This document shows, piece by piece, positions 1 through 64,000 of a DNA stretch of 64,000 bases. A model generated the notes under the pieces. That model searched no databases and was not told the origin of the DNA. It saw only the letters and a list, made by a program, of their open reading frames with translations. Source of the stretch: Nitrospirota bacterium. GTDB taxonomy: Bacteria > Nitrospirota > UBA9217. Positions within the stretch are counted from its first letter, which is position 1, and each line of letters opens with the position of its first letter. Position numbers and translations under genes: made by a program. The stretch is taken from assembly GCA_963705595.1 (NCBI GenBank), contig CAVPKD010000002.1, positions 261,962-325,961 of the forward strand. The letters are read 5' to 3'.

Positions 1-1194
1 CAGAGAATATTGGACATGATCTCCTGAAAACCGGACCCGACCATGTGACCGCGCACCGTGTCGGACAGCAATTCTAGACGGGATACCGCGCCCACCGTCG
101 ACTGTTGCGGCATGACCGGCTCGAACGAGTCGTATCCCCTGCTGATGGCATAGTCCTCCACCAGGTCCATGGGGTGCATGATATCGTCGCGATAGGGCGG
201 CGCAACGACCGAAACCCTGCCGCCTCCGGCGGAAACCTTGTGGCCGTAGGAACCGAGATATTTTTTCACGTCGCCCAGAGACACATCCTCGCCGAGGCCG
301 GCCGAGAAGTGTGAAAGCGGCACCGTGATCTTTCCCGAGGTATCATAGGGGAATGTAATACGCTTTCCGAGCCCGGTGTCGTAGGGATAGATCACGAGCA
401 CGGGTTCGATGTCCGCGCCGCGGTCGTAAAAACTCGCTGCAAGGATATTCAGCGTGAGCACCGTCATCCGCAGGTCCGTGCCGGTCACTTCGATGAGTAC
501 GCTCCTCGTCTGCGGCTTCACCTCGCCGATCTCCCTGCTGTTGATGATCGGCGGGAACGACAGCACGCGCCCCATGCTGTCCGTGAGTATCGGATACTTG
601 GGAAAAGGTTTCACGATCCCGCCGTAGGCAATGCCCTTGGGATGACGTTCGAGGATCTCGGCAAGGGTGAGCTTCTCCTCCATGCCGAGCGGTGTGAACG
701 ACAGCGAAGACGGTTCCGCCAGCCGGTAATCCACCGGAAAGACGATCCGGTTGAGTTCGTAAATGCCGATCGAGACGGTGGTCCGCTTCCTGCCGAAGAT
801 CTCCGAGAGCTTGTCCTGGCTCTGGATCATCTGCGCCAGCACGTCGTCGTTCATGCGCAGCCGTTTGCGGTACAGGCCGCGATATACGGCCGTACGGACT
901 TCATGCTCCTTCGCGACCCTGATCTCCCGCGTCGCCTTCCTGCCGTGCTTGAAGAACGGATAGCTCTTCAGGTTTGCCGGACAGCGCGATGCGTATCTGG
1001 CGCGCGATGCCTTCGGCGGACCAGAGGTCCGGCCGGTTGCTGTCGGACAGCTCCACCTTGAGATCGTCGGTCTCGGCGTTATACTCCTTGAGCTCGGCCT
1101 TGGCGAGCATCAGGTGCTTCTCAAGCACGCTGAGGGAAAGCTTTTTGCCGATGAGGCTGTCGAGGTCGCGTTTTTTAATATCAATTGTAGGCAT
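1..1194 (-). CDS. pheT: Phenylalanine--tRNA ligase beta subunit, archaeal/eukaryal type. The N-terminus is at 1194. The gene runs past the window start and its frame is broken by indels below about 960.
   Basis: ORF 901..1194 starts MPTIDIKKRDLDSLIG...NRPDLWSAEGIARQI, typical of an archaeal-type PheT N-terminus. My own reverse-complement translation of 841..960 continues protein-like (FFKHGRKATREIRVAKEHEVRTAVYRGLYRKRL) in another frame. It sits immediately downstream of pheS. Confidence 0.6.
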
Positions 1195-1271
1195 AGTTAA
1201 AATACGAAGGTCCGGGGTCCAGTATGTCGGGGTCTAGGTTGATCTTATCGGCCTAGTCCCTGTGGCCCTAT

Positions 1272-2836
1272 TTATTCAACTGTATCTTTTTCGTCCTGAT
1301 AAAATCCAGGTCCCGCGAGAACAGGTCGCGGATGTCCTGTGATCCCGAGCGCCACCATGGCCATGCGGTCGAGGCCGAGGCCCCAGGCGATCACCGGCAC
1401 ATCCACGCCGAGCGGCACCGTCACCTCGGGTCGGAAGATGCCCGCGCCGCCCAGTTCCATCCAGCCGAGTTCGGGGTGCTTCACGTGCAGTTCCACCGAC
1501 GGTTCGGTGAACGGGAAATATGCCGGCCGGAACTGGAATTCCCCGGCCTTGGCGATCTCCTGGCCGAAGAGCTTCAGCAGCCCGAGCAGCGTCTTGAAAT
1601 TGATGTCCTCGCCGAGCACGATGCCCTCGACCTGGTAGAAGTCGGGCGCGTGCGTAGCATCAACCGCGTCGTACCGGAAACAGCGCGCGATCGAAAAATA
1701 TTTTCCCGGGATCTTCGGGCCCGACGCGAGCGTCCGCGCCGATACGGCCGTGCCCTGGCTCCGGAGGATCAGCCGTTTTGCGCGCTCGAGTCGAAGGCAT
1801 ACCGCCAGCCCGTGGAACCGGTCTTGCCGCCGTCCTTGTGCGCCGCAGCGACCCGCTTTGCCGAAGGGCTCTTCGATCTCTTTGCACGATCGCCGGTTCT
1901 TTCACAAAGTACACATCATGGATGTTCCGCGCCGGATGGAACTGCGGCATGAACAGCGCGTCCATGTCCCAGAACTCGTTCTCCACGAGCGGGCCGCGCA
2001 TTTCCTCGAACCCCATGCCGATGAACTTGTATTTCACGAAATCGAGGAATTCCTTGTAGGGATGCTTCCTGCCGATGCTCTGCCGGGGCGGATTGAGCGC
2101 AATATTGTAGGCACGGAATTTTTTATTCTTCCAGGTGCCCTGCTTCAGCATCTCAGGCGTGAGCGGCGACGCCTCTTCGCTCACCGCACCGCGTTCCCTG
2201 ATGAGCTGAAGCACCGTCTTCCCGTCAGCAGTGAGACCGTAGGATCGGTTCTTCTTCTCCGTGATGCGGAAGATCCCCTTCCCCTTGCCTCGCTTGTGGA
2301 AATTGGCTTGTATCACGGCCTGTTTGTGCGCCGGGAGGGTCGATAGGGCAATGGATGCTCCTCCGGTTTCCTCAATAACTTCCTGCAGTAATTCAAAAGG
2401 AGTGGTGCCACCCGCCGGATCAAGTTCGAGGATGCCTCCCTGGGCGATACGAACGACATTGCTTGCCTTGAGCGACCCGACAGCTGAACTCACCTCAGTT
2501 GGGGTCCATACCCCAGGACTGGATGATGTCCTTGACCGTAAACTGCTTTTTATCACGGAGCGCGGCAATGATGCGGATCTCTGGAGTGCCCTTCTCCTGG
2601 TATTCAGCACCGGTCTCAGTAAGGGTCACATAGGTTGTGACCGTTTCTCCCGTGACCTCGAGCAGGCCCTTTGACTGAAGCCAGCCTGAGGCCATATCCA
2701 GACGGGATTCGTCGAGCCCTGACGAGTTCATGATGTCCGATGCAGATAAGGTATCACCCTGATTAAAGCAGAGGAGCACCTTGTTTTCGAGCGGATGGAG
2801 GCTTTCGAGCAGTTTTATGTGGTCCGGTGTTGCCAT
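1272..2836 (-). CDS. pheS: Phenylalanine--tRNA ligase alpha subunit, archaeal/eukaryal type. It is split over three frames by apparent indels near 2510, 1930 and 1640.
   Basis: ORF 2495..2836 is a winged-helix N-terminal region. ORF 1660..2610 contains HPYKEFLDFV...FMPQFHPARNIHDVYFVKEP. ORF 1272..1619 contains FRPAYFPFTEPSVELHV...GWMELGGAGIFRPEV...AWGLGLDRMAMV, the class II motifs of archaeal-type PheS. Confidence 0.8.
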
Positions 2837-2925
2837 AAGTTGCGGATAAGATTACGTTGATTGAAAAAATTTGTCAAGAAAAAACAGATTGACGGCGCAC
2901 TTTATTGTATGATAACGTATGTTCA

Positions 2926-3336
2926 ATGGCGAGTGTGAAGGTCAAACCGACGTTAGGCTACACGATCCTGTGCGATGATGTACGTCAGGAGATGGGCGGC
3001 AAGTTCAGTCTCATGGGGCTGTTCGAAAGTATCTATGCGAATGCCTTCCCCGCCGTACATCCGCGGTTCGCCATCGTGAACGAATGGACCGGAGGGAAGG
3101 GAGAGTTCAAAGTCAGGGTAAGGCTGCTGGCCCCGGACCGCGAGCAGGTCATCTCCGAATCAGAAGCTGCTATAGTCCTCTTCAGTGAAACCCAGCGGCA
3201 CCGTGATATCTCCATCCGTTTCAACACGACGTTTGCGGTGCCGGGGACGTACTGGATAGAAACTCTGCTGGACGATGAAAGGGTGGGTTTTGTCCCGCTT
3301 ACTCTTCAGTTAATAACCGACAAAACCGTGCATTGA
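2926..3336 (+). CDS. Hypothetical protein. I take the start as MASVKVKP, though the ORF is open from 2905.
   Basis: 137-aa ORF divergent from pheS. It has a protein-like composition and no family I recognise. Confidence 0.4.
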   Translation: MASVKVKPTLGYTILCDDVRQEMGGKFSLMGLFESIYANAFPAVHPRFAIVNEWTGGKGEFKVRVRLLAPDREQVISESEAAIVLFSETQRHRDISIRFNTTFAVPGTYWIETLLDDERVGFVPLTLQLITDKTVH

Positions 3337-3557
3337 ACTTCATCACTGATTCACACGGATAAGATTTTGAAATGAGCCGGCCTTCATCTTAGATATCAAA
3401 ACAATAACAAATGCTTTCTTATACATGCGTTCAAGGAATCCGTGACCAAGTTCATTGGATACGATGAAGCATGCCCCAATGATCTTTACCGTCAGTTCTT
3501 TATCTCATATTTTCATCCGTTTGTATCCATCCCCATCCGGGCTAATTACTCCTTGTA

Positions 3558-4295
3558 TCATTCGATCGTAATGAACGACGAAATCCCTTCTTTGGCTTGG
3601 AGCTGCTTCAGGAGCTTCTCCGCAGCAGCCTTGTTTGGAAAGCTGCCGAGCCGTACACGGTACCAGGTCCCCTTGTCCGGCATGGTGAAAGAGACGATGA
3701 ACGCCGCATATCCGCGCGTCTTCATCTTTTTCACCTCTTCTTCGGCCATCTCCTTTTCCTGATACGCTGCGATCTGGATGGTATAGCGCAACTTGGGGCT
3801 CTGGCCGTGAAGCGAAGTTGCTTCCTTCTTCGCCACCACCGGAGGCTGTGCTAGCTGCTTTATGGCGGGCTGTTTTGAAGGCAACACGGCTTTCTCCTTC
3901 TCCGCCTTGACCTCAATTTTTTTATCCTTCTTGGCGGCCTGTTCGCCTTTGTCCTTAGGCCCTTCAGTGACCGCCTGTTTTTTATCGGCCTGCTTTTCTT
4001 CGGCCACGGATTTGGGCTTGAGGTCGATCGATACCGTCTTGTTTTCCTGGTCCGTCAAAGTCTTGTAGAACGTGAATTCTTCCTGTTTCTGCGGCTTGTT
4101 CGAGACCACCTCGGGAAGCGGCGGCATGATCTCCCCCTGCACGCCAGACTTGCTCTGGTATTTCCCTACGTAGTATCCTAAGAAGAAGAAGCCCACCATC
4201 AGGGCCACCCCTGCGGGAATGATGAACAGCTTTGATATGATCCCGCCTTTCTGATTGTTCATTACGAACTCCGCTCTAATTAAAAAATTAGACAT
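3558..4295 (-). CDS. SPOR domain-containing protein. It has an N-terminal membrane anchor, a Lys/Glu-rich linker and a C-terminal SPOR domain. The start may be the internal Met at 4262.
   Basis: A TM helix (IIPAGVALMVGFFFLGYYVG), a low-complexity KE-rich linker, and a C-terminal LRYTIQIAAYQEKEMAEEEVKKMKTRGYAAFIV...YRVRLGSFPNKAAAEKLLKQL, which is typical of SPOR. Confidence 0.6.
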   Translation of the reverse strand: MSNFLIRAEFVMNNQKGGIISKLFIIPAGVALMVGFFFLGYYVGKYQSKSGVQGEIMPPLPEVVSNKPQKQEEFTFYKTLTDQENKTVSIDLKPKSVAEEKQADKKQAVTEGPKDKGEQAAKKDKKIEVKAEKEKAVLPSKQPAIKQLAQPPVVAKKEATSLHGQSPKLRYTIQIAAYQEKEMAEEEVKKMKTRGYAAFIVSFTMPDKGTWYRVRLGSFPNKAAAEKLLKQLQAKEGISSFITIE

Positions 4296-4400
4296 TGAAA
4301 ATTAAAGGTTGTAAATGTTAACACTCATCATAATCCATGAAATAACTCTCCTGACATCTTATCATTTCCAATTGCCAATCTGTAAACTCCGATTCATCTT

Positions 4401-5441
4401 CTACAGGATCAGCATAGCATCTCCATAGCTGTAAAACCGGTACTTTTCCGCCACTCCTGTACGGTATGCCGAAAGGATGTTCTCCCTGCCGGCAAACGCC
4501 GAGATGAGCATGAGAAGCGTTGACTTCGGCAGGTGAAAATTGGTGATGATGCCGTCCGTTACCTTGAACCGGTACCCCGGATGGATGAACAGATCTGAGT
4601 ACCCCTCGCTGGAACCAACGGTTCCGTCGTCCGTCGACGCGGTCTCGATCGTGCGCACGCTCGTGGTCCCCACGGCGATTATCCGCCTTCCGTTGGCTTT
4701 TGCGTGATTGATTTTCGTCGCTGAATCAGCAGGAATCGAGTAATGTTCCTGAAGCATCCTGTGGTCCGCGATCATCTCAGCACGGACAGGCTGGAACGTG
4801 CCCGGCCCCACGTGGAGGGTCACCGTGACGAAGTCAACACCCTTCGACTCCAGACGCTGGAGCAGTTCTCCCGTGAAATGAAGACCGGCCGTTGGCGCCG
4901 CAACCGCGCCTTCGTGCGCAGCGTACACGGTCTGGTATCGTTCCCGATCGCGCGGGAATGGACTGCGCTTTATGTAGGGCGGGAGGGGCGTCTTTCCGAT
5001 CTCGGGGAGGACCCCCCTGATATCGTTTACACCGTAAAACCGGACGGCCCTGGTGCCCTCATCGCTGTCATTGACGACCTCCGCTTCGATGCCCGGCGCT
5101 ATGTTCAGCCTTTTGCCTGCACCCACACCGCCCTTCACCAGTGCGTCCCAGAGGTTCCTTCCGATCTCGGACAGCAGGAAAATCTCAGCCTTGCCGCCAC
5201 CCGGCTTCTTCGCCAGGAGCCTGCACGGAAATACCTTTGTGTCGTTAAGAACGAGCACGTCACCCGGCACGAGATAGTGTTCGAGATCGGAGAAAATTCT
5301 GTGCTTGATGCCGCCCGCTTCTCGCTTGAGGACCATGAGGCGCGAACGGTCCCTTACGGGTGAAGGTTCCTGAGCGATAAGAGATTCAGGAAGGTCGTAA
5401 TCGAAATCAGAAAGTTTGAGCTGTTCAGTGACTTGAGTCAT
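4401..5441 (-). CDS. queA: S-adenosylmethionine:tRNA ribosyltransferase-isomerase.
   Basis: Intact 346 aa. N-terminal MTQVTEQLKLSDFDYDLPESLIAQEP matches the QueA consensus. Confidence 0.9.
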   Translation of the reverse strand: MTQVTEQLKLSDFDYDLPESLIAQEPSPVRDRSRLMVLKREAGGIKHRIFSDLEHYLVPGDVLVLNDTKVFPCRLLAKKPGGGKAEIFLLSEIGRNLWDALVKGGVGAGKRLNIAPGIEAEVVNDSDEGTRAVRFYGVNDIRGVLPEIGKTPLPPYIKRSPFPRDRERYQTVYAAHEGAVAAPTAGLHFTGELLQRLESKGVDFVTVTLHVGPGTFQPVRAEMIADHRMLQEHYSIPADSATKINHAKANGRRIIAVGTTSVRTIETASTDDGTVGSSEGYSDLFIHPGYRFKVTDGIITNFHLPKSTLLMLISAFAGRENILSAYRTGVAEKYRFYSYGDAMLIL

Positions 5442-5681
5442 GGCGGGATATTACCATATAATGTGAGAAATTCCAAAACCATATTTCATTTGCCATTCTT
5501 AACGATCACTATCCGTGTCGGTTTAAAGCACTGCGCAACCTCCGGAGCAGGAGAAGCGCATATCATTCCCTCCAGGGCAACAACTTGTCCCTGATAGTGC
5601 TTTCTCAGTTCTTCCGTAAGTGTTCCTATGCGTCAAATCTAAAGGATCCTTTCTTGCTTCGGCGTCTTCATTCACCATTGC

Positions 5682-6845
5682 TCATTCCAGCGACCGTTTC
5701 CAGTTGTTATCAAATTCTTCATAAGAGAGCATGATGCTGTTACTGATTGCCTTGCCTGTGTCCGCTCCCGCGGCAAGTTCTTCCAAGACGCCCTTGACGC
5801 GATACATGCCGAAGCTGTCAATCATATAACGGACCGATGAGAGGCTGAACAGATAAGCGAACACGGCCTGATCGTCACCGAGCCCTATGAACGACCCCTC
5901 CAGATTCGAGAGCGGTGGAAGCTTTCCTGCCTGTGCAATACGCCTTAGCATCTCTTTCTGTCGCCCGTCAATCTCCCTTCCCTCGAAGTACTGGGCCAAA
6001 CCTTCGTTCAGCCACGTGGGCACGCGGGGCGTTATAGCACGGACCACGGCATGTGTGTATTCGTGGTAAAGGGTTCTCCTGAGTCCCGGAGTCATCTGTT
6101 CAATGCCGCCGATGGGGATGCGTATCTTCCCGTCATAGATACCGCCGCTCCAGCCCGGCGCATCGGTTACCTCCTGGAACTGCTGGTCGGAATAAAGGAT
6201 CACCTGTATTTCACCGTCAGGATAGTAAGACAGAGCGCGGCCGACTTCGCTGTAGGCGTCTTCAAGTATCCTGAGAACGATCCGTCCGGCCTCGATCTTC
6301 TCCCGGCCCTCGTACTTGACCATAAAATGGCTCGTGACATCCCGGTTAAAATCTTTCTCGGTTTTATGCTCCCTGCGTAAGCGTTCGAGCCTGGCGCGCG
6401 GGCCACTGGCAGAGGGATCAAGCTCTACGGCTTTCTCCCAGTACGATGCCGCCGTGTCGAGGTTGTCCTTGCGATAGTATAGCTCGCCCAGGAACTGGTA
6501 GGCTATTACTTCGCGAGGATTTATTGCGAGCGCACGTTTCAGTTCGCGCTCTGCATGTTCTTCATCCCGGAGATGGAAATAGGCTATGCCAAGGCCGAGA
6601 TGAGCGGCAGCCGCGGAATCGTTATGCCGGCGCGCCTGTTCGAAGGAGTTGAGCGCCCCCTGGTAATCTGCTGCCTTCATCTGCTCCATGCCGTTGTTAA
6701 GGAACCGTGCATAGGCGTTCTGCTCGGTGGTCTGGGCCGGGTTGGTAAGAACAGGGAAGAACAACGTCGTAAGGATGAAAAAGGCAACCTTTGCCACAGA
6801 TGGGCACAGATGAATGCAGGTTTTTGTTAGTTGCTGAGTTTTCAT
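5682..6845 (-). CDS. TPR-repeat protein with a C-terminal zinc-metallopeptidase (peptidase MA-like) domain. Secreted.
   Basis: Signal-like N-terminus, TPR repeats (AYARFLNNGMEQMK...LGLGIAYFHL...YQFLGELYYRKDN) and an HEYTH zinc motif (LYHEYTHAVV) with downstream NEGLAQYFEG. Confidence 0.6.
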   Translation of the reverse strand: MKTQQLTKTCIHLCPSVAKVAFFILTTLFFPVLTNPAQTTEQNAYARFLNNGMEQMKAADYQGALNSFEQARRHNDSAAAAHLGLGIAYFHLRDEEHAERELKRALAINPREVIAYQFLGELYYRKDNLDTAASYWEKAVELDPSASGPRARLERLRREHKTEKDFNRDVTSHFMVKYEGREKIEAGRIVLRILEDAYSEVGRALSYYPDGEIQVILYSDQQFQEVTDAPGWSGGIYDGKIRIPIGGIEQMTPGLRRTLYHEYTHAVVRAITPRVPTWLNEGLAQYFEGREIDGRQKEMLRRIAQAGKLPPLSNLEGSFIGLGDDQAVFAYLFSLSSVRYMIDSFGMYRVKGVLEELAAGADTGKAISNSIMLSYEEFDNNWKRSLE

Positions 6846-6881
6846 CGAATAGAGGGTCTTGTCTCTCTTCTGTCCACTGCC

Positions 6882-7280
6882 TCAGTCCTTCATCACCTTC
6901 ACGAGCACCCTGCGGTCGCGGGGGCCATCGAACTCGCAATAGAACACAGCCTGCCATGTCCCGAGCGCAAGCCTGCCCTCCTCCACCATGACGACCCTGG
7001 ACACGCCGATGATGCTCGACTTGATGTGCGCCGCCGAGTTGCCCTCGGTATGGCCGTAATTGTCGTCAAAGGGAATGACCTTGTTCAGTTCCTTCAGGAT
7101 ATCGCGCCCCACGTTCGGGTCCGAGTTCTCATTGATCGTGACCGCAGAGGTCGTATGCGGCACATAGATATAACACACGCCCGATCGGATGCCGCTCTCG
7201 GCCACCAGCCTCTGCACGCCCTGAGTGATATCCACGAGTTCCGTCCTTGAATTGGTCTTTACCCTCAGCTGCCTGATCAT
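6882..7280 (-). CDS. yjbQ: YjbQ/UPF0047 family secondary thiamine-phosphate synthase-like protein.
   Basis: 132 aa, ...CYIYVPHTTSAVTINENSDPNVGRDI...HTEGNSAAHIKSSIIG, which is typical of YjbQ. Confidence 0.8.
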   Translation of the reverse strand: MIRQLRVKTNSRTELVDITQGVQRLVAESGIRSGVCYIYVPHTTSAVTINENSDPNVGRDILKELNKVIPFDDNYGHTEGNSAAHIKSSIIGVSRVVMVEEGRLALGTWQAVFYCEFDGPRDRRVLVKVMKD

Positions 7281-7341
7281 GCACGATCCTCCTTCTGATT
7301 ATCAACTCTGGACTCTGGCCACTTGGTCCCGGACCCTTAAA

Positions 7342-8979
7342 TCATCCCTCGATCCCCACGTCTTCGCGCCCTCTTCCGCGTTTTTCTTCGGCGATCGGGT
7401 AAATGATGTGAGTAATGAGCGAGTTGATGCGCGCTAGATTTCCAAGAAGATCAAGATGGATGTGGCTTGTGTCGATGGATTCCTGAAACCCCTTGCGGAG
7501 ACGGTCCAGATGAGCCTGGACAAGCTCCCGCTCCATAGTGCCGAGCTCTTCCTTGCTCCTGAGGACGCGGTCCGCAAGGTCCCGATCATTGCTCGCGAAC
7601 GCAGAGATGGCAGTGTCAAAGTTCTCGATGATCTTTTTGTGGAACGAAATAATCTCGAGCATCCCTTCTTCTGAAAAAGTAAGCCCTTTGTTGATTCGCT
7701 TCATGGCAAGCGGCATGATGTTCCGATCGATGATGTCTCCGATGCTTTCAAGGTCGCGGGAGATCTCCAGGACGACCATCGAGCGCCGGGTCTGGGATTC
7801 AGATAGATGAGAAGCAGACAGTCGGGTGATATAGAGCCGGATATGGCGATCGAGGAGATCGATCAGGTTGTCCTTGTTTTTTATAGCCGTTACGGTCGAT
7901 TGATCGTCGCTCTCAAATACCTTAACCGAGTCGATGAGCATCTCCCGCACGATGTCCGATGCCCGGAGCGCTTCGCGTGCGGCCTGTCCCAACGCAAGCG
8001 CGGGAGTTTTGAGCACATGGTCATCCAGGTACAGCGGGCCGAACTTCTTTTCCTCGGCCTTCTCGGGCACGAGCTTTATGATAAGTTTCGAGAACAGAAT
8101 AGTAAAGGGAAGGAACACTAATGCCATGATCACGTTGAACAGCGTATGGGCATTCGCTATCTGCCGCAGGAGGTCTGGGGCCGTGTGTATTACGAGGTTA
8201 TGGAACGGGCCCAGGAATGGCAGGAGCAGAGCGACGCCGAGTACCTTGAAGAGGATGTGCGCCCACGCGACCCGTCGCGCTTCGGCAGGAGCGCGCAGGC
8301 TTGCTATCAGCGCGGTGGAGCAGGTACCGATGTTGGCGCCGAGCACAACGTAGATTGCCGCGTCGAGAGTAATGAGGCCATGTCCGGCAAACGCGAGCGC
8401 GATACCGATGGTGGCCGCGCTGCTGTGAATTAGTGCCGTAATGGCGGCAGAAAGCAGGATCCCGGTGAGCGGACTCCCGATCAAGACAAGCAGGACCTGG
8501 CGGAATAGTTCGTTCTGTTCAAGCGGAGCCATGGCATCGGACATGATCTTGATTGAAAGGAACACGAAACCAAACCCCAGCAGACCCTGTCCGATGTTCT
8601 TGTAAAGTTGCCTTTTGGAGAACAGCTCAAAGAGGAGACCTATGCCGATAAGGAGAATGGCATAATCGTAGACGTGAAACGCTATGAGCTGGACCGTGAG
8701 CGTGGCGCCGATGTCGGCACCCAGGATCACGGCCAGGGTCTGGCGGAAGCTCATCAGCCCCGCGCTCACGAACCCCACGAGCATGACCGACGTGGCGCTG
8801 CTCGACTGGATGAGGCCGGTGATGAATGCTCCGGCGCCCACGGCAGTAAGCCGGTTGCTCGTGAGTGAACGTAGCAGCGAACGGATTCGGGGTCCTGCCG
8901 CGTTCTGCAGTCCGTCGTTCAGCAGCTTGATGCCGTAGAGCAGGAGGAGCACACCTCCGAAGAGGCCTATATAGATCAT
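7342..8979 (-). CDS. Na+/phosphate cotransporter family protein (NptA/YjbB-like) with C-terminal PhoU-like domains.
   Basis: Intact 545 aa. Multiple TM segments with duplicated GANIGT / ILGADIGAT motifs, and a C-terminal PhoU-like helical region. Confidence 0.85.
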   Translation of the reverse strand: MIYIGLFGGVLLLLYGIKLLNDGLQNAAGPRIRSLLRSLTSNRLTAVGAGAFITGLIQSSSATSVMLVGFVSAGLMSFRQTLAVILGADIGATLTVQLIAFHVYDYAILLIGIGLLFELFSKRQLYKNIGQGLLGFGFVFLSIKIMSDAMAPLEQNELFRQVLLVLIGSPLTGILLSAAITALIHSSAATIGIALAFAGHGLITLDAAIYVVLGANIGTCSTALIASLRAPAEARRVAWAHILFKVLGVALLLPFLGPFHNLVIHTAPDLLRQIANAHTLFNVIMALVFLPFTILFSKLIIKLVPEKAEEKKFGPLYLDDHVLKTPALALGQAAREALRASDIVREMLIDSVKVFESDDQSTVTAIKNKDNLIDLLDRHIRLYITRLSASHLSESQTRRSMVVLEISRDLESIGDIIDRNIMPLAMKRINKGLTFSEEGMLEIISFHKKIIENFDTAISAFASNDRDLADRVLRSKEELGTMERELVQAHLDRLRKGFQESIDTSHIHLDLLGNLARINSLITHIIYPIAEEKRGRGREDVGIEG

Positions 8980-9023
8980 GGTGTAACTATGCCTAATTTT
9001 TCCTTATTCGTCAACGGGAAACT

Positions 9024-11645
9024 TCATCGTACCGTGCTCCTTTTCTTCACGAACTCGATCTCCTCTTCCCTGTTTCTGACCTCTCCGTCCAGTTTCGCGT
9101 CCAGCAGTTCGGCAAGGAGCTTCCGGTATTTCGGTCCGGGCGGGATGCCCAGAGTCCTGAGATCATCGCCCGTGATCGTGACCTTGACGTTGCGAAGGTG
9201 CATGAGGTAGAGGGAAATGTACTTTTTGGCCGTATCCTGCCTGGCTTTTGCCATCACCAGAAGGATCGACTCGGTCTGCAGCGGCGCAAGAAGGTCGTAC
9301 ACTCGGCTCGGCGGGAGATTAGTCTCCTTGTAGAAGATGTAGAGCACCCCGCGGTATCGTTCCCGCGCTTCAAGCACCCTCTCTCGGACCCTCGCAGGGA
9401 CCGCAAGCCGTTCGAGCGCCTCCTTGACGGCGGCATCCTTCAAGCGGTCCAGGAGGCCGAGAAAGTAAACGAACCACTTCTCGATCCTGATGTCCAGATA
9501 GAGGAGACGGAACCAGGTGAGTGTCTCCGCTATGTGGCCAAAGAGCCGTTCCGTTTCCATAGAACTTTTAAGGTTCGGATGGATGAATTTGAGAAGGTCA
9601 AAGTCCTTCATGCGCTTCTGGACCTTGACTGGCTCCGCCTCCGAGAACATGAGCACCAGCTCGTTGTACATCCTTTCGCCCGTGAGCTTGTGGAACAGCT
9701 TCATGTTCACTGCGGTCTTGATCAGGTTCTGGGTGTGCTTGCTCAGGCGGAAATCGAAGCGCTGCTCGAATCGGATTGCACGAAGCACGCGCGTCGGATC
9801 CTCCACGAATGAAAGGCTGTGGAGGACGCGGATCGTTTTCTCCTTGATATCCCGCAGGCCTCCGAAAAAATCGATGAGTTCCCCGTAGCGCTTCCGGTTC
9901 AACCGCACGGCGAGGGTATTGATCGTGAAATCACGGCGGTAGAGGTCCTTTTTGATGGAAGAGAGCTCGACGGTGGGTAGAGCGGCCGGTGACTCGTAAT
10001 ACTCGAGCCGGGCAGTTGCGATGTCGAGCTTCAGTCCGTTCGGGAGCATGACGACAGCCGTGCCGAACTTCTGGTGAGTCTTCATGCGGCCACCGGCACG
10101 CTTCACAAGCATGCCCGCGAATGTTATCCCGTCGCCTTCCACCACGATATCGATGTCGAGGTTGGTAACACGCAGGAACAGGTCGCGCACGATGCCGCCG
10201 ACGAGATAGACCGGGAACCCCGCCTCGTCGGCAACCTCGCCGACTGTCCTGAGCGCATCACATATCTCCGGCGGTAGCCGTTCCTCGATCAGTCTCTTGA
10301 TGTTCCTGGTGGAACGCAAACCGAAATCGTTCCGTTCGGGGACCTCTGCCAGCCGTTCTTCGTGCAGGGAACGGAGGAGATCGGTACGGGTGATCGCTCC
10401 CACAAGCATGCTGCTGCGGTCGAGCACCGGGATGAACCGCTGGTGCTCTTCGATCATGATCCGCTCCACCTGAGCCATGGGTGTGTCAGGAGATACGACC
10501 GGGCCACCGGTGGTCATAAACTCTTCGACCTTCTGCTTGCCCAGCCCATGGAACAGCGCCTTCTGCACGACCTCGCGCGTAATGATCCCCTGGAACTTTT
10601 CGTTGCTCAGGACGGGCAGCACGTTCACGCTGAATCGGGTCATGGCCTCGTTCGCCTCCTGGATGGTGCTTCCGGACGGAATGGTCTTGACCGGAGAGGT
10701 CATGATCTCGCTCGCGACCGGACCAGGTTTGATGTGGTGTTTCAGGACATCGATCAGGCGTTCCTTGGTCTGCAGGTAGGTCATGTCCTTGACCACCGCT
10801 GATGCCGCTGTCGCATGGCCGCCACCGCCCAGCTCTTCGAGCACCTCGCCGGCGTTCACCTGTGGGATCCTGCAACGTCCAATGACGTGCGTCTTGTCGC
10901 CCATCTGCACCACGAGGAAAAGCACATCGAGGCTTTCCATGTCCCTGATCTTATGCGCCAGGTTCGCCAGGTCCGGGACATATTGGTGGGTGGCCATGGC
11001 CGCGATCACAACGCGGACTCCATTGATATCATAGCTCGTGGCGGCCGTAATAAGGTCGTTCAGGATCGCGATTTGTTCTGCGGTAAGCTCGCGGGAAATG
11101 AAATCGGAAACGATGTTTAGTTGTGCGCCCTGGGAGATGAGGTATGCCACAGCCTGCACGTCACGTTCCGTGGTCGACACAAAGGTAAGCGAACCAGTCT
11201 CCTCGTAAATACCGAGGGCAAAGATCGTGGCCTCGAGCTGCGTGATCGGCATCCCCTTCTGCCGCAGCAGTTCTACCATGATCGTGGTCGTGGCCCCGAT
11301 CATCTCCACGATTTCGAATTCTCCCCTGATGTCTCCTTCCTTAGTCGGATGGTGGTCATAGATATGCACGGAGACGCCCGGTCGTCCGAGAGCGCCAGCA
11401 AGCTTGCCCAAGCGGGCAGGATTCCGGTTATCAACAATGATAAGCCTGGTGACGCTGTCGACGTCAACATTCTTGAGCCGTTCCGCCTCCACGGCATAGA
11501 ACGTGGATTCGAGAAAAAAATCCCTCATGCTTTTTTCCTGGGAGCCGGGAAAGACGAGCGTGGCCTCGGGATAAAGCTTCTTCGCCGCGACCATGGAGGC
11601 CAGGGCATCGAAATCTGCATTCGTATGGCTGGTGATTACATCCAT
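9024..11645 (-). CDS. Multidomain DHH-DHHA1 phosphoesterase / tandem CBS / tRNA nucleotidyltransferase-poly(A) polymerase head-domain protein.
   Basis: Intact 873 aa. DHH N-terminus (ITSHTNADFDALAS), a GGGGH DHHA1 motif, two CBS repeats, then GGIVRDLFL...DIDIVVEGDG...DIATARLEYY...RRDFTINTLA (nucleotidyltransferase head). Confidence 0.8.
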   Translation of the reverse strand: MDVITSHTNADFDALASMVAAKKLYPEATLVFPGSQEKSMRDFFLESTFYAVEAERLKNVDVDSVTRLIIVDNRNPARLGKLAGALGRPGVSVHIYDHHPTKEGDIRGEFEIVEMIGATTTIMVELLRQKGMPITQLEATIFALGIYEETGSLTFVSTTERDVQAVAYLISQGAQLNIVSDFISRELTAEQIAILNDLITAATSYDINGVRVVIAAMATHQYVPDLANLAHKIRDMESLDVLFLVVQMGDKTHVIGRCRIPQVNAGEVLEELGGGGHATAASAVVKDMTYLQTKERLIDVLKHHIKPGPVASEIMTSPVKTIPSGSTIQEANEAMTRFSVNVLPVLSNEKFQGIITREVVQKALFHGLGKQKVEEFMTTGGPVVSPDTPMAQVERIMIEEHQRFIPVLDRSSMLVGAITRTDLLRSLHEERLAEVPERNDFGLRSTRNIKRLIEERLPPEICDALRTVGEVADEAGFPVYLVGGIVRDLFLRVTNLDIDIVVEGDGITFAGMLVKRAGGRMKTHQKFGTAVVMLPNGLKLDIATARLEYYESPAALPTVELSSIKKDLYRRDFTINTLAVRLNRKRYGELIDFFGGLRDIKEKTIRVLHSLSFVEDPTRVLRAIRFEQRFDFRLSKHTQNLIKTAVNMKLFHKLTGERMYNELVLMFSEAEPVKVQKRMKDFDLLKFIHPNLKSSMETERLFGHIAETLTWFRLLYLDIRIEKWFVYFLGLLDRLKDAAVKEALERLAVPARVRERVLEARERYRGVLYIFYKETNLPPSRVYDLLAPLQTESILLVMAKARQDTAKKYISLYLMHLRNVKVTITGDDLRTLGIPPGPKYRKLLAELLDAKLDGEVRNREEEIEFVKKRSTVR

Positions 11646-11711
11646 CGTTCAATTTCGGCTCGCGGCATGCAGATTGCAAATTCGAATCCTCATTTTGAAA
11701 TCCGCAATTAA

Positions 11712-12593
11712 TTATCCTCTCGGATGGTACTTCTCATGTATCTTCCTGAGCCTCTCCATCGAGACATGGGTATAGATCTGCGTCGTGGAAATATCCGAAT
11801 GGCCGAGCATGGCCTGAACCGCCCGTAGATCGGCGCCGTTATCGAGAAGGTGTGTGGCAAACGAGTGGCGCAGCGTATGCGGCGATATGGCCGTGCCGAT
11901 GCCGGCCTTCAGGGCATAAAATTTTATCCGCTCCCAGAACATCTGTCTGGTTATGCCCCTCCGCTTCGAGCTGATGAACAGAAGGTCTGAATCGTTGCCG
12001 TTCAGGAGGGCCGTCCGACCGCTCTCGAGATATCGCCTTACCGCAGCCGCCGCGACCTCTCCCATGGGCACAGCCCGTTCCTTCGATCCCTTTCCCATAA
12101 CAATGAGGAACCCTCGTTCGAGGTTTATGTCCTGGAGCCTAAGCCCGACCAGCTCGCTCACCCGAAGCCCCGTAGCGTAGAGAAGCTCGAGCATAGCCTT
12201 GTCCCGGAGTCCGATCAGTGTTACCGTGTTGGGTTGGGCGAGGAGGGCATCGACACCAGCCGTTGAAAGCGTCTTCGGCAGCCGCTTCCACCCCCGCAGC
12301 GTTTCGAGGTTCACGGTCGGGTCCGTCCGTGCCAGGCCGTCGATGATCAGGTATTTATGAAGCCCCCGGACCGCAGCAAGACTACGCGCTATGGACGGCA
12401 TTGATATCCCGGAAGACGATAGATGTGAGATAAAGGAGACCAAATCGTTCTGCGTTATTTCATCGTGACTTTTGTCCTTCATAAAAAGCAGATACTTGTG
12501 CAAATCTCTCTCGTAAGACTCCACCGTATTCCTGGCTAGCCCTTTTTCAACGGCCAGAAAATCGAGAAACTTTTTGAGAATATCGTCTTTCAT
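11712..12593 (-). CDS. xerD: Tyrosine site-specific recombinase XerD.
   Basis: Intact 293 aa. HTLRHSFATHLLDNGADLRAVQAMLGHSDISTTQIYTHV...RLRKIHEKYHPRG has the catalytic R..H..R..Y and a XerD-like C-terminus. Confidence 0.8.
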   Translation of the reverse strand: MKDDILKKFLDFLAVEKGLARNTVESYERDLHKYLLFMKDKSHDEITQNDLVSFISHLSSSGISMPSIARSLAAVRGLHKYLIIDGLARTDPTVNLETLRGWKRLPKTLSTAGVDALLAQPNTVTLIGLRDKAMLELLYATGLRVSELVGLRLQDINLERGFLIVMGKGSKERAVPMGEVAAAAVRRYLESGRTALLNGNDSDLLFISSKRRGITRQMFWERIKFYALKAGIGTAISPHTLRHSFATHLLDNGADLRAVQAMLGHSDISTTQIYTHVSMERLRKIHEKYHPRG

Positions 12594-12756
12594 AATAATG
12601 CCGACACTGCTGCCTCTAAATTTTATTCTATGTTATCACAGCGGAAAAAGCAAGTAAGGGATATATTGATCGCAGGAGAATGATGATATTCTGGCCGCAC
12701 GAATGGGGTGTTGACGGATCAGGTCATGACCCTGAAACCTTTGGAGCGCTCTCAAC

Positions 12757-13162
12757 TCAAATGATGTCGAACCGTTTCATCCTTCTCTGGAAAGCATCGC
12801 GCAGCATTTTAAGATGCTGCGCCGCCTTTGTCTGGTTTCCTATCGACATTTCAAGGGCCGTCCTTGCCAGGGCGTTCTCCACATCTTCAATGGAGAATAC
12901 TGTTTCCGGAATGACAAACCCATAAAGCGAGACCGAGGTGCCCGTTCTATGCGGTACTTTCAATCCGTGTTTCCAGGATCTCCTGGGCAAGATGCTCCGG
13001 GAGAATCTCTTTGTCAACATCCAGGGTCATCGCATGCTCCATAACATCCTTCAGTTCCCGCATGTCCCCGGGCAAAGAGTAAGCAATTAGGTTCTGCTCA
13101 GCTTCATTGAATATCTCCTGCACGTTCTTATGGCTCCCGATTGAAGAGGATGCGATCCTCAC
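12757..13162 (-). pseudogene. 5'-truncated remnant of a sigma-54-dependent (NtrC-family) transcriptional activator. Only the end of the AAA+ domain and the Fis-type HTH remain, and they are split by a frameshift.
   Basis: ORF 12947..13162 contains YSLPGDMRELKDVMEHAMTL (compare WPGNVRELENVIERAVIL). ORF 12757..13020 ends ALEMSIGNQTKAAQHLKMLRDAFQRRMKRFDII (Fis-type HTH). No Walker or GAFTGA region lies upstream, because the pyrD stop abuts it. Confidence 0.5.
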
Positions 13163-14096
13163 CCGGTGCTCACTCTCCCAATGAGATCTTTTATGTCATC
13201 GACGCCCTGTTCCTCCATCACGTTCTCGATGCCCGACAGGACCTCGAGTGTTGCCAATGGATTCATGAAATTTGCCGTCCCCACAGCTACGGCTGAAGCG
13301 CCGGCAAGAATGAACTCCAATGCATCCTCTCCGGTTACGATGCCGCCCATACCGATGATCGGCAGCTGAACCTTCTTGGCCACCTGCCACACCATGCGCA
13401 CGGCCACGGGCCTGATCGCGGGACCGGACAGACCGCCGGTACAGTTCGCAAGCCGCGGCCTCCGGCACCGCACATCGATCGCCATGCCAAGGAGCGTATT
13501 GATGAGCGAGAGCCCGTCGCATCCCGCGTCACGCGCGGCACTGGCAAAGTCGGTCACGTCGGTCACGTTCGGCGATAGCTTGGCGATGAGTGGCAGCCGT
13601 GTTTTTTTCCGGATTGCGGAAAGAAGTCCGAATGTCGCCCGAGGTCCGTACCGAAGGCCATGCCGCCAGCCTTCACGTTCGGGCAGGAAATGTTCACCTC
13701 AATGCCTGAAACACCTGGAGCTCCGTCGAGCCGTTCAGCCACACCCACGTACTCTTCAAGGCTGTAGCCGAACATGTTCACGATCACCGCGGTGTCGAAT
13801 TTCCTGAGGAAGGGAAGTTTTTCGCTTAGGAACACGTCGACGCCGGGGTTTTCGAGCCCGATGGCGTTCAACATGCCCGACGGTGTTTCCCAGATCCGCG
13901 GCGGAGGGTTGCCCGTGATCGGCTTGAGCGAGATGCCCTTAACGATCACACCGCCGAGCTTGTTCAGGTCAACGAACTCCGCGAACTCCTCGCCGTATCC
14001 GAACGTGCCTGAGGCGGTCAGCACGGGGTTCTTGAGCTTGATCCCGGCGATGTTCACGGAGAGATCGGGTCTTGCTGGTACTTGTATTTTTGTCAT
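13159..14096 (-). CDS. pyrD: Dihydroorotate dehydrogenase catalytic subunit (class 1B). One apparent indel near 13570-13600.
   Basis: ORFs 13563..14096 (MTKIQ...[16 protein letters not shown]...[10 protein letters not shown]) and 13159..13566 (...[31 protein letters not shown]). Confidence 0.85.
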
Positions 14097-14329
14097 GATA
14101 AGTAATAAATCTTAAATCCCATAACGTAAAGTTTTTACCACACAGGCGTGAAGTGCGCCGAGGAAATCATAAGAGTCATTACAATAATCAAATTTGGGAT
14201 TGCTTGGTCGCGACGGTCTTTGCAATGATGCAACTGTAATTGCATTTGAATACATTCTTCGCTCTCATCTGCACTTCGCATCTTTCGCGGTTTAAAGATT
14301 TTAGCTCTGGCTCGCCAGGGCTAGGCTCC

Positions 14330-15160
14330 TTACCTTCGGTGTGGAATTGGTAATCGGATCTGCTCTCCCCACTCGATCTCCCGCGAGTCGAACACCGGCC
14401 CCTCTTTGCAGGCCCGCTTGTACCCGCCCTACCTTCATCGGGATCGAGCAGCCCATGCAGGCGCCGAGACCGCAGGCCATGCGCTCTTCCATCGAGACAT
14501 AACAGGGGATCGAATGTTCCGCAGCTATCCTGCTCACCGCCGCAAGCATGGCATGGGGACCGCAGGCGTAGAGCACGAGATGGGTCTTCTGCTCCATCTT
14601 CGTCAGGAACGCATTCAGGATATCGGTGGACATCCCCCTGGTACCCGTACTTCCATCTTCAGTCGCTATATGCACCTTTAAGATAGTGTCTTTAAAATTC
14701 TTTATGATGCCGCTTGGCGGCAGACATTCTTTATTTTGTCGAACCGATGAAGAGGTGGGCGCGCGAGCCGGCGCGCTGAGACAGAAAATGCAAGCGGAGG
14801 AAAACCGCTTCCGCCGGCAACCAGAACCGGCGTCATGCCTTTGTCCGGCATCGGAAAACCTTTTCCGAGCGGACCGAGCAGGTTCAGCGTATGACCGGAC
14901 CTCCATGCCGGTGAGCAGTGCGGTGCCCCTCCCGACGACACGGTACACTATCTCGATGGATGATTTTGAAGGAACGGAAGAGATGCCGAAGGGACGGGCG
15001 AGGAGGGGGTCCAGGTTCTCTGATACCCTGAGCATTACGAACTGGCCCGGAAGCGCGGCAGCGGCCACTTCCGGGGCCTTGAGCACAAGGCGGTAGTATC
15101 CCCTGCCGGCAGGCTTGTGTGAAAGTATCGTTGCCTTGTGCAGCCTATTCGAAGGGCAAT
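14330..15160 (-). CDS. pyrK: Dihydroorotate dehydrogenase electron-transfer subunit. It has several apparent indels, and the N-terminus is approximate.
   Basis: ...GYYRLVLKAPEVAAAALPGQFVMLRV, NLLGPLGKGFPMPDKGMTPVLVAGGSGFPPLAF, ACGPHAMLAAVSRIAAEHSIPCYVSMEERMACGLGACMGCSIPMK. I translated the true C-terminus as GGYKRACKEGPVFDSREIEWGEQIRLPIPHRR with the stop at 14330. Confidence 0.8.
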
Positions 15161-15164
15161 CTCT

Positions 15165-15624
15165 ATCTCCTGTATTTCGTATTCCACGGTCTTGGCCGGC
15201 GTCTTGATCGTTACGACATCGCCAACCTTGTGTCCGATGAGCGCCTTGCCCACGGGAGACTGTATCGATATCTTCCCCTTTTTAAGGTCCGCCTCTTCCT
15301 GGCCGACCAGCGTGTACTTTTTAATGTCGCCGGATTCGGTGTCCGCGAGCGTCACCGTCGCGCCGAACACCACTTTCTCGTTCGAGAGCTTCGAGACGTC
15401 GATGATCTGGGCATGGGCAAGCTTATTTTCCAGTTCGCGTTTCTTGGCGTCGAGATGGCCCTGCCGTTCCTTGGCGGCGTGGTACTCCGCGTTCTCCGAC
15501 AGGTCGCCGTGTGCACGTGCTTCTTCGATGTCCTTGATGTTCTTGGGCCGCTCGACCTTGATGATGCGGTCAAGCTCCTGTTTGAGCTTCTCGTAGCCCT
15601 CTTTGGTCATGGGGATCTTCTGTG

Positions 15625-15628
<4 letters not shown>
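15165..15628 (-). CDS. greA: Transcription elongation factor GreA. The 3' end is uncertain.
   Basis: [60 protein letters not shown]...VEYEIQEIE. The start ATG overlaps the carB stop (ATGA). Confidence 0.85.
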
Positions 15629-18936
<3,308 letters not shown>

Positions 18937-19059
18937 GTAATCCTCTACCTCACAGTCCCGATAATCTGAATAACGTCCAAGAGGAAAGGGGGAAATGGAT
19001 GACGGAGAATAAAGATACTGTCATTCCTGATTTCCCTTCTTCCTCTTGCCCATTTTGCC

Positions 19060-19966
19060 TTAGTCAATGTCTTGTATCCATCCGTTTTCCAGTCCATACT
19101 TCTGCATGATATGGTAGGCCTCTTCGTACTCCTCAGACGTGATCCTTCGCGACATCTCCTTGATCTCCTGCGCCTTGTATGCCGGGAAGTACTGGGACAT
19201 GAGGCTGATGTACACGTCCTTTGAGATTTCGTCCGCGAGGAACTTCATGATCCCCTCGGTCCCGGAGAGTCCACCGGGCAGGACCAGATGGCGGATGATC
19301 AGCCCTCGCTTCGCGATACCGCTCTCATCGAGCACCAGGTTACCGACCTGCCGATACATCTCCTTGATCGCCGCTCGGTTGATCTCCGGGTAGTGAGGCG
19401 CGATCGAGTACGTGCAGGGCTGCAGCTTCATCCGAGTACCGCATGTCCGGCAGATAGATATCAACGATGCCGTCGAGCAGCCGGAGCGCTTCCAGCGACT
19501 CATACCCGCTCGTGTTGTACACGATCGGCAGGATGAAGCCGCGTTCCCGCGCAATGCCGAACGCCTTCAGGATCTGCGGCATGAAGTGCGTCGGCGTCAC
19601 CAGATTCAGGTTGTGGCACCCCTGTTCCTGCAGCCAGAGCATCTGACATGCCAGCTCGCCCGGCGTGCGTTCCACGCCGTTCCCCAGTTGGCTGATGGGA
19701 TAGTTCTGGCAGTATACGCAGCGCAGATTGCAGTTGGTCAGAAAGATCGTGCCCGAGCCTCTGGTCCCCGAAAGCGGCGGTTCTTCACCGTGATGTGGGC
19801 TGACGCTCGAGATAACGGGATTTAATCCTGACCTGCAGAAACCAATTTTGTCGTTCTTCAATCGGTTCACCCCGCATTCGCGGGGGCAGACACGGCAGGA
19901 TTCCAGCAGTTTGTAGGCCGCCTCGATCCGTTTTTGCAATTCTGTTTCTGAAATCGTTGCAGTCAT
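19060..19966 (-). CDS. Radical SAM enzyme of the AmmeMemoRadiSam / PFL-activase-like type. One apparent indel near 19450.
   Basis: N-terminal Cys cluster CRVCPRECGVNR...GFC followed by the radical SAM motif LTNCNLRCVYCQN. The C-terminal piece is 19060..19554. Confidence 0.7.
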
Positions 19967-19998
19967 GTAAACCGTTCAACCACTAAGTTACAAAAGCA

Positions 19999-21187
19999 CT
20001 AGGAAACATTTCGCTGGTATTTAACTTCGTGACTTGGTGCCTTCGTGGCAATTTTGTCCGTTATCTTTGTCTTATGCTTCTCCATCATCTCCACGAATCG
20101 CTGGAACAGATACCTGCTGTCGTGCGGCCCGGGAGACGCCTCGGGATGGTACTGGACGGAAAACGCAGGCAGGGTCTTGTGCTGCATTCCTTCGCAGGTC
20201 TTGTCATTCAGATTCACATGCGTCAACACGACTTTATCCTTCACGGTCTCCATGTCCACGGCAAAACCGTGATTTTCCGCTGCGATCTCTACCTTGCGCG
20301 TGGTCAAGATCCATGATCGGCTGGTTTCCGCCATGATGACCGAACTTGAGCTTGTAGGTCCTTCCGCCAAGAGCGAGCCCCAGAAGCTGCTGCCCCAGAC
20401 AGATGCCGAAGATAGGCTTCTTGCCCAGGAGCTTTCTGATGTTCTCGATCGCATAGATAACGGGCTCCGGGTCACCAGGCCCGTTCGACAGGAACACGCC
20501 GTCGGGGTTCATGGCGAGCACCTCTTCGGCAAGCATCGTTGCCGGAACAACGGTGACATCGCAGCCAGCACTCGTGAGCAGGCGGAGGATATTCCGCTTG
20601 ATGCCGTAATCGTACGCAACAACTTTATACTTTGTTGATGACTTCCGCGCGTACCCTTTTTCCAGGTTCCAGTCGCCCTCATCCCAGGTATACGGCATTT
20701 TGCATGTAACATCCTTAACCAGGTCAAGGCCGCTCATATTCGGAAGGACCCTGGCCTTGGTCACCAGGCTCTCGGGATTCTTGTCCTTCGTTGAGATGAT
20801 GCCCGGTTGTGCACCGAAATCGCGCAAATGACGGGTCAGCGCCCGCGTATCGATTCCCTGGATGCCGACAATACCGTTCTCCTGCAGATACTGATGGAGG
20901 GATTTCTTCGTCCTCCAGTTGCTCGGGAAATCGATGTATTCCTTCACGATGAAGCCTTCGACATATGGTCTGCCGGACTCCACGTCTTCGTCGTTCACAC
21001 CGTAGTTCCCGATCTGGGGGTAGGTCATCGTGACAATCTGGCCTTTGTACGACGGGTCGGTCAGGATCTCCTGGTACCCGGTCATGCTCGTATTGAACAC
21101 GACCTCACCCGAAGTCTCGCCTTCCGCCCCGAAGGAGTATCCTTCGAAGACCATTCCGTCAGCCAATGCAAGAATCGCTTTTTTCAT
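19999..21187 (-). CDS. carA: Carbamoyl-phosphate synthase small (glutamine amidotransferase) subunit. An indel near 20300.
   Basis: [63 protein letters not shown], GATase [13 protein letters not shown], and a C-terminal piece ending ...[15 protein letters not shown]. Confidence 0.85.
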
Positions 21188-21234
21188 TCTCCGCCCCTTC
21201 CTTCATTCCGCGTTCCGCCATCCAAAATCCGATA

Positions 21235-22110
21235 TTAGAATTTGTCTCGTATCTTCCCGTTTATATCCACGACTTCTCCGCTCACGTTGTCTCCGTCAAC
21301 GGTTACCAGGACGAAGTGATGAAATCCACCGTCCTTCTCGTCAGCATAAAGTGGCGCACCGCCTCCGCCGGTGATAATATGATTGATGCCATCCACAATC
21401 TGCCGTAGGTAAAGATGCTCATGCCCGGAAAACACAACGTCAACTTTATTTTTCACGAAAAGCGCTTCCAGCCTGTCCCTCTCTTTCGGATATCTGTCGA
21501 GGCTGTTGCCTGCGTGCTTCCCCTTCCGGGAGTCAGTATAGAGGGGATGGTGCAGGAATACAAATTTATGTTTCTGTTTTGAATTCGAGAGAACACCTTC
21601 CAGCCATGTATACTGCTCCCCCGTGATTTTCTTTTCTTGGTCGTCGATATAAGTATCGAGCACAATAAAGAGCGAGTTTCCTGCTATAAAGGAATAGTAT
21701 AGTTCGTTCCCGGGAAGGTTGACCTGTTCCTTATATGTTGTTTCACTGCCCAAGACCTTTGAATGCAAATCATGATTTCCCACGGTCAGGAAGTATGGTA
21801 CCGTGATGGGCTTGGACATTTCCCAGAACTTTGCCCATTCCTGCTTATCTCCGGGCGTCGCTATCATGTCGCCAGTGTTCACGATAAAATCCGGCTTGTG
21901 TTCCATCACTATTTTTACCAGCGTGCGGTACACATCATCACCTGAGCGGTTGTCACCAAGAACCACGAAGTTGAACTGTGTCGGGAGTTTCTCCAGGTCG
22001 GCAAACTTCCGGTTAATCTGCTGAGCCGACGCCGCACATGCGGATTCTAGGGTCAAAACGATGAGGAGAAGCGTACCGATGTACTTATGCTTACGATTCA
22101 TTTTACCCAT
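21235..22110 (-). CDS. Secreted metallophosphoesterase (calcineurin-like), embedded in the pyr operon.
   Basis: Intact 291 aa with a signal peptide. Motifs include VLGDNRSGDD, NTGDMI, GNHDL, GHEHLY and ITGGGGAP. Confidence 0.75.
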   Translation of the reverse strand: MGKMNRKHKYIGTLLLIVLTLESACAASAQQINRKFADLEKLPTQFNFVVLGDNRSGDDVYRTLVKIVMEHKPDFIVNTGDMIATPGDKQEWAKFWEMSKPITVPYFLTVGNHDLHSKVLGSETTYKEQVNLPGNELYYSFIAGNSLFIVLDTYIDDQEKKITGEQYTWLEGVLSNSKQKHKFVFLHHPLYTDSRKGKHAGNSLDRYPKERDRLEALFVKNKVDVVFSGHEHLYLRQIVDGINHIITGGGGAPLYADEKDGGFHHFVLVTVDGDNVSGEVVDINGKIRDKF

Positions 22111-22128
22111 GGCCCTTGCTACTTGACC

Positions 22129-23395
22129 CTAGATTTTTCCGCCCACAATCGTCTGGACCGCTTTACCTCTCAGTTTCCATCCATCGAAGGGTGTATTCTT
22201 CGATTTCGATTTGAACTGAGATGCATCCACCGTCCAGTCCTCATTCAAATCAATGATGCGTTATATCAGCATCCGCACCCACCGAAAGTGTCCCTTTGTT
22301 CAGATTGAGGATCAATGCAGGATTGACGCTGAGCTTGCGGATCACTTCGGCTAGTGAGAGCATTCCTTCATGCCACAAGCTTGAGCGTCAGCCCGAGGGC
22401 TGTCTCGAGTCCGACGATGCCGAAGGGCGCGTAATCGAACTCGCCTGACTTCTCGTCCATGGCATGAGGCGCATGGTCCGTCACGATCACATCAATGGTC
22501 CCGTCCTTGAGACCCTGCTTGATCGCGGCGACATCGTCCGCTGTACGGAGCGGCGGGTTCATCTTCGCCATGGTATTGTACCCCCGCACCGCCTCTTCGG
22601 TCAAAGAAAAGTAGTGCGGGCAGGTCTCAGCCGTGACCTTCACTCCTCGGGATTTCGCATCGCGGATCAGCCGCACGGAACCTGCAGTGCTCACATGAGC
22701 GATATGGAGCCTGCAGCCCGTCAGCTCGGCCAGCGAGATGTCCCGGGCGGTCATCACGTCCTCGGCCGCACGGGGTATGCCCCGGAGCCCGAGTTCGGTC
22801 GAGACTATACCTTCGTTCATCACCCCTTTGACGGACAGTGTGCTGTCCTCGCAGTGAGAGATAATGAGCATGTCGAATATCTTCGAGTATTCCATGGCGC
22901 GGCGCATCATGGCCGCGTTCATCAACGGGTTTGCCGTCGTCCGAGACCGCGACGCATCCGGCAGCATGGAGTTCGCCCATCTCGGCCAGTTCCTCGCCCT
23001 TCGAGCCCTTGGTGATCGCACCGATGGGAAAAACCCGTGCCGATGCGCTTCTCGCCTGGGACAAGGATGAACTCGGTGATCGAGCGGTTGTCGTTCACCG
23101 GGTTCGTATTCGGCATGCAGCAGACCGAGGTGAACCCGCCGGCCTTTGCCGCTGCGGTCCCGGTCGCGATCGTTTCCTTATACTCGAACCCCGGCTCACG
23201 CAGATGCACGTGCATGTCGATGAGGCCCGGGACAACGAGCTTGCCCGCAGCGTCGATGACCTGACTGCCGTTCGCCGGGAGCGAGCCCGGTTTGCCGAGC
23301 TTCGCGATCTTGCCGTCGGACACGAGGACGTCGAGTTTCTCGTCCACCTTGTTCGCTGGATCGATGATATGACCGTTTTTGATAAGAATATTCAT
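22129..23395 (-). CDS. pyrC: Dihydroorotase. It is fragmented by three or more apparent indels.
   Basis: [15 protein letters not shown]...[27 protein letters not shown], then HCEDSTL...[18 protein letters not shown]...DHAPH. I translated the C-terminus as [40 protein letters not shown], with the stop at 22129. Confidence 0.85.
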
Positions 23396-23429
23396 ATAAC
23401 CTTATTCGCCAGAGACGTCAGAGTAACAG

Positions 23430-24411
23430 CTATGATTTCATTCCGCGACCTCCGGATTCCCTGAATCCGCATTTGCATTTTAAGCCTCTGCCTTGCGTTC
23501 CGCCTGACAACAGGAACATCACCGCCATCCGGACCGCCACGCCGTTCGTCACCTGGTCGAGGATTACCGACGCACTGTCCGCCACCTCGGACGAGATCTC
23601 CACTCCGCGGTTCATGGGGCCGGGGTGCATGACCAGCACATGCTTTGCCGCGCGCTCGAGCCGCGCCTGGTTCAACCCATACAGTCTCGCGTACTCGCGC
23701 ACGCCCGGGAAGAGCCCCGCGGTCTGGCGCTCGAGCTGGAGCCGGAGCATCATGACCACGTCCGCTCCTTCGACCGCCTCGTCCATGTCGTAGTAGACCT
23801 GTGCTCCCATACGTTCGATCCCCGGCGGGATCATGGTCGGCGGGCCGCAGACCCTGACCTTCGCGCCCATGGTCGTGAGCCCGTAAATGTTCGACCGCGC
23901 CACCCGGCTGTGCGCGATGTCGCCCGACGATCGCGACCGTCAGCCCTTCGAGCCTGCCGAGCTTTTCGCGGATCGTGAACATATCGAGCAGCGCCTGCGT
24001 CGGATGCTCGTGGAAACCGTCACCGGCGTTGATCACCGAGCTCTTGAGCCGCGTGGACAGGTACTCCGGGGCGCCTGAGCAGGAGTGGCGGACGATGATC
24101 ATGTCGCACTTCATGGCCTCGATGTTCCGGGCCGTATCGAGGAGCGTCTCGCCTTTGACCACGCTGCTGGTCGAGGTCGAGATGTTGATCACGTCGGCGG
24201 AGAGCCGCTTGCCTGCCAGTTCAAAGGACGTCCGCGTCCGCGTGCTTGCCTCGTAGAACAGGTTGATCACGGTCTTGCCGCGGAGCGTCGGCACCTTCTT
24301 GATGTCCCGCTCGGACACGTCCTTGAACGTCGCAGCCGTATCCAGGATGAGCTTGATCTCGTCCGCGGCCATGCCTTTTATGCCGAGCAGGTCTTTTGAA
24401 CTGAGCGCCAT
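23430..24411 (-). CDS. pyrB: Aspartate carbamoyltransferase catalytic subunit. One indel near 23900.
   Basis: [13 protein letters not shown]...[23 protein letters not shown]...[12 protein letters not shown]...VAIVGD(IAHSRVA)RSN...[11 protein letters not shown]. Confidence 0.85.
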
Positions 24412-24482
24412 AGTCAAACCTTTAAGGGTCAAGGGACCATAGATCCTGGTGCCAAGGTAACGCATACCCCTAGACTCTGTTG

Positions 24483-25025
24483 TTATTCTCCCAGAATCAC
24501 TACCTTCTCTTCCACTCCATCCTCTGCCAGCATCACTTCCACCTTCTCCTTTGCCGAGGTCGGGAGGTTCTTGCCCACATAGTCGGCGCGGATCGGGAGT
24601 TCCCGGTGTCCCCGGTCCACGAGCACCGCGAGCTGGATGCGCTGCGGCCTGCCGTAGTCCATGATGCTGTTCAGCGCCGCCCGGATGGTCCTGCCGGTAA
24701 AGATCACATCGTCCACGAGCACCATGATCTTGTCCTGGATATCGAAGGTGATGTCCGTGGCCTGCGGCACCGGCTGGGACTTGCGCGTCGTCAGGTCGTC
24801 CCGGTACATGGTGATGTCCAGGCTGCCGACCGGCGGCTCCACTCCCTCGATTTCCTTTATCCTTGCGGCCAGCCGCTTGGCGAGGTGCACGCCGCCCCGC
24901 TGGATGCCGACGAGAACGAGGTCCTTCGCGCCTTTGTTCTTTTCCAGGATCTCATGGGCGATCCTCGTCAGCGCCCGGTCGATGCCGGCCTTGTCGAGGA
25001 TCAGTGCTTTTTCTTTGAGGCTCAT
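24483..25025 (-). CDS. pyrR: Bifunctional pyr operon attenuation regulator / uracil phosphoribosyltransferase PyrR.
   Basis: Intact 180 aa. ...[19 protein letters not shown]...ITMYRDD...[17 protein letters not shown] (PRTase motif). Confidence 0.9.
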
Positions 25026-25060
25026 CGTTCCTGTTCCCCAAATTCATTGAAAAAAGACAC

Positions 25061-25175
25061 AAAAAAACCTTCTCCCCAAACTGGGAAGAAGGTTCGCTTG
25101 TGTATACAGAGCGTTATTCCGCCGTTATGATTTTTCATTTCCTGCCCTTCCTGGCCTCTCAGGACCAGACTTAAA
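25061..25175 (-). promoter_or_regulatory. PyrR-type transcription attenuator in the pyrR leader. It has a PyrR-binding-loop-like stem (…GGUCCUGAGAGGCCAG…) followed by an intrinsic terminator (CCUUCUUCCCaguuuGGGGAGAAGG + U7).
   Basis: On the minus strand, 25168..25150 reads ctggtcctgagaggccagg, matching the UCCNGNGAGG core of PyrR binding loops. 25095..25061 forms a GC stem followed by ttttttt, 36 nt before the pyrR ATG. Confidence 0.55.
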
Positions 25176-25368
25176 GAGGATCGCTGTGACGGGCATACAA
25201 TACTCCTACAACCGTATTCCTGTCAAGAACTTTCTTCCCGTGGGAATTCACTATTTGTCCTGACAGTCGATCTTCCTGAAAGTATAGCACATTCTGTAGC
25301 AGGGCTCGATATGGACAAGCACCTGGCTGGGTGTAAAATTTTCTTTGATGGTATCGGCCATGTAGGTG

Positions 25369-25944
25369 TTAGCCGTTGATTTTCTTCAGCAGCCATGCCA
25401 TGTTCTTTCCCAGGTTCTTCATGGTCTGGACGCCTTCCACGTCATTGTTCACCTCGCCCGGTTGCCTGCCTATAGCCAGGTTCCAGTAGCTCGACCCCGG
25501 GATGATCATCTGATTGATGAGGAAGAATGAGTTGAGCGAATTAAAGACATGCATCGCTCCTGCGCGCCGCACTGCTACCACGCCCGCGCCCACTTTCCGT
25601 TTGAGCATATCACCGTTCGCGCGTGACACCATGCCACACCGCTCGATCAGGGCTTTCATGCCGGCGGATACGTCGGCGAAATACGTGGGCGATCCGAGTA
25701 GAATGCCGTCGGCTTTGAGCATCTTCTCGATGCATTCATTAATAATGTCCTTCTCCACTGCACAGCGTTTGTCCTTCTTCTCAAAACACTTAAAGCAAGC
25801 GATGCATCCCTGGATCGGCTTGCCCGCCAGCGCGTATATCTCGGTCTCGATACCCTCCGCCTTTAACTCCTCGAAAACCATATTCAGGAGAATGGACGTG
25901 TTCCCATCCTTCCGGGCGCTGCCGTTAAATGCTATGACCTTCAT
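25369..25944 (-). CDS. Iron-sulfur flavoprotein (Isf-like NADPH-dependent FMN reductase family).
   Basis: MKVIAFNGSARKDGNTS... with a compact Cys motif (CIACFKCFEKKDKRC) and a flavodoxin-like fold. Confidence 0.7.
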   Translation of the reverse strand: MKVIAFNGSARKDGNTSILLNMVFEELKAEGIETEIYALAGKPIQGCIACFKCFEKKDKRCAVEKDIINECIEKMLKADGILLGSPTYFADVSAGMKALIERCGMVSRANGDMLKRKVGAGVVAVRRAGAMHVFNSLNSFFLINQMIIPGSSYWNLAIGRQPGEVNNDVEGVQTMKNLGKNMAWLLKKING

Positions 25945-26150
25945 AATATCGCCTCCCCTATACCCTGATAAAATATTTTACTCATAGATCTTGACCGCAG
26001 GATTGTTATAACACAAAAAACGAATCATTAAAATGATATTTTATGTTATCGCTTTACGCACGGAACATGAGTGCGAGGACAGACCGTATTCTTTCAACAA
26101 ATGCCTTTACAACATTCCGCAGTGCGACTAAAATAATATTAAGGTGACGA

Positions 26151-26840
26151 ATGATCGAGCTGCATAATGTCAGCAGAATGTATGCACACGGGACAAAGGA
26201 AATCCAGGCTCTGCACGGCATTACGCTTAACATCAAGGCCGGAGAGTTCCTTGTGGTCATGGGGCCGAGCGGGTCAGGCAAGAGCACGCTCCTCAACATC
26301 ATCGGCGGCTTGGATCAGCCGACCTCAGGAGAGATCTTTATAGACAACCGGCCGCTCCATGGAATCTCTGATGACGAGCTCACGCTCATCAGGCGTAGGC
26401 GGGTGGGGTTCATTTTCCAGTTCTTCAATCTCCTGCCTATTCTGACGGCTGCTGAGAACGTGAGTCTTCCTCTCCTGCTTGAGGGCATCCCCTATCCAAA
26501 GGTCAAACCTAAGGCTGAGTCGCTCCTGCAAAAGGTTGGGCTGGGAGAGCGCACCGGGCACCGGCCTGAACAACTCTCCGGCGGCGAGATGCAACGCGTG
26601 GCGATCGCACGCGCGCTTATCGCCAGTCCGGCCGTGCTGCTGGCTGACGAGCCAACGGGCAATCTCGACACGCGCACGAGTGCGGAGATATTGCGCCTGC
26701 TCAAGGACCTGCACACCGAGGGCCAGACGATCGTCATGGTAACGCACGATTCGAAAGCTGCTGCTTACGGGACTAGGATCATCACGCTCCGGGACGGAAG
26801 CATATCCGAAGATACCCCTGCAGGGGGAGATGCATCATGA
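26151..26840 (+). CDS. ABC transporter ATP-binding protein (MacB/LolD-like).
   Basis: Walker [11 protein letters not shown]-loop, signature [15 protein letters not shown], and Walker [12 protein letters not shown]. Confidence 0.9.
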
Positions 26841-29428
26841 ATATCAGGAACCTCCTCCGCTTCATCAGCCTCAGGCGTTTAAAGCTGCAGAAAGTCCATA
26901 CAATCATGACGGTCACGGGGATATGCCTCGGCGTTGCGGCCATAATTTCCATCGGCATCGTGAACAAGAGCGTCTTGCGATCCTTCGAAGATTCGATTGA
27001 TCGCGTCACCGGCAGGGCCGCTCTTCAGGTCACGGGTCCAGCATCAGGGTTTCCCGAGGGCCTTATCGAACGTGTTCAGATCGTACCCGGCGTGGAATAT
27101 GCGGTCCCCGTGATCGATACGCAGGGCATTCTCTCCGACGCGAAAGAGCCTTCACTCATGATCCTCGGCGTTGATGTGCTCCAGGACTGCAACATCCGCG
27201 ACTACAAGCTCTCGGATGAGAGTGCCGATATCCCCGATCCACTTTTGTTCCTCGCTAGGCCTGACTCCATCCTCCTTACCCGCGCCCTCGCAGAACGCGA
27301 AGGGATAACACTCGACCAGAAGATCAAGGTTCAGACGGTACGCGGCATCCAGACCTTCCGCGTGCGCGGTCTGTTGAACCCCGAAGGCCCGGCCAGGACC
27401 ATGGGCGGCAACATCGCCATCATGGACCTGCCCGCGGCGCAGATGGCCTTCGGCAAGGAGGGACGCATCGACCGGATAGATGTCAGTCTCATGCACGGCG
27501 CTGATCTCGAGACCGTGCAAAGTCAAATTCAACAGGCGATCCCCGAAGGTTACAGCGTCGATACGCCTGCCGGTCGCACCAAGCAGGTCGAGATCCTCAT
27601 CTCCCACTTCCAGAAGAACATCAACCTAATCAGCTTTATCGCCGTGTTCGTCGGCATGTACCTCATTTACAACGCCGTATCAATTTCCGTAGTGCAGCGG
27701 AGAAAAGAGATAGGCATCCTGCGCGCCCTCGGCACTACCCGAAGCCAGATCATCAGGCTCTTCCTAAGTGAAACCTTCATTATCGCGATCGTGGGCTCTG
27801 CGCTCGGTGTCGGGGTAGGCATCTTTTTTGCCCGGTCGGCGATGGATACGGTGGGACAAGCCGTATCCGAACTGTACCTGAGGACATCGGTCACTGAAGT
27901 CTCCATCTCTGGTGTGAACCTCGTGTCCGGGTTTTTCACGGGCATTGTGGCGAGTCTTGCTGCTGCTTTCTTCCCGGCGCTCACAAGCACGCGAATAACG
28001 CCGATATCGGCCATCCGTTCCGTACCCTATTCCGAAGAGGGGTTTCTCTCGGGAAGAAGACTCATGGTGGTCTCTGCATTACTGGTCTTCCTCGCAGTGA
28101 CACTGCTGATCCTTTATAAAACTTCAGAATCCTCCCCATACCTGCATTCCACACCAACCATGTTTACGGCCACGATATTCCTCCTCCTCGGGATTTCCCT
28201 CGCAACGCCCTCTGTTCTTCAAGCTTTTCTTGCGTTATTCCGTCGCATGGTCGCGCCTCACGTTGGTGCAGCAGGAAGGCTGGCGGGTCTCAACCTCCAG
28301 AAGAACCTCGGACGGAACGCCGTGGCAGCCGCAGCCATATTCTTTGGCATCTCGGTCTTCGTGAGTTCAGCCGGGATCATATACAGCACGAAGAAGTCAG
28401 TGCTCGATTGGATAGACTCGTACGTGCGCGGGGACATCATCGTGACCTCCGGTCACCCCATCGCAACCACGGGCGCGCAGAACATCCCCATGCCCGTTGA
28501 CATGTGGAAAGAGATCGAAAAGGTTCCTGGAGTGCTCTCGGCAGATCCGTTCCGGAAAATATATATCGGTTACCATGGCAGGCGCATCCTGCTCATGATC
28601 CTGGACATCCCGCGCAGGATGAGGTACAGCCCGTTCATGGTTGCGAAAGGAACCCGCGAGGACATGTTGCGACTGCTTCCCGACCAGAACTATATCACCA
28701 TGAACGAGGCGCTCGCTGCGCAGGAGCATGTCAAGCCGGGAGATGCGATCATGCTCCCGACACCGGAGGGACCGGTTGAATTCAAGATAGCAGTGATCAA
28801 CGTGGATTACAGCTCGGACTCAGGCTCTATCCTCATGGATATCCATACTTATCAGCGTTACTGGAAGGAATTTCTCGCAGATTCCTTCTCGGTACGAGTG
28901 AAATCGAAGGCAAATGTTGAAGCAGTGCGCGATGAGATCGTCAAAGAGTTCGGGATTGACCGTAAGCTGTTCGTGCTACCGGCCCGTGATTTCAAAAACG
29001 AGATCCGCAAGGTCATCGACCAGGGCTTTGCCGTCAACCATGCGATCAACATCATCACTATTCTGATTGCCTGTCTTGGCATCATCGTCACCCTGCTCGC
29101 GTCCGTGCTCGAGCGCACGCGCGAGATCGGGATCCTCCGGTCCATAGGCATGCTCCGGAGCCAGGTCTCGCGGGTGGTCGTGATCGAGTCCATGCTCCTC
29201 GGCGTCATCGGCGGTGCTCTCGGCGCAGGCGCGGGGATCATCATCGGGTGGATGAGCCTTGAAGGGTTCCTCAAGGCCGACTATGGCGCGAGCATGCAAT
29301 ACCATATCAATTACGCTTCGATCGTTTGGGCCATGGCGCTCTCGACGCTGCTTGCCGCTTTGGCCGGTATTTACCCGGCCCGACGCGCGGCGAAGACTAA
29401 TATCGTGGAGGCGCTTGCGTATGAATAA
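26837..29428 (+). CDS. ABC transporter permease with two FtsX-like (MacB/LolCE-type) modules fused into one 863-aa protein.
   Basis: Intact. Two repeats, each with a large periplasmic domain followed by three or four TM helices (…IGILRALGTTRSQI… and …IGILRSIGMLRSQV…). The start overlaps the ATPase stop. Confidence 0.85.
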   Translation: MNIRNLLRFISLRRLKLQKVHTIMTVTGICLGVAAIISIGIVNKSVLRSFEDSIDRVTGRAALQVTGPASGFPEGLIERVQIVPGVEYAVPVIDTQGILSDAKEPSLMILGVDVLQDCNIRDYKLSDESADIPDPLLFLARPDSILLTRALAEREGITLDQKIKVQTVRGIQTFRVRGLLNPEGPARTMGGNIAIMDLPAAQMAFGKEGRIDRIDVSLMHGADLETVQSQIQQAIPEGYSVDTPAGRTKQVEILISHFQKNINLISFIAVFVGMYLIYNAVSISVVQRRKEIGILRALGTTRSQIIRLFLSETFIIAIVGSALGVGVGIFFARSAMDTVGQAVSELYLRTSVTEVSISGVNLVSGFFTGIVASLAAAFFPALTSTRITPISAIRSVPYSEEGFLSGRRLMVVSALLVFLAVTLLILYKTSESSPYLHSTPTMFTATIFLLLGISLATPSVLQAFLALFRRMVAPHVGAAGRLAGLNLQKNLGRNAVAAAAIFFGISVFVSSAGIIYSTKKSVLDWIDSYVRGDIIVTSGHPIATTGAQNIPMPVDMWKEIEKVPGVLSADPFRKIYIGYHGRRILLMILDIPRRMRYSPFMVAKGTREDMLRLLPDQNYITMNEALAAQEHVKPGDAIMLPTPEGPVEFKIAVINVDYSSDSGSILMDIHTYQRYWKEFLADSFSVRVKSKANVEAVRDEIVKEFGIDRKLFVLPARDFKNEIRKVIDQGFAVNHAINIITILIACLGIIVTLLASVLERTREIGILRSIGMLRSQVSRVVVIESMLLGVIGGALGAGAGIIIGWMSLEGFLKADYGASMQYHINYASIVWAMALSTLLAALAGIYPARRAAKTNIVEALAYE

Positions 29429-30338
29429 CCATGACTTAACAATGAGAAAAAGCACATCACGTTACCGCGAAGGCGCGAGGAGCACCAAGAGAATCTTAAA
29501 TTTATTTCTTAATGCTTTTCAAAATCCTCAACATCCTTTCCGCGCTAGCGGATCTGTTTTTGTGTCCGGGCTTGGATTCTTGATTTCTGTTATTTTCTCG
29601 TCATTAGTATTTCTTCCCACAGCCCATGCCATGAGCGGACGTGAAGTATATGAGAAAGTGCATGAGGTGCGTTCGAATGCGCTCGATCGGAAGACCGAAG
29701 CGATTATGACTCTTTTTGACAAGGGCGGCGGCAAGCGGACGAGAACCCTCACGGAATACAGCAAGAAAGCAGACCCCGAGGCGTATAAGGTTCTCGTTGT
29801 GTTCAAGAGCCCCCCGGACCTCAAAAACGTCGGGTTCCTGATCCATGCTCATACCTTCGCCGGACGCGATCTCTGGGCCTATTTCCCTGAATACAAACGC
29901 GTCAGGCGCATTCCTACAAGCTCGCAGGATGATTCCTTCTTCGGGTCGGATTTTTCGTATGACGACTTCGGCGGCCCGCCGAACCTCGACGACTATAAGT
30001 TCAGCATCTTGAAGGAAGATGTTGTCGGTGACAAGCCCTGCTACGTGGTCGAGGTCACGCCAAAGATCCATCGCAAATACACACGCTACGTTGCCTGGGT
30101 TGCAAAAGACCTCTGGATTCATCTCAAGATCGATTACTATCAGGAAAAAGAGCTGTACCGTACCGGAGCGTTCACGGATATCCGCATCATCGACGGCATC
30201 CCTACACCGTTCAGGCTCGAAATGGAAAACAAAAAGACCAGCCACCGGACAGAACTTACGGTCGAGAGCATCCTGTATCATACCCATTTTTCAGACGACC
30301 TCTTCTCTCAACGGTCGCTTGAGCGTGCGGGAAGATAG
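29421..30338 (+). CDS. Periplasmic LolA-like (outer-membrane lipoprotein-sorting-type) protein with a signal peptide.
   Basis: The start overlaps the permease stop (ATGAATAA). Signal sequence ...FLISVIFSSLVFLPTAHA. The body resembles the LolA/DUF1329-like fold (DLWAYFPEYKRVRRI...). Its position after an FtsX permease supports the call. Confidence 0.55.
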   Translation: MNNHDLTMRKSTSRYREGARSTKRILNLFLNAFQNPQHPFRASGSVFVSGLGFLISVIFSSLVFLPTAHAMSGREVYEKVHEVRSNALDRKTEAIMTLFDKGGGKRTRTLTEYSKKADPEAYKVLVVFKSPPDLKNVGFLIHAHTFAGRDLWAYFPEYKRVRRIPTSSQDDSFFGSDFSYDDFGGPPNLDDYKFSILKEDVVGDKPCYVVEVTPKIHRKYTRYVAWVAKDLWIHLKIDYYQEKELYRTGAFTDIRIIDGIPTPFRLEMENKKTSHRTELTVESILYHTHFSDDLFSQRSLERAGR

Positions 30339-30364
30339 AAAGCATCAACCACAGATTTGCCCGA

Positions 30365-31810
30365 ATGAACACGGACAATAAATTTAGAAAAGATCCCTTC
30401 AATGCAATCTCCCTTCACCCCCCTTTCCCGATGGAGGGTTGGGGGGATTTGATCCCCATACTCATCGTATGTATGACGCTTTCTATCGTCTCCCCTGCCT
30501 TCGCCGACGAAACCCTCTCTGTCTCCGGCAGGTTGGATCTGCGCGGGGTGTATGCCCTTGATGACGACAGCGTGAAGGAAGACCCCGGCCTTGTCGGCAG
30601 GATCAAGATCGACACGGCGACATCAGCGTGGCGGTTCCACACATGGCTCGAGGGCGGGTGGGACGGCACGGTCAAGAGGCCGCCGAGGGACCCATCGCTC
30701 TTCAAAAACTACGATGAGGTCTATCAGAGCAACACGCCCTACCTGGAGTTCAAAGAGATCTATGTAGCTTACTCATCGAATGGTCTCGATTGGCGAGCAG
30801 GTATCCAGCGCTTTGCCTGGGGAAGGCTTGACGAGTATCCGCCGAACGACCTCTTGAATCCCTGGGACTATACCCAGTTCCTCAGAAAACCGCTCGAAGA
30901 CCGGAAGATCGGCGTCCCCTCTGTCTCTGCGACGTTGAGTAAGGGAGACTGGACCCATGAAGTAGTCTGGGTCCCGGTCTTCGTTCCCTACCGGCTCCCC
31001 ATGCCCGACGAGCGCTGGGCGGGGATATCGACGGCTGCAACAATATCCCGAACGTTCCCGAACGCCGAAATCACTCCCCAAGAGCCTGACCTGCCTGACC
31101 GTACGTTCTTGCAGGGAAACTTTGGGCTGCGTGTGAAGCGCACCGGAGATATCGAATGGGCGTTAAACCTGTTTCACGGTTATGACCCCCGGCCTCAGTT
31201 CAAAACAACAACACTCTCGATCACGCCGCAGGGCGGAAATATCATCATTGATCCGGGTTATGTGCCTTCCTTCCACCGGATTACTTCAATCGGTTTCGAC
31301 GCTGCAGCAGTACGGGGAGACTTGAGCATCCGGGCCGAGACAGCCTATGCCATTGACCGCTACCTCGATATCCGCCGCGAACTCTGGGGATATCCAACCG
31401 TACCCTCGCCGGGTGTGTTCCCCCTTAATCCTATCGAGCAGCAGCACAATACTTTGGATTATGGCATGGGAGTGGATTACCGGCTGTTCGAGGACGGGCT
31501 TTTGACCGTGCAGGCGCAGCAGACGATCATCTTCGGAAATGTTGACTCGCTATATGAAAGAAAAGTGGAAACCATCATCTGGGCGAACGTCAGGGTCGGT
31601 TTTATGAACCAGAAGATCGAAACGAACCTCAACGTCGCCTATAATCCCGAGCACGGAGATCACATGACAAAGGCGAATGCGTTCTATGTCTTTTCGGATT
31701 TCTGGAAGTCGGGACTCACCGCGGTCACTTTCAACGGACCGCCGCAGTCGATCTTCGGCAGGTACTCAAGGAACGATCAATTGGAGGCGGAAGTCATGTA
31801 TTCATGGTAG
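30365..31810 (+). CDS. Outer-membrane beta-barrel protein (DUF1302-like). The start may be the internal Met at 30431.
   Basis: Signal peptide ...LIVCMTLSIVSPAFA, many alternating amphipathic beta-strand segments, and a C-terminal aromatic residue (…EVMYSW). Confidence 0.5.
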   Translation: MNTDNKFRKDPFNAISLHPPFPMEGWGDLIPILIVCMTLSIVSPAFADETLSVSGRLDLRGVYALDDDSVKEDPGLVGRIKIDTATSAWRFHTWLEGGWDGTVKRPPRDPSLFKNYDEVYQSNTPYLEFKEIYVAYSSNGLDWRAGIQRFAWGRLDEYPPNDLLNPWDYTQFLRKPLEDRKIGVPSVSATLSKGDWTHEVVWVPVFVPYRLPMPDERWAGISTAATISRTFPNAEITPQEPDLPDRTFLQGNFGLRVKRTGDIEWALNLFHGYDPRPQFKTTTLSITPQGGNIIIDPGYVPSFHRITSIGFDAAAVRGDLSIRAETAYAIDRYLDIRRELWGYPTVPSPGVFPLNPIEQQHNTLDYGMGVDYRLFEDGLLTVQAQQTIIFGNVDSLYERKVETIIWANVRVGFMNQKIETNLNVAYNPEHGDHMTKANAFYVFSDFWKSGLTAVTFNGPPQSIFGRYSRNDQLEAEVMYSW

Positions 31811-33211
31811 CACCACAACCCGGTTCCTGCCACGCTCTTTCGCTTTGTAGAGCGCGGTATCCGCACGGGAAAAAAGCCTGTCAAAGCTCGTATCGTCATC
31901 TCTTTGCATCGTCACCCCAGCGCTCAAGGTGACCGTTGCCTCCCTTACTCCGTCGCCGATGGTCTCACGATGAATGATCTTTCTGATCCTCTCCGCAACC
32001 ACGACCGTATCTTCCAGATACGATTCCGGACAGATGATGAGGAACTCCTCTCCGCCTACCCTCCCGATAAGGTCGTGCTTCCGGAGGGCCTCTTTCATCC
32101 GCGCGGATATGACCCGGAGAACGACATCGCCGAAGAGATGGCCATGAGCATCGTTGATCGTCTTGAAGTGGTCGATGTCGAGCATGATGAGACTGAGCGG
32201 CCGGCCGGTGCGCTTCGAGCGCTGGAATTCCTCTTCGAGTCGTTCCACGATGTACCGGCGGTTCCGGAGGCCCGTCAGCTCGTCGGTGATCGCCACATGC
32301 TTCAGGTGCGTCTGCGTCTCGTTCAGCCGCTTGATGAGCTTCACGAGCTCATCATCCGTTTTCTTTTCCATGATATCCCGGTGGGTCTCTACCATGGCGA
32401 GGATCTGCCCATGACCGTTCCTGACGGGAGAGGCGGTGATCTCGATCTGATGCTCGTCTCCCTGTACGTTGTAATGGGTGTGGATCACCTTGGCTACTTG
32501 CTCGCCACGCTCAAATATCAGAGAGTGGGGGCAGACTATGTGAGGACTGTCGCAGGGCGCATGCCTCCGGTGCGCAACCTCGAAGCATTTTCGGCCAATC
32601 ATATCAGACTTTTCCAGACCGAGTGAAGCGGTGGCCGCCGAGTTGGCATCAAGGATCGTGTAATCCCTGCCAATGACAATGACACCGTCCCCCATCCCCT
32701 CCATGATGTGCTCCAGGAACAGCCTTGCCTGTTCATTCTCCTGGACCGTGCTCTTGAGCTTGCTGACCAGCCGCTCGTTATAGACCTTCAAAAAGACCGG
32801 CTCATCCAGGGGGACAGGGGAGGTACCAGACGGACGGCTTTGTCCCCCTTCCGCAAGCACCTCTTTCACGGTACGTATGATTTCAGAATCCTCCGCAGGC
32901 TTGACCAGATATCTCGACACGCCGATCTTGCGTGCAAGCTCCTGGTCTTTCTTATCGAGATAACTACCGGTATAGAATACGACCGGGACATCCTTCAGGG
33001 CATCGTCTCCTCTCATCTTTCTCAGGAACTGGAATCCATCCAAGCCCGGCATGAGGACATCAGTGATCACGAGTGACGGATGCTCCGCTTTCGCTTTTTC
33101 GAGTCCATCCTCACCGTCTCCCGCCACCACAACATCGTACCCTTCGGAGACGAGGATGTTCCGAAGAATGGTGCGCATGATATCACTGTCATCAATGACG
33201 AGTATCTTCAT
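31802..33211 (-). CDS. Response-regulator receiver / PAS / GGDEF diguanylate cyclase.
   Basis: Intact 469 aa. REC (DDSDIMR...ITDVLMPGLDG), a PAS domain, and GGDEF with an intact GGEEF. Confidence 0.85.
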   Translation of the reverse strand: MKILVIDDSDIMRTILRNILVSEGYDVVVAGDGEDGLEKAKAEHPSLVITDVLMPGLDGFQFLRKMRGDDALKDVPVVFYTGSYLDKKDQELARKIGVSRYLVKPAEDSEIIRTVKEVLAEGGQSRPSGTSPVPLDEPVFLKVYNERLVSKLKSTVQENEQARLFLEHIMEGMGDGVIVIGRDYTILDANSAATASLGLEKSDMIGRKCFEVAHRRHAPCDSPHIVCPHSLIFERGEQVAKVIHTHYNVQGDEHQIEITASPVRNGHGQILAMVETHRDIMEKKTDDELVKLIKRLNETQTHLKHVAITDELTGLRNRRYIVERLEEEFQRSKRTGRPLSLIMLDIDHFKTINDAHGHLFGDVVLRVISARMKEALRKHDLIGRVGGEEFLIICPESYLEDTVVVAERIRKIIHRETIGDGVREATVTLSAGVTMQRDDDTSFDRLFSRADTALYKAKERGRNRVVVLP

Positions 33212-34377
33212 TTGACCTGGTACCGTATGAGCCTTAAGAAATGGTCGACAAGATCGGGATTAAAGGTGGTCCCCTTCCCGCTGGTCAGGACTTCAACGAT
33301 CTTCTCGATCGGGATGTCGCCCTGGTATGAACGCTTGCTGCGCATGGCATCGAACACGTCGGCGACGCTGATAAGCTGGCTTGCGATGTTCGGTCTCCAT
33401 CCGCCCTTGATCGAAGGGTATCCACTCCCGTCATATTTCAGATGATGTTCCAGAGCGGAAAGCACGGCGAGTTTGGGGATCCCCTCGATCCCCATGAGGT
33501 ACCGAGCGCCCTTCACCGTGTGGGTCTCGATGATCTTACGTTCATCCTGGGAAAGCTTGCCTGGCTTGCTCAGTATCTCTTCAGGTATAAAGATCTTTCC
33601 GACATCATGGAGCAGGGAAGCGACCCCGATCTGGTGCAGATGCTCACCAGTAAAGCCCAGTGTTTCCGCCTGGCTCATGGTCAGGATGCAAACATTCGTG
33701 ACGTGGGTAAACGTATATTCATGGGCGGACTTGAGCGATGCGAGGAGACTCAACGGGTTGATCTCCTCACGGAACGCCTGGATGAATGCCTTGACCATTT
33801 CGTCCACGCCGTGGACGTCGATCTTCTTGTGTTTCTTGATGCGGAGGTAGAGATCCTTCAGCTCATCAAGCTCTGTCTCCGTGAGCGAGAGCAGTTCCTG
33901 GATGACCTCCTGCGAAACTCCCTCGAGGGAGCCGCCCCCCTCCCCCTCTGCATGGTCATCATCTTTTTTAACCCTGAGTTCCACTTTGCCGAGTTTTATA
34001 AAAGAAGTGGAGCGGACCGATGCGGAATCGGGCGAAGCAAGGTCCTGTATAAGCACCTGAAGCTCGGTCCTCGGCAACCCAGCGACGAATGTCAATCGTT
34101 CAACCGCCTTTTTCTGCAGGATACGGGTGAAATTGCTTACATACGAAGTAGCCCCCGTTTCAGCAATCTGCCTGTTGTCCGCCACGAGGTCATTGCCAAT
34201 AAGAAAAATCGTCAGTTCCGGCTTGAGCTGAAGCATATCGGCAAGCACGGCATGCGCTTTTTCGACATATTGCGCCACCCGCGGATGGGTCGGTGAATAC
34301 AAGCTCGTGTTCGTGATCGCAGCGGTGAGCTGGGAGATCACCCGCGAGAGCCCTTCGTGGAAATCATATTCGGCCAT
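33208..34377 (-). CDS. HD-GYP c-di-GMP phosphodiesterase with an N-terminal DUF3391-like domain.
   Basis: HDVGKIFIPE...HHLKYDGSGYPS (HD and GYP motifs). The stop overlaps the GGDEF gene start. Confidence 0.85.
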   Translation of the reverse strand: MAEYDFHEGLSRVISQLTAAITNTSLYSPTHPRVAQYVEKAHAVLADMLQLKPELTIFLIGNDLVADNRQIAETGATSYVSNFTRILQKKAVERLTFVAGLPRTELQVLIQDLASPDSASVRSTSFIKLGKVELRVKKDDDHAEGEGGGSLEGVSQEVIQELLSLTETELDELKDLYLRIKKHKKIDVHGVDEMVKAFIQAFREEINPLSLLASLKSAHEYTFTHVTNVCILTMSQAETLGFTGEHLHQIGVASLLHDVGKIFIPEEILSKPGKLSQDERKIIETHTVKGARYLMGIEGIPKLAVLSALEHHLKYDGSGYPSIKGGWRPNIASQLISVADVFDAMRSKRSYQGDIPIEKIVEVLTSGKGTTFNPDLVDHFLRLIRYQVK

Positions 34378-34436
34378 ATATCGTCCTGACGGTATTCAAC
34401 CCACGCAATTTTGCACGTATGATCTTCAACCGACCG

Positions 34437-36746
34437 TCACGTCCTCTCCATCAGTTTCCTGCACGCCATCCTTATCTTTTCGCTGTTCAGACGTTCTCCG
34501 ATCTTTAGAAGATTGCCGATGCTCTCCCGCGGATATCTTCCAAGAGATTCGAAAAGAAGTTCCTTCATGCGCATTAGCCCCTGAGGATAGAGCGACCATG
34601 ACGCACGCGCTAGCTTCTCCAAGTCGGGAATTGCATGGACATCACCGATCTCGCCAAGCGCCGAGATGATCTCTTCATTTACGGTATAGTCCGATTCGAA
34701 GAGGATGACTCGTTTAAGACGGGAGAGAACATCTTCGGTAACCTCGTGTACGCGGTATTGTGCTGCCAAGGCGACGGCCTGTGAAGCGACATCTGGGTCC
34801 TTTGAATGAATCGTGTCACGCAGCAGTTTCACCGATTCGGGATCCTTGAAATGCAGGAGCGTGCCCAATGCCTCCATTCTGACCTTCAAATCCTGATGCT
34901 TGACCAACTGCTTGACATGGGGAATTGATGTCTGATTGCCCGCCCGCCGGATGAGGATGAGGAGATTTCTAACGTAGTACGGCCTCGAGTCACGCAGTCT
35001 CTTGTATGCCTCGCGCACGGCTCTGTCACCAAAGGCACAGAGCAGATTGAATACTAGCCGCCTCCCCCCCACCGATGCGTCCCTACTGAATATATCTAGG
35101 AGGCCGGGCACGGTATCTGCACCCATGGCCTGAATCAAACCTGCCGCCTCCTGCCCCTTGTCCTTCATCCATTTGTCGAACGCCTTCAAGACCTTAAGTC
35201 TGAATTCGTTGTCAGCGAATATTTTCCGCGATTCCTCGGCAAGGGTACGGATGCCCTTGACAGGTTTTTCCGTTGTATGGCGCCGGAGCGTTTCCGAGAT
35301 ATCCCAGAGGAGCTCGAAATTGCCGGTTTCGAGAAACCCGGGCATAATCGTAATAAGCTTCTGGGCAAATTCTTTATAGTCCTCCTCTTCAATATTTTCC
35401 TCCATGAAGGCAAGGAGTGCTCGGCCTATCTGGAAATCGAGGCGGGCATCCTCCAGTGACTTCTTATGATCCTCCAGGGGGAAATGGCTCCTCGCAACGG
35501 CAGTGCCGGCTGACATCTGTCTGAGCATTGCATCATAGTCTTTAGATACATAATCTTCGTACTTTTCACGGTCAAAGAGCCTCTGCATGTGTTCGGGAAG
35601 AATGATCGGCGCATGCAGGCTGTCCTCCGCCTTCTTCGATCCGTCGCTCTGCGCCCGGGCGGTCGCCGCGCTCTGTGCCTGCGACTGCGCTTTGCTCAGC
35701 TTGCCCACAAGCCCCGCTAAGGTCGGCGAGATTTCTCTCCCCTCGCTGCTCGCTTGTGCGATCATCTCGATGACCATATCGTCGGTAAAGCCACCGATGA
35801 TCTCCTCTGCGGCAGACGGCGAGCTCGACGCTATGCGCTGAACCGCGATGGACAGGAACTGTTTCCTGAGCTCGGGGTGGAGGTCCTTTAAGAGAACATT
35901 GAGGCTCGCAAGGGTCTGGGATTGTTCATGCGTAAGTTGTTTTTTCTCAGCGGCCCCGCGGATGTGCGTTGTGATGATGTGGTCATAGCTCTCCATCGCC
36001 ACATTCGCATCCAGCTTGCGTTCGTTGAGAAGGCGCGCGAGCTCCGCAGGGTCTATCTGTCCTACGTCCTTCAGGGAGACACCCTGCCCTTGAGGTCCGG
36101 CAAGCTTGCCTTCCGTGAGGTGAGACACAAAGTCCTGCCACACGCCCGCGCTCGTCTTGTCTCCGGCTCCTCCCTTACCGCCCTTCTTCTCTCCTCTTTC
36201 TGCCTTTGTCTGCTGATGAAAGATCTCCTGCTCCTCGGTAAGATGGAAACTTCCGTAGTCGATGGGTTGGATCCTGATATGCGGGATGGAAAGATTGGAC
36301 ATGACTTTTTCAATGCCACCCAAAGCCCTGATATCGTCCGGTTTGGTCGTGAGAACGCGATGGAACCGCACCATCTCGTCCTTGTCCAGACCATGGATAA
36401 AGGTGACCGCTGCTATGCCTTGCTGGTGCATGGAAAGCGCGAAGTCACGGAACACCGGGTTCTTTTGATCAAGATAGTCCTGGCCGACAAGCAGGGTGTC
36501 CTTTGCCACACCGAGCGTCATCTCCGGCCGGATCTCGAACAATCGCCGCAGGATCTCATACGCACGGTCTATGCTTCGGGTTATCTGGATATGACCGGGA
36601 GGGTAAATGCCGACATTCTTGCGTGAGATGTTGAGTTCGATGACGGCTTCCGACAGGAGCTTGGTATCGATAGGAAGCTCCCGCTCGGCAGGCGCTTGGG
36701 GCGCGATATGAGGACCTTGTTTGTCTTTGTCCTTGCCTTCTGCCAT
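34437..36746 (-). CDS. Large HEAT/ARM-repeat protein. Its N-terminal roughly 150 aa are paralogous to the N-domain of the adjacent HD-GYP protein.
   Basis: Intact about 770 aa from MAEGKDKDKQ. C-terminal HEAT-like repeats (…LLILIRRAGNQTSIPHVKQLVKHQDLKVRMEALGTLLHFKDPESVKLL…). The N-domain aligns with the HD-GYP N-domain: ISRKNVGIYPPGHIQI / ITNTSLYSPTHPRVAQ, and RPEMTLGVAKDTLLV / KPELTIFLIGNDLVA. Confidence 0.6.
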   Translation of the reverse strand: MAEGKDKDKQGPHIAPQAPAERELPIDTKLLSEAVIELNISRKNVGIYPPGHIQITRSIDRAYEILRRLFEIRPEMTLGVAKDTLLVGQDYLDQKNPVFRDFALSMHQQGIAAVTFIHGLDKDEMVRFHRVLTTKPDDIRALGGIEKVMSNLSIPHIRIQPIDYGSFHLTEEQEIFHQQTKAERGEKKGGKGGAGDKTSAGVWQDFVSHLTEGKLAGPQGQGVSLKDVGQIDPAELARLLNERKLDANVAMESYDHIITTHIRGAAEKKQLTHEQSQTLASLNVLLKDLHPELRKQFLSIAVQRIASSSPSAAEEIIGGFTDDMVIEMIAQASSEGREISPTLAGLVGKLSKAQSQAQSAATARAQSDGSKKAEDSLHAPIILPEHMQRLFDREKYEDYVSKDYDAMLRQMSAGTAVARSHFPLEDHKKSLEDARLDFQIGRALLAFMEENIEEEDYKEFAQKLITIMPGFLETGNFELLWDISETLRRHTTEKPVKGIRTLAEESRKIFADNEFRLKVLKAFDKWMKDKGQEAAGLIQAMGADTVPGLLDIFSRDASVGGRRLVFNLLCAFGDRAVREAYKRLRDSRPYYVRNLLILIRRAGNQTSIPHVKQLVKHQDLKVRMEALGTLLHFKDPESVKLLRDTIHSKDPDVASQAVALAAQYRVHEVTEDVLSRLKRVILFESDYTVNEEIISALGEIGDVHAIPDLEKLARASWSLYPQGLMRMKELLFESLGRYPRESIGNLLKIGERLNSEKIRMACRKLMERT

Positions 36747-36900
36747 AATCGTATTATATACAATTTTCTTGAATTTTCCACGATAATAGTGCAGATAAAA
36801 TCTATTAATAAACCGGATTTCGTTAAAGATAATACGGTTCTTCCGGTAGCAAATTAAGGCACCGTTCACCGGGTACGTTCCATGGTTGATGTCCGGAATA

Positions 36901-36953
36901 TGCTATAATTAAGCAGAAATAAGACATCAACAGGCACCGCGCAATTATATTGC
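36901..36953 (+). promoter_or_regulatory. Candidate hyd promoter (extended -10 TGcTATAAT at 36901..36909) with a 15-bp inverted repeat CGCAAT-tat-ATTGCG (36939..36953) in the leader.
   Basis: Read directly. TGnTATAAT sits 60 nt upstream of the hydB ATG. The perfect 6-3-6 palindrome lies between it and the RBS. Confidence 0.35.
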
Positions 36954-36969
36954 GAGATGATACATCACT

Positions 36970-38015
36970 ATGATCTTCAGGGTGTTCGACAAAGAGGAAC
37001 TAAAGAAATTTTTCGACACGCTGGCGGCCAATAATACGGTCGTCGGGCCCGTTGAAACAGGAATCGACAGGAACGGTAGACCTCTGTATGCCTTTGAACA
37101 GGTCTCTGATTTTCAGAAGATCAGGTTACACTATACCACGACCAAGCTGCCTGCAAAGCGGTATTTCCTCCCTTTCAGGGAAACCCTGGCCTCATTCCGA
37201 ATAGACGATGGCGACTGGCACAAGACCGTGGACTTCAACATTGACCGTCCTTATGTCTTCTTCGGACTCCACGCGTGCGACATCAACGCCCTGAATAAGC
37301 TCGACAAGGTCCTCATGGGCAACATTTATCCCATGCCTTACTATGCCGCCAAGCGTAAAAACATGTTCATCATCGGTATCGATTGTCTGCCCCAGCCGTT
37401 CTGCTTCTGCCGCTCCATGGGTTCTGATACGGCGCTTCACGGATTCGATCTGTTCATTACCGACATCGGCGACAGGTATTTCATCGAAATCCTTTCAGCG
37501 ACAGCATACAATCTTCTCCAGACCGTCACAACCCGCGCTCCAGAAGAAGACGACCACCTGCGTTACATGAAGGTCGTGGCAGAAAAGAACAAGAAGTTCA
37601 CCGCGCACGTGGATACGACGGACCTCACCAAGATCCTGGACATGGAATTCCAGTCGCCCCGGTCTGGAAACAGTGGGGCGATAAGTGCCTGGGCTGCGGA
37701 ACGTGCGCCAATGTCTGCCCCACCTGCTACTGCTACGGCGTTGAGGAGACGGTGGACCTCGATCTTCGGGGAGCGCGAAAAATCAAAACCCTCTACTCCT
37801 GCAACGTCGTGGATTTTGCCGAGGTGGCTGGCGGCCACAATTTCAGGCCCGAACGGCATATCCGCCTCAAATACCGCTACTACCACAAGCATCGTGGATT
37901 TGTCGAAGCGTACGAGGAATCGCTCTGCGTCGGGTGCGGCCGCTGCGGTGAGGCCTGTCTTGCCGGGATCACTGTCCCCGAGGTGATCGCAAACGTCCGA
38001 GGAGAGGAGGCCTGA
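36970..38015 (+). CDS. hydB: Sulfhydrogenase (group 3b NiFe-hydrogenase) beta subunit, 4Fe-4S. One indel near 37660.
   Basis: ORF 36970.. carries the HydB N-terminal region. After the frameshift, [25 protein letters not shown]...[11 protein letters not shown] (ORF 37752..38015). Confidence 0.8.
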
Positions 38016-38016
38016 T

Positions 38017-38927
38017 CTGGATACACAGCTGAAATTCATAGACGTCCTGCGGCAACGCCACGGGAGGCACTTCAGGCAACAGGACCTCGGCAAATTTGAA
38101 TACTCGTACAAGGCCGAGATCACCAGCATAGTACGGCTCACAAAAATGGAAAGCCTCTACCGGATCCGGATCATCGATCATGAGGAACGAAAACATTTCT
38201 CCTTCCAGCCAGGCCAGTTCGTCATGCTTGAGGTTCCCGGGCATCGGTGAGGCCCCCTTCTCTATCGCTTCCTCCCCAAGCAGCCGCGATGACATCGAAC
38301 TCTGCATCAGGAAGGTCGGGAACCTCACCTCGTTCCTGGCAAGAGCGACCCGCGGAATGCGCGTCGGTATCCGCGGACCCTTCGGGACCAGCTTCCCCAT
38401 GGAGACCATGCACGGCCAGAACATCCTTCTGATCGCGGGAGGACTAGGACTGGCGCCCTTGCGGTCTCCGATCGCCTATGTGCAGGAGAACCGGAGCACG
38501 TTCCATAATGTGGACATCATCTACGGAGCAAAGTCGGCCTCTCAGCTTCTCTTTACGTTCCAGTACGACATGTGGCGAAGGGACGATATCGGCTTGAGCA
38601 TCATCGTAGAAAGGTCCGATCCTTCATGGAAAGGACCGGTGGGAATGATAACCGACGTCCTCGACCCCCTGCTCTCCGAGCGAGGAGAGTCTTTTGCCAG
38701 GAATACCTTTGCAATCGTGTGCGGCCCGCCGGTCATGTTCAAGTTCATCTGCAACCATGCTGACCGAGATCGGCATTCCCATGCAGAAGATGTTCGTCTC
38801 CCTAGAGCGCCGCATGCACTGCGGCATGGGCAAGTGCTGCCGCTGCAACGTAGGCTCGACTTATACCTGCCTCTCGGGGCCCGTATTCGACTACTGGACC
38901 GTGATGAACCTGAAAGAGGCAATCTGA
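38017..38927 (+). CDS. hydG: Sulfhydrogenase gamma subunit (FAD/NAD(P)-binding, 2Fe-2S). Indels near 38240 and 38760. The start codon is unclear.
   Basis: …[27 protein letters not shown]…[27 protein letters not shown]…[14 protein letters not shown]…GIRGPFG…[15 protein letters not shown]… and C-terminal …[17 protein letters not shown]. Confidence 0.75.
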
Positions 38928-39742
38928 TGGATGACAAGCATACAGAGACCCGGACCTATCTCGGCGTGCCACTTGCCCGTCCGAGCGTCGCGTTCTTTGA
39001 GCTCTCGTCGTGCGAAGGCTGCCAGCTTCAGATCGTGAACAACGAGTCCACGCTCATGGACTTCCTCTCCCTTGTCAACGTGGTGAACTTCCGGGAGGCC
39101 ATGACCGAAAAGACCGATCACTATGACATCGCCTTCGTGGAAGGGAGCGTTACCCGCGCCGACGAGATCGAGCGGCTCAGATCGATCCGGCAGAACGCCA
39201 ATGTCCTCGTGGCCTTCGGCTCCTGCGCGTGTTTTGGCGGCGTGAACCAGCTGAAGAACCGCTTCAAGGATCCCGACTGGGTACGAAGGCAGGTCTACGG
39301 GAACCACCCGATCGATACCAATGAGACCGCCAGGCCGCTCGAGGATTTTGTCAAAGTCGATCTCAGGATCTACGGTTGTCCGGTGAAAAAGGAGGAGGTC
39401 GAGAAGATCGTCACTCATATCGCTGTCGGGAGAACCATCGTACAGCCGAAGTACCCTGTCTGCATGGAATGCAAGGCGAACGAAAATATCTGCCTCTTCG
39501 ATGTCGGAGAGCCCTGCCTGGGGCCGGTCACCCGCGGAGGTTGTGATTCCTGGTGCCCGAACAACCGGTTCGGCTGTTGGGGCTGCCGGGGGCCGGCCGA
39601 TGACGCCAATGTAGGTCAGATGCAGACCATCATGAAAGAGCATGGTTTTTCCGAAGAGACCATACTTGACCGGTTTGAATGTTTCGGCGGGTTCGCGACA
39701 TACGCGGAAGAACTGCGGAAGAACCTCGAAGCAAAAGAATAA
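38927..39742 (+). CDS. hydD: Sulfhydrogenase delta (small) subunit.
   Basis: Intact 271 aa. FELSSCEGCQLQIVN…GSCACFGG…GCP… (NuoB/HycG-like small-subunit Cys ligands). Confidence 0.85.
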   Translation: MDDKHTETRTYLGVPLARPSVAFFELSSCEGCQLQIVNNESTLMDFLSLVNVVNFREAMTEKTDHYDIAFVEGSVTRADEIERLRSIRQNANVLVAFGSCACFGGVNQLKNRFKDPDWVRRQVYGNHPIDTNETARPLEDFVKVDLRIYGCPVKKEEVEKIVTHIAVGRTIVQPKYPVCMECKANENICLFDVGEPCLGPVTRGGCDSWCPNNRFGCWGCRGPADDANVGQMQTIMKEHGFSEETILDRFECFGGFATYAEELRKNLEAKE

Positions 39743-39855
39743 AACATATCTCTCGCAGAGACGCAGAGGACGCTAAGAAAAAAGATCTTAGATTAAAAAA
39801 TCTAGGTTCAGAGCATCACGAGCTTTGCGTCTTTGCGCGAAACCAAAGAGAAAAC

Positions 39856-41130
39856 ATGAAATCAACACGTACCATCGATATACATCATATAACAAGAGTT
39901 GAAGGCCACGGAAACATCAAGATAACTATACAGGACGGACAACTCACGGAGGCCCGGTGGGAAGTGGTTGAAACCCCGCGCTTCTTCGAGGCGATGCTCG
40001 TTGGGAAAAAATGGGAGAACGCACCCTGGATCAGCGGCAGGATATGCGGTATTTGCTCCATCGGGCATACTCTCGCGAGCATTCGCGCGGTAGAGAACGC
40101 CTTCGGTATCGTTCCGAGCGAACAGACCCGGAAACTGCGACTGCTCCTCAAGCACATGGAAACCCTCCAGAGCCATATCCTCCATCTGTATTTTCTCTCG
40201 GCTCCCGACTTTCTGAACACCGGGAGCATCTTTCCCCTCATCGAGTCGCATCCGGACGTGGTCCTGCGGGCCGCGAGGATCAAACAGCTCGCAAACGACC
40301 TCTGCGACTGTGTTGGCGGACGCCGTATACATCCAACGCGGACGGTCGTCGGCGGTTTCACCATGTTGCCCGATAAAAAGGAACTGGTGAAGTTCAAGAT
40401 CCGATTGCAGGAAGTCATGAACGATCTCTGGAAGACGGCGGAACTGTTCCGGACATTCGCCATCCCCGATTTTGCGAGGGAGACCGAGTTCGTTTCACTC
40501 AAGGGAGACGGAAGCTATCCGTTCATCGGCGGCGACCTCGTCTCGACCGACGGCGTGACGAGAAAAGAGCATGATTACAAACTCATGACAAACGAGTATC
40601 TGGTGGAACAATCGACCTCAAAGTGGAGCCGCCTCTCCCGGGAATCGTTCGCCGTGGGCGCCCTTGCCCGCATCAACAATAATTTTTATTTTCTGCATCC
40701 CGCGGCAAAAGAGATTTTACTGAGTTATGGGCTCAGACCCGTATGCCACAACCCTTATATGAACAATATCGCCCAGCTGGTGGAATGCGTGCATGTTGTC
40801 GCCGAGTCCATGGGTTTCATCGACGAGCTTCTTGGGATGGTCTGGAAAGAACCCCGCCAGGCGGCGATTCCCCGAAGCGGCATCGGAGTAGGCGCCGTGG
40901 AAGTGCCACGGGGCATTCTGTACCACAGTTACGGGTTCGACGGGAACGGCAAGATCATCCAATGCGACTGCGTGATCCCCACGAGCCAGAACCACGCCAA
41001 TATCCAGCACGACCTCTGGACGCTTGCGGCGAAGTGCGCATCACAGGGGAAACCGGACCGTGAAATCGAACTCCTTGCCCAGATGCTGGTCCGGTCATAC
41101 GACCCGTGCATCTCCTGCTCGGTCCACTGA
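39856..41130 (+). CDS. hydA: NiFe-hydrogenase large (alpha) subunit, group 3b.
   Basis: Intact 424 aa. N-terminal Ni-binding RICGICSIGH and C-terminal DPCISCSVH, followed immediately by the stop. Confidence 0.9.
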   Translation: MKSTRTIDIHHITRVEGHGNIKITIQDGQLTEARWEVVETPRFFEAMLVGKKWENAPWISGRICGICSIGHTLASIRAVENAFGIVPSEQTRKLRLLLKHMETLQSHILHLYFLSAPDFLNTGSIFPLIESHPDVVLRAARIKQLANDLCDCVGGRRIHPTRTVVGGFTMLPDKKELVKFKIRLQEVMNDLWKTAELFRTFAIPDFARETEFVSLKGDGSYPFIGGDLVSTDGVTRKEHDYKLMTNEYLVEQSTSKWSRLSRESFAVGALARINNNFYFLHPAAKEILLSYGLRPVCHNPYMNNIAQLVECVHVVAESMGFIDELLGMVWKEPRQAAIPRSGIGVGAVEVPRGILYHSYGFDGNGKIIQCDCVIPTSQNHANIQHDLWTLAAKCASQGKPDREIELLAQMLVRSYDPCISCSVH

Positions 41131-41517
41131 TCGGAGCTCGGTGAATTACGGCTATGGTTCTTCGGACCATTTGCGGTTCAATCGGAGGATCAACAGGAGC
41201 AGGAGGAAGATAAGCGGTATCCACACGAAGGGATTGTATGGCTGACTCTCTCCGGTCATGGCAGTTACGCACCGGGACACAGTAACCGTTTGCTCGGTCT
41301 CAGGAGCTTCACTCGTGCTAGGTATCGCCGTTCATGCCGGCACACTAGCAAGCGCTTGTGGTTTATGCTGCTTCGTTTTCCTGGCGATCCAGATCGGCTC
41401 CCCGTCCTTGTCGTGGAGATGATACTCATTATACTAAAGATCCCATTCTTCACACCGTTTCAAATATTTGTGTCCTCCACATCCGTCTGTCTTTCCCGTG
41501 TCAGAAAAGACGGTCGC

Positions 41518-41943
41518 GGGGCAAATCAGAATAACAAGAATGACAGGCAGTTTTTTGATGCGGCGCGTGCATCGCACTGCAGATATACTATCAATCCGAT
41601 GGATGCTCATCAACAGCCCGTCTTTTTTCTTGACAACACCGGTTCGTGATGTTACATTATTTTTCGACTCACAATATATTATATAGGTTGTGCATTGCGG
41701 GGCTGTAGCTCAGCTGGGAGAGCACAAGGCGGGGCAAATCAGAATAACAAGAATGACAGGCAGTTTTTTGATGCGGCGCGTGCATCGCACTGCAGATATA
41801 CTATCAATCCGATGGATGCTCATCAACAGCCCGTCTTTTTTCTTGACAACACCGGTTCGTGATGTTACATTATTTTTCGACTCACAATATATTATATAGG
41901 TTGTGCATTGCGGGGCTGTAGCTCAGCTGGGAGAGCACAAGGC
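41518..41943 (+). repeat. Perfect tandem direct repeat, 2 x 213 bp. Each unit is the tRNA-Ala upstream/promoter region (about 181 bp) plus tRNA positions 1-32. The second unit is part of the functional tRNA.
   Basis: Unit A 41518..41730 and unit B 41731..41943 are identical by eye. The called ORFs 41468..41686 and 41690..41899 give identical peptides from the two units. Confidence 0.85.
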
Positions 41944-41987
41944 TGGCAGTCTTGGGGTCAGGGGTTCGATCCCCCTCAGCTCCACCA
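41912..41987 (+). tRNA. tRNA-Ala (anticodon GGC).
   Basis: GGGGCTGTAGCTCAGCTGGGAGAGCACAAGGCTGGCAGTCTTGGGGTCAGGGGTTCGATCCCCCTCAGCTCCACCA. It has a 7-bp acceptor stem with G3:U70, D-loop AGCTGGGA, anticodon loop CTGGCAG, T-loop TTCGATC and an encoded CCA. Confidence 0.9.
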
Positions 41988-41996
41988 AAATATTGA

Positions 41997-42031
41997 GGGG
42001 TTAGCTTAAAACAGCTAACCCTTCTTCATTT
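41997..42031 (+). terminator. Intrinsic terminator of tRNA-Ala (GGGGTTAGC-ttaaaaca-GCTAACCC + U-rich tract).
   Basis: A perfect 8-9-bp GC stem followed by ttcttcattt. Homologous hairpins follow repeat copies 2 and 3. Confidence 0.6.
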
Positions 42032-42310
42032 GAATGTGCTAAATTTGTGCTAATTCTGTCCAAGACCTCCACACCACTCCGCAAACTGTCAGGGCAATGA
42101 TGCGAATACCACGGCGTCATTTCGAGCGCAGAGATAAACCCTAGCTGAGATTCCTCGCTAATTACTACACAGGCGTTTCCAGTTGATCGCTGATCGACGA
42201 CAGCCGTCTGCCACTATGCCCGTTCTCTGTTGACAGTCATGAACCTTTCGGATACACTTTTGCCAGACAGTTCAGACACTGTGCCTCGCACATGCCATGG
42301 AGGATGCACC

Positions 42311-42508
42311 ATGAACGGGAAAATCATCGGTATCGTTATACTCGCTGCGGGAATCGTATTGCTAATCTTGGGATTCAATGAAATTGGGACATTCGGCTCC
42401 CGTGCGGGCAGGATGCTCGGTGCGGGCGTATCGAATAAGGTTCTGTTCTACTTCAGTGCAGGGGCCATATGCACAATCTTCGGCTTCATACAGATGCGGA
42501 AAAAATAA
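42311..42508 (+). CDS. Small two-TM membrane protein (DUF3185-like).
   Basis: MNGKIIGIVILAAGIVLLILGFNEIGTFGSRAGRMLGAGVSNKVLFYFSAGAICTIFGFIQMRKK. Confidence 0.4.
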   Translation: MNGKIIGIVILAAGIVLLILGFNEIGTFGSRAGRMLGAGVSNKVLFYFSAGAICTIFGFIQMRKK

Positions 42509-42876
42509 CCCTTGCCTCAGATGCGAACATTTATCGATGATGACTGTCAAGAATTGTAAAGTAGACAGTCATTAACAAACAGCTAGAGGGATTACATCCC
42601 CTCCTCTAGGCAATTCATACCGAACAAAGTCAACCGGTTATGATTGAAATAACTCTTTAATAAAACGGAGCTGCCGAGCGATAAGTACGACTTTAGGAAA
42701 TAGCTAAGATAGAAATGGATGGACTATTAGGTTTTGTATTGTGCAGTTCGTGTGTCAGTAGAGATCGGGAAAGGACGATAAAGGACGGAATCCCCTTCCC
42801 TGCAATAATCCGATAACCTCAAGATAAAGCAAGAAAAGGAAGAGGCGGGGAATGTATGCGGGGTAATCGGTTGCAT

Positions 42877-42921
42877 CTGGCAGTCTTGGGGTCAGGGGTT
42901 CGATCCCCCTCAGCTCCACCA
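42877..42921 (+). repeat. tRNA-Ala 3'-half copy 2 (positions 32-76, 45/45 identical). An att-type direct repeat.
   Basis: ctggcagtcttggggtcaggggttcgatccccctcagctccacca. Confidence 0.85.
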
Positions 42922-42931
42922 AGAATTCAAA

Positions 42932-42962
42932 GGGTTAGTCTAAATGACTAGCCCTTTTTTGT
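42932..42962 (+). terminator. Terminator hairpin homologous to the tRNA-Ala terminator (GGGTTAGTC-taaat-GACTAGCCC + T6).
   Basis: Read directly. It carries stem substitutions relative to 41997..42031. Confidence 0.5.
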
Positions 42963-43052
42963 TGGAATGTGATAAGGGTGTGATAATTCTATCCAGGATC
43001 TCGACATCCATCCGCAAATTGTCAGGACCATGATGCGAATACCGTATATATT

Positions 43053-43292
43053 TTATTTCGCGAAATTGATTTTCTTTGACAGAATGTTCAACCTTGAAGA
43101 TAAACTCGATTGTTTCCTTCTTTCCGGTCCTAAATATGAACCGACTGATCCCCTTATCGGATCTCTCTCAATATCTGCCCACTCTCCAGAACGATAAAAC
43201 TTTTTAATTTTCTTTGACGAAATGAGTTCATTGAGGAGCGATGGTCTAACCATATCATACTTATCGTTCTGATACATGACCTTGAGCAGCAT
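43053..43292 (-). CDS. Hypothetical small protein (79 aa) in island 2.
   Basis: ORF MLLKVMYQNDKYDMVRPSLLNELISSKKIKKFYRSGEWADIERDPIRG…. The composition is protein-like, but I recognise no family. Low support. Confidence 0.25.
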   Translation of the reverse strand: MLLKVMYQNDKYDMVRPSLLNELISSKKIKKFYRSGEWADIERDPIRGSVGSYLGPERRKQSSLSSRLNILSKKINFAK

Positions 43293-44010
43293 GGTCTGCC
43301 CTCCCTGACTTAGGATGGGAAAGAACCCATGTAACCGTTTTCGACTGTGAACCTCGAGATCAATATAATCTTACCCACACTTATTGCTGGCCTTTCATCT
43401 GAAGGGACGCTATGCCTGCCTTTTGAGAGAGAACCTTCGTATCTTCCGCATAATATGCGATAGTTTTATTAGGAATCTTCTTGAGGCATTTCTGTCCCCG
43501 AAGTAAGGTGAGTACTCGCATAATGTTCAGGTTTTTTTCTCTGGAAAAGCACTTAGGATACATATCACCTTCCATAATTTTTTTTCTCCGGCAGCCCAGC
43601 CGTCCCGTGTCTGGAACCCGTGAGCTTTGTGCCCCACATTGCGATGGTTTACTCTTTTCGGCGGATCAAGCGTGTCTATAACGACGATATATTTATATGT
43701 ATAACTAAATAGACACAAAAAAACTGATGCCGATTTTTAGATCAGAAAAAACCGGGTCAGATTTTGTTGGAAATAAGCGGTGGCAGTAAGCAGGCTGTTA
43801 ATACTTACATGTAAAATAGCAAATAATAGGTGCAAAGTAAAGTTCAATTTCGGGGTATTTTTAGGGTATTGTTGCAAAAAATCGAAATTATTTAAAAGGG
43901 CAAAACTCATAATAGACAAATTCAATATAGTACGGTCAATATTATGATGCAACGCGCAAAACGGGAAGCCAGACAGAATATCAAGGATTGTGTTTTTCTG
44001 CACTATCGAG

Positions 44011-44054
44011 CTGGCAGCCTTAGGGTCAGGGTTCGATTCCCATTAGCTCCACCA
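44011..44054 (+). repeat. tRNA-Ala 3'-half copy 3, degenerate (about 37/45 identical).
   Basis: ctggcagccttagggtcagggttcgattcccattagctccacca. Confidence 0.75.
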
Positions 44055-44424
44055 AGAATTCAAGAGGTCAGTTTACAAAGCTAACCCTTTTTCATTTGAC
44101 TGTGCTATATCTGTGATGTTTCTTTCCGAAACCTCTTTCCATTTCGCAAATATTCAGCGGTATTTTCATCCCCCCTGTACATTACCAGGGGGCCATTTTG
44201 CCCCACTAATACCGGCTTTTTTAAATTATCGGATATGTTTCAGTTAGCAATTATTAACAAGAATCGCATATTTCCACCTTGTTTAGTGCCGATAAAAATA
44301 GTATCATAATCATCCAATAATCTTGTATGAGACAGAGTAAAGAAAGAAACATTAAGCCGGGGGAAAGATAAGAACTCTGAAGGTAAACGGGGAAATAATC
44401 AAAAGCGGAAGGGATCCTGCGATC

Positions 44425-44886
44425 ATGAAAGGTACAACATATCTATTTCTTGGACTTCTAGCGGCTACTTTAGGAGCTGCCCAGCCAGTTCATGCTACGC
44501 TCGGTGAATCTGCCGATTCAGTCATGACGGATCGTAAGGCGCTCTCAGCGGTGCAAGCCGTTACAACGACACGTAATGCCTACACGGTTCAGGAGATCTC
44601 GTCTGATTCGGTTGCTGTTCGGGAGTACATGTCGCCATCCGGGATGGTATTCGGCATCGCATGGAATGGCCTGACCCACCCAGATCTTACACTGCTTCTA
44701 GGATCTTATGCCGGCGAATACCAGAAATCCGTGAAACAGACTCCTCGCAAGCCGGGCCGCAGGTTCTCTCAAATAAAGACGAACCGAATCGTGGTGGAGA
44801 AATGGGGGCATATGCGAAACCTGCGCGGTCGCGCCTACGTACCATCCTTAATCCCACCCGGAGTGACTGTCGATGAAATCAAGTAA
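44425..44886 (+). CDS. Secreted DUF2844-like protein.
   Basis: Signal peptide MKGTTYLFLGLLAATLGAAQPVHA. The body …YTVQEISSDSVAVREYMSPSGMVFGIAWNGLTHPDL… resembles the small proteins that pair with DUF3443 lipoproteins in Burkholderiales. This is from memory and unverified. Confidence 0.45.
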   Translation: MKGTTYLFLGLLAATLGAAQPVHATLGESADSVMTDRKALSAVQAVTTTRNAYTVQEISSDSVAVREYMSPSGMVFGIAWNGLTHPDLTLLLGSYAGEYQKSVKQTPRKPGRRFSQIKTNRIVVEKWGHMRNLRGRAYVPSLIPPGVTVDEIK

Positions 44887-46087
44887 AATACCAATTCTTT
44901 TCCTGATCCTTGTTCTGGTAGCCGGTTGTGGCGGCGGTGGATCAGGCACACCCCCGCCGAAAGGCAGTGCCGCTCTTGCCAACAACGTGCTTCCCATCAC
45001 CGTGAATGGATCGCTCTGTTCGGCCAGCACCTCAGCTTCCTACCTCAATAAGCCCTGCGTCAGCGTTACGGTCTGCACTCCCGGCACGTCAACCTGCCAG
45101 ACGATCAACGACATCCTCTTGGATACGGGAAGCTTCGGGCTGCGGATATTCAAGCAGGCGCTGACGACTGTTTCCCTGACACAGATAATCAGCGGTTCCG
45201 GATCAGTTGCCGAGTGCGCGCAGTTCAATGGTGGCTTATCGGAATGGGGTCCTGTTGTGTTAGCGGACGTTACCCTAGGCAAAGAAACCGTCAATAATGT
45301 TCCTATCCAGATCATAGATTCCACCTTCGGCACTGTCCCCAGCGCCTGCGGAACCCCGGATGCAACGCCGTCAGCCGCGGGCTTTACCGGGATACTGGGG
45401 GTCGGCGTCTTTGTCCAGGATTGCGGTTCAGTCTGCGCAAACCAAGCAAACAATGGAATCTATTACTCCTGCAGCGGATCGACATGCACGGGCATAACAG
45501 TTCCCCTATCCAGTCAGGTCCAGAATCCGGTGGTGTTCCTTCCTCCGGATAATAACGGCGTGAGTGATAATAACGGTGTGATCGTGGAGCTTCCGACCGT
45601 TCCTTCGAATGGTTCGCAATCAGTTAATGGAATTCTTGTGCTCGGGATCAGTACAAAGACCAACAATGTACCTTCCGGAGTCACCGCATATAACACAGAC
45701 CCAATCGGTGAGATCACCACAAGTCTCAGTGGTACCTACAGTGGGATTATTGATAGCGGATCGAACGGGCTGTTTTTCACACCTCCCTCACCAGGCCTTC
45801 TCCCGAATTGCCCGTCTCCTGATTCTGCATGGTTCTGCCCCTTGTCGATAACGACCCTTTCCGCGAAAAACCAAGGGGCATCGGGATCGCCGAGCGGCGA
45901 CGTTTTCTTCCAGATAGGCAACTTCATGAGCCTAACAAAGTCACCTAACAACGTCTTCTCCAACATTGGCGGGTCATCACCGGGCCTATTCGATTGGGGA
46001 CTTCCGTTTTACTTTGGACGAAACATCTGTGTGGGAATTGAAGGAAAGGCGTCCAGCATCGGCACCGGACCTTACTTTGCCTATTAA
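44873..46087 (+). CDS. Lipoprotein with a pepsin-like (bilobal aspartic protease, DUF3443-like) fold.
   Basis: Lipobox LVLVAGCGGG. Two aspartic-protease-like motifs at a pepsin-like spacing: INDILLDTGSFGLRIF (compare FDTGSSNLWV) and GIIDSGSNGLFF (compare VDTGTSLL). The start overlaps the preceding gene. Confidence 0.5.
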   Translation: MKSSKIPILFLILVLVAGCGGGGSGTPPPKGSAALANNVLPITVNGSLCSASTSASYLNKPCVSVTVCTPGTSTCQTINDILLDTGSFGLRIFKQALTTVSLTQIISGSGSVAECAQFNGGLSEWGPVVLADVTLGKETVNNVPIQIIDSTFGTVPSACGTPDATPSAAGFTGILGVGVFVQDCGSVCANQANNGIYYSCSGSTCTGITVPLSSQVQNPVVFLPPDNNGVSDNNGVIVELPTVPSNGSQSVNGILVLGISTKTNNVPSGVTAYNTDPIGEITTSLSGTYSGIIDSGSNGLFFTPPSPGLLPNCPSPDSAWFCPLSITTLSAKNQGASGSPSGDVFFQIGNFMSLTKSPNNVFSNIGGSSPGLFDWGLPFYFGRNICVGIEGKASSIGTGPYFAY

Positions 46088-46329
46088 AGGTGAGATGAAG
46101 TTCTGTGTTTAAACATTGTTGCTTCCTGAACTTGTCATGGCTGACACTCCTTGAAACTGCTAAAGATTCACTCAGAATTCGTTGGCGCCTATTCGGCCGA
46201 AATACTGTTAATGGTGCGGCATGTTCATTGCTGATCCTAGACCTCGCCTCATAGATATAACTCTGGCCGGCATGTTGTGCTTCACCAGGAGAGTTCAGCC
46301 CGGCCGCTGAAACGTTCGCTAGAGATAGA

Positions 46330-46842
46330 ATGAAATTTTCATACAGCATAATTCGCTTGGTCATTTTAGCGCTCATCCTGGTCCTGCCAGGCTGCACATT
46401 CACGAAACTGCTGACAACCCGGTTAGTGAAGCCAACCTTCACCTATAAGGGCTTCGAGCTGGTCGATGCCTCGCAAAGCAGCTTAATCGTGAACTTTCTG
46501 TTCTCCGCGCATAACCCGAATAAAGCAGGATTGAAGAACATAACCTGCTCGTATGAGCTTTTTGTGGAAGGAAATAAAATTCTGACAGGAAATGACGTTC
46601 CTTTGGCGCTTAACCCGAACGGCGACACGGAGATCAAGGTTCCTGCAACGATCGCTTATTCGGACCTCTTCCCCGTTCTGGGGTCTGTCGTACAACGGAT
46701 TTTATCAGGTCAGAAAACAATACCTATCACTATAAATGCCGTCTTTTCCGGTAAACCTGCGACCTATAGCGAAGCAGGAAAAGAAGAAGCGATTTCCTTC
46801 GAGATGAAATTGATCAAGACCGCCGACATTCCCTTACCGTAA
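46330..46842 (+). CDS. LEA14-like / WHy-domain lipoprotein.
   Basis: Lipobox LVLPGCTF. Then KPTFTYKGFELVD…SLIVNFLFSAHNPNKAGLKNITCSYELFVEGNKILTG…, typical of LEA_2/WHy. Confidence 0.5.
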   Translation: MKFSYSIIRLVILALILVLPGCTFTKLLTTRLVKPTFTYKGFELVDASQSSLIVNFLFSAHNPNKAGLKNITCSYELFVEGNKILTGNDVPLALNPNGDTEIKVPATIAYSDLFPVLGSVVQRILSGQKTIPITINAVFSGKPATYSEAGKEEAISFEMKLIKTADIPLP

Positions 46843-47162
46843 GGGAAAATAATCAAAGGACAGTGAAGGAATTCGATTGTATTTTGTAGCGGCATATACC
46901 TGAACTCTGCACTGACAACAATACGGTCCCATGTGCATTTTTGAACTAGTATTATTTAATGAAACATCCTTGCAACAAAAATACTATTGATTGTAGTAGT
47001 CCGGTTGGATCAATTCCGAAGGAGCGATGCCTAGTGAAAGCAGCGAGATAGCTGCTAAGACGGAGAGTAAATTATGCCGTCTTCCTTTGAACTCACAGCT
47101 TATGCTTGGCTAAAGTACATATTGCAATTGGATAACTTTGCGTATATGAAATTCAATCTAAA

Positions 47163-47996
47163 ATGATGACCAAAACGGGATGGTTCATTATTGCTTTTGT
47201 GTCCATAATATTATTTCACCTGAGTCTATCGCAAGCAGAAGAACCCGATCTGTCCACGGTTCAGACGCAAAAGGAAGACAACGATATAAACAAAAAACCT
47301 CCGGACCGCGTGGTTAAGCTAGACAAGGAGTATTTTACCGGATAGTGGACGGACACAAAGAACATTCTTACTTCCCCAGCTCGACGGGAGACAAAGGATT
47401 GGATAAAAGCATCTGCCATCTTTGGTATATCAATAGGGTTGTATACACAGGATGGTAAAATTCAGACGTGGGTACAGAAAAATAAGAATAACACCAATTC
47501 TCATCTTGCTGATGATGCCTCAACTACATTACGTTATGCGATACCGGTCCTGGGAGGACTTGGCCTATACGGCTACATCGCCGAAGACGAAAGAGCCAAA
47601 AGAACCTTCTTGCTGAGTGCCGAGAGCGTCATCATTACCGGCGTTTTTGTTCAAACTCTTAAACACTCAACAGGCCGTCATCGGCCTAATACTGGTGATC
47701 ATTATGATACATGGTCCGGCCCCACCATGAAAGGCTCATATCTGTCGTTCCCTTCTGGTGATGCCTCGACAGCCTTTGCCATAGCATCCGTTGTAGCTTC
47801 TGAATATGATAATATTGTGGTACCTACCCTGGCATACACAGCCGCATCGCTCATAGCTCTTGAACGAGTATACAACAACGCGCATTGGTCTTCCGATGTT
47901 TTTGTGGGTTCCGCGATAGGATATTTTACCGGAAAAGCGATCGTAGCTTCGCATAGGAACGTTTGCGAGAGCAACACCTATCGGTTGTTCCTCTGA
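47163..47996 (+). pseudogene. PAP2-family phosphatase paralogue with an in-frame TAG at 47343..47345 and substituted catalytic motifs (PSGD instead of PSGH).
   Basis: ORFs 47163..47345 (signal peptide) and 47439..47996 are in the same frame. The latter has KHSTGRHRP, SFPSGDAS and ERVYNNAHWSSDV (the KxxxxxxRP / PSGH / SRxxxxxHxxxD pattern with H to D and S to E). Confidence 0.5.
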
Positions 47997-48440
47997 TAGA
48001 CGCAAAGGGCGTTGGGTTACTAGTGACTTATAGGTATTAATCATCCGGTCCTTCGCATAATTCCCGCCCGCCTTCCCGCACTGGTGCTCGTGGTCACCTG
48101 GCTGAGGTTCATGTGCAGAATTCAACTAATATCCGTTAGAGTTTCAATTCGTCGTAACCCATATACTTGTGGGTGTTCACGAGAGGGATCAGGATTTGAG
48201 TGAAGAGATGAAGATCGATTGAATCATTCAGTATCTGATCCTTCCCGTGCCTCACGAAGTTTCCATTCTTAGCAACTCATCAATTTTCAACCCGGATTTA
48301 TTAGCATATACCCTTAAAATACCCATTGGAAAATATTGACAAGTCATAATATCTGTGCTTGTATCTAAGTAGTTCTCGATAAAGCCAAACCCTTCGCAAG
48401 AGGGGGACGGAAAGCGACGGGTCTTAAGAGACAAAGATGG

Positions 48441-48490
48441 CCGAGCTGCCGAGGGATGATTCCTTTGGTTAGCTCGGCCTTTTGTTTTGT
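48441..48490 (+). terminator. Strong hairpin (GGCCGAGCT…AGCTCGGCC, 9-bp perfect stem) followed by TTTTGTTTTG. An orphan intrinsic terminator in an island 3 intergenic region.
   Basis: Read directly. No annotated plus-strand gene ends within 440 nt upstream. Confidence 0.45.
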
Positions 48491-48770
48491 ATCATAATTT
48501 CCGTGATTAATCTTGTTCATCATCCGACAAAACCAAACGTCTTGTGAGAACGGGCGGGAAACGGTTAGTCCTTGAAGATCAAGGTCGTCGCGGGGTGTTT
48601 CGAATAACCTAGCCACAATCGGAATATAACATATGATGGCACAAAAGCGCACATAGGTTTCGCTATTCAGCAGAAGTTGTAATTGAATGTCATTAAGCAG
48701 ATGTCGAATTTAATTAACGTGGACATGTCCACATCAAGAACTTGGAAATATCAAGGCGCAGAGAGGACGA

Positions 48771-49346
48771 ATGTTTTTGAATCGATTGAGGCTACGTATG
48801 GAATCATCTACAGAAAACATAACAATTAAAATCCCGGTCGAAGTGGGACAGATCAGTTCCGCGGGAATAGAGAGGACGAAGAATCTCGTACGGGCAGCTC
48901 TAATCGCGGCCGTGGCGCTCGCTTCCGTTTACGCCTCCAAAGTGCCCGATGCGGCGGCAGGTTCATTCTCCACGGTCATCCGGGTGAACGCCGTTGTCCT
49001 GGCACGAACGCAACTGAAGCCCCTTCGACAGCCGGCGATGCTTGTCATAACGGAGACCGACATTCAGCGGGGTTACGTTGAAGTCAGCGGCGCCTCGATC
49101 TTCGAGATCTGGAGCAACGATCCGGCCGGATGTGTTCTCACCTTCGAGTCAAGCGATTTTCCCTACCGCGAAGCGGCTGTCAGAGTGATGGGCAGAGAAA
49201 TTATTATATATCCGACGGGCGGCATGATCCTTATGCCGGTCAGAGGAAGACAGCAGATCGCTCTGGACTACCGGTTTATCCTTACTACCGAAGCACAGCC
49301 CGGCACCTACGCATGGCCCCTCTCCGTTTCTGTTAATCCGCGGTGA
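48771..49346 (+). CDS. Hypothetical membrane-anchored periplasmic protein (191 aa).
   Basis: RBS gagagga 4 nt upstream. TM/signal anchor LVRAALIAAVALASVYA. No recognisable family. Confidence 0.35.
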   Translation: MFLNRLRLRMESSTENITIKIPVEVGQISSAGIERTKNLVRAALIAAVALASVYASKVPDAAAGSFSTVIRVNAVVLARTQLKPLRQPAMLVITETDIQRGYVEVSGASIFEIWSNDPAGCVLTFESSDFPYREAAVRVMGREIIIYPTGGMILMPVRGRQQIALDYRFILTTEAQPGTYAWPLSVSVNPR

Positions 49347-49788
49347 AGGGAGCGGGGATGGTGGAGCAGATGGTCGCGATGCCGACTGTGACTGACACTG
49401 TTCATACAGAACGAATCCCCAGGCAAGGACAAGGAAGCCAAGTGGCTCCCTACGCTGAAGGAACAATTCTTCATGGCTATGCTTCTCTACATGCCGAAAG
49501 CCAAAGTACTGGAAGGCAAGAAGCGCACCGCCGCTGAACCGCGACGTTCATGTGTACGTTTCAACTGGCATTTTGTATCTCCTCTCTATCGGTCCCCGTT
49601 TCGACCTTGTTGATGTACTTAACAGATTGGCTTAGAAACACCGTGCCATATTTATACTAAAAAATATCCGTAAGTGCAAAATCATAGTAATAAACAAACT
49701 CATCGCCATGCGGCCACCCTTTGATCCGGCCATTAAAAAAGGGAGACTAGGCAACAAACCAAGGATTGTTGTTTTCTGCCCTGCCCTA

Positions 49789-49822
49789 CTGGTTGTCTTG
49801 GGGTCAGGGGTTCGATTCCCAC
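49789..49822 (+). repeat. tRNA-Ala 3'-half copy 4, partial (positions about 32-63, lacking the acceptor 3' strand).
   Basis: ctggttgtcttggggtcaggggttcgattccc, then diverges. Confidence 0.65.
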
Positions 49823-50092
49823 GAGTGAACATGTGCTGCGCGGGACGCGTCCTGGTGACGCCGGGACCCGGATTTCGCGCGCTGCTGTTGACACATGCAT
49901 CCTTGACCTATATCATGGCTGAGCAACTCTTTGTTCATCGTAAGATCAATCTTGGCCATGACAAACTGTAATAAAAAGGTGTGGCGGAGGTCAATAACTG
50001 CTCGTCATTGTATTGAATAATGGAGCCGTGCTGGATTCAAATCGATCATGCCAAAAGGGTTGGCATATCGGATGCACCGCACATTACCACGC

Positions 50093-50293
50093 TTATACAT
50101 TTCTTTTTATGCGTTTACCTCCCCTCGGACTGGATTTTAAAACAAACTCCCTCTCCTCAACCGCTCTAATTAAAACAACTGGCTTGCCATTCTTTGTCAC
50201 GGTGACATCCTCTCTCTTTTTATTAATTTCGGCGACAATTGCTGTCGCATGCGCACGAAGCTCTGAAACTGTTATAAATCTCAAAGCACTCAC
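50093..50293 (-). CDS. Phd/YefM-family antitoxin-like protein (orphan).
   Basis: MSALRFITVSELRAHATAIVAEINKKREDVTVTKNGKPVVLIRAVEE…, the YefM N-terminal pattern. I translated the downstream minus-strand region and found no toxin-sized ORF. Confidence 0.45.
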   Translation of the reverse strand: MSALRFITVSELRAHATAIVAEINKKREDVTVTKNGKPVVLIRAVEEREFVLKSSPRGGKRIKRNV

Positions 50294-50480
50294 CTCGTTC
50301 TAATCAGAATTTGGGATTCTCGACGGTAACTGATCAAGATTTTCATTGAAAAAACCGCCCGAAATCATCTGCAAATATAACCCTTAGGTCCGTCCTTTCA
50401 GATAGCTTCAATTACTACTGATACCGGTAAGAAATTCGCATACCGATGAGTTGTTCTCCTAATTGTCGGGCCGCACGAGT

Positions 50481-52685
50481 TTAGCCTTTCTTGTCTAACA
50501 TTTCTCTTATCTTGGTGAGGAGCTCATGGGGTGTAACTGGCTTTGTAACGAAATCCGCCTCTTCGTCTAAAATATCTTTTCGCTGAATAATATCTGCCGT
50601 ATAGCCGCTGGTAAACAATATTTTAACATCGGGCTGTATCTTCTTTATTGCAATACTGGCTTCTTTGCCGCTTTTCTTAGGCATTACTACATCGAGCATA
50701 ACGAGTTGTATCGTGTCTTTATTCGCTATAAACTTATTTATGCCGTCCTCTCCATCTACTGCTTCTATGACTTTATAACCAAATTCCTCAAGCACGGCCT
50801 TCGAAAGAGCCCTAACCTCTTTATTATCCTCTGTAACCAGTATGGTCTCATTACCACCCTTGGGAGTAATAGCCACTGCGGCTTTTGGCTCTTCACTTTT
50901 TGCTTTAACCAAAGGGAGGTATATTTTGAATGTCGTGCCCATCCCCGGCTCGCTGTATTCCGTGATGTGACCGTTGTGCTGCTTGATTATTCCATATACT
51001 ATCGAAAGCCCAAGACCTGTCCCCTTCCCAAACTCCTTGGTCGTAAAAAAAGGCTCAAATATCTTTTGTCTGGTTTGTTCATCCATGCCCACACCGCTAT
51101 CGGTCACCGTTAACAGGACATACAGACCAGGTTTCTCCAGATCGTACGTTTTTGCATAGTTCGCATCCAAGTATTTGGTTTCTGTACTGATGGACAGTAG
51201 CCCGCCATTAGGCATGGCATCACGCGCATTGGTGCACAAGTTCATCAAGACCTGTTCTATTTGGCCGGGGTCTACCATTACCGTCACGTTCTTATCGACA
51301 AGTTGTGTCTTTAGTTCGACATCCTCACCAATAACCCTGTGCAGAAGTTTCTCCGTTCCCTTGATAAGCTCATTAAGATCTATCTGTTTCGGGCTGATTA
51401 CCTGTTTTCTGCTGAATGTAAGGAGCTGACGGGTCAGATCGGCTGACTTCTCTGCTATGCTCAGTATCTGTGTCGCGAACGACTTTAATGAGCTGTCATT
51501 CTCTACCTTAAAGCTCAAAAGGGTTGCGTAGCCGATTATTGCCGTTAGCATATTATTAAAATCATGCGCAATACCGCCTGCAAGCTGACCCACTGCCTCC
51601 AATTTTTGTGCTTGGTGGAGTTGTGCCTCGAGTTTGCTTTTTTCTTCTTGAACCTTTCTCTCATGTGTGAGGTCGTGCATAGTCATCAATATACTTATAG
51701 GCTGTTCTTGTTTGTCGCGGACTATTTTAACGGTGATCTCAATTGGTCGTCCGGCTGGATTATCAGGATTATCTACCTCCATGATAATGAACGCGTCACG
51801 TTTTTCCTCCTGTGCCTGGCATGCGGGGCAGAGGACCATTTCGCCATAGGGATGAATGATCTCTGCAATATGGCGTCCAACAGCGGTTTCTGGAGTTCTC
51901 CCTGTCATTGTATAGAATGATTTGTTGGCTCGCATTAAACGTCGATTGAGATCGAGCAGGTAGATAACATCCTGAGATGCATCCATTGCAGCCCTCCACT
52001 CCGTCGCAGCTTGCTCTACGGCTCTCTCAATTCGTTTGCGTTCGGTTATGTCAGTGGCGACCCCAGTCGTCCCTATCAGTTCATTTCGCTCGTTTCTAAC
52101 AGGATAGTACCATATTTCAAATACGATTCCGTCTATATTGGTCACTGTGGTGAACGCCTCACCCGCTAATGCACGACGGACTCCCTCGAGCACCGAAGGT
52201 GCGTCGCGGTAAACTTCGAAGACCGACCGGCCTACGACCTCGCCGGGTTTGAGGCCCAGCGCTAACAGTCCTCTCCCCTCAGAAAGCGTAAACACTCCCC
52301 CCCGATCCAGTGCGAAAAGCACCACCGGCGTATTTTCCATGACGGTACGCAGACGCGACTCGCTTTTCCGCAGTTCCAGCTCCGCACGTTTGCGCTCCGC
52401 GATTTCCTGCTGAAACCGCTCATTGATTTTTTTTAGTTCGGCGGTATGTTTTATAAAATAAATAACTATGGGCGCAACGATCAAGGGGATAAACAAAGCA
52501 TCAAGCGCGCCTATTATCAGTAATTTTGGTGAAAATTTTCCATACCAGATGTAACTCTGGATGGTATTCAAGAATGCCGTGAACAGTTCAGAGACCACGA
52601 CAGAAAGCCAGATAAAATGCCAGGGATTGATTCTTTTCTGCTTAGCAAGATTTTTTTCGGTCATGTTGGGCATTTCCTTCCGCAT
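50481..52685 (-). CDS. Hybrid sensor histidine kinase / response regulator (TM - PAS/PAC x2 - HisKA - HATPase - REC).
   Basis: Intact 734 aa. H-box IAHDFNNMLTAI. N/G-boxes NLCTNARDAMP, DSGVGMD, GTGLGLSIV. REC VMLDVVMPKKSG. The real start is probably MPNMTEK or MTEK. Confidence 0.85.
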   Translation of the reverse strand: MRKEMPNMTEKNLAKQKRINPWHFIWLSVVVSELFTAFLNTIQSYIWYGKFSPKLLIIGALDALFIPLIVAPIVIYFIKHTAELKKINERFQQEIAERKRAELELRKSESRLRTVMENTPVVLFALDRGGVFTLSEGRGLLALGLKPGEVVGRSVFEVYRDAPSVLEGVRRALAGEAFTTVTNIDGIVFEIWYYPVRNERNELIGTTGVATDITERKRIERAVEQAATEWRAAMDASQDVIYLLDLNRRLMRANKSFYTMTGRTPETAVGRHIAEIIHPYGEMVLCPACQAQEEKRDAFIIMEVDNPDNPAGRPIEITVKIVRDKQEQPISILMTMHDLTHERKVQEEKSKLEAQLHQAQKLEAVGQLAGGIAHDFNNMLTAIIGYATLLSFKVENDSSLKSFATQILSIAEKSADLTRQLLTFSRKQVISPKQIDLNELIKGTEKLLHRVIGEDVELKTQLVDKNVTVMVDPGQIEQVLMNLCTNARDAMPNGGLLSISTETKYLDANYAKTYDLEKPGLYVLLTVTDSGVGMDEQTRQKIFEPFFTTKEFGKGTGLGLSIVYGIIKQHNGHITEYSEPGMGTTFKIYLPLVKAKSEEPKAAVAITPKGGNETILVTEDNKEVRALSKAVLEEFGYKVIEAVDGEDGINKFIANKDTIQLVMLDVVMPKKSGKEASIAIKKIQPDVKILFTSGYTADIIQRKDILDEEADFVTKPVTPHELLTKIREMLDKKG

Positions 52686-53051
52686 GGCATAAATTTGCTT
52701 GGTACCATATACTCGATTTTAAGCAGATCAATTATTAACGATCTCCTTAGATAATATTCGCGGTAATTTAGCGCTATAATATTAGCTATTATATTAGCTA
52801 TTTAATTGCTGCATGTCAAGCATACAATGTAGTATATGGCATTACCAAATCTCACGCCAACTTGATTAAAATAAGACATCTTTCGATGTTGCAGAAAGGG
52901 ACTTCATGGCAAGGGCATGCGCAACTGTCGAATTTCGCTGTTTTCCGTGTCGAGATCCCTCCTGAAATCTCTATTTCGGTTCAGTACCGGCCGTCGTCAC
53001 CGGTTACATGAATCTTCTTTACCATCGTTCTTTCCATCTCCTCCATTGACA

Positions 53052-53852
53052 ATGGTTTTAGAAAAGCATAGACTGACGTCTATTATTTTCGACGTATTTT
53101 CGAAGCTCACGCATTCGGTAACAGTGTACCTATTAATTTATTTTTTTATCCCAGGGATCATTTTTGGAATGCATATCTGTATGAATGTGAAAAAGATCGG
53201 CATCAGCTTCCTGCTAGTTGTCCTGCTTGTCCTATGCAGCTACTATTTTATAGACGCAAGAACCGCCTTGTTAGTCAATAGAGTATGGATGTCCCATGCT
53301 CGTCTGGCTGTCTTTTCCGCTAACATTCCCGACTTCTTATTTTCCATAGTTTGTCTCATTACTGTCATTGCATGGACAGCATATTTCTACCTCACTCATA
53401 AAGGCATTTACGACACACATACGCGGTTCTTTCAGCTCGTTGCCATTACGATCCCGCTAACATTCTTTCTGAAATCCTCCCTGAAGCATGTGGTTGGCAG
53501 AATCGACACAAGATTCTGGTTACATCATCCCGGTTTTAAAGAGTTCCACTGGTTTCACGGAGGGGGAAATTACACCAGTTTTCCTTCGGGGCATATGGCT
53601 GTTTTTATGGCTCTCGCTATCGCCCTGTGGATGTTCTATCCTCGCTATCAGTCCGCATATATTAGCTTCTTATCGGTTCTGGCGCTGGCTCTCATTATTA
53701 CCAATTATCATTTCATCAGTGATGTTGTTGCCGGTGCTTACCTCGGTTTCTTTGTTAATTATTTTACCCATCTTGGCTTAACATTCTTCTCAAATAGAAG
53801 GATGAGAACTGGTGAATATGATCAGAAGAATGAGAGTCGACAATTATTATAA
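53052..53852 (+). CDS. PAP2-family membrane phosphatase. The ORF is open from 52917, so the start is uncertain.
   Basis: Multi-TM. SFPSGHMAVF and HFISDVVAGAYLGF (PSGH and SRxxxxxHxxxD-like motifs, both intact). Confidence 0.55.
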   Translation: MVLEKHRLTSIIFDVFSKLTHSVTVYLLIYFFIPGIIFGMHICMNVKKIGISFLLVVLLVLCSYYFIDARTALLVNRVWMSHARLAVFSANIPDFLFSIVCLITVIAWTAYFYLTHKGIYDTHTRFFQLVAITIPLTFFLKSSLKHVVGRIDTRFWLHHPGFKEFHWFHGGGNYTSFPSGHMAVFMALAIALWMFYPRYQSAYISFLSVLALALIITNYHFISDVVAGAYLGFFVNYFTHLGLTFFSNRRMRTGEYDQKNESRQLL

Positions 53853-54182
53853 GCGATCTACTTCATGTCGCTGAGATATATCTTCGTTCCCATTAAATAC
53901 TAGCCCGGTTCAGGACAGGCTGCACCTGTTCCGAATAATCGTACATCTGGTTGTCTGAAACGGGCAAAAAAGTGGCTGATTTTACCACAGCTCATTTCAT
54001 TGTTTCCTTTTCCCCAGGAATCCCAGACCTAGCACATTTGGGACCGCATAGTTTTTCTACAAGAGACAGTCAGAAACTTGCAATAATGGACATGGAATAT
54101 ATTTTGATACCCGTCTCCCCTCATAAATTAAAACAACCACTTGACAATACCCCTAAAAGGGATAGAATATTTATTAGACTGA

Positions 54183-54224
54183 CTGGCAGTCTTGGGGTCA
54201 GGAGTTCTATTCGCCTCGACTCCA
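54183..54224 (+). repeat. tRNA-Ala 3'-half copy 5, degenerate (outermost att-type repeat).
   Basis: ctggcagtcttggggtcaggagttctattcgcctcgactcca. It is preceded by a sigma70-like TTGACA-16-TAGAAT at 54151..54178. Confidence 0.65.
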
Positions 54225-54295
54225 GTAAGCAATGAAAAGGGTTGGCCAACAGGTCAGCCCTTTATTTTTGCTACGACATCACGAAGGAGCCCCAC

Positions 54296-55687
54296 ATGGA
54301 CAACGACAATCTTATTGCTGCACTTGATCACTTCCAAAATCATACACCCGATTACCTCGACCACCTCAAAGACCTTGTCCGAGTCCCAAGCATAAGCTTT
54401 CCCGGGTTCGACCTTGCCACGGTTAGACGAAGTGCAGAGACTGTTGCAAAAGTCCTCGCCAAAAGCGGTCTCAAGGATGTTCGCATCTTGGATACCGGGG
54501 TAGGTCATCCTTCTGTGTTCGGTCAATGGACGGGCGATCCCGGAAAACCAACGATCCTCCTGTACGCACACCACGATGTCCAGCCTGTTGGGAGAGAAGA
54601 TCTTTGGACGACGCCGCCTTTCGAGCCGTCGGAACGGAACGGCAGGCTCTACGGCCGTGGAGTCTCCGACGACAAGGGAGGCGTGATGATGCATGCCGCG
54701 GCCATCAGGTCATACCTCGCGTCCATCGGTAGTCTGCCTGTGAACGTCAAAGTATTGATTGAAGGTGAAGAAGAGGTGGGCTCGACGAACCTTGACAAAC
54801 TGCTTCAGGGTCACCGCGAGCTCTTTTCGGCAGACGTGGTCCTTATTGCGGACAGCGAGAACTTCGACAGCGGTATCCCATCGCTAACGGCCTCGCTCCG
54901 CGGTATTGTGACCGTGAATATCGAGGTACGATCGCTCTCATCGAGCGTACATTCAGGCACCTGGGGCGGCCCGCTGCCTGACCCCGTGCTCGCCCTCGCA
55001 AAGATGCTTGCAGGCCTTGTTGATGACCAGGGGAAGCCCTCCATCCCGGGCCTTTTGGACAAGGTGCGGCGACTCTCGCCGACAGAGAGAGCATGCCTCA
55101 ATGCCCTGCCGTTCAAGGAGACGCTCTACCGGAAACAGTCAAAAATCTTAACCGGGGTACAAATTATCGGGGGCGAAGGCTCGGTCTACGAAAAAATGTG
55201 GCACCGACCGTCCATCGCCGTGAACGCAATCGAAGCGAGCAGCCGCCGTCAGGCTGCCAATATCATCAACGACTCAGCCTGGGCTCGGGTCGGGATACGG
55301 ATAGTCCCGGATATGGATCCTGCGGAGACTCTGGATCTGCTTAAGGAACACTTGATACGCCATGCGCCATGGGGCGTCGAGGTGATGATAGAACAAGAGT
55401 CGCCCTCACGCTGGTGGAGGACCGATACGAATGGCCCCATATTTGAGATAGCACGCGCAGCGCTTGAGAAAGGATACGGCAAAAAACCGGCAGTCGTGGG
55501 CGCAGGCGGCTCCATTCCCTTTGTGCAGACCATAACGGAGGCGCTTGGCGGCATCCCTGCCTTACTTTTTGGCATAGGAGACCCCTACACGGCGGCGCAC
55601 TCGGAGAATGAGAGCCTTTTAATTTCTGACTGGGAAAAAGGATGCAGGAGCCTCATTCATCTGTTTGCTGCACTGTCTGATTTGTAA
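54296..55687 (+). CDS. M20/M25/M40-family metallopeptidase (dipeptidase / DapE-ArgE-like).
   Basis: MDNDNLIAALDHFQNHTPDYLDHLKDLVRVPSIS…LLYAHHDVQP…GRGVSDDKGGV…, with the M20 metal-binding motifs. Confidence 0.8.
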   Translation: MDNDNLIAALDHFQNHTPDYLDHLKDLVRVPSISFPGFDLATVRRSAETVAKVLAKSGLKDVRILDTGVGHPSVFGQWTGDPGKPTILLYAHHDVQPVGREDLWTTPPFEPSERNGRLYGRGVSDDKGGVMMHAAAIRSYLASIGSLPVNVKVLIEGEEEVGSTNLDKLLQGHRELFSADVVLIADSENFDSGIPSLTASLRGIVTVNIEVRSLSSSVHSGTWGGPLPDPVLALAKMLAGLVDDQGKPSIPGLLDKVRRLSPTERACLNALPFKETLYRKQSKILTGVQIIGGEGSVYEKMWHRPSIAVNAIEASSRRQAANIINDSAWARVGIRIVPDMDPAETLDLLKEHLIRHAPWGVEVMIEQESPSRWWRTDTNGPIFEIARAALEKGYGKKPAVVGAGGSIPFVQTITEALGGIPALLFGIGDPYTAAHSENESLLISDWEKGCRSLIHLFAALSDL

Positions 55688-55995
55688 AATTGCCTTTCTC
55701 TCCGAGACATGATTTTAAATGTAGTCTGTATCTTCGGACCTTGTCACTACTTCAGGTGGCACCATCCTCCATATCAAATTTACGTTCCCACACGATACGG
55801 TAACAATCGAGCTCACTGCGGAAGTCGCTCGCATCTTACAACTCGGCACTCAGCGGAAGTAGAGCCGGGCATGGGTCTCCGTTTTGCGGATATCCCTGAA
55901 GCTGTTCTGATGAGGATAAGAAACTTAGTCCATGGGGAGATGATGGGGGGCCTTGACTGGAAAACGGATATTTAACCACTTCATGACAACCGAAA

Positions 55996-56036
55996 AGAGG
56001 GTTCGTCCGATCGGGACGAACCCTCTTCTTTTTTTC
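55996..56036 (+). terminator. Intrinsic terminator (GAGGGTTCGTCC-gatc-GGGACGAACCCTC + T7), between the convergent peptidase and SurA-like genes.
   Basis: Read directly. A-tract on one side and T-tract on the other, so it may act in both directions. Confidence 0.6.
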
Positions 56037-56047
56037 GGAATCTCCTT

Positions 56048-56740
56048 TTAAAGAGAGAGAACCTTTTCATCTATCTGTACAGAAGCCTTGTTCTGAAGGC
56101 CCTTGACAAACGCATTGAGCGCCTCTCTCCGCTTCTCGGCGAGATATGTTTGTCTGAAGACCGCCTTGTTCTTCTCAAAATCCCTAGGCTTGGCCTTGGG
56201 GTTCTTCGATGCGTATGCAGCGGATAGTTCGGCATCAGTAACCGAAACTCCATCCTCGACAAGCTGCTCCAATTTCTGCCTGAGCAGGTACTCACGCTGA
56301 CTGGATTCAAATATTGCAGGGGTCACGTTGATACGGTCGAGATAAAAGTCATAGCTCCTTTTATCGAACTTACCGTCTATGTTAAAGGCAGGTATCCGCA
56401 CGATATGCGCCTGCAGTTCTTCATCCGTAACCCGCAGTCCCACGCGTTGCGCTTCCTGAATAAGCAGTCTGTGCGCGATTAGTTCACGGAGAGCTTGCTG
56501 CTTGATTGATTTCGCAAAATTCTCGTCGAACTGTTCCTTCAAGACCTGTCGGTAGTTTTCGTACATGTTCCTATACACCCGGTTCAGCTCGTCCGATGAG
56601 ATCACGTATCCGTCAACTTTTGCTACCATCCTGCCACTCGTCGCGGATGGATATATCCCGAAGAAAAGAAATGTTACCGTAATAAGACCGACTATGACCC
56701 ACATCATCCATGACATATGTTTCCGCATTGATTCAAGCAT
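56048..56740 (-). CDS. SurA N-terminal-domain (PpiD-like) periplasmic chaperone.
   Basis: N-terminal TM (MSWMMWVIVGLITVTFLFFGIY). Then VAKVDGYVISSDELNRVY…LRELIAHRLLIQEAQRVGLRVTDEEL… (SurA_N-like). Confidence 0.6.
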   Translation of the reverse strand: MLESMRKHMSWMMWVIVGLITVTFLFFGIYPSATSGRMVAKVDGYVISSDELNRVYRNMYENYRQVLKEQFDENFAKSIKQQALRELIAHRLLIQEAQRVGLRVTDEELQAHIVRIPAFNIDGKFDKRSYDFYLDRINVTPAIFESSQREYLLRQKLEQLVEDGVSVTDAELSAAYASKNPKAKPRDFEKNKAVFRQTYLAEKRREALNAFVKGLQNKASVQIDEKVLSL

Positions 56741-56792
56741 CTTAAATCCCCCTGCCAATATTTTATATTTAAAACGTTACATCCTGAAATTG

Positions 56793-58223
56793 CTATTCAC
56801 TCAGTTTTTTCTTCAGCAGCTGGTTGACGAGGTCCGGATTCGCCTTGCCTTTGCTCGCCTTCATTACTTGGCCAACGAAAAAGCCGAAGAGCTTTTCTTT
56901 CCCTGCCTTGTAATCCGCAGTCTGGGCCGGATTGGCCGTGATCACCTCGTCGATGATTTTTTCGATTGCGCCGGTGTCCGAGACCTGCACGAGTCCCTCT
57001 TCCCTGACGACCGTTTCGGCATCCTTGCCTGTCTTGTACATTTCCTCGAACACGGTCTTGGCGATCTTGGTGCTGATCACGCCGTCGCTGATCATCTTGA
57101 TCATCCCGGCGAGCCGGTCCGGCTTGATGGGGCAGTCCTCGATCTCCCTGCCTTCGACGTTCAGGAGGCGCATTAGCTCGCCCATCATCCAGTTCGATAC
57201 CACCTTGGGCTGGCCCGAAAGCTTTGCCGCGTCCTCGTAATATGCTGCCATTGCCCGGCTCTGAGTGAGCATGTCGGCGTCGTATTCCGGGAGACCGTAG
57301 TCCTTCACGAACCGCTCGCGCTTGACATCGGGAAGCTCGGGAATTGTTTTTCCGATATTTTCTATGGATTCTTTTGACACGATGACAGGCACGAGGTCGG
57401 GCTCCGGGAAATACCGGTAGTCGTGCGCCTCTTCCTTGCTCCGCATGGAGAAGGTGACACCCTTTGTCGAGTCGAAGAGCCTTGTCTCCTGAACGACCTT
57501 GCCTCCTTCGTCGAGGATCTGCGCCTGACGCTTGATCTCGTACTCGAGCGCCTTCTGCACGAACTTGAAGGAGTTCACGTTCTTGACCTCGGCCCTCGTG
57601 CCGAATTCCGCGGTACCCACCGGCCGGATCGAGACGTTGGCATCGCACCGGAAGTTGCCTTTTTCCATGTCCGCATCGGACACCTCGATGTAGCGCAGAA
57701 TGGAGCGAAGCTTCTTGAGATACTCCGACGCCTCCTCTGGCGTTCGAATGTCCGGCTCGGACACGATCTCCATGAGCGGCGTTCCGGCGCGGTTCAGGTC
57801 CACAAGGCTCGCTCCACCCTCGGCTTCGTGCAGGTTCTTGCCCGCATCCTCTTCAAGATGGATACGAGTAAGGCCGATGCGCTTAACTTTTCCGTCGACC
57901 ACGATCTCAACGTAACCATGTTCACAAATCGGCAGTTCGTACTGCGATATCTGGTAGCCCTTGGGAAGGTCGGGATAGAAATAGTTCTTCCGCGCGAACC
58001 GGCTGTACGAGCTGATCGTGCAGTGCGTGGCGAGTCCCGTCTTGACAGTGTACTCAACGGCCTTCTTGTTCAGCACCGGCAGCACGCCGGGCATGCCGAT
58101 GCAGACCGGGCAGGTCCGCGTGTTCGCCTCTTCGCCGAATTTCGTTTCACATCCGCAGAATATCTTGGTATTGGTCTGGAGCTGGGCATGCACTTCCAGA
58201 CCGATGACTGCTTCGTATTTCAT
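56793..58223 (-). CDS. gatB: Asp-tRNA(Asn)/Glu-tRNA(Gln) amidotransferase subunit B.
   Basis: Intact 476 aa. [25 protein letters not shown]…[15 protein letters not shown]…. Confidence 0.9.
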
Positions 58224-58280
58224 TCGCTACCTCACTGTGTTCTTTCCTTTACCCGGTCATCTCGTCCCCTGTCACCAAAC

Positions 58281-59743
58281 TCACAACTTCGCCTTTTTCT
58301 TATGCCACTCCGTCGCCTGTTCGTAGGCAAAGGCCGCATGCAGAATCGATTCTTCGTCAAAATGCCTGCCAAGCAGCTGTAGTCCGATCGGAAGATTCTG
58401 CTTCGTAAACCCGCAGGGTATCGAGATCCCCGGGATGCCGGCCAGGTTCACGCTGATCGTGAATATGTCCGACAGATACATCTGGAGCGGGTCGGCCGAC
58501 TTTTCCCCGATCTTGAACGCCGCTGTCGGCGCTGTTGGCGTGGCGATGATGTCCACGGACTTGAACGCCTCATCGAAATCGCGTTTGATCAGCGTTCTTA
58601 CCTGCTGCCCCTTCTTGTAATAGGCCTCATAGTATCCCGCCGAGAGCGCATACGTACCGAGCATGATCCTGCGCTTCACCTCGGGCCCGAATCCCTGACT
58701 GCGCGTCTTCATGATACATGTCCAGAAGGTCCTTTGCACCCTGAGCGCGGAAACCGTACTTCACGCCGTCATAGCGCGCGAGGTTGGAGCTGGCCTCGGA
58801 TGTTGCGAGGATGTAATACGTTGCCACGGCATAGCCCGTATGCGGAAGCGAAACATCCACCACTTTTGCTCCGAGTCCCTCCAGCGTCTTCACCGCATCC
58901 CTGACTGCCTTGTCCACCTCGGGGTCCATGCCTTCGATAAAATACTCCTTCGGCATCCCGATCTTCATGCCCTTCACGTCTTTTTTGAGCGCACGGGTAA
59001 AATCTGGAGCAGGGATGTTCGCCGACGTGGAATCCTTGGGATCATGGCCTGCGATGACATTCATGAGAAGCGCCGTGTCCGTCACGTCCTTGGTGATCGG
59101 TCCGATCTGGTCGAGCGATGACGCGAAGGCCACAAGGCCGTAACGCGATACCCTTCCGTAGGTCGGTTTGAGCCCCACGACCCCGCAGCAGGCCGCCGGC
59201 TGGCGGATGGAGCCGCCCGTATCCGAGCCGAGCGATCCGATGCACTCATCAGCTGCGACCGCGGCCGCGGAACCGCCGCTCGATCCGCCGGGAATACGGT
59301 CAAGGTCCCAGGGATTTTTTGTAACGAAAAATCCCGAGTTCTCTGTTGACGACCCCATGGCGAACTCATCCATGTTCGGCTTGCCGCAGAGGACGAAGCC
59401 CGACCTGTTTCAGCTTCCCGACCACGGTTGCGTCATAGGGAGGTACAAAATTTCCGAGTATCTTCGATGCGCAGGTGGTCTTGATGCCCTCGGTGCACAT
59501 ATTGTCCTTGACCGCGATCGGTATGCCGAGAAGCGGCGATGAGGTGTCACCTGCCTTTATCCGTTTGTCCGCGTCCTGTGCCTGTGCACGAGCAATGTCC
59601 TCGGTCACCGTGATGTAGGCCATGACCTTGTCGTCAACAGCCTTGATCCTGCCGAGAACCGATTCGGTAATGGCCAGCGCTGTTGTCTCGCCCTTCTTCA
59701 GCATGTCATGCAGTTCGTGAATTGTATGTTGATACAACTCCAT
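58281..59743 (-). CDS. gatA: Asp-tRNA(Asn)/Glu-tRNA(Gln) amidotransferase subunit A. Split into three ORFs by indels near 59370 and 58740.
   Basis: [19 protein letters not shown]…[24 protein letters not shown], then …[19 protein letters not shown]…[13 protein letters not shown] (amidase signature), and a C-terminal piece. Confidence 0.85.
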
Positions 59744-60097
59744 TATTTCTCCTTTACCCTGTTGTTTTCGTCCACGAGAACTATCTTTGGTTTGAACGTC
59801 TTGAGCTCATTTTCATTGAAGTACTCGTAGCAGAAAACAATGATCTTGTCGCCCTTGACACCCTGCCGAGCCGTCGGCCCGTTCAAGCACCATCTCGCCT
59901 GAGCCGCGCTTGCCCGGGATGACGTAGGTTTCGAATCGTTCTCCGTTGTTCAGGTTCGAAACATGAACCTGCTCATAGGAGAGCATGCCCGCTTCCTCAA
60001 GAAGCACGGGGTCAACGGTCAGGCTTCCCTCGTACTCGAGGTTCGCATCCGTTACGGTCGCGCGGTGTATTTTTGAACGAAGCATCAATCTAAACAT
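59744..60097 (-). CDS. panD: Aspartate 1-decarboxylase. Indels near the 3' end.
   Basis: [67 protein letters not shown]…. I translated the tail as …[36 protein letters not shown]. Confidence 0.8.
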
Positions 60098-60180
60098 TCT
60101 GATTACCTTCTTAATTCAGACAGGATAAAAGGTTCACATTTTTGACATGCTGTTCATCCTCTAAATCCCATCAAAGATAT

Positions 60181-60469
60181 TTACTCAATTATCTTCGGCA
60201 CCTTGTAATGCCCTGCATGCCTTGTCCGGCGCGTTGGCCAGCGCCCGGTCCTGGGTAAGACTCGCCTCCGGCACGTCGTCACGCATGACATTGTTGATGT
60301 CCAGCACGTGTGATGTTGGCTCTACACCCTTGGTGTCGAGCTCGTTCAGTTTCTCGACGTAGGTGAGAATGTTCGAGAGCTGATCGGTGAGCGTTTCCTT
60401 TTCCTGCTCCGAGAGCTCCAGCCTGGCAAGCCTGGCAACGTGTTCAACTTCCTGTTTCGTGATTTTCAT
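60181..60469 (-). CDS. gatC: Asp-tRNA(Asn)/Glu-tRNA(Gln) amidotransferase subunit C. One indel near the 3' end.
   Basis: MKITKQEVEHVARLARLELSEQEKETLTDQLSNILTYVEKLNELDTKGVEPTSHVLDINNVMRDD…. The tail translates as HYKVPKIIE in the alternative frame. Confidence 0.8.
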
Positions 60470-60591
60470 TATTACTCCTGAAAAGAATTTCACCGCAAAG
60501 TTCGCAGGGAACGCCGAGCTTAAATCTTGAATCCTGAATTTTGAACTTTGTCATTCTCTGCGTCATCCGCGTGCTCTGCGGTCAACAGCAT

Positions 60592-62846
60592 TTAAATAAC
60601 TTCCAGGTTCGCGTACTTCACCGCGAGCGTCTTCACTCCGTATCCCGGAAAACTCACGCTGATCTTCAGATCGTCACCTGCCCCTTCCGAGCGCTGCACC
60701 GTGCCGAGCCCGAACTTGGCATGCCGCACCACCGCACCCTTGTAGTAGCAGTCGCCGGCATAGGATTTCGACTTCCGTTCAGGCACACTGTCCGATTCAG
60801 CTCTTTCTTCCGCCAGAGCTGAACAGACTCGTGTTCCATGGCGCATGATCCCGAGCAGGGGAGAACTCGGCTGCGTACCCACCCGTCTATTTCCAGGCCT
60901 CACCCGGGATCTCCTCGCACAAAGCGCGAAACGAGGTTGGCCTGCGGGTATCCGTAGAGCCTGCGCTCCGGCCGCGTGAGTCAGGATGAGCCGCTCCTTG
61001 GCCCGCGTGATCCCCACGTAGCAAAGCCGGCGTTCTTCTTCAAGTTCTTCCTCGCTCTCGGCTGAACGGGAATGCGGAAACAGCCCTTCTTCCATGCCGG
61101 CCATGAACACCACGGAGAACTCAAGCCCCTTGGCGTTGTGGAGCGTCATGAGCGTCACCGTATCGGTGCTGCCGCGCCTTGCCTTCAGCCGCAATCTGCT
61201 GCTCCGAGTCCGTGATGAGCGCCACCTGGTCCAGAAACGCCGCAAGCGATGCATCGCGGTTCTGCTCCTGAAAGTCCTCGGTTGCGGTCATGAGCTCGTT
61301 CAGGTTCTCGATCCTGATCCGGGACTCCACGTTCTTTTCCTGTTCGAGCGCCGCGCCGTACCCGGACTCGTGGATGACCCGCCGGACCAGGTCCGTGATG
61401 CGTCGAACGTCCCGAGATCGACCCGCATCCGCTCCATCATGCCGGTGAACTCCCGGAGCTTTTTCTTCGCCGACGGTCGTGATGTCGGCACGTGTCCGGA
61501 TCCATCGCCGCCTGATAGAGACTGACACCGGCCCGGGCTGCCGCCGTCTCCAGTTTCTCGATCGTCGTATCGCCGATGCCGCGCGCCGGCACATTGATGA
61601 TCCTGCGCAGGCTCACGATATCCGCAGGATTCTGCAGCACCCGGAGATACGCGATGATGTCCTTGATCTCCTTGCGGTCGTAGAACCGCAGGCCGCCGAA
61701 GATCCGGTACGGGTATGCCCCGGTTTCGGAGCGCGTCCTCGAGCGCGCGGGACTGGGCGTTCGTGCGGTAGAGCACCGCGATCTCGCGCAGGCTCCTGCC
61801 CTCGTCCACTTCCTGCTGGATGGTCCGGCAGATGAAGCGCGCCTCGTCCTTCTCGTCCGTCGCCTTGTAGCACAGGATCTTGTCGCCGCCGCGCTTCTGG
61901 GTCCAGAGCTCCTTGGGCTTTCTGCCGAGGTTACGCGCCACCACTGCGCCGGCTGCGCCCAGGATGTTCTCGGTCGAGCGGTAGTTCTGCTCCAGCTTGA
62001 TGACCTTGCGCCTCGGGATAGTCCTTTTCGAAGTTCAGGATGTTCGAGATATCGGCGCCGCGGAACTTGTAGATGCTCTGGTCGTCGTCCCCCACGACGC
62101 ACAGGTTCTTCCGCTGCGATGTCAGCAGCCGCACGAGCCGGTACTGGGCATGGTTCGTGTCCTGATACTCGTCGATCAGGATGTGGTGGAACAGACGCCT
62201 GGTAATAGCCGAGCACGTCCTGATGCCGTTCGAAGAGCCGCACCGTGAGCATGAGCAGGTCGTCGAAATCGAGTCCGCCCGATTCCCTGAGCTTTTCCTC
62301 GTACAACGGAATAGACGCGCGAAACGGCCTCGTCGAACCCGAACCGGGCGCTCGTTTTCACGAACTGCTCCGCATCGGTCAGATTGTTCTTGAGCGCGCT
62401 GATCCGTGCGCTGATCGCCCGCGGCTGATACTGTTCCGCGTCGATCCGCAGATCCGCCATGCAGGCCTTGATGAGGGACGAGCGGTCGGTCTCGTCGTAG
62501 ATCACGAACTGCCGTTTGTACCCGAGCCGGTCGATATGCTGCCGCAGGATCCTGACGCAGGCGGAATGGAACGTGCTGATCCAGAGCCCCCATATCCGAC
62601 GCCCGTCCGAGCGGCATATCGAGCATCCGCTCGAGCCGCTCCCGCATCTCGTTCGCAGCCTTGTTCGTGAAGGTGACCGCCAGGATATTGCCCGGATCAA
62701 CGTCCCGGCTCGCGGATCAGGTGCGCGATCCTGCAGGTGATCACCCGGGTCTTGCCGCTGCCTGCACCGGCAAGGATCAGGAGCGGCCCGTCGCCGTGCA
62801 GCACCGCCTCACGCTGGGGCGGATTCAAATTGTCCAGATAATCCAT
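60592..62846 (-). CDS. pcrA: ATP-dependent DNA helicase PcrA/UvrD. Heavily fragmented by apparent indels.
   Basis: I translated the N-terminus as [44 protein letters not shown]. Further pieces: …[14 protein letters not shown]…, …[20 protein letters not shown]…, …[29 protein letters not shown]…[12 protein letters not shown]…, and a C-terminal …[16 protein letters not shown]…. Confidence 0.85.
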
Positions 62847-63020
62847 AGATCCTTTTAAACCGCAAATTTGCACAAATTAACACAAATGAAAAGAATCGTG
62901 AAGAACAAGACCTCAAAAGCTATGAAAGCGTAATCAGGATCTTCTTTAGTTTCGTTGTTCTTATGATGCATGAGAATTCGTGTCAATTCGTAACTACATT
63001 GTTCCTCACGGGTGGCAGAA

Positions 63021-64000
<980 letters not shown>

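What the first reader, a model, noticed from the sequence alone, without database searches (positions are those of the whole stretch)
44873..46087. Island-borne lipoprotein with two pepsin-like D[TS]G motifs, a putative bacterial bilobal aspartic protease, paired with a small secreted DUF2844-like protein
The 404-aa lipoprotein (lipobox LVLVAGCGGG) contains hhhDTGSxxL at residue about 84 (INDILLDTGSFGLRIF). A second hhDSGSxxLhh follows about 205 residues later (GIIDSGSNGLFF). This matches the two catalytic-Asp motifs and the spacing of pepsin-family (A1) enzymes. Bacterial A1-like proteases are rare. Its start overlaps a 153-aa secreted protein (DUF2844-like), and a LEA14/WHy lipoprotein follows. 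All three sit in an island at a tRNA gene.
Basis: inference. Interest (0 to 1): 0.55.

Follow-up and report, generated by a model that had tools for sequence, protein, structure and literature searches.

The report
Pepsin-fold bacterial lipoprotein with coupled partner
This gene encodes a membrane-anchored bacterial protein that is predicted to fold like the stomach enzyme pepsin and keeps both catalytic aspartates. It belongs to a very large, uncharacterised family that almost always sits next to the same small secreted partner gene.

Summary
ORF 44873-46087 (+) encodes a 404-aa lipoprotein with DTGS at residue 84 and DSGS at residue 294. It is a full-length member of Pfam DUF3443 (E 2e-119). 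Both aspartates are kept in 143/146 and 145/147 diverse relatives (42-63% identity).

An AlphaFold2 model has a confident N-lobe and a weak C-lobe. It matches only pepsin-family structures in the PDB (408 hits, best E 1.6e-8).

No sequence method places the protein in family A1, so it is a separate bacterial pepsin-fold family. That family is not rare: it has about 2,300 clusters at 50% identity.

The upstream DUF2844 gene is a real partner:
- It lies directly upstream in 68 of 80 loci from four phyla, and in two Burkholderiaceae plasmids.
- A 14-nt overlap holds the downstream start codon in 64 of those 68 pairs.
- The two proteins co-diverge (r 0.69).
- One natural fusion protein exists.
- The partner is basic (pI about 9.3) and the protease domain acidic (pI about 4).

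I infer that the partner is a prosegment-like regulator supplied in trans. This is untested.

The tRNA island is supported by a GC dip and four tRNA-fragment repeats. The LEA_2 gene is a neighbour only in close relatives.

The parts
44425..44886 (+). DUF2844 partner gene (153 aa). It has a type-I signal peptide (…PVHA|TLGES) and a basic mature protein of about 130 aa (pI 9.84).
   Evidence: Pfam PF11005, E 3.7e-43. The AF2 model has pLDDT 80 with the layout helix, 4 strands, long helix, 3 strands. It lies directly upstream of DUF3443 in 68 of 80 loci.
44873..44886 (+). 14-nt overlap of the two genes. The ATG of the DUF3443 gene lies inside the D-E-I-K-stop codons of the DUF2844 gene, which suggests translational coupling.
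   Evidence: The sequence is. The same 14-nt overlap carries ATG in 59 and GTG in 5 of 68 paired loci.
44873..46087 (+). DUF3443 lipoprotein gene (404 aa). It is a predicted bilobal pepsin-fold aspartic peptidase.
   Evidence: Pfam PF11925, E 2e-119, covering residues 36-404. The AF2 model gives 408 Foldseek PDB hits at E<=0.001; all 50 listed are pepsin-family enzymes.
44915..44929 (+). Lipobox L-V-A-G-C (residues 15-19). Cys19 is the predicted lipidated N-terminus, followed by a Gly/Pro-rich linker up to about residue 37.
   Evidence: The translation is. Cys19 aligns with Cys in 118 of 131 non-gap representatives. The linker has pLDDT below 50.
45122..45133 (+). N-lobe catalytic motif D84-T-G-S. 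It aligns with pepsin D32-T-G-S.
   Evidence: D84 is kept in 143/146, T85 in 139, G86 in 141 and S87 in 142. Lobe-wise hhalign pairs it with pepsin D32.
45224..45226 (+). F118, the candidate flap aromatic residue (pepsin Tyr75 position). It sits in F/Y-G-D-G-S…W125-G126.
   Evidence: The column is always aromatic: F in 94 and Y in 52 of 147. Lobe-wise hhalign aligns it with pepsin Y75, but that alignment is not statistically significant.
45392..45400 (+). N-lobe hydrophobic-hydrophobic-Gly (psi-loop) motif I174-L175-G176. It aligns with pepsin I120-L121-G122.
   Evidence: G176 is kept in 150/150, I174 in 134 and L175 in 139. It aligns to pepsin FDGILGLAY.
45752..45763 (+). C-lobe catalytic motif D294-S-G-S. 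It corresponds to pepsin D215-T-G-T.
   Evidence: D294 is kept in 145/147 and G296 in 146. Position 295 is S in 98 and T in 49. Position 297 is S in 131 and T in 14.
45995..46009 (+). C-lobe W375-G376-L-P-F motif, followed by G382-R383. It resembles pepsin W299-I-L-G-D-V-F-I-R307, the second psi-loop region.
   Evidence: G376 is kept in 143/143, P378 in 138, F379 in 135 and R383 in 120. It aligns to pepsin LWILGDVFIRQYY, a weak alignment.
46330..46842 (+). LEA_2 (WHy-like) lipoprotein gene. It is a lineage-specific neighbour, not part of the conserved two-gene module.
   Evidence: Pfam PF03168, E 9.6e-9. It is adjacent in close relatives L084-L088. It gave 0 hits in 80 more distant loci.
41912..41987 (+). 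tRNA-Ala(GGC), at the left edge of the low-GC stretch.
   Evidence: ARAGORN and Rfam RF00005. The same tRNA lies upstream of the pair in the syntenic relative L088.
42877..42964 (+). First repeated copy of the tRNA-Ala 3' half plus its downstream hairpin (att-like remnant).
   Evidence: Families D2/D3 in the repeat finder. The 20-mer matches exactly, against 0.03 matches expected by chance.
44010..44097 (+). Second, degenerate copy of the tRNA 3' half. It forms the left border of the segment that holds the DUF2844/DUF3443 pair.
   Evidence: Families D2/D3/D4, 67-76% identity.
49789..49820 (+). Third copy of the tRNA 3' half. It forms the right border of the segment that holds the pair.
   Evidence: Family D3, 91% identity. 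The 20-mer matches with one mismatch.
54183..54270 (+). Fourth copy of the tRNA 3' half. It coincides with the end of the low-GC stretch.
   Evidence: Families D2/D3, 74-88% identity. GC returns to 0.53 or higher after about 54 kb.

Best explanation
The 404-aa protein is a cell-envelope lipoprotein. Its globular part (residues about 38-404) is a bilobal, pepsin-fold aspartic peptidase of a bacterial family of its own (Pfam DUF3443). Each lobe supplies one catalytic aspartate, D84 in DTGS and D294 in DSGS, backed by a hydrophobic-hydrophobic-Gly psi-loop motif. An aromatic flap residue (F118) probably closes over the cleft. About six disulfides and the lipid anchor place it outside the cytoplasm, in the periplasm or on the outer membrane or cell surface.

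It is made together with the small basic secreted protein DUF2844, which is encoded immediately upstream and is translationally coupled. I infer that the two form a stoichiometric complex. The basic partner would play the role that the basic prosegment plays for acidic pepsin: a folding helper and/or inhibitor supplied in trans and released or degraded on activation, perhaps on acidification.

Shown: the gene structure, family membership, motif conservation, the fold match, the conserved gene pairing and overlap, co-divergence, one fusion protein, and the charge complementarity. Inferred: catalytic activity, physical binding, the inhibitory or prosegment role, the pH trigger, and the substrates.
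For: Family and motifs:
- DUF3443 matches at E 2e-119.
- D84 is kept in 143/146 and D294 in 145/147 representatives at 42-63% identity.
- The +3 Ser/Thr is kept in both motifs.
- ILG176 and WGLPF379 are nearly invariant, and position 118 is always aromatic.
- Motif spacings resemble pepsin's. Asp to hhG is 92 and 82 residues here; by my recollection it is 90 and 87 in pepsin.

Fold:
- The AF2 model has pTM 0.66, with N-lobe pLDDT of 85-93.
- Foldseek against the PDB gave 408 hits at E<=0.001. All 50 listed are A1 enzymes (endothiapepsin 1.6e-8, probability 1.0, TM 0.43-0.55).

Weak sequence links to aspartic peptidase families, among 94 members:
- Asp_protease_2 matched 18 members (best 1e-6).
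- gag-asp_proteas matched 7.
- PE-PGRS_C matched 3 (best 2e-6).

Location:
- The lipobox Cys is conserved in 118/131, and there are 12 conserved Cys.
- Many relatives carry Big_2 or other Ig-like spacer domains.

Partner:
- DUF2844 lies directly upstream in 68 of 80 loci from Nitrospirota, Desulfobacterota, Myxococcota and Bdellovibrionota. It does so too in Burkholderia and Paraburkholderia plasmids.
- The 14-nt overlap carries ATG or GTG in 64 of 68 pairs.
- Pairwise identities co-vary, r 0.69, with 0 of 999 Mantel permutations reaching that value.
- The fusion protein P0122 has DUF2844 N-terminal to DUF3443.
- Median pI is 9.3 for the partner and 4.05 for the protease domain.
Against: - The C-lobe of the model is weak (pLDDT 44-74), and the rmsd to pepsins is 7-9 A. 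I could not measure the distance between the two aspartates in the model.
- No sequence method links the family significantly to A1. PF00026 matched 0 of 94 members. The family profile found nothing in PDB sequences. hhalign gave 1.2% probability for the whole protein and 6.5% and 0.5% for the lobes.
- In this particular protein the flap residue is Phe, not Tyr. Phe75 weakens rhizopuspepsin activity (PMC2761423).
- PE_PGRS16 has a pepsin fold and DTG/DSG motifs, yet showed no activity in vitro (PMC6819658).
- The DUF2844 model has no significant structural relative. The best hit was E 5e-3, and BLIP-like/DUF2874 hits reached only probability 0.6-0.75. Nothing shows directly that it binds or inhibits.
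- Three of about 77 evaluable loci lack a DUF2844 gene nearby but keep both motifs.
- There is only one fusion example.
- No paper in the library mentions either family.
Confidence: 0.62

Rival explanations
1. DUF3443 is an active aspartic peptidase, but DUF2844 is not a regulator. It is instead the enzyme's dedicated substrate or cargo, matured by cleavage, or a non-inhibitory accessory such as a sorting or anchoring factor.
For: The pairing, coupling and co-divergence fit any tight functional link equally well. The mature N-terminus of DUF2844 (A24, L26, G27 invariant) is unusually conserved, so it could be a recognition or cleavage site. Weak fold hits include LolA/RseB-like lipoprotein-binding proteins, at probability below 0.3.
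Against: DUF2844 is a compact, well-predicted globular domain (pLDDT 80). It is conserved along its whole length, unlike a typical precursor. In the fusion protein it sits N-terminal to the protease, where prosegments sit. The opposite net charges mirror the pepsinogen arrangement.
Confidence: 0.2
2. The protein has a pepsin fold but is not an enzyme. It would be a binding or adhesin-type surface lipoprotein, like the inactive pepsin-fold proteins (xylanase inhibitor TAXI-I, pregnancy-associated glycoproteins; recalled from general knowledge).
For: Ig-like spacer domains (Big_2, CARDB, fn3) in many relatives suggest surface display. PE_PGRS16 shows that a bacterial pepsin fold with DTG/DSG can lack detectable activity (PMC6819658). 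The flap residue here is Phe.
Against: Inactive pepsin-fold proteins have typically lost catalytic residues. Here both Asp, both Gly and both +3 Ser/Thr are kept in about 97-99% of about 150 representatives down to 42% identity. That is hard to explain without catalysis.
Confidence: 0.1
3. It is a true member of peptidase family A1, like the shewasins, possibly acquired from a eukaryote.
For: All 50 listed structural matches are A1 enzymes. The motif order and spacing are pepsin-like.
Against: PF00026 and the TAXi models matched none of 94 members, even at E<=1. hhalign against pepsins gave 1.2% probability. The family is large and spread over at least five bacterial phyla. The known bacterial A1 homologues lack signal peptides (PMC2761423), whereas this protein is a lipoprotein.
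Confidence: 0.03

Closest known systems
Pepsin family A1 (Pfam PF00026), including the bacterial homologues shewasin A/D
   Same: Both have a predicted bilobal fold with one D-T/S-G-S/T per lobe. A hydrophobic-hydrophobic-Gly motif follows about 80-90 residues after each Asp. There is an aromatic residue at the flap position, a very acidic catalytic domain and disulfides (defining features from PMC2761423).
   Different: There is no significant sequence similarity. There is no N-terminal prosegment in the same chain: the domain starts about 18 residues after the lipidated Cys. It has a lipoprotein anchor, whereas the shewasin-type bacterial A1 homologues lack signal peptides and are predicted to be intracellular (PMC2761423; PMC4814920). 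The Asp-Asp spacing is 200-217 residues; by my recollection it is 183 in pepsin. It has 12 conserved Cys; by my recollection pepsin has 6.
Mycobacterial PecA / PE_PGRS16 C-terminal aspartic peptidase domain (Pfam PF20729; PDB 4EHC)
   Same: Both are bacterial, surface-located, bilobal pepsin-fold domains with DTG followed by DSG. PecA is a proven active surface protease (PMC6819658; PMC13578627). Three of 94 DUF3443 members match PF20729 (best E 2.3e-6).
   Different: PecA is exported by type VII secretion through an N-terminal PE domain and occurs only in mycobacteria. DUF3443 proteins are Sec/Lol lipoproteins of Gram-negative phyla with a separate DUF2844 partner. The window protein itself does not match PF20729.
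Single-lobe bacterial retropepsin-like peptidases (Pfam PF13650 Asp_protease_2; e.g. the secreted retropepsin-like enzymes of Pseudomonas aeruginosa, PMC11957051)
   Same: This is the best sequence-level link. The N-lobe (residues 80-176) matches PF13650 at E 0.0038, and 18 of 94 members match (best 1e-6).
   Different: Those enzymes have one lobe and must dimerise. DUF3443 has two different lobes in one chain. The window protein's score (18.3 bits) is below the Pfam cut-off of 24.3.
Pepsinogen prosegment and protein inhibitors of pepsins (analogy for DUF2844 only; recalled from general knowledge)
   Same: A basic polypeptide is associated with a very acidic aspartic peptidase. In the one fusion protein it sits N-terminal to the peptidase.
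   Different: DUF2844 is a separate, independently secreted, folded domain of about 130 aa. It has no detectable sequence or significant structural similarity to any known inhibitor or prosegment. Binding is not shown.

Membership tests
Pfam DUF3443 (PF11925) | A full-length match to the family HMM above the gathering score | tested here: met
   E 2e-119 and 399 bits against a cut-off of 25. Residues 36-404 cover profile positions 3-367 of 367.
Pfam DUF2844 (PF11005), for the upstream gene | A full-length match to the family HMM above the gathering score | tested here: met
   E 3.7e-43 and 147 bits against a cut-off of 22.4. Profile positions 2-130 of 130 are covered.
Peptidase family A1 (pepsin) | Significant sequence similarity to the family (PF00026 HMM or profile) | tested here: not met
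   PF00026 matched 0 of 94 members at E<=1. The family profile found no aspartic peptidase among PDB sequences. hhalign against 31 pepsins gave 1.2% probability. That pepsin profile was narrow (Neff 1.6), so this negative result is not strong.
Peptidase family A1 (pepsin) | A bilobal beta fold with a psi-loop in each lobe | tested here: met
   Foldseek of the AF2 model against the PDB gave 408 hits at E<=0.001. All 50 listed are A1 enzymes, with the best at 1.6e-8 and TM 0.43-0.55. As a caveat, C-lobe pLDDT is only 44-74.
Peptidase family A1 (pepsin) | Two catalytic Asp, each in D-T/S-G-S/T, one per lobe (Asp32, Asp215) | tested here: met
   D84-T-G-S and D294-S-G-S are present. The Asp residues are kept in 143/146 and 145/147 representatives, and both motifs are present in 76 of 80 loci.
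Peptidase family A1 (pepsin) | Hydrophobic-hydrophobic-Gly motifs in both lobes | tested here: met
   I174-L175-G176 has G kept in 150/150, and W375-G376 has G kept in 143/143. Both stand at pepsin-like distances from the Asp. The N-lobe motif aligns to pepsin ILG122. The C-lobe register is uncertain by about 2 residues.
Peptidase family A1 (pepsin) | A flap tyrosine (Tyr75) | tested here: inconclusive
   Column 118 is F in 94 and Y in 52 of 147, and the window protein has Phe. The equivalence to Tyr75 rests on a non-significant hhalign alignment and on the motif F/Y-G-D-G-S resembling Y-G-T-G-S.
Peptidase family A1 (pepsin) | An N-terminal inhibitory prosegment in the same polypeptide (zymogen) | tested here: not met
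   Only a low-complexity linker of about 18 residues lies between the lipidated Cys19 and the start of the domain.
Peptidase family A1 (pepsin) | Pepstatin-sensitive endopeptidase activity | not testable with these tools
   This needs the recombinant protein.
PE-PGRS_C aspartyl-peptidase-like domain (PF20729) | A match to the family HMM | tested here: not met
   The window protein has no match at E<=0.1. Three of 94 relatives match, with the best at E 2.3e-6.
Retropepsin-like Asp_protease_2 (PF13650) | A match above the gathering score, and a single-lobe architecture | tested here: not met
   The score is 18.3 bits against a cut-off of 24.3, for the N-lobe only. The protein has two lobes.
Bacterial lipoprotein | A signal peptide ending in a lipobox [LVI][ASTVI][GAS]C | tested here: met
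   The N-terminus reads MKSSK-IPILFLILV-LVAG-C19. The Cys is aligned in 118 of 131 representatives. No dedicated predictor was available.
tRNA-linked genomic island | A position next to a tRNA gene, direct repeats of the tRNA 3' end, deviant composition, and an integrase | tested here: inconclusive
   The tRNA-Ala gene, four partial tRNA 3' copies and a GC dip from 0.55 to 0.43-0.49 are met. No integrase or transposase was found among the ORFs scanned. The arrangement is shared with a relative at 82% identity. It is therefore an old remnant rather than a recent insertion.

The most novel reading that the evidence does not exclude
DUF2844 plus DUF3443 would be a 'split zymogen'. A bacterial pepsin-fold peptidase would have its prosegment-like inhibitor or folding helper encoded as a separate, co-translated, independently secreted basic protein, released by acidification or proteolysis at the cell surface. 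The family would be an old, purely bacterial lineage of two-lobed clan AA enzymes. The lobe duplication that created pepsin would then have happened, or happened independently, in bacteria.
Probability: 0.22. Interest if true: 0.75.

Novelty: new variant of a known kind. Interest (0 to 1): 0.56.

Why it matters
Two-lobed pepsin-type enzymes are regarded as essentially eukaryotic, with only a handful of bacterial cases: the cytoplasmic shewasins and the mycobacterial PecA. This finding suggests otherwise. A very large bacterial family is annotated everywhere only as 'DUF3443'. It has about 2,300 clusters at 50% identity and occurs in at least five phyla, often in several copies per genome. The evidence here indicates a secreted, lipid-anchored pepsin-fold peptidase with an intact catalytic dyad.

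It also assigns a second orphan family, DUF2844, as its near-obligate partner. If confirmed, two DUFs would gain a function. Diderm bacteria would gain a new class of envelope or surface proteases. There would be a new way of controlling an aspartic protease, through a regulator supplied in trans. The question raised by Rawlings and Bateman (2009), of when the pepsin lobe duplication arose, would also have a broad bacterial data set to work with.

Tried and rejected
- Sequence searches of the window protein and of a 94-member family profile against PDB sequences found no aspartic peptidase, only chance hits.
- hhalign of the family against 31 vertebrate pepsins, for the whole protein and for each lobe, gave probabilities of 0.5-11%. 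The alignments were colinear and sensible but not significant.
- A Foldseek PDB search with the DUF2844 model gave nothing at E<=1e-3. The DUF2844 profile against PDB sequences gave only chance hits.
- The PHROGs and PADLOC libraries gave no match for either protein or for the neighbours. A phage or known-defence reading is rejected.
- Literature searches for DUF3443, DUF2844 and PF11925 returned no papers. Broader searches found no description of this family.
- Clustering all ORFs from the 80 loci found no third conserved gene. The next real clusters occur in only 13-14 loci, and the larger ones are shadow ORFs inside the two genes.
- LEA_2 and PAP2 as conserved partners are rejected, with 0 and 1 hits in 80 loci.
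- The promoter and terminator scan around the operon was no better than shuffled sequence.
- I could not read model coordinates, so the Asp84-Asp294 distance was not measured.
Full report
**Observation**

The ORF at 44873-46087 (+) is present exactly as described. It is 404 aa long, starts with ATG, and begins with a typical lipoprotein signal peptide, MKSSKIPILFLILVLVAGC (Cys19). DTGS lies at residues 84-87 and DSGS at residues 294-297, which is 210 residues apart. Of 32 six-frame ORFs of at least 300 aa in the window, this is the only one with two D[TS]G[ST] motifs.

Its ATG lies inside the last codons (D-E-I-K-stop) of the 153-aa ORF 44425-44886, giving a 14-nt overlap. Pfam assigns the large protein to DUF3443 (E 2e-119, full length). 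It assigns the small protein to DUF2844 (E 3.7e-43) and ORF 46330-46842 to LEA_2 (E 9.6e-9). A tRNA-Ala(GGC) gene lies at 41912-41987.

**Family size and conservation**

The family is very large. A word-indexed search gave 4,298 hits among the 8,000 candidates it scored. An exhaustive HMMER search of representatives clustered at 50% identity gave 2,317 clusters at E<=1e-3.

The named sources are Nitrospirota/Thermodesulfovibrionales (the closest, so the window probably comes from that group), Geobacterales, Syntrophales, Anaeromyxobacter and Bdellovibrionota. Burkholderiaceae plasmids also carry it. Several genomes carry two or three copies.

I aligned the 150 best representatives, which are 42-63% identical to the query.
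- D84 is kept in 143 of 146 non-gap sequences, and D294 in 145 of 147.
- The flanking T/S, G and the +3 S/T are conserved to a similar degree.
- Other near-invariant positions are an always-aromatic residue at 118 (F 94, Y 52), W125-G126, I174-L175-G176 (G in 150/150) and W375-G376-L-P-F…G382-R383.
- Twelve cysteines are also conserved.
- Across the 80 genomic loci, 76 keep both motifs, spaced 200-217 residues apart with a mode of 204-205.

**Structure**

I built an AlphaFold2 model from 75 homologues. It has pLDDT 65 and pTM 0.66. The N-lobe (residues 60-180) is confident at 77-93. The C-lobe is weak at 44-74. The N-terminal linker is disordered.

Foldseek against the PDB returned 408 hits at E<=0.001. 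All 50 listed are pepsin-family (A1) enzymes: endothiapepsin (1.6e-8), rhizopuspepsin, Candida SAPs, plasmepsins, renin, BACE and chymosin. Probability was 1.00, TM-scores ranged from 0.36 to 0.55, and alignments spanned more than 400 columns, so both lobes are covered. The rmsd of 7-9 A reflects the poor C-lobe. I could not read the coordinates to measure the Asp-Asp distance.

**Relationship to known aspartic peptidase families by sequence**

The link is weak. The window protein's N-lobe matches the retropepsin-like model Asp_protease_2 below threshold (E 0.0038). Among 94 diverse members, the matches were as follows:
- Asp_protease_2: 18 members (best 1e-6).
- gag-asp_proteas: 7 members.
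- The mycobacterial PE-PGRS_C aspartyl-peptidase-like domain: 3 members (best 2.3e-6).
- The A1 model PF00026: none.

A family profile found nothing relevant among PDB sequences. To make a pepsin profile, I searched with the pig pepsin sequence recalled from memory. It proved 100% identical to PEPA_PIG. I aligned 31 real pepsins from that search.

hhalign of the two profiles gave only 1.2% probability. Lobe-by-lobe hhalign was also non-significant (6.5% and 0.5%), but the alignments were colinear and chemically sensible:
- D84 pairs with D32.
- F118-N-G-G pairs with Y75-G-T-G.
- F-T-G-I-L-G-V-G pairs with F-D-G-I-L-G-L-A.
- W375…R383 pairs with W299…R307.

According to Rawlings and Bateman, the catalytic-Asp motif and the hydrophobic-hydrophobic-Gly motif are the only sequence features shared by the two pepsin lobes, and together they form the psi-loops (PMC2761423). 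All of these features are present here. I therefore treat the protein as working like a pepsin while belonging to a family of its own within the same fold class. It is not a member of A1.

**The partner, DUF2844**

In 68 of 80 loci, a DUF2844 gene lies directly upstream on the same strand. The other 12 loci break down as follows:
- Three are cut at the contig end.
- Six have a displaced or degraded copy.
- Three have none.

The 14-nt overlap seen in the window recurs, with ATG (59) or GTG (5), in 64 of the 68 pairs. This argues for translational coupling, and so for production of the two proteins in a fixed ratio.

Pairwise identities of the two proteins across loci correlate (r 0.69), and none of 999 Mantel permutations reached that value. 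The pair also occurs in Burkholderia thailandensis and Paraburkholderia aromaticivorans plasmids at about 40% identity. There it sits next to an ISL3 transposase or an integrase, and RefSeq names both genes only by their DUF numbers.

One natural fusion protein exists, P0122 (685 aa). Its layout is signal peptide, DUF2844, a spacer of about 165 aa, a Pro/Thr linker, then DUF3443, with no second signal peptide. It was found in two assemblies. It was the only fusion among the 270 family members available to me.

DUF2844 proteins are otherwise always single-domain, of about 153-158 aa. The AF2 model (pLDDT 80) shows a helix, four strands, a long helix and three strands. It has no significant structural relative in the PDB. 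The best hit was E 5e-3. Weak hits include BLIP-like and DUF2874 periplasmic domains, at probability 0.6-0.75.

The mature partner is basic (median pI 9.3; 9.84 and net +6 in the window). The protease domain is very acidic (median pI 4.05; 4.24 and net -9 in the window, with only 10 Lys+Arg).

**Genomic context**

GC content falls from about 0.55 to 0.43-0.49 between about 41 and 54 kb. The 3' half of tRNA-Ala, together with its downstream hairpin, is repeated at 42877, 44010, 49789 and 54183. A 20-mer from it recurs far more often than chance (0.03 expected). The last repeat coincides with the return to normal GC.

The pair, the LEA_2 gene, a PAP2 gene and a hypothetical gene all lie in the segment between the repeats at 44010 and 49789. 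No integrase was found among the ORFs scanned.

A relative at 82% identity (L088) has the same order: hydrogenase, tRNA-Ala, small ORFs, DUF2844, DUF3443, LEA_2, and so on to the PAS histidine kinase. The region is therefore an old, decayed integration hotspot shared within the lineage, not a recent arrival. Other close relatives have different flanks, including IS elements.

LEA_2 is adjacent in four of the five close-relative gene contexts examined but in none of the 80 more distant loci. No third gene is conserved across the 80 loci.

**Mechanism**

The following points are shown: a lipoprotein with a pepsin-type fold prediction, an intact and strongly conserved catalytic dyad with its supporting motifs, conserved cysteines, and a conserved, coupled, co-diverging basic partner.

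The following points are inferred. After Sec export and lipidation, the acidic two-lobed domain hangs from the membrane on a flexible linker. In relatives it hangs on Ig-like spacer domains. It cleaves peptide bonds with water activated between D84 and D294, as pepsins do. Both motifs keep the +3 hydroxyl residue (S87 and S297, matching pepsin Ser35 and Thr218). The cytoplasmic bacterial A1 homologues have replaced Thr218 (PMC2761423). Together with the very low pI, this hints at an acidic or acid-tolerant working environment.

The separately secreted basic DUF2844 protein most likely binds the enzyme 1:1 as a folding helper or inhibitor, analogous to a prosegment. Its charge and its N-terminal position in the fusion protein fit this reading. 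Binding itself is untested. The substrates are unknown.

**Comparison with what is known, and novelty**

The closest functional parallel is mycobacterial PecA. It is a proven surface-located bilobal DTG/DSG protease, but it is exported by type VII secretion (PMC6819658; PMC13578627). The shewasins are true A1 members but are cytoplasmic (PMC2761423; PMC4814920). The secreted retropepsin-like enzymes of Pseudomonas have a single lobe (PMC11957051).

No paper in the searchable library mentions DUF3443, DUF2844 or PF11925, and the databases name these proteins only as DUFs. The gene itself is an ordinary member of a known but uncharacterised family. The family-level reading is the new element: a lipid-anchored pepsin-fold peptidase with a trans-encoded partner. 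I rate it as a new variant of a known kind, with moderate to good interest.

Noticed in passing
window 48375-48454 (+); L086 12215-12294, L087 5370-5449, L088 10673-10752: A c-di-GMP-I-GGC variant riboswitch (RF03167, 74.6 bits, E 1.7e-16) lies about 320 nt upstream of the hypothetical ORF 48771-49346 (191 aa, no Pfam, PHROGs or PADLOC match). The same riboswitch and a 186-aa ORF are conserved in three related contigs. L086 and L087 also carry a classical c-di-GMP-I riboswitch ahead of a multihaem cytochrome gene next to the pair.
   Followed up: partly
window 41516-41941: There is a perfect 213-nt tandem duplication (41516-41728 and 41729-41941). It contains the region upstream of tRNA-Ala and the first 30 nt of the tRNA, so a truncated 5' tRNA copy precedes the real gene. 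I did not resolve whether this is a real duplication or an assembly artefact.
   Followed up: partly
window 42877-42964, 44010-44127, 49789-49820, 54183-54270: There are four partial copies of the tRNA-Ala 3' half. The first two extend about 100 nt into similar downstream sequence. This suggests repeated insertions of related elements at this tRNA, yet no integrase was found among the ORFs scanned.
   Followed up: partly
P0122 (L089 5001-7058; L090 911-2968): This is a natural fusion protein with the layout signal peptide, DUF2844, a spacer of about 165 aa, a Pro/Thr linker, then DUF3443. It has no lipobox and no separate DUF2844 gene upstream. In L089 it lies next to a restriction-modification pair (RE_AlwI and a D12 methyltransferase).
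   Followed up: partly
window 44873-46087 compared with L086 8001-9722 and L088 8001-9725: The syntenic orthologues (78-82% identity) are 573-574 aa and carry a Big_2 domain between the lipobox and the protease domain. The window protein lacks it. Other relatives carry CARDB, fn3, ASH/HYDIN-like or InlB-B-repeat spacer domains, up to 1,793 aa in total.
   Followed up: partly
window 47439-47996 (+), 52917-53852 (+), 50481-52685 (-): Two PAP2-family phosphatase genes and a PAS/HisKA/HATPase/receiver hybrid histidine kinase lie in the same low-GC stretch. The kinase is conserved at the far end of the block in relatives L086-L088.
   Followed up: no
window 38180-41130 (+): Just upstream of the tRNA lies a 520-aa ORF with both an NAD_binding_1 domain and an Oxidored_q6 (hydrogenase small-subunit-like) domain. 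In relative L088 these are two separate genes (259 and 271 aa). A NiFeSe hydrogenase large-subunit gene follows. This could be a gene fusion or a missed frameshift or stop.
   Followed up: no
window 44873-46087, residues 8-55: There is a sub-threshold NCBIfam match (E 7.7e-4, 19.8 bits against a cut-off of 37) to 'invert_tail', a putative lipoprotein C-terminal anchoring domain. It covers only the signal peptide and linker and probably reflects composition.
   Followed up: no
window 42230-42508 (+): A small DUF3185 membrane protein (92 aa, E 1.9e-12) is encoded in the first inter-repeat segment after the tRNA.
   Followed up: no
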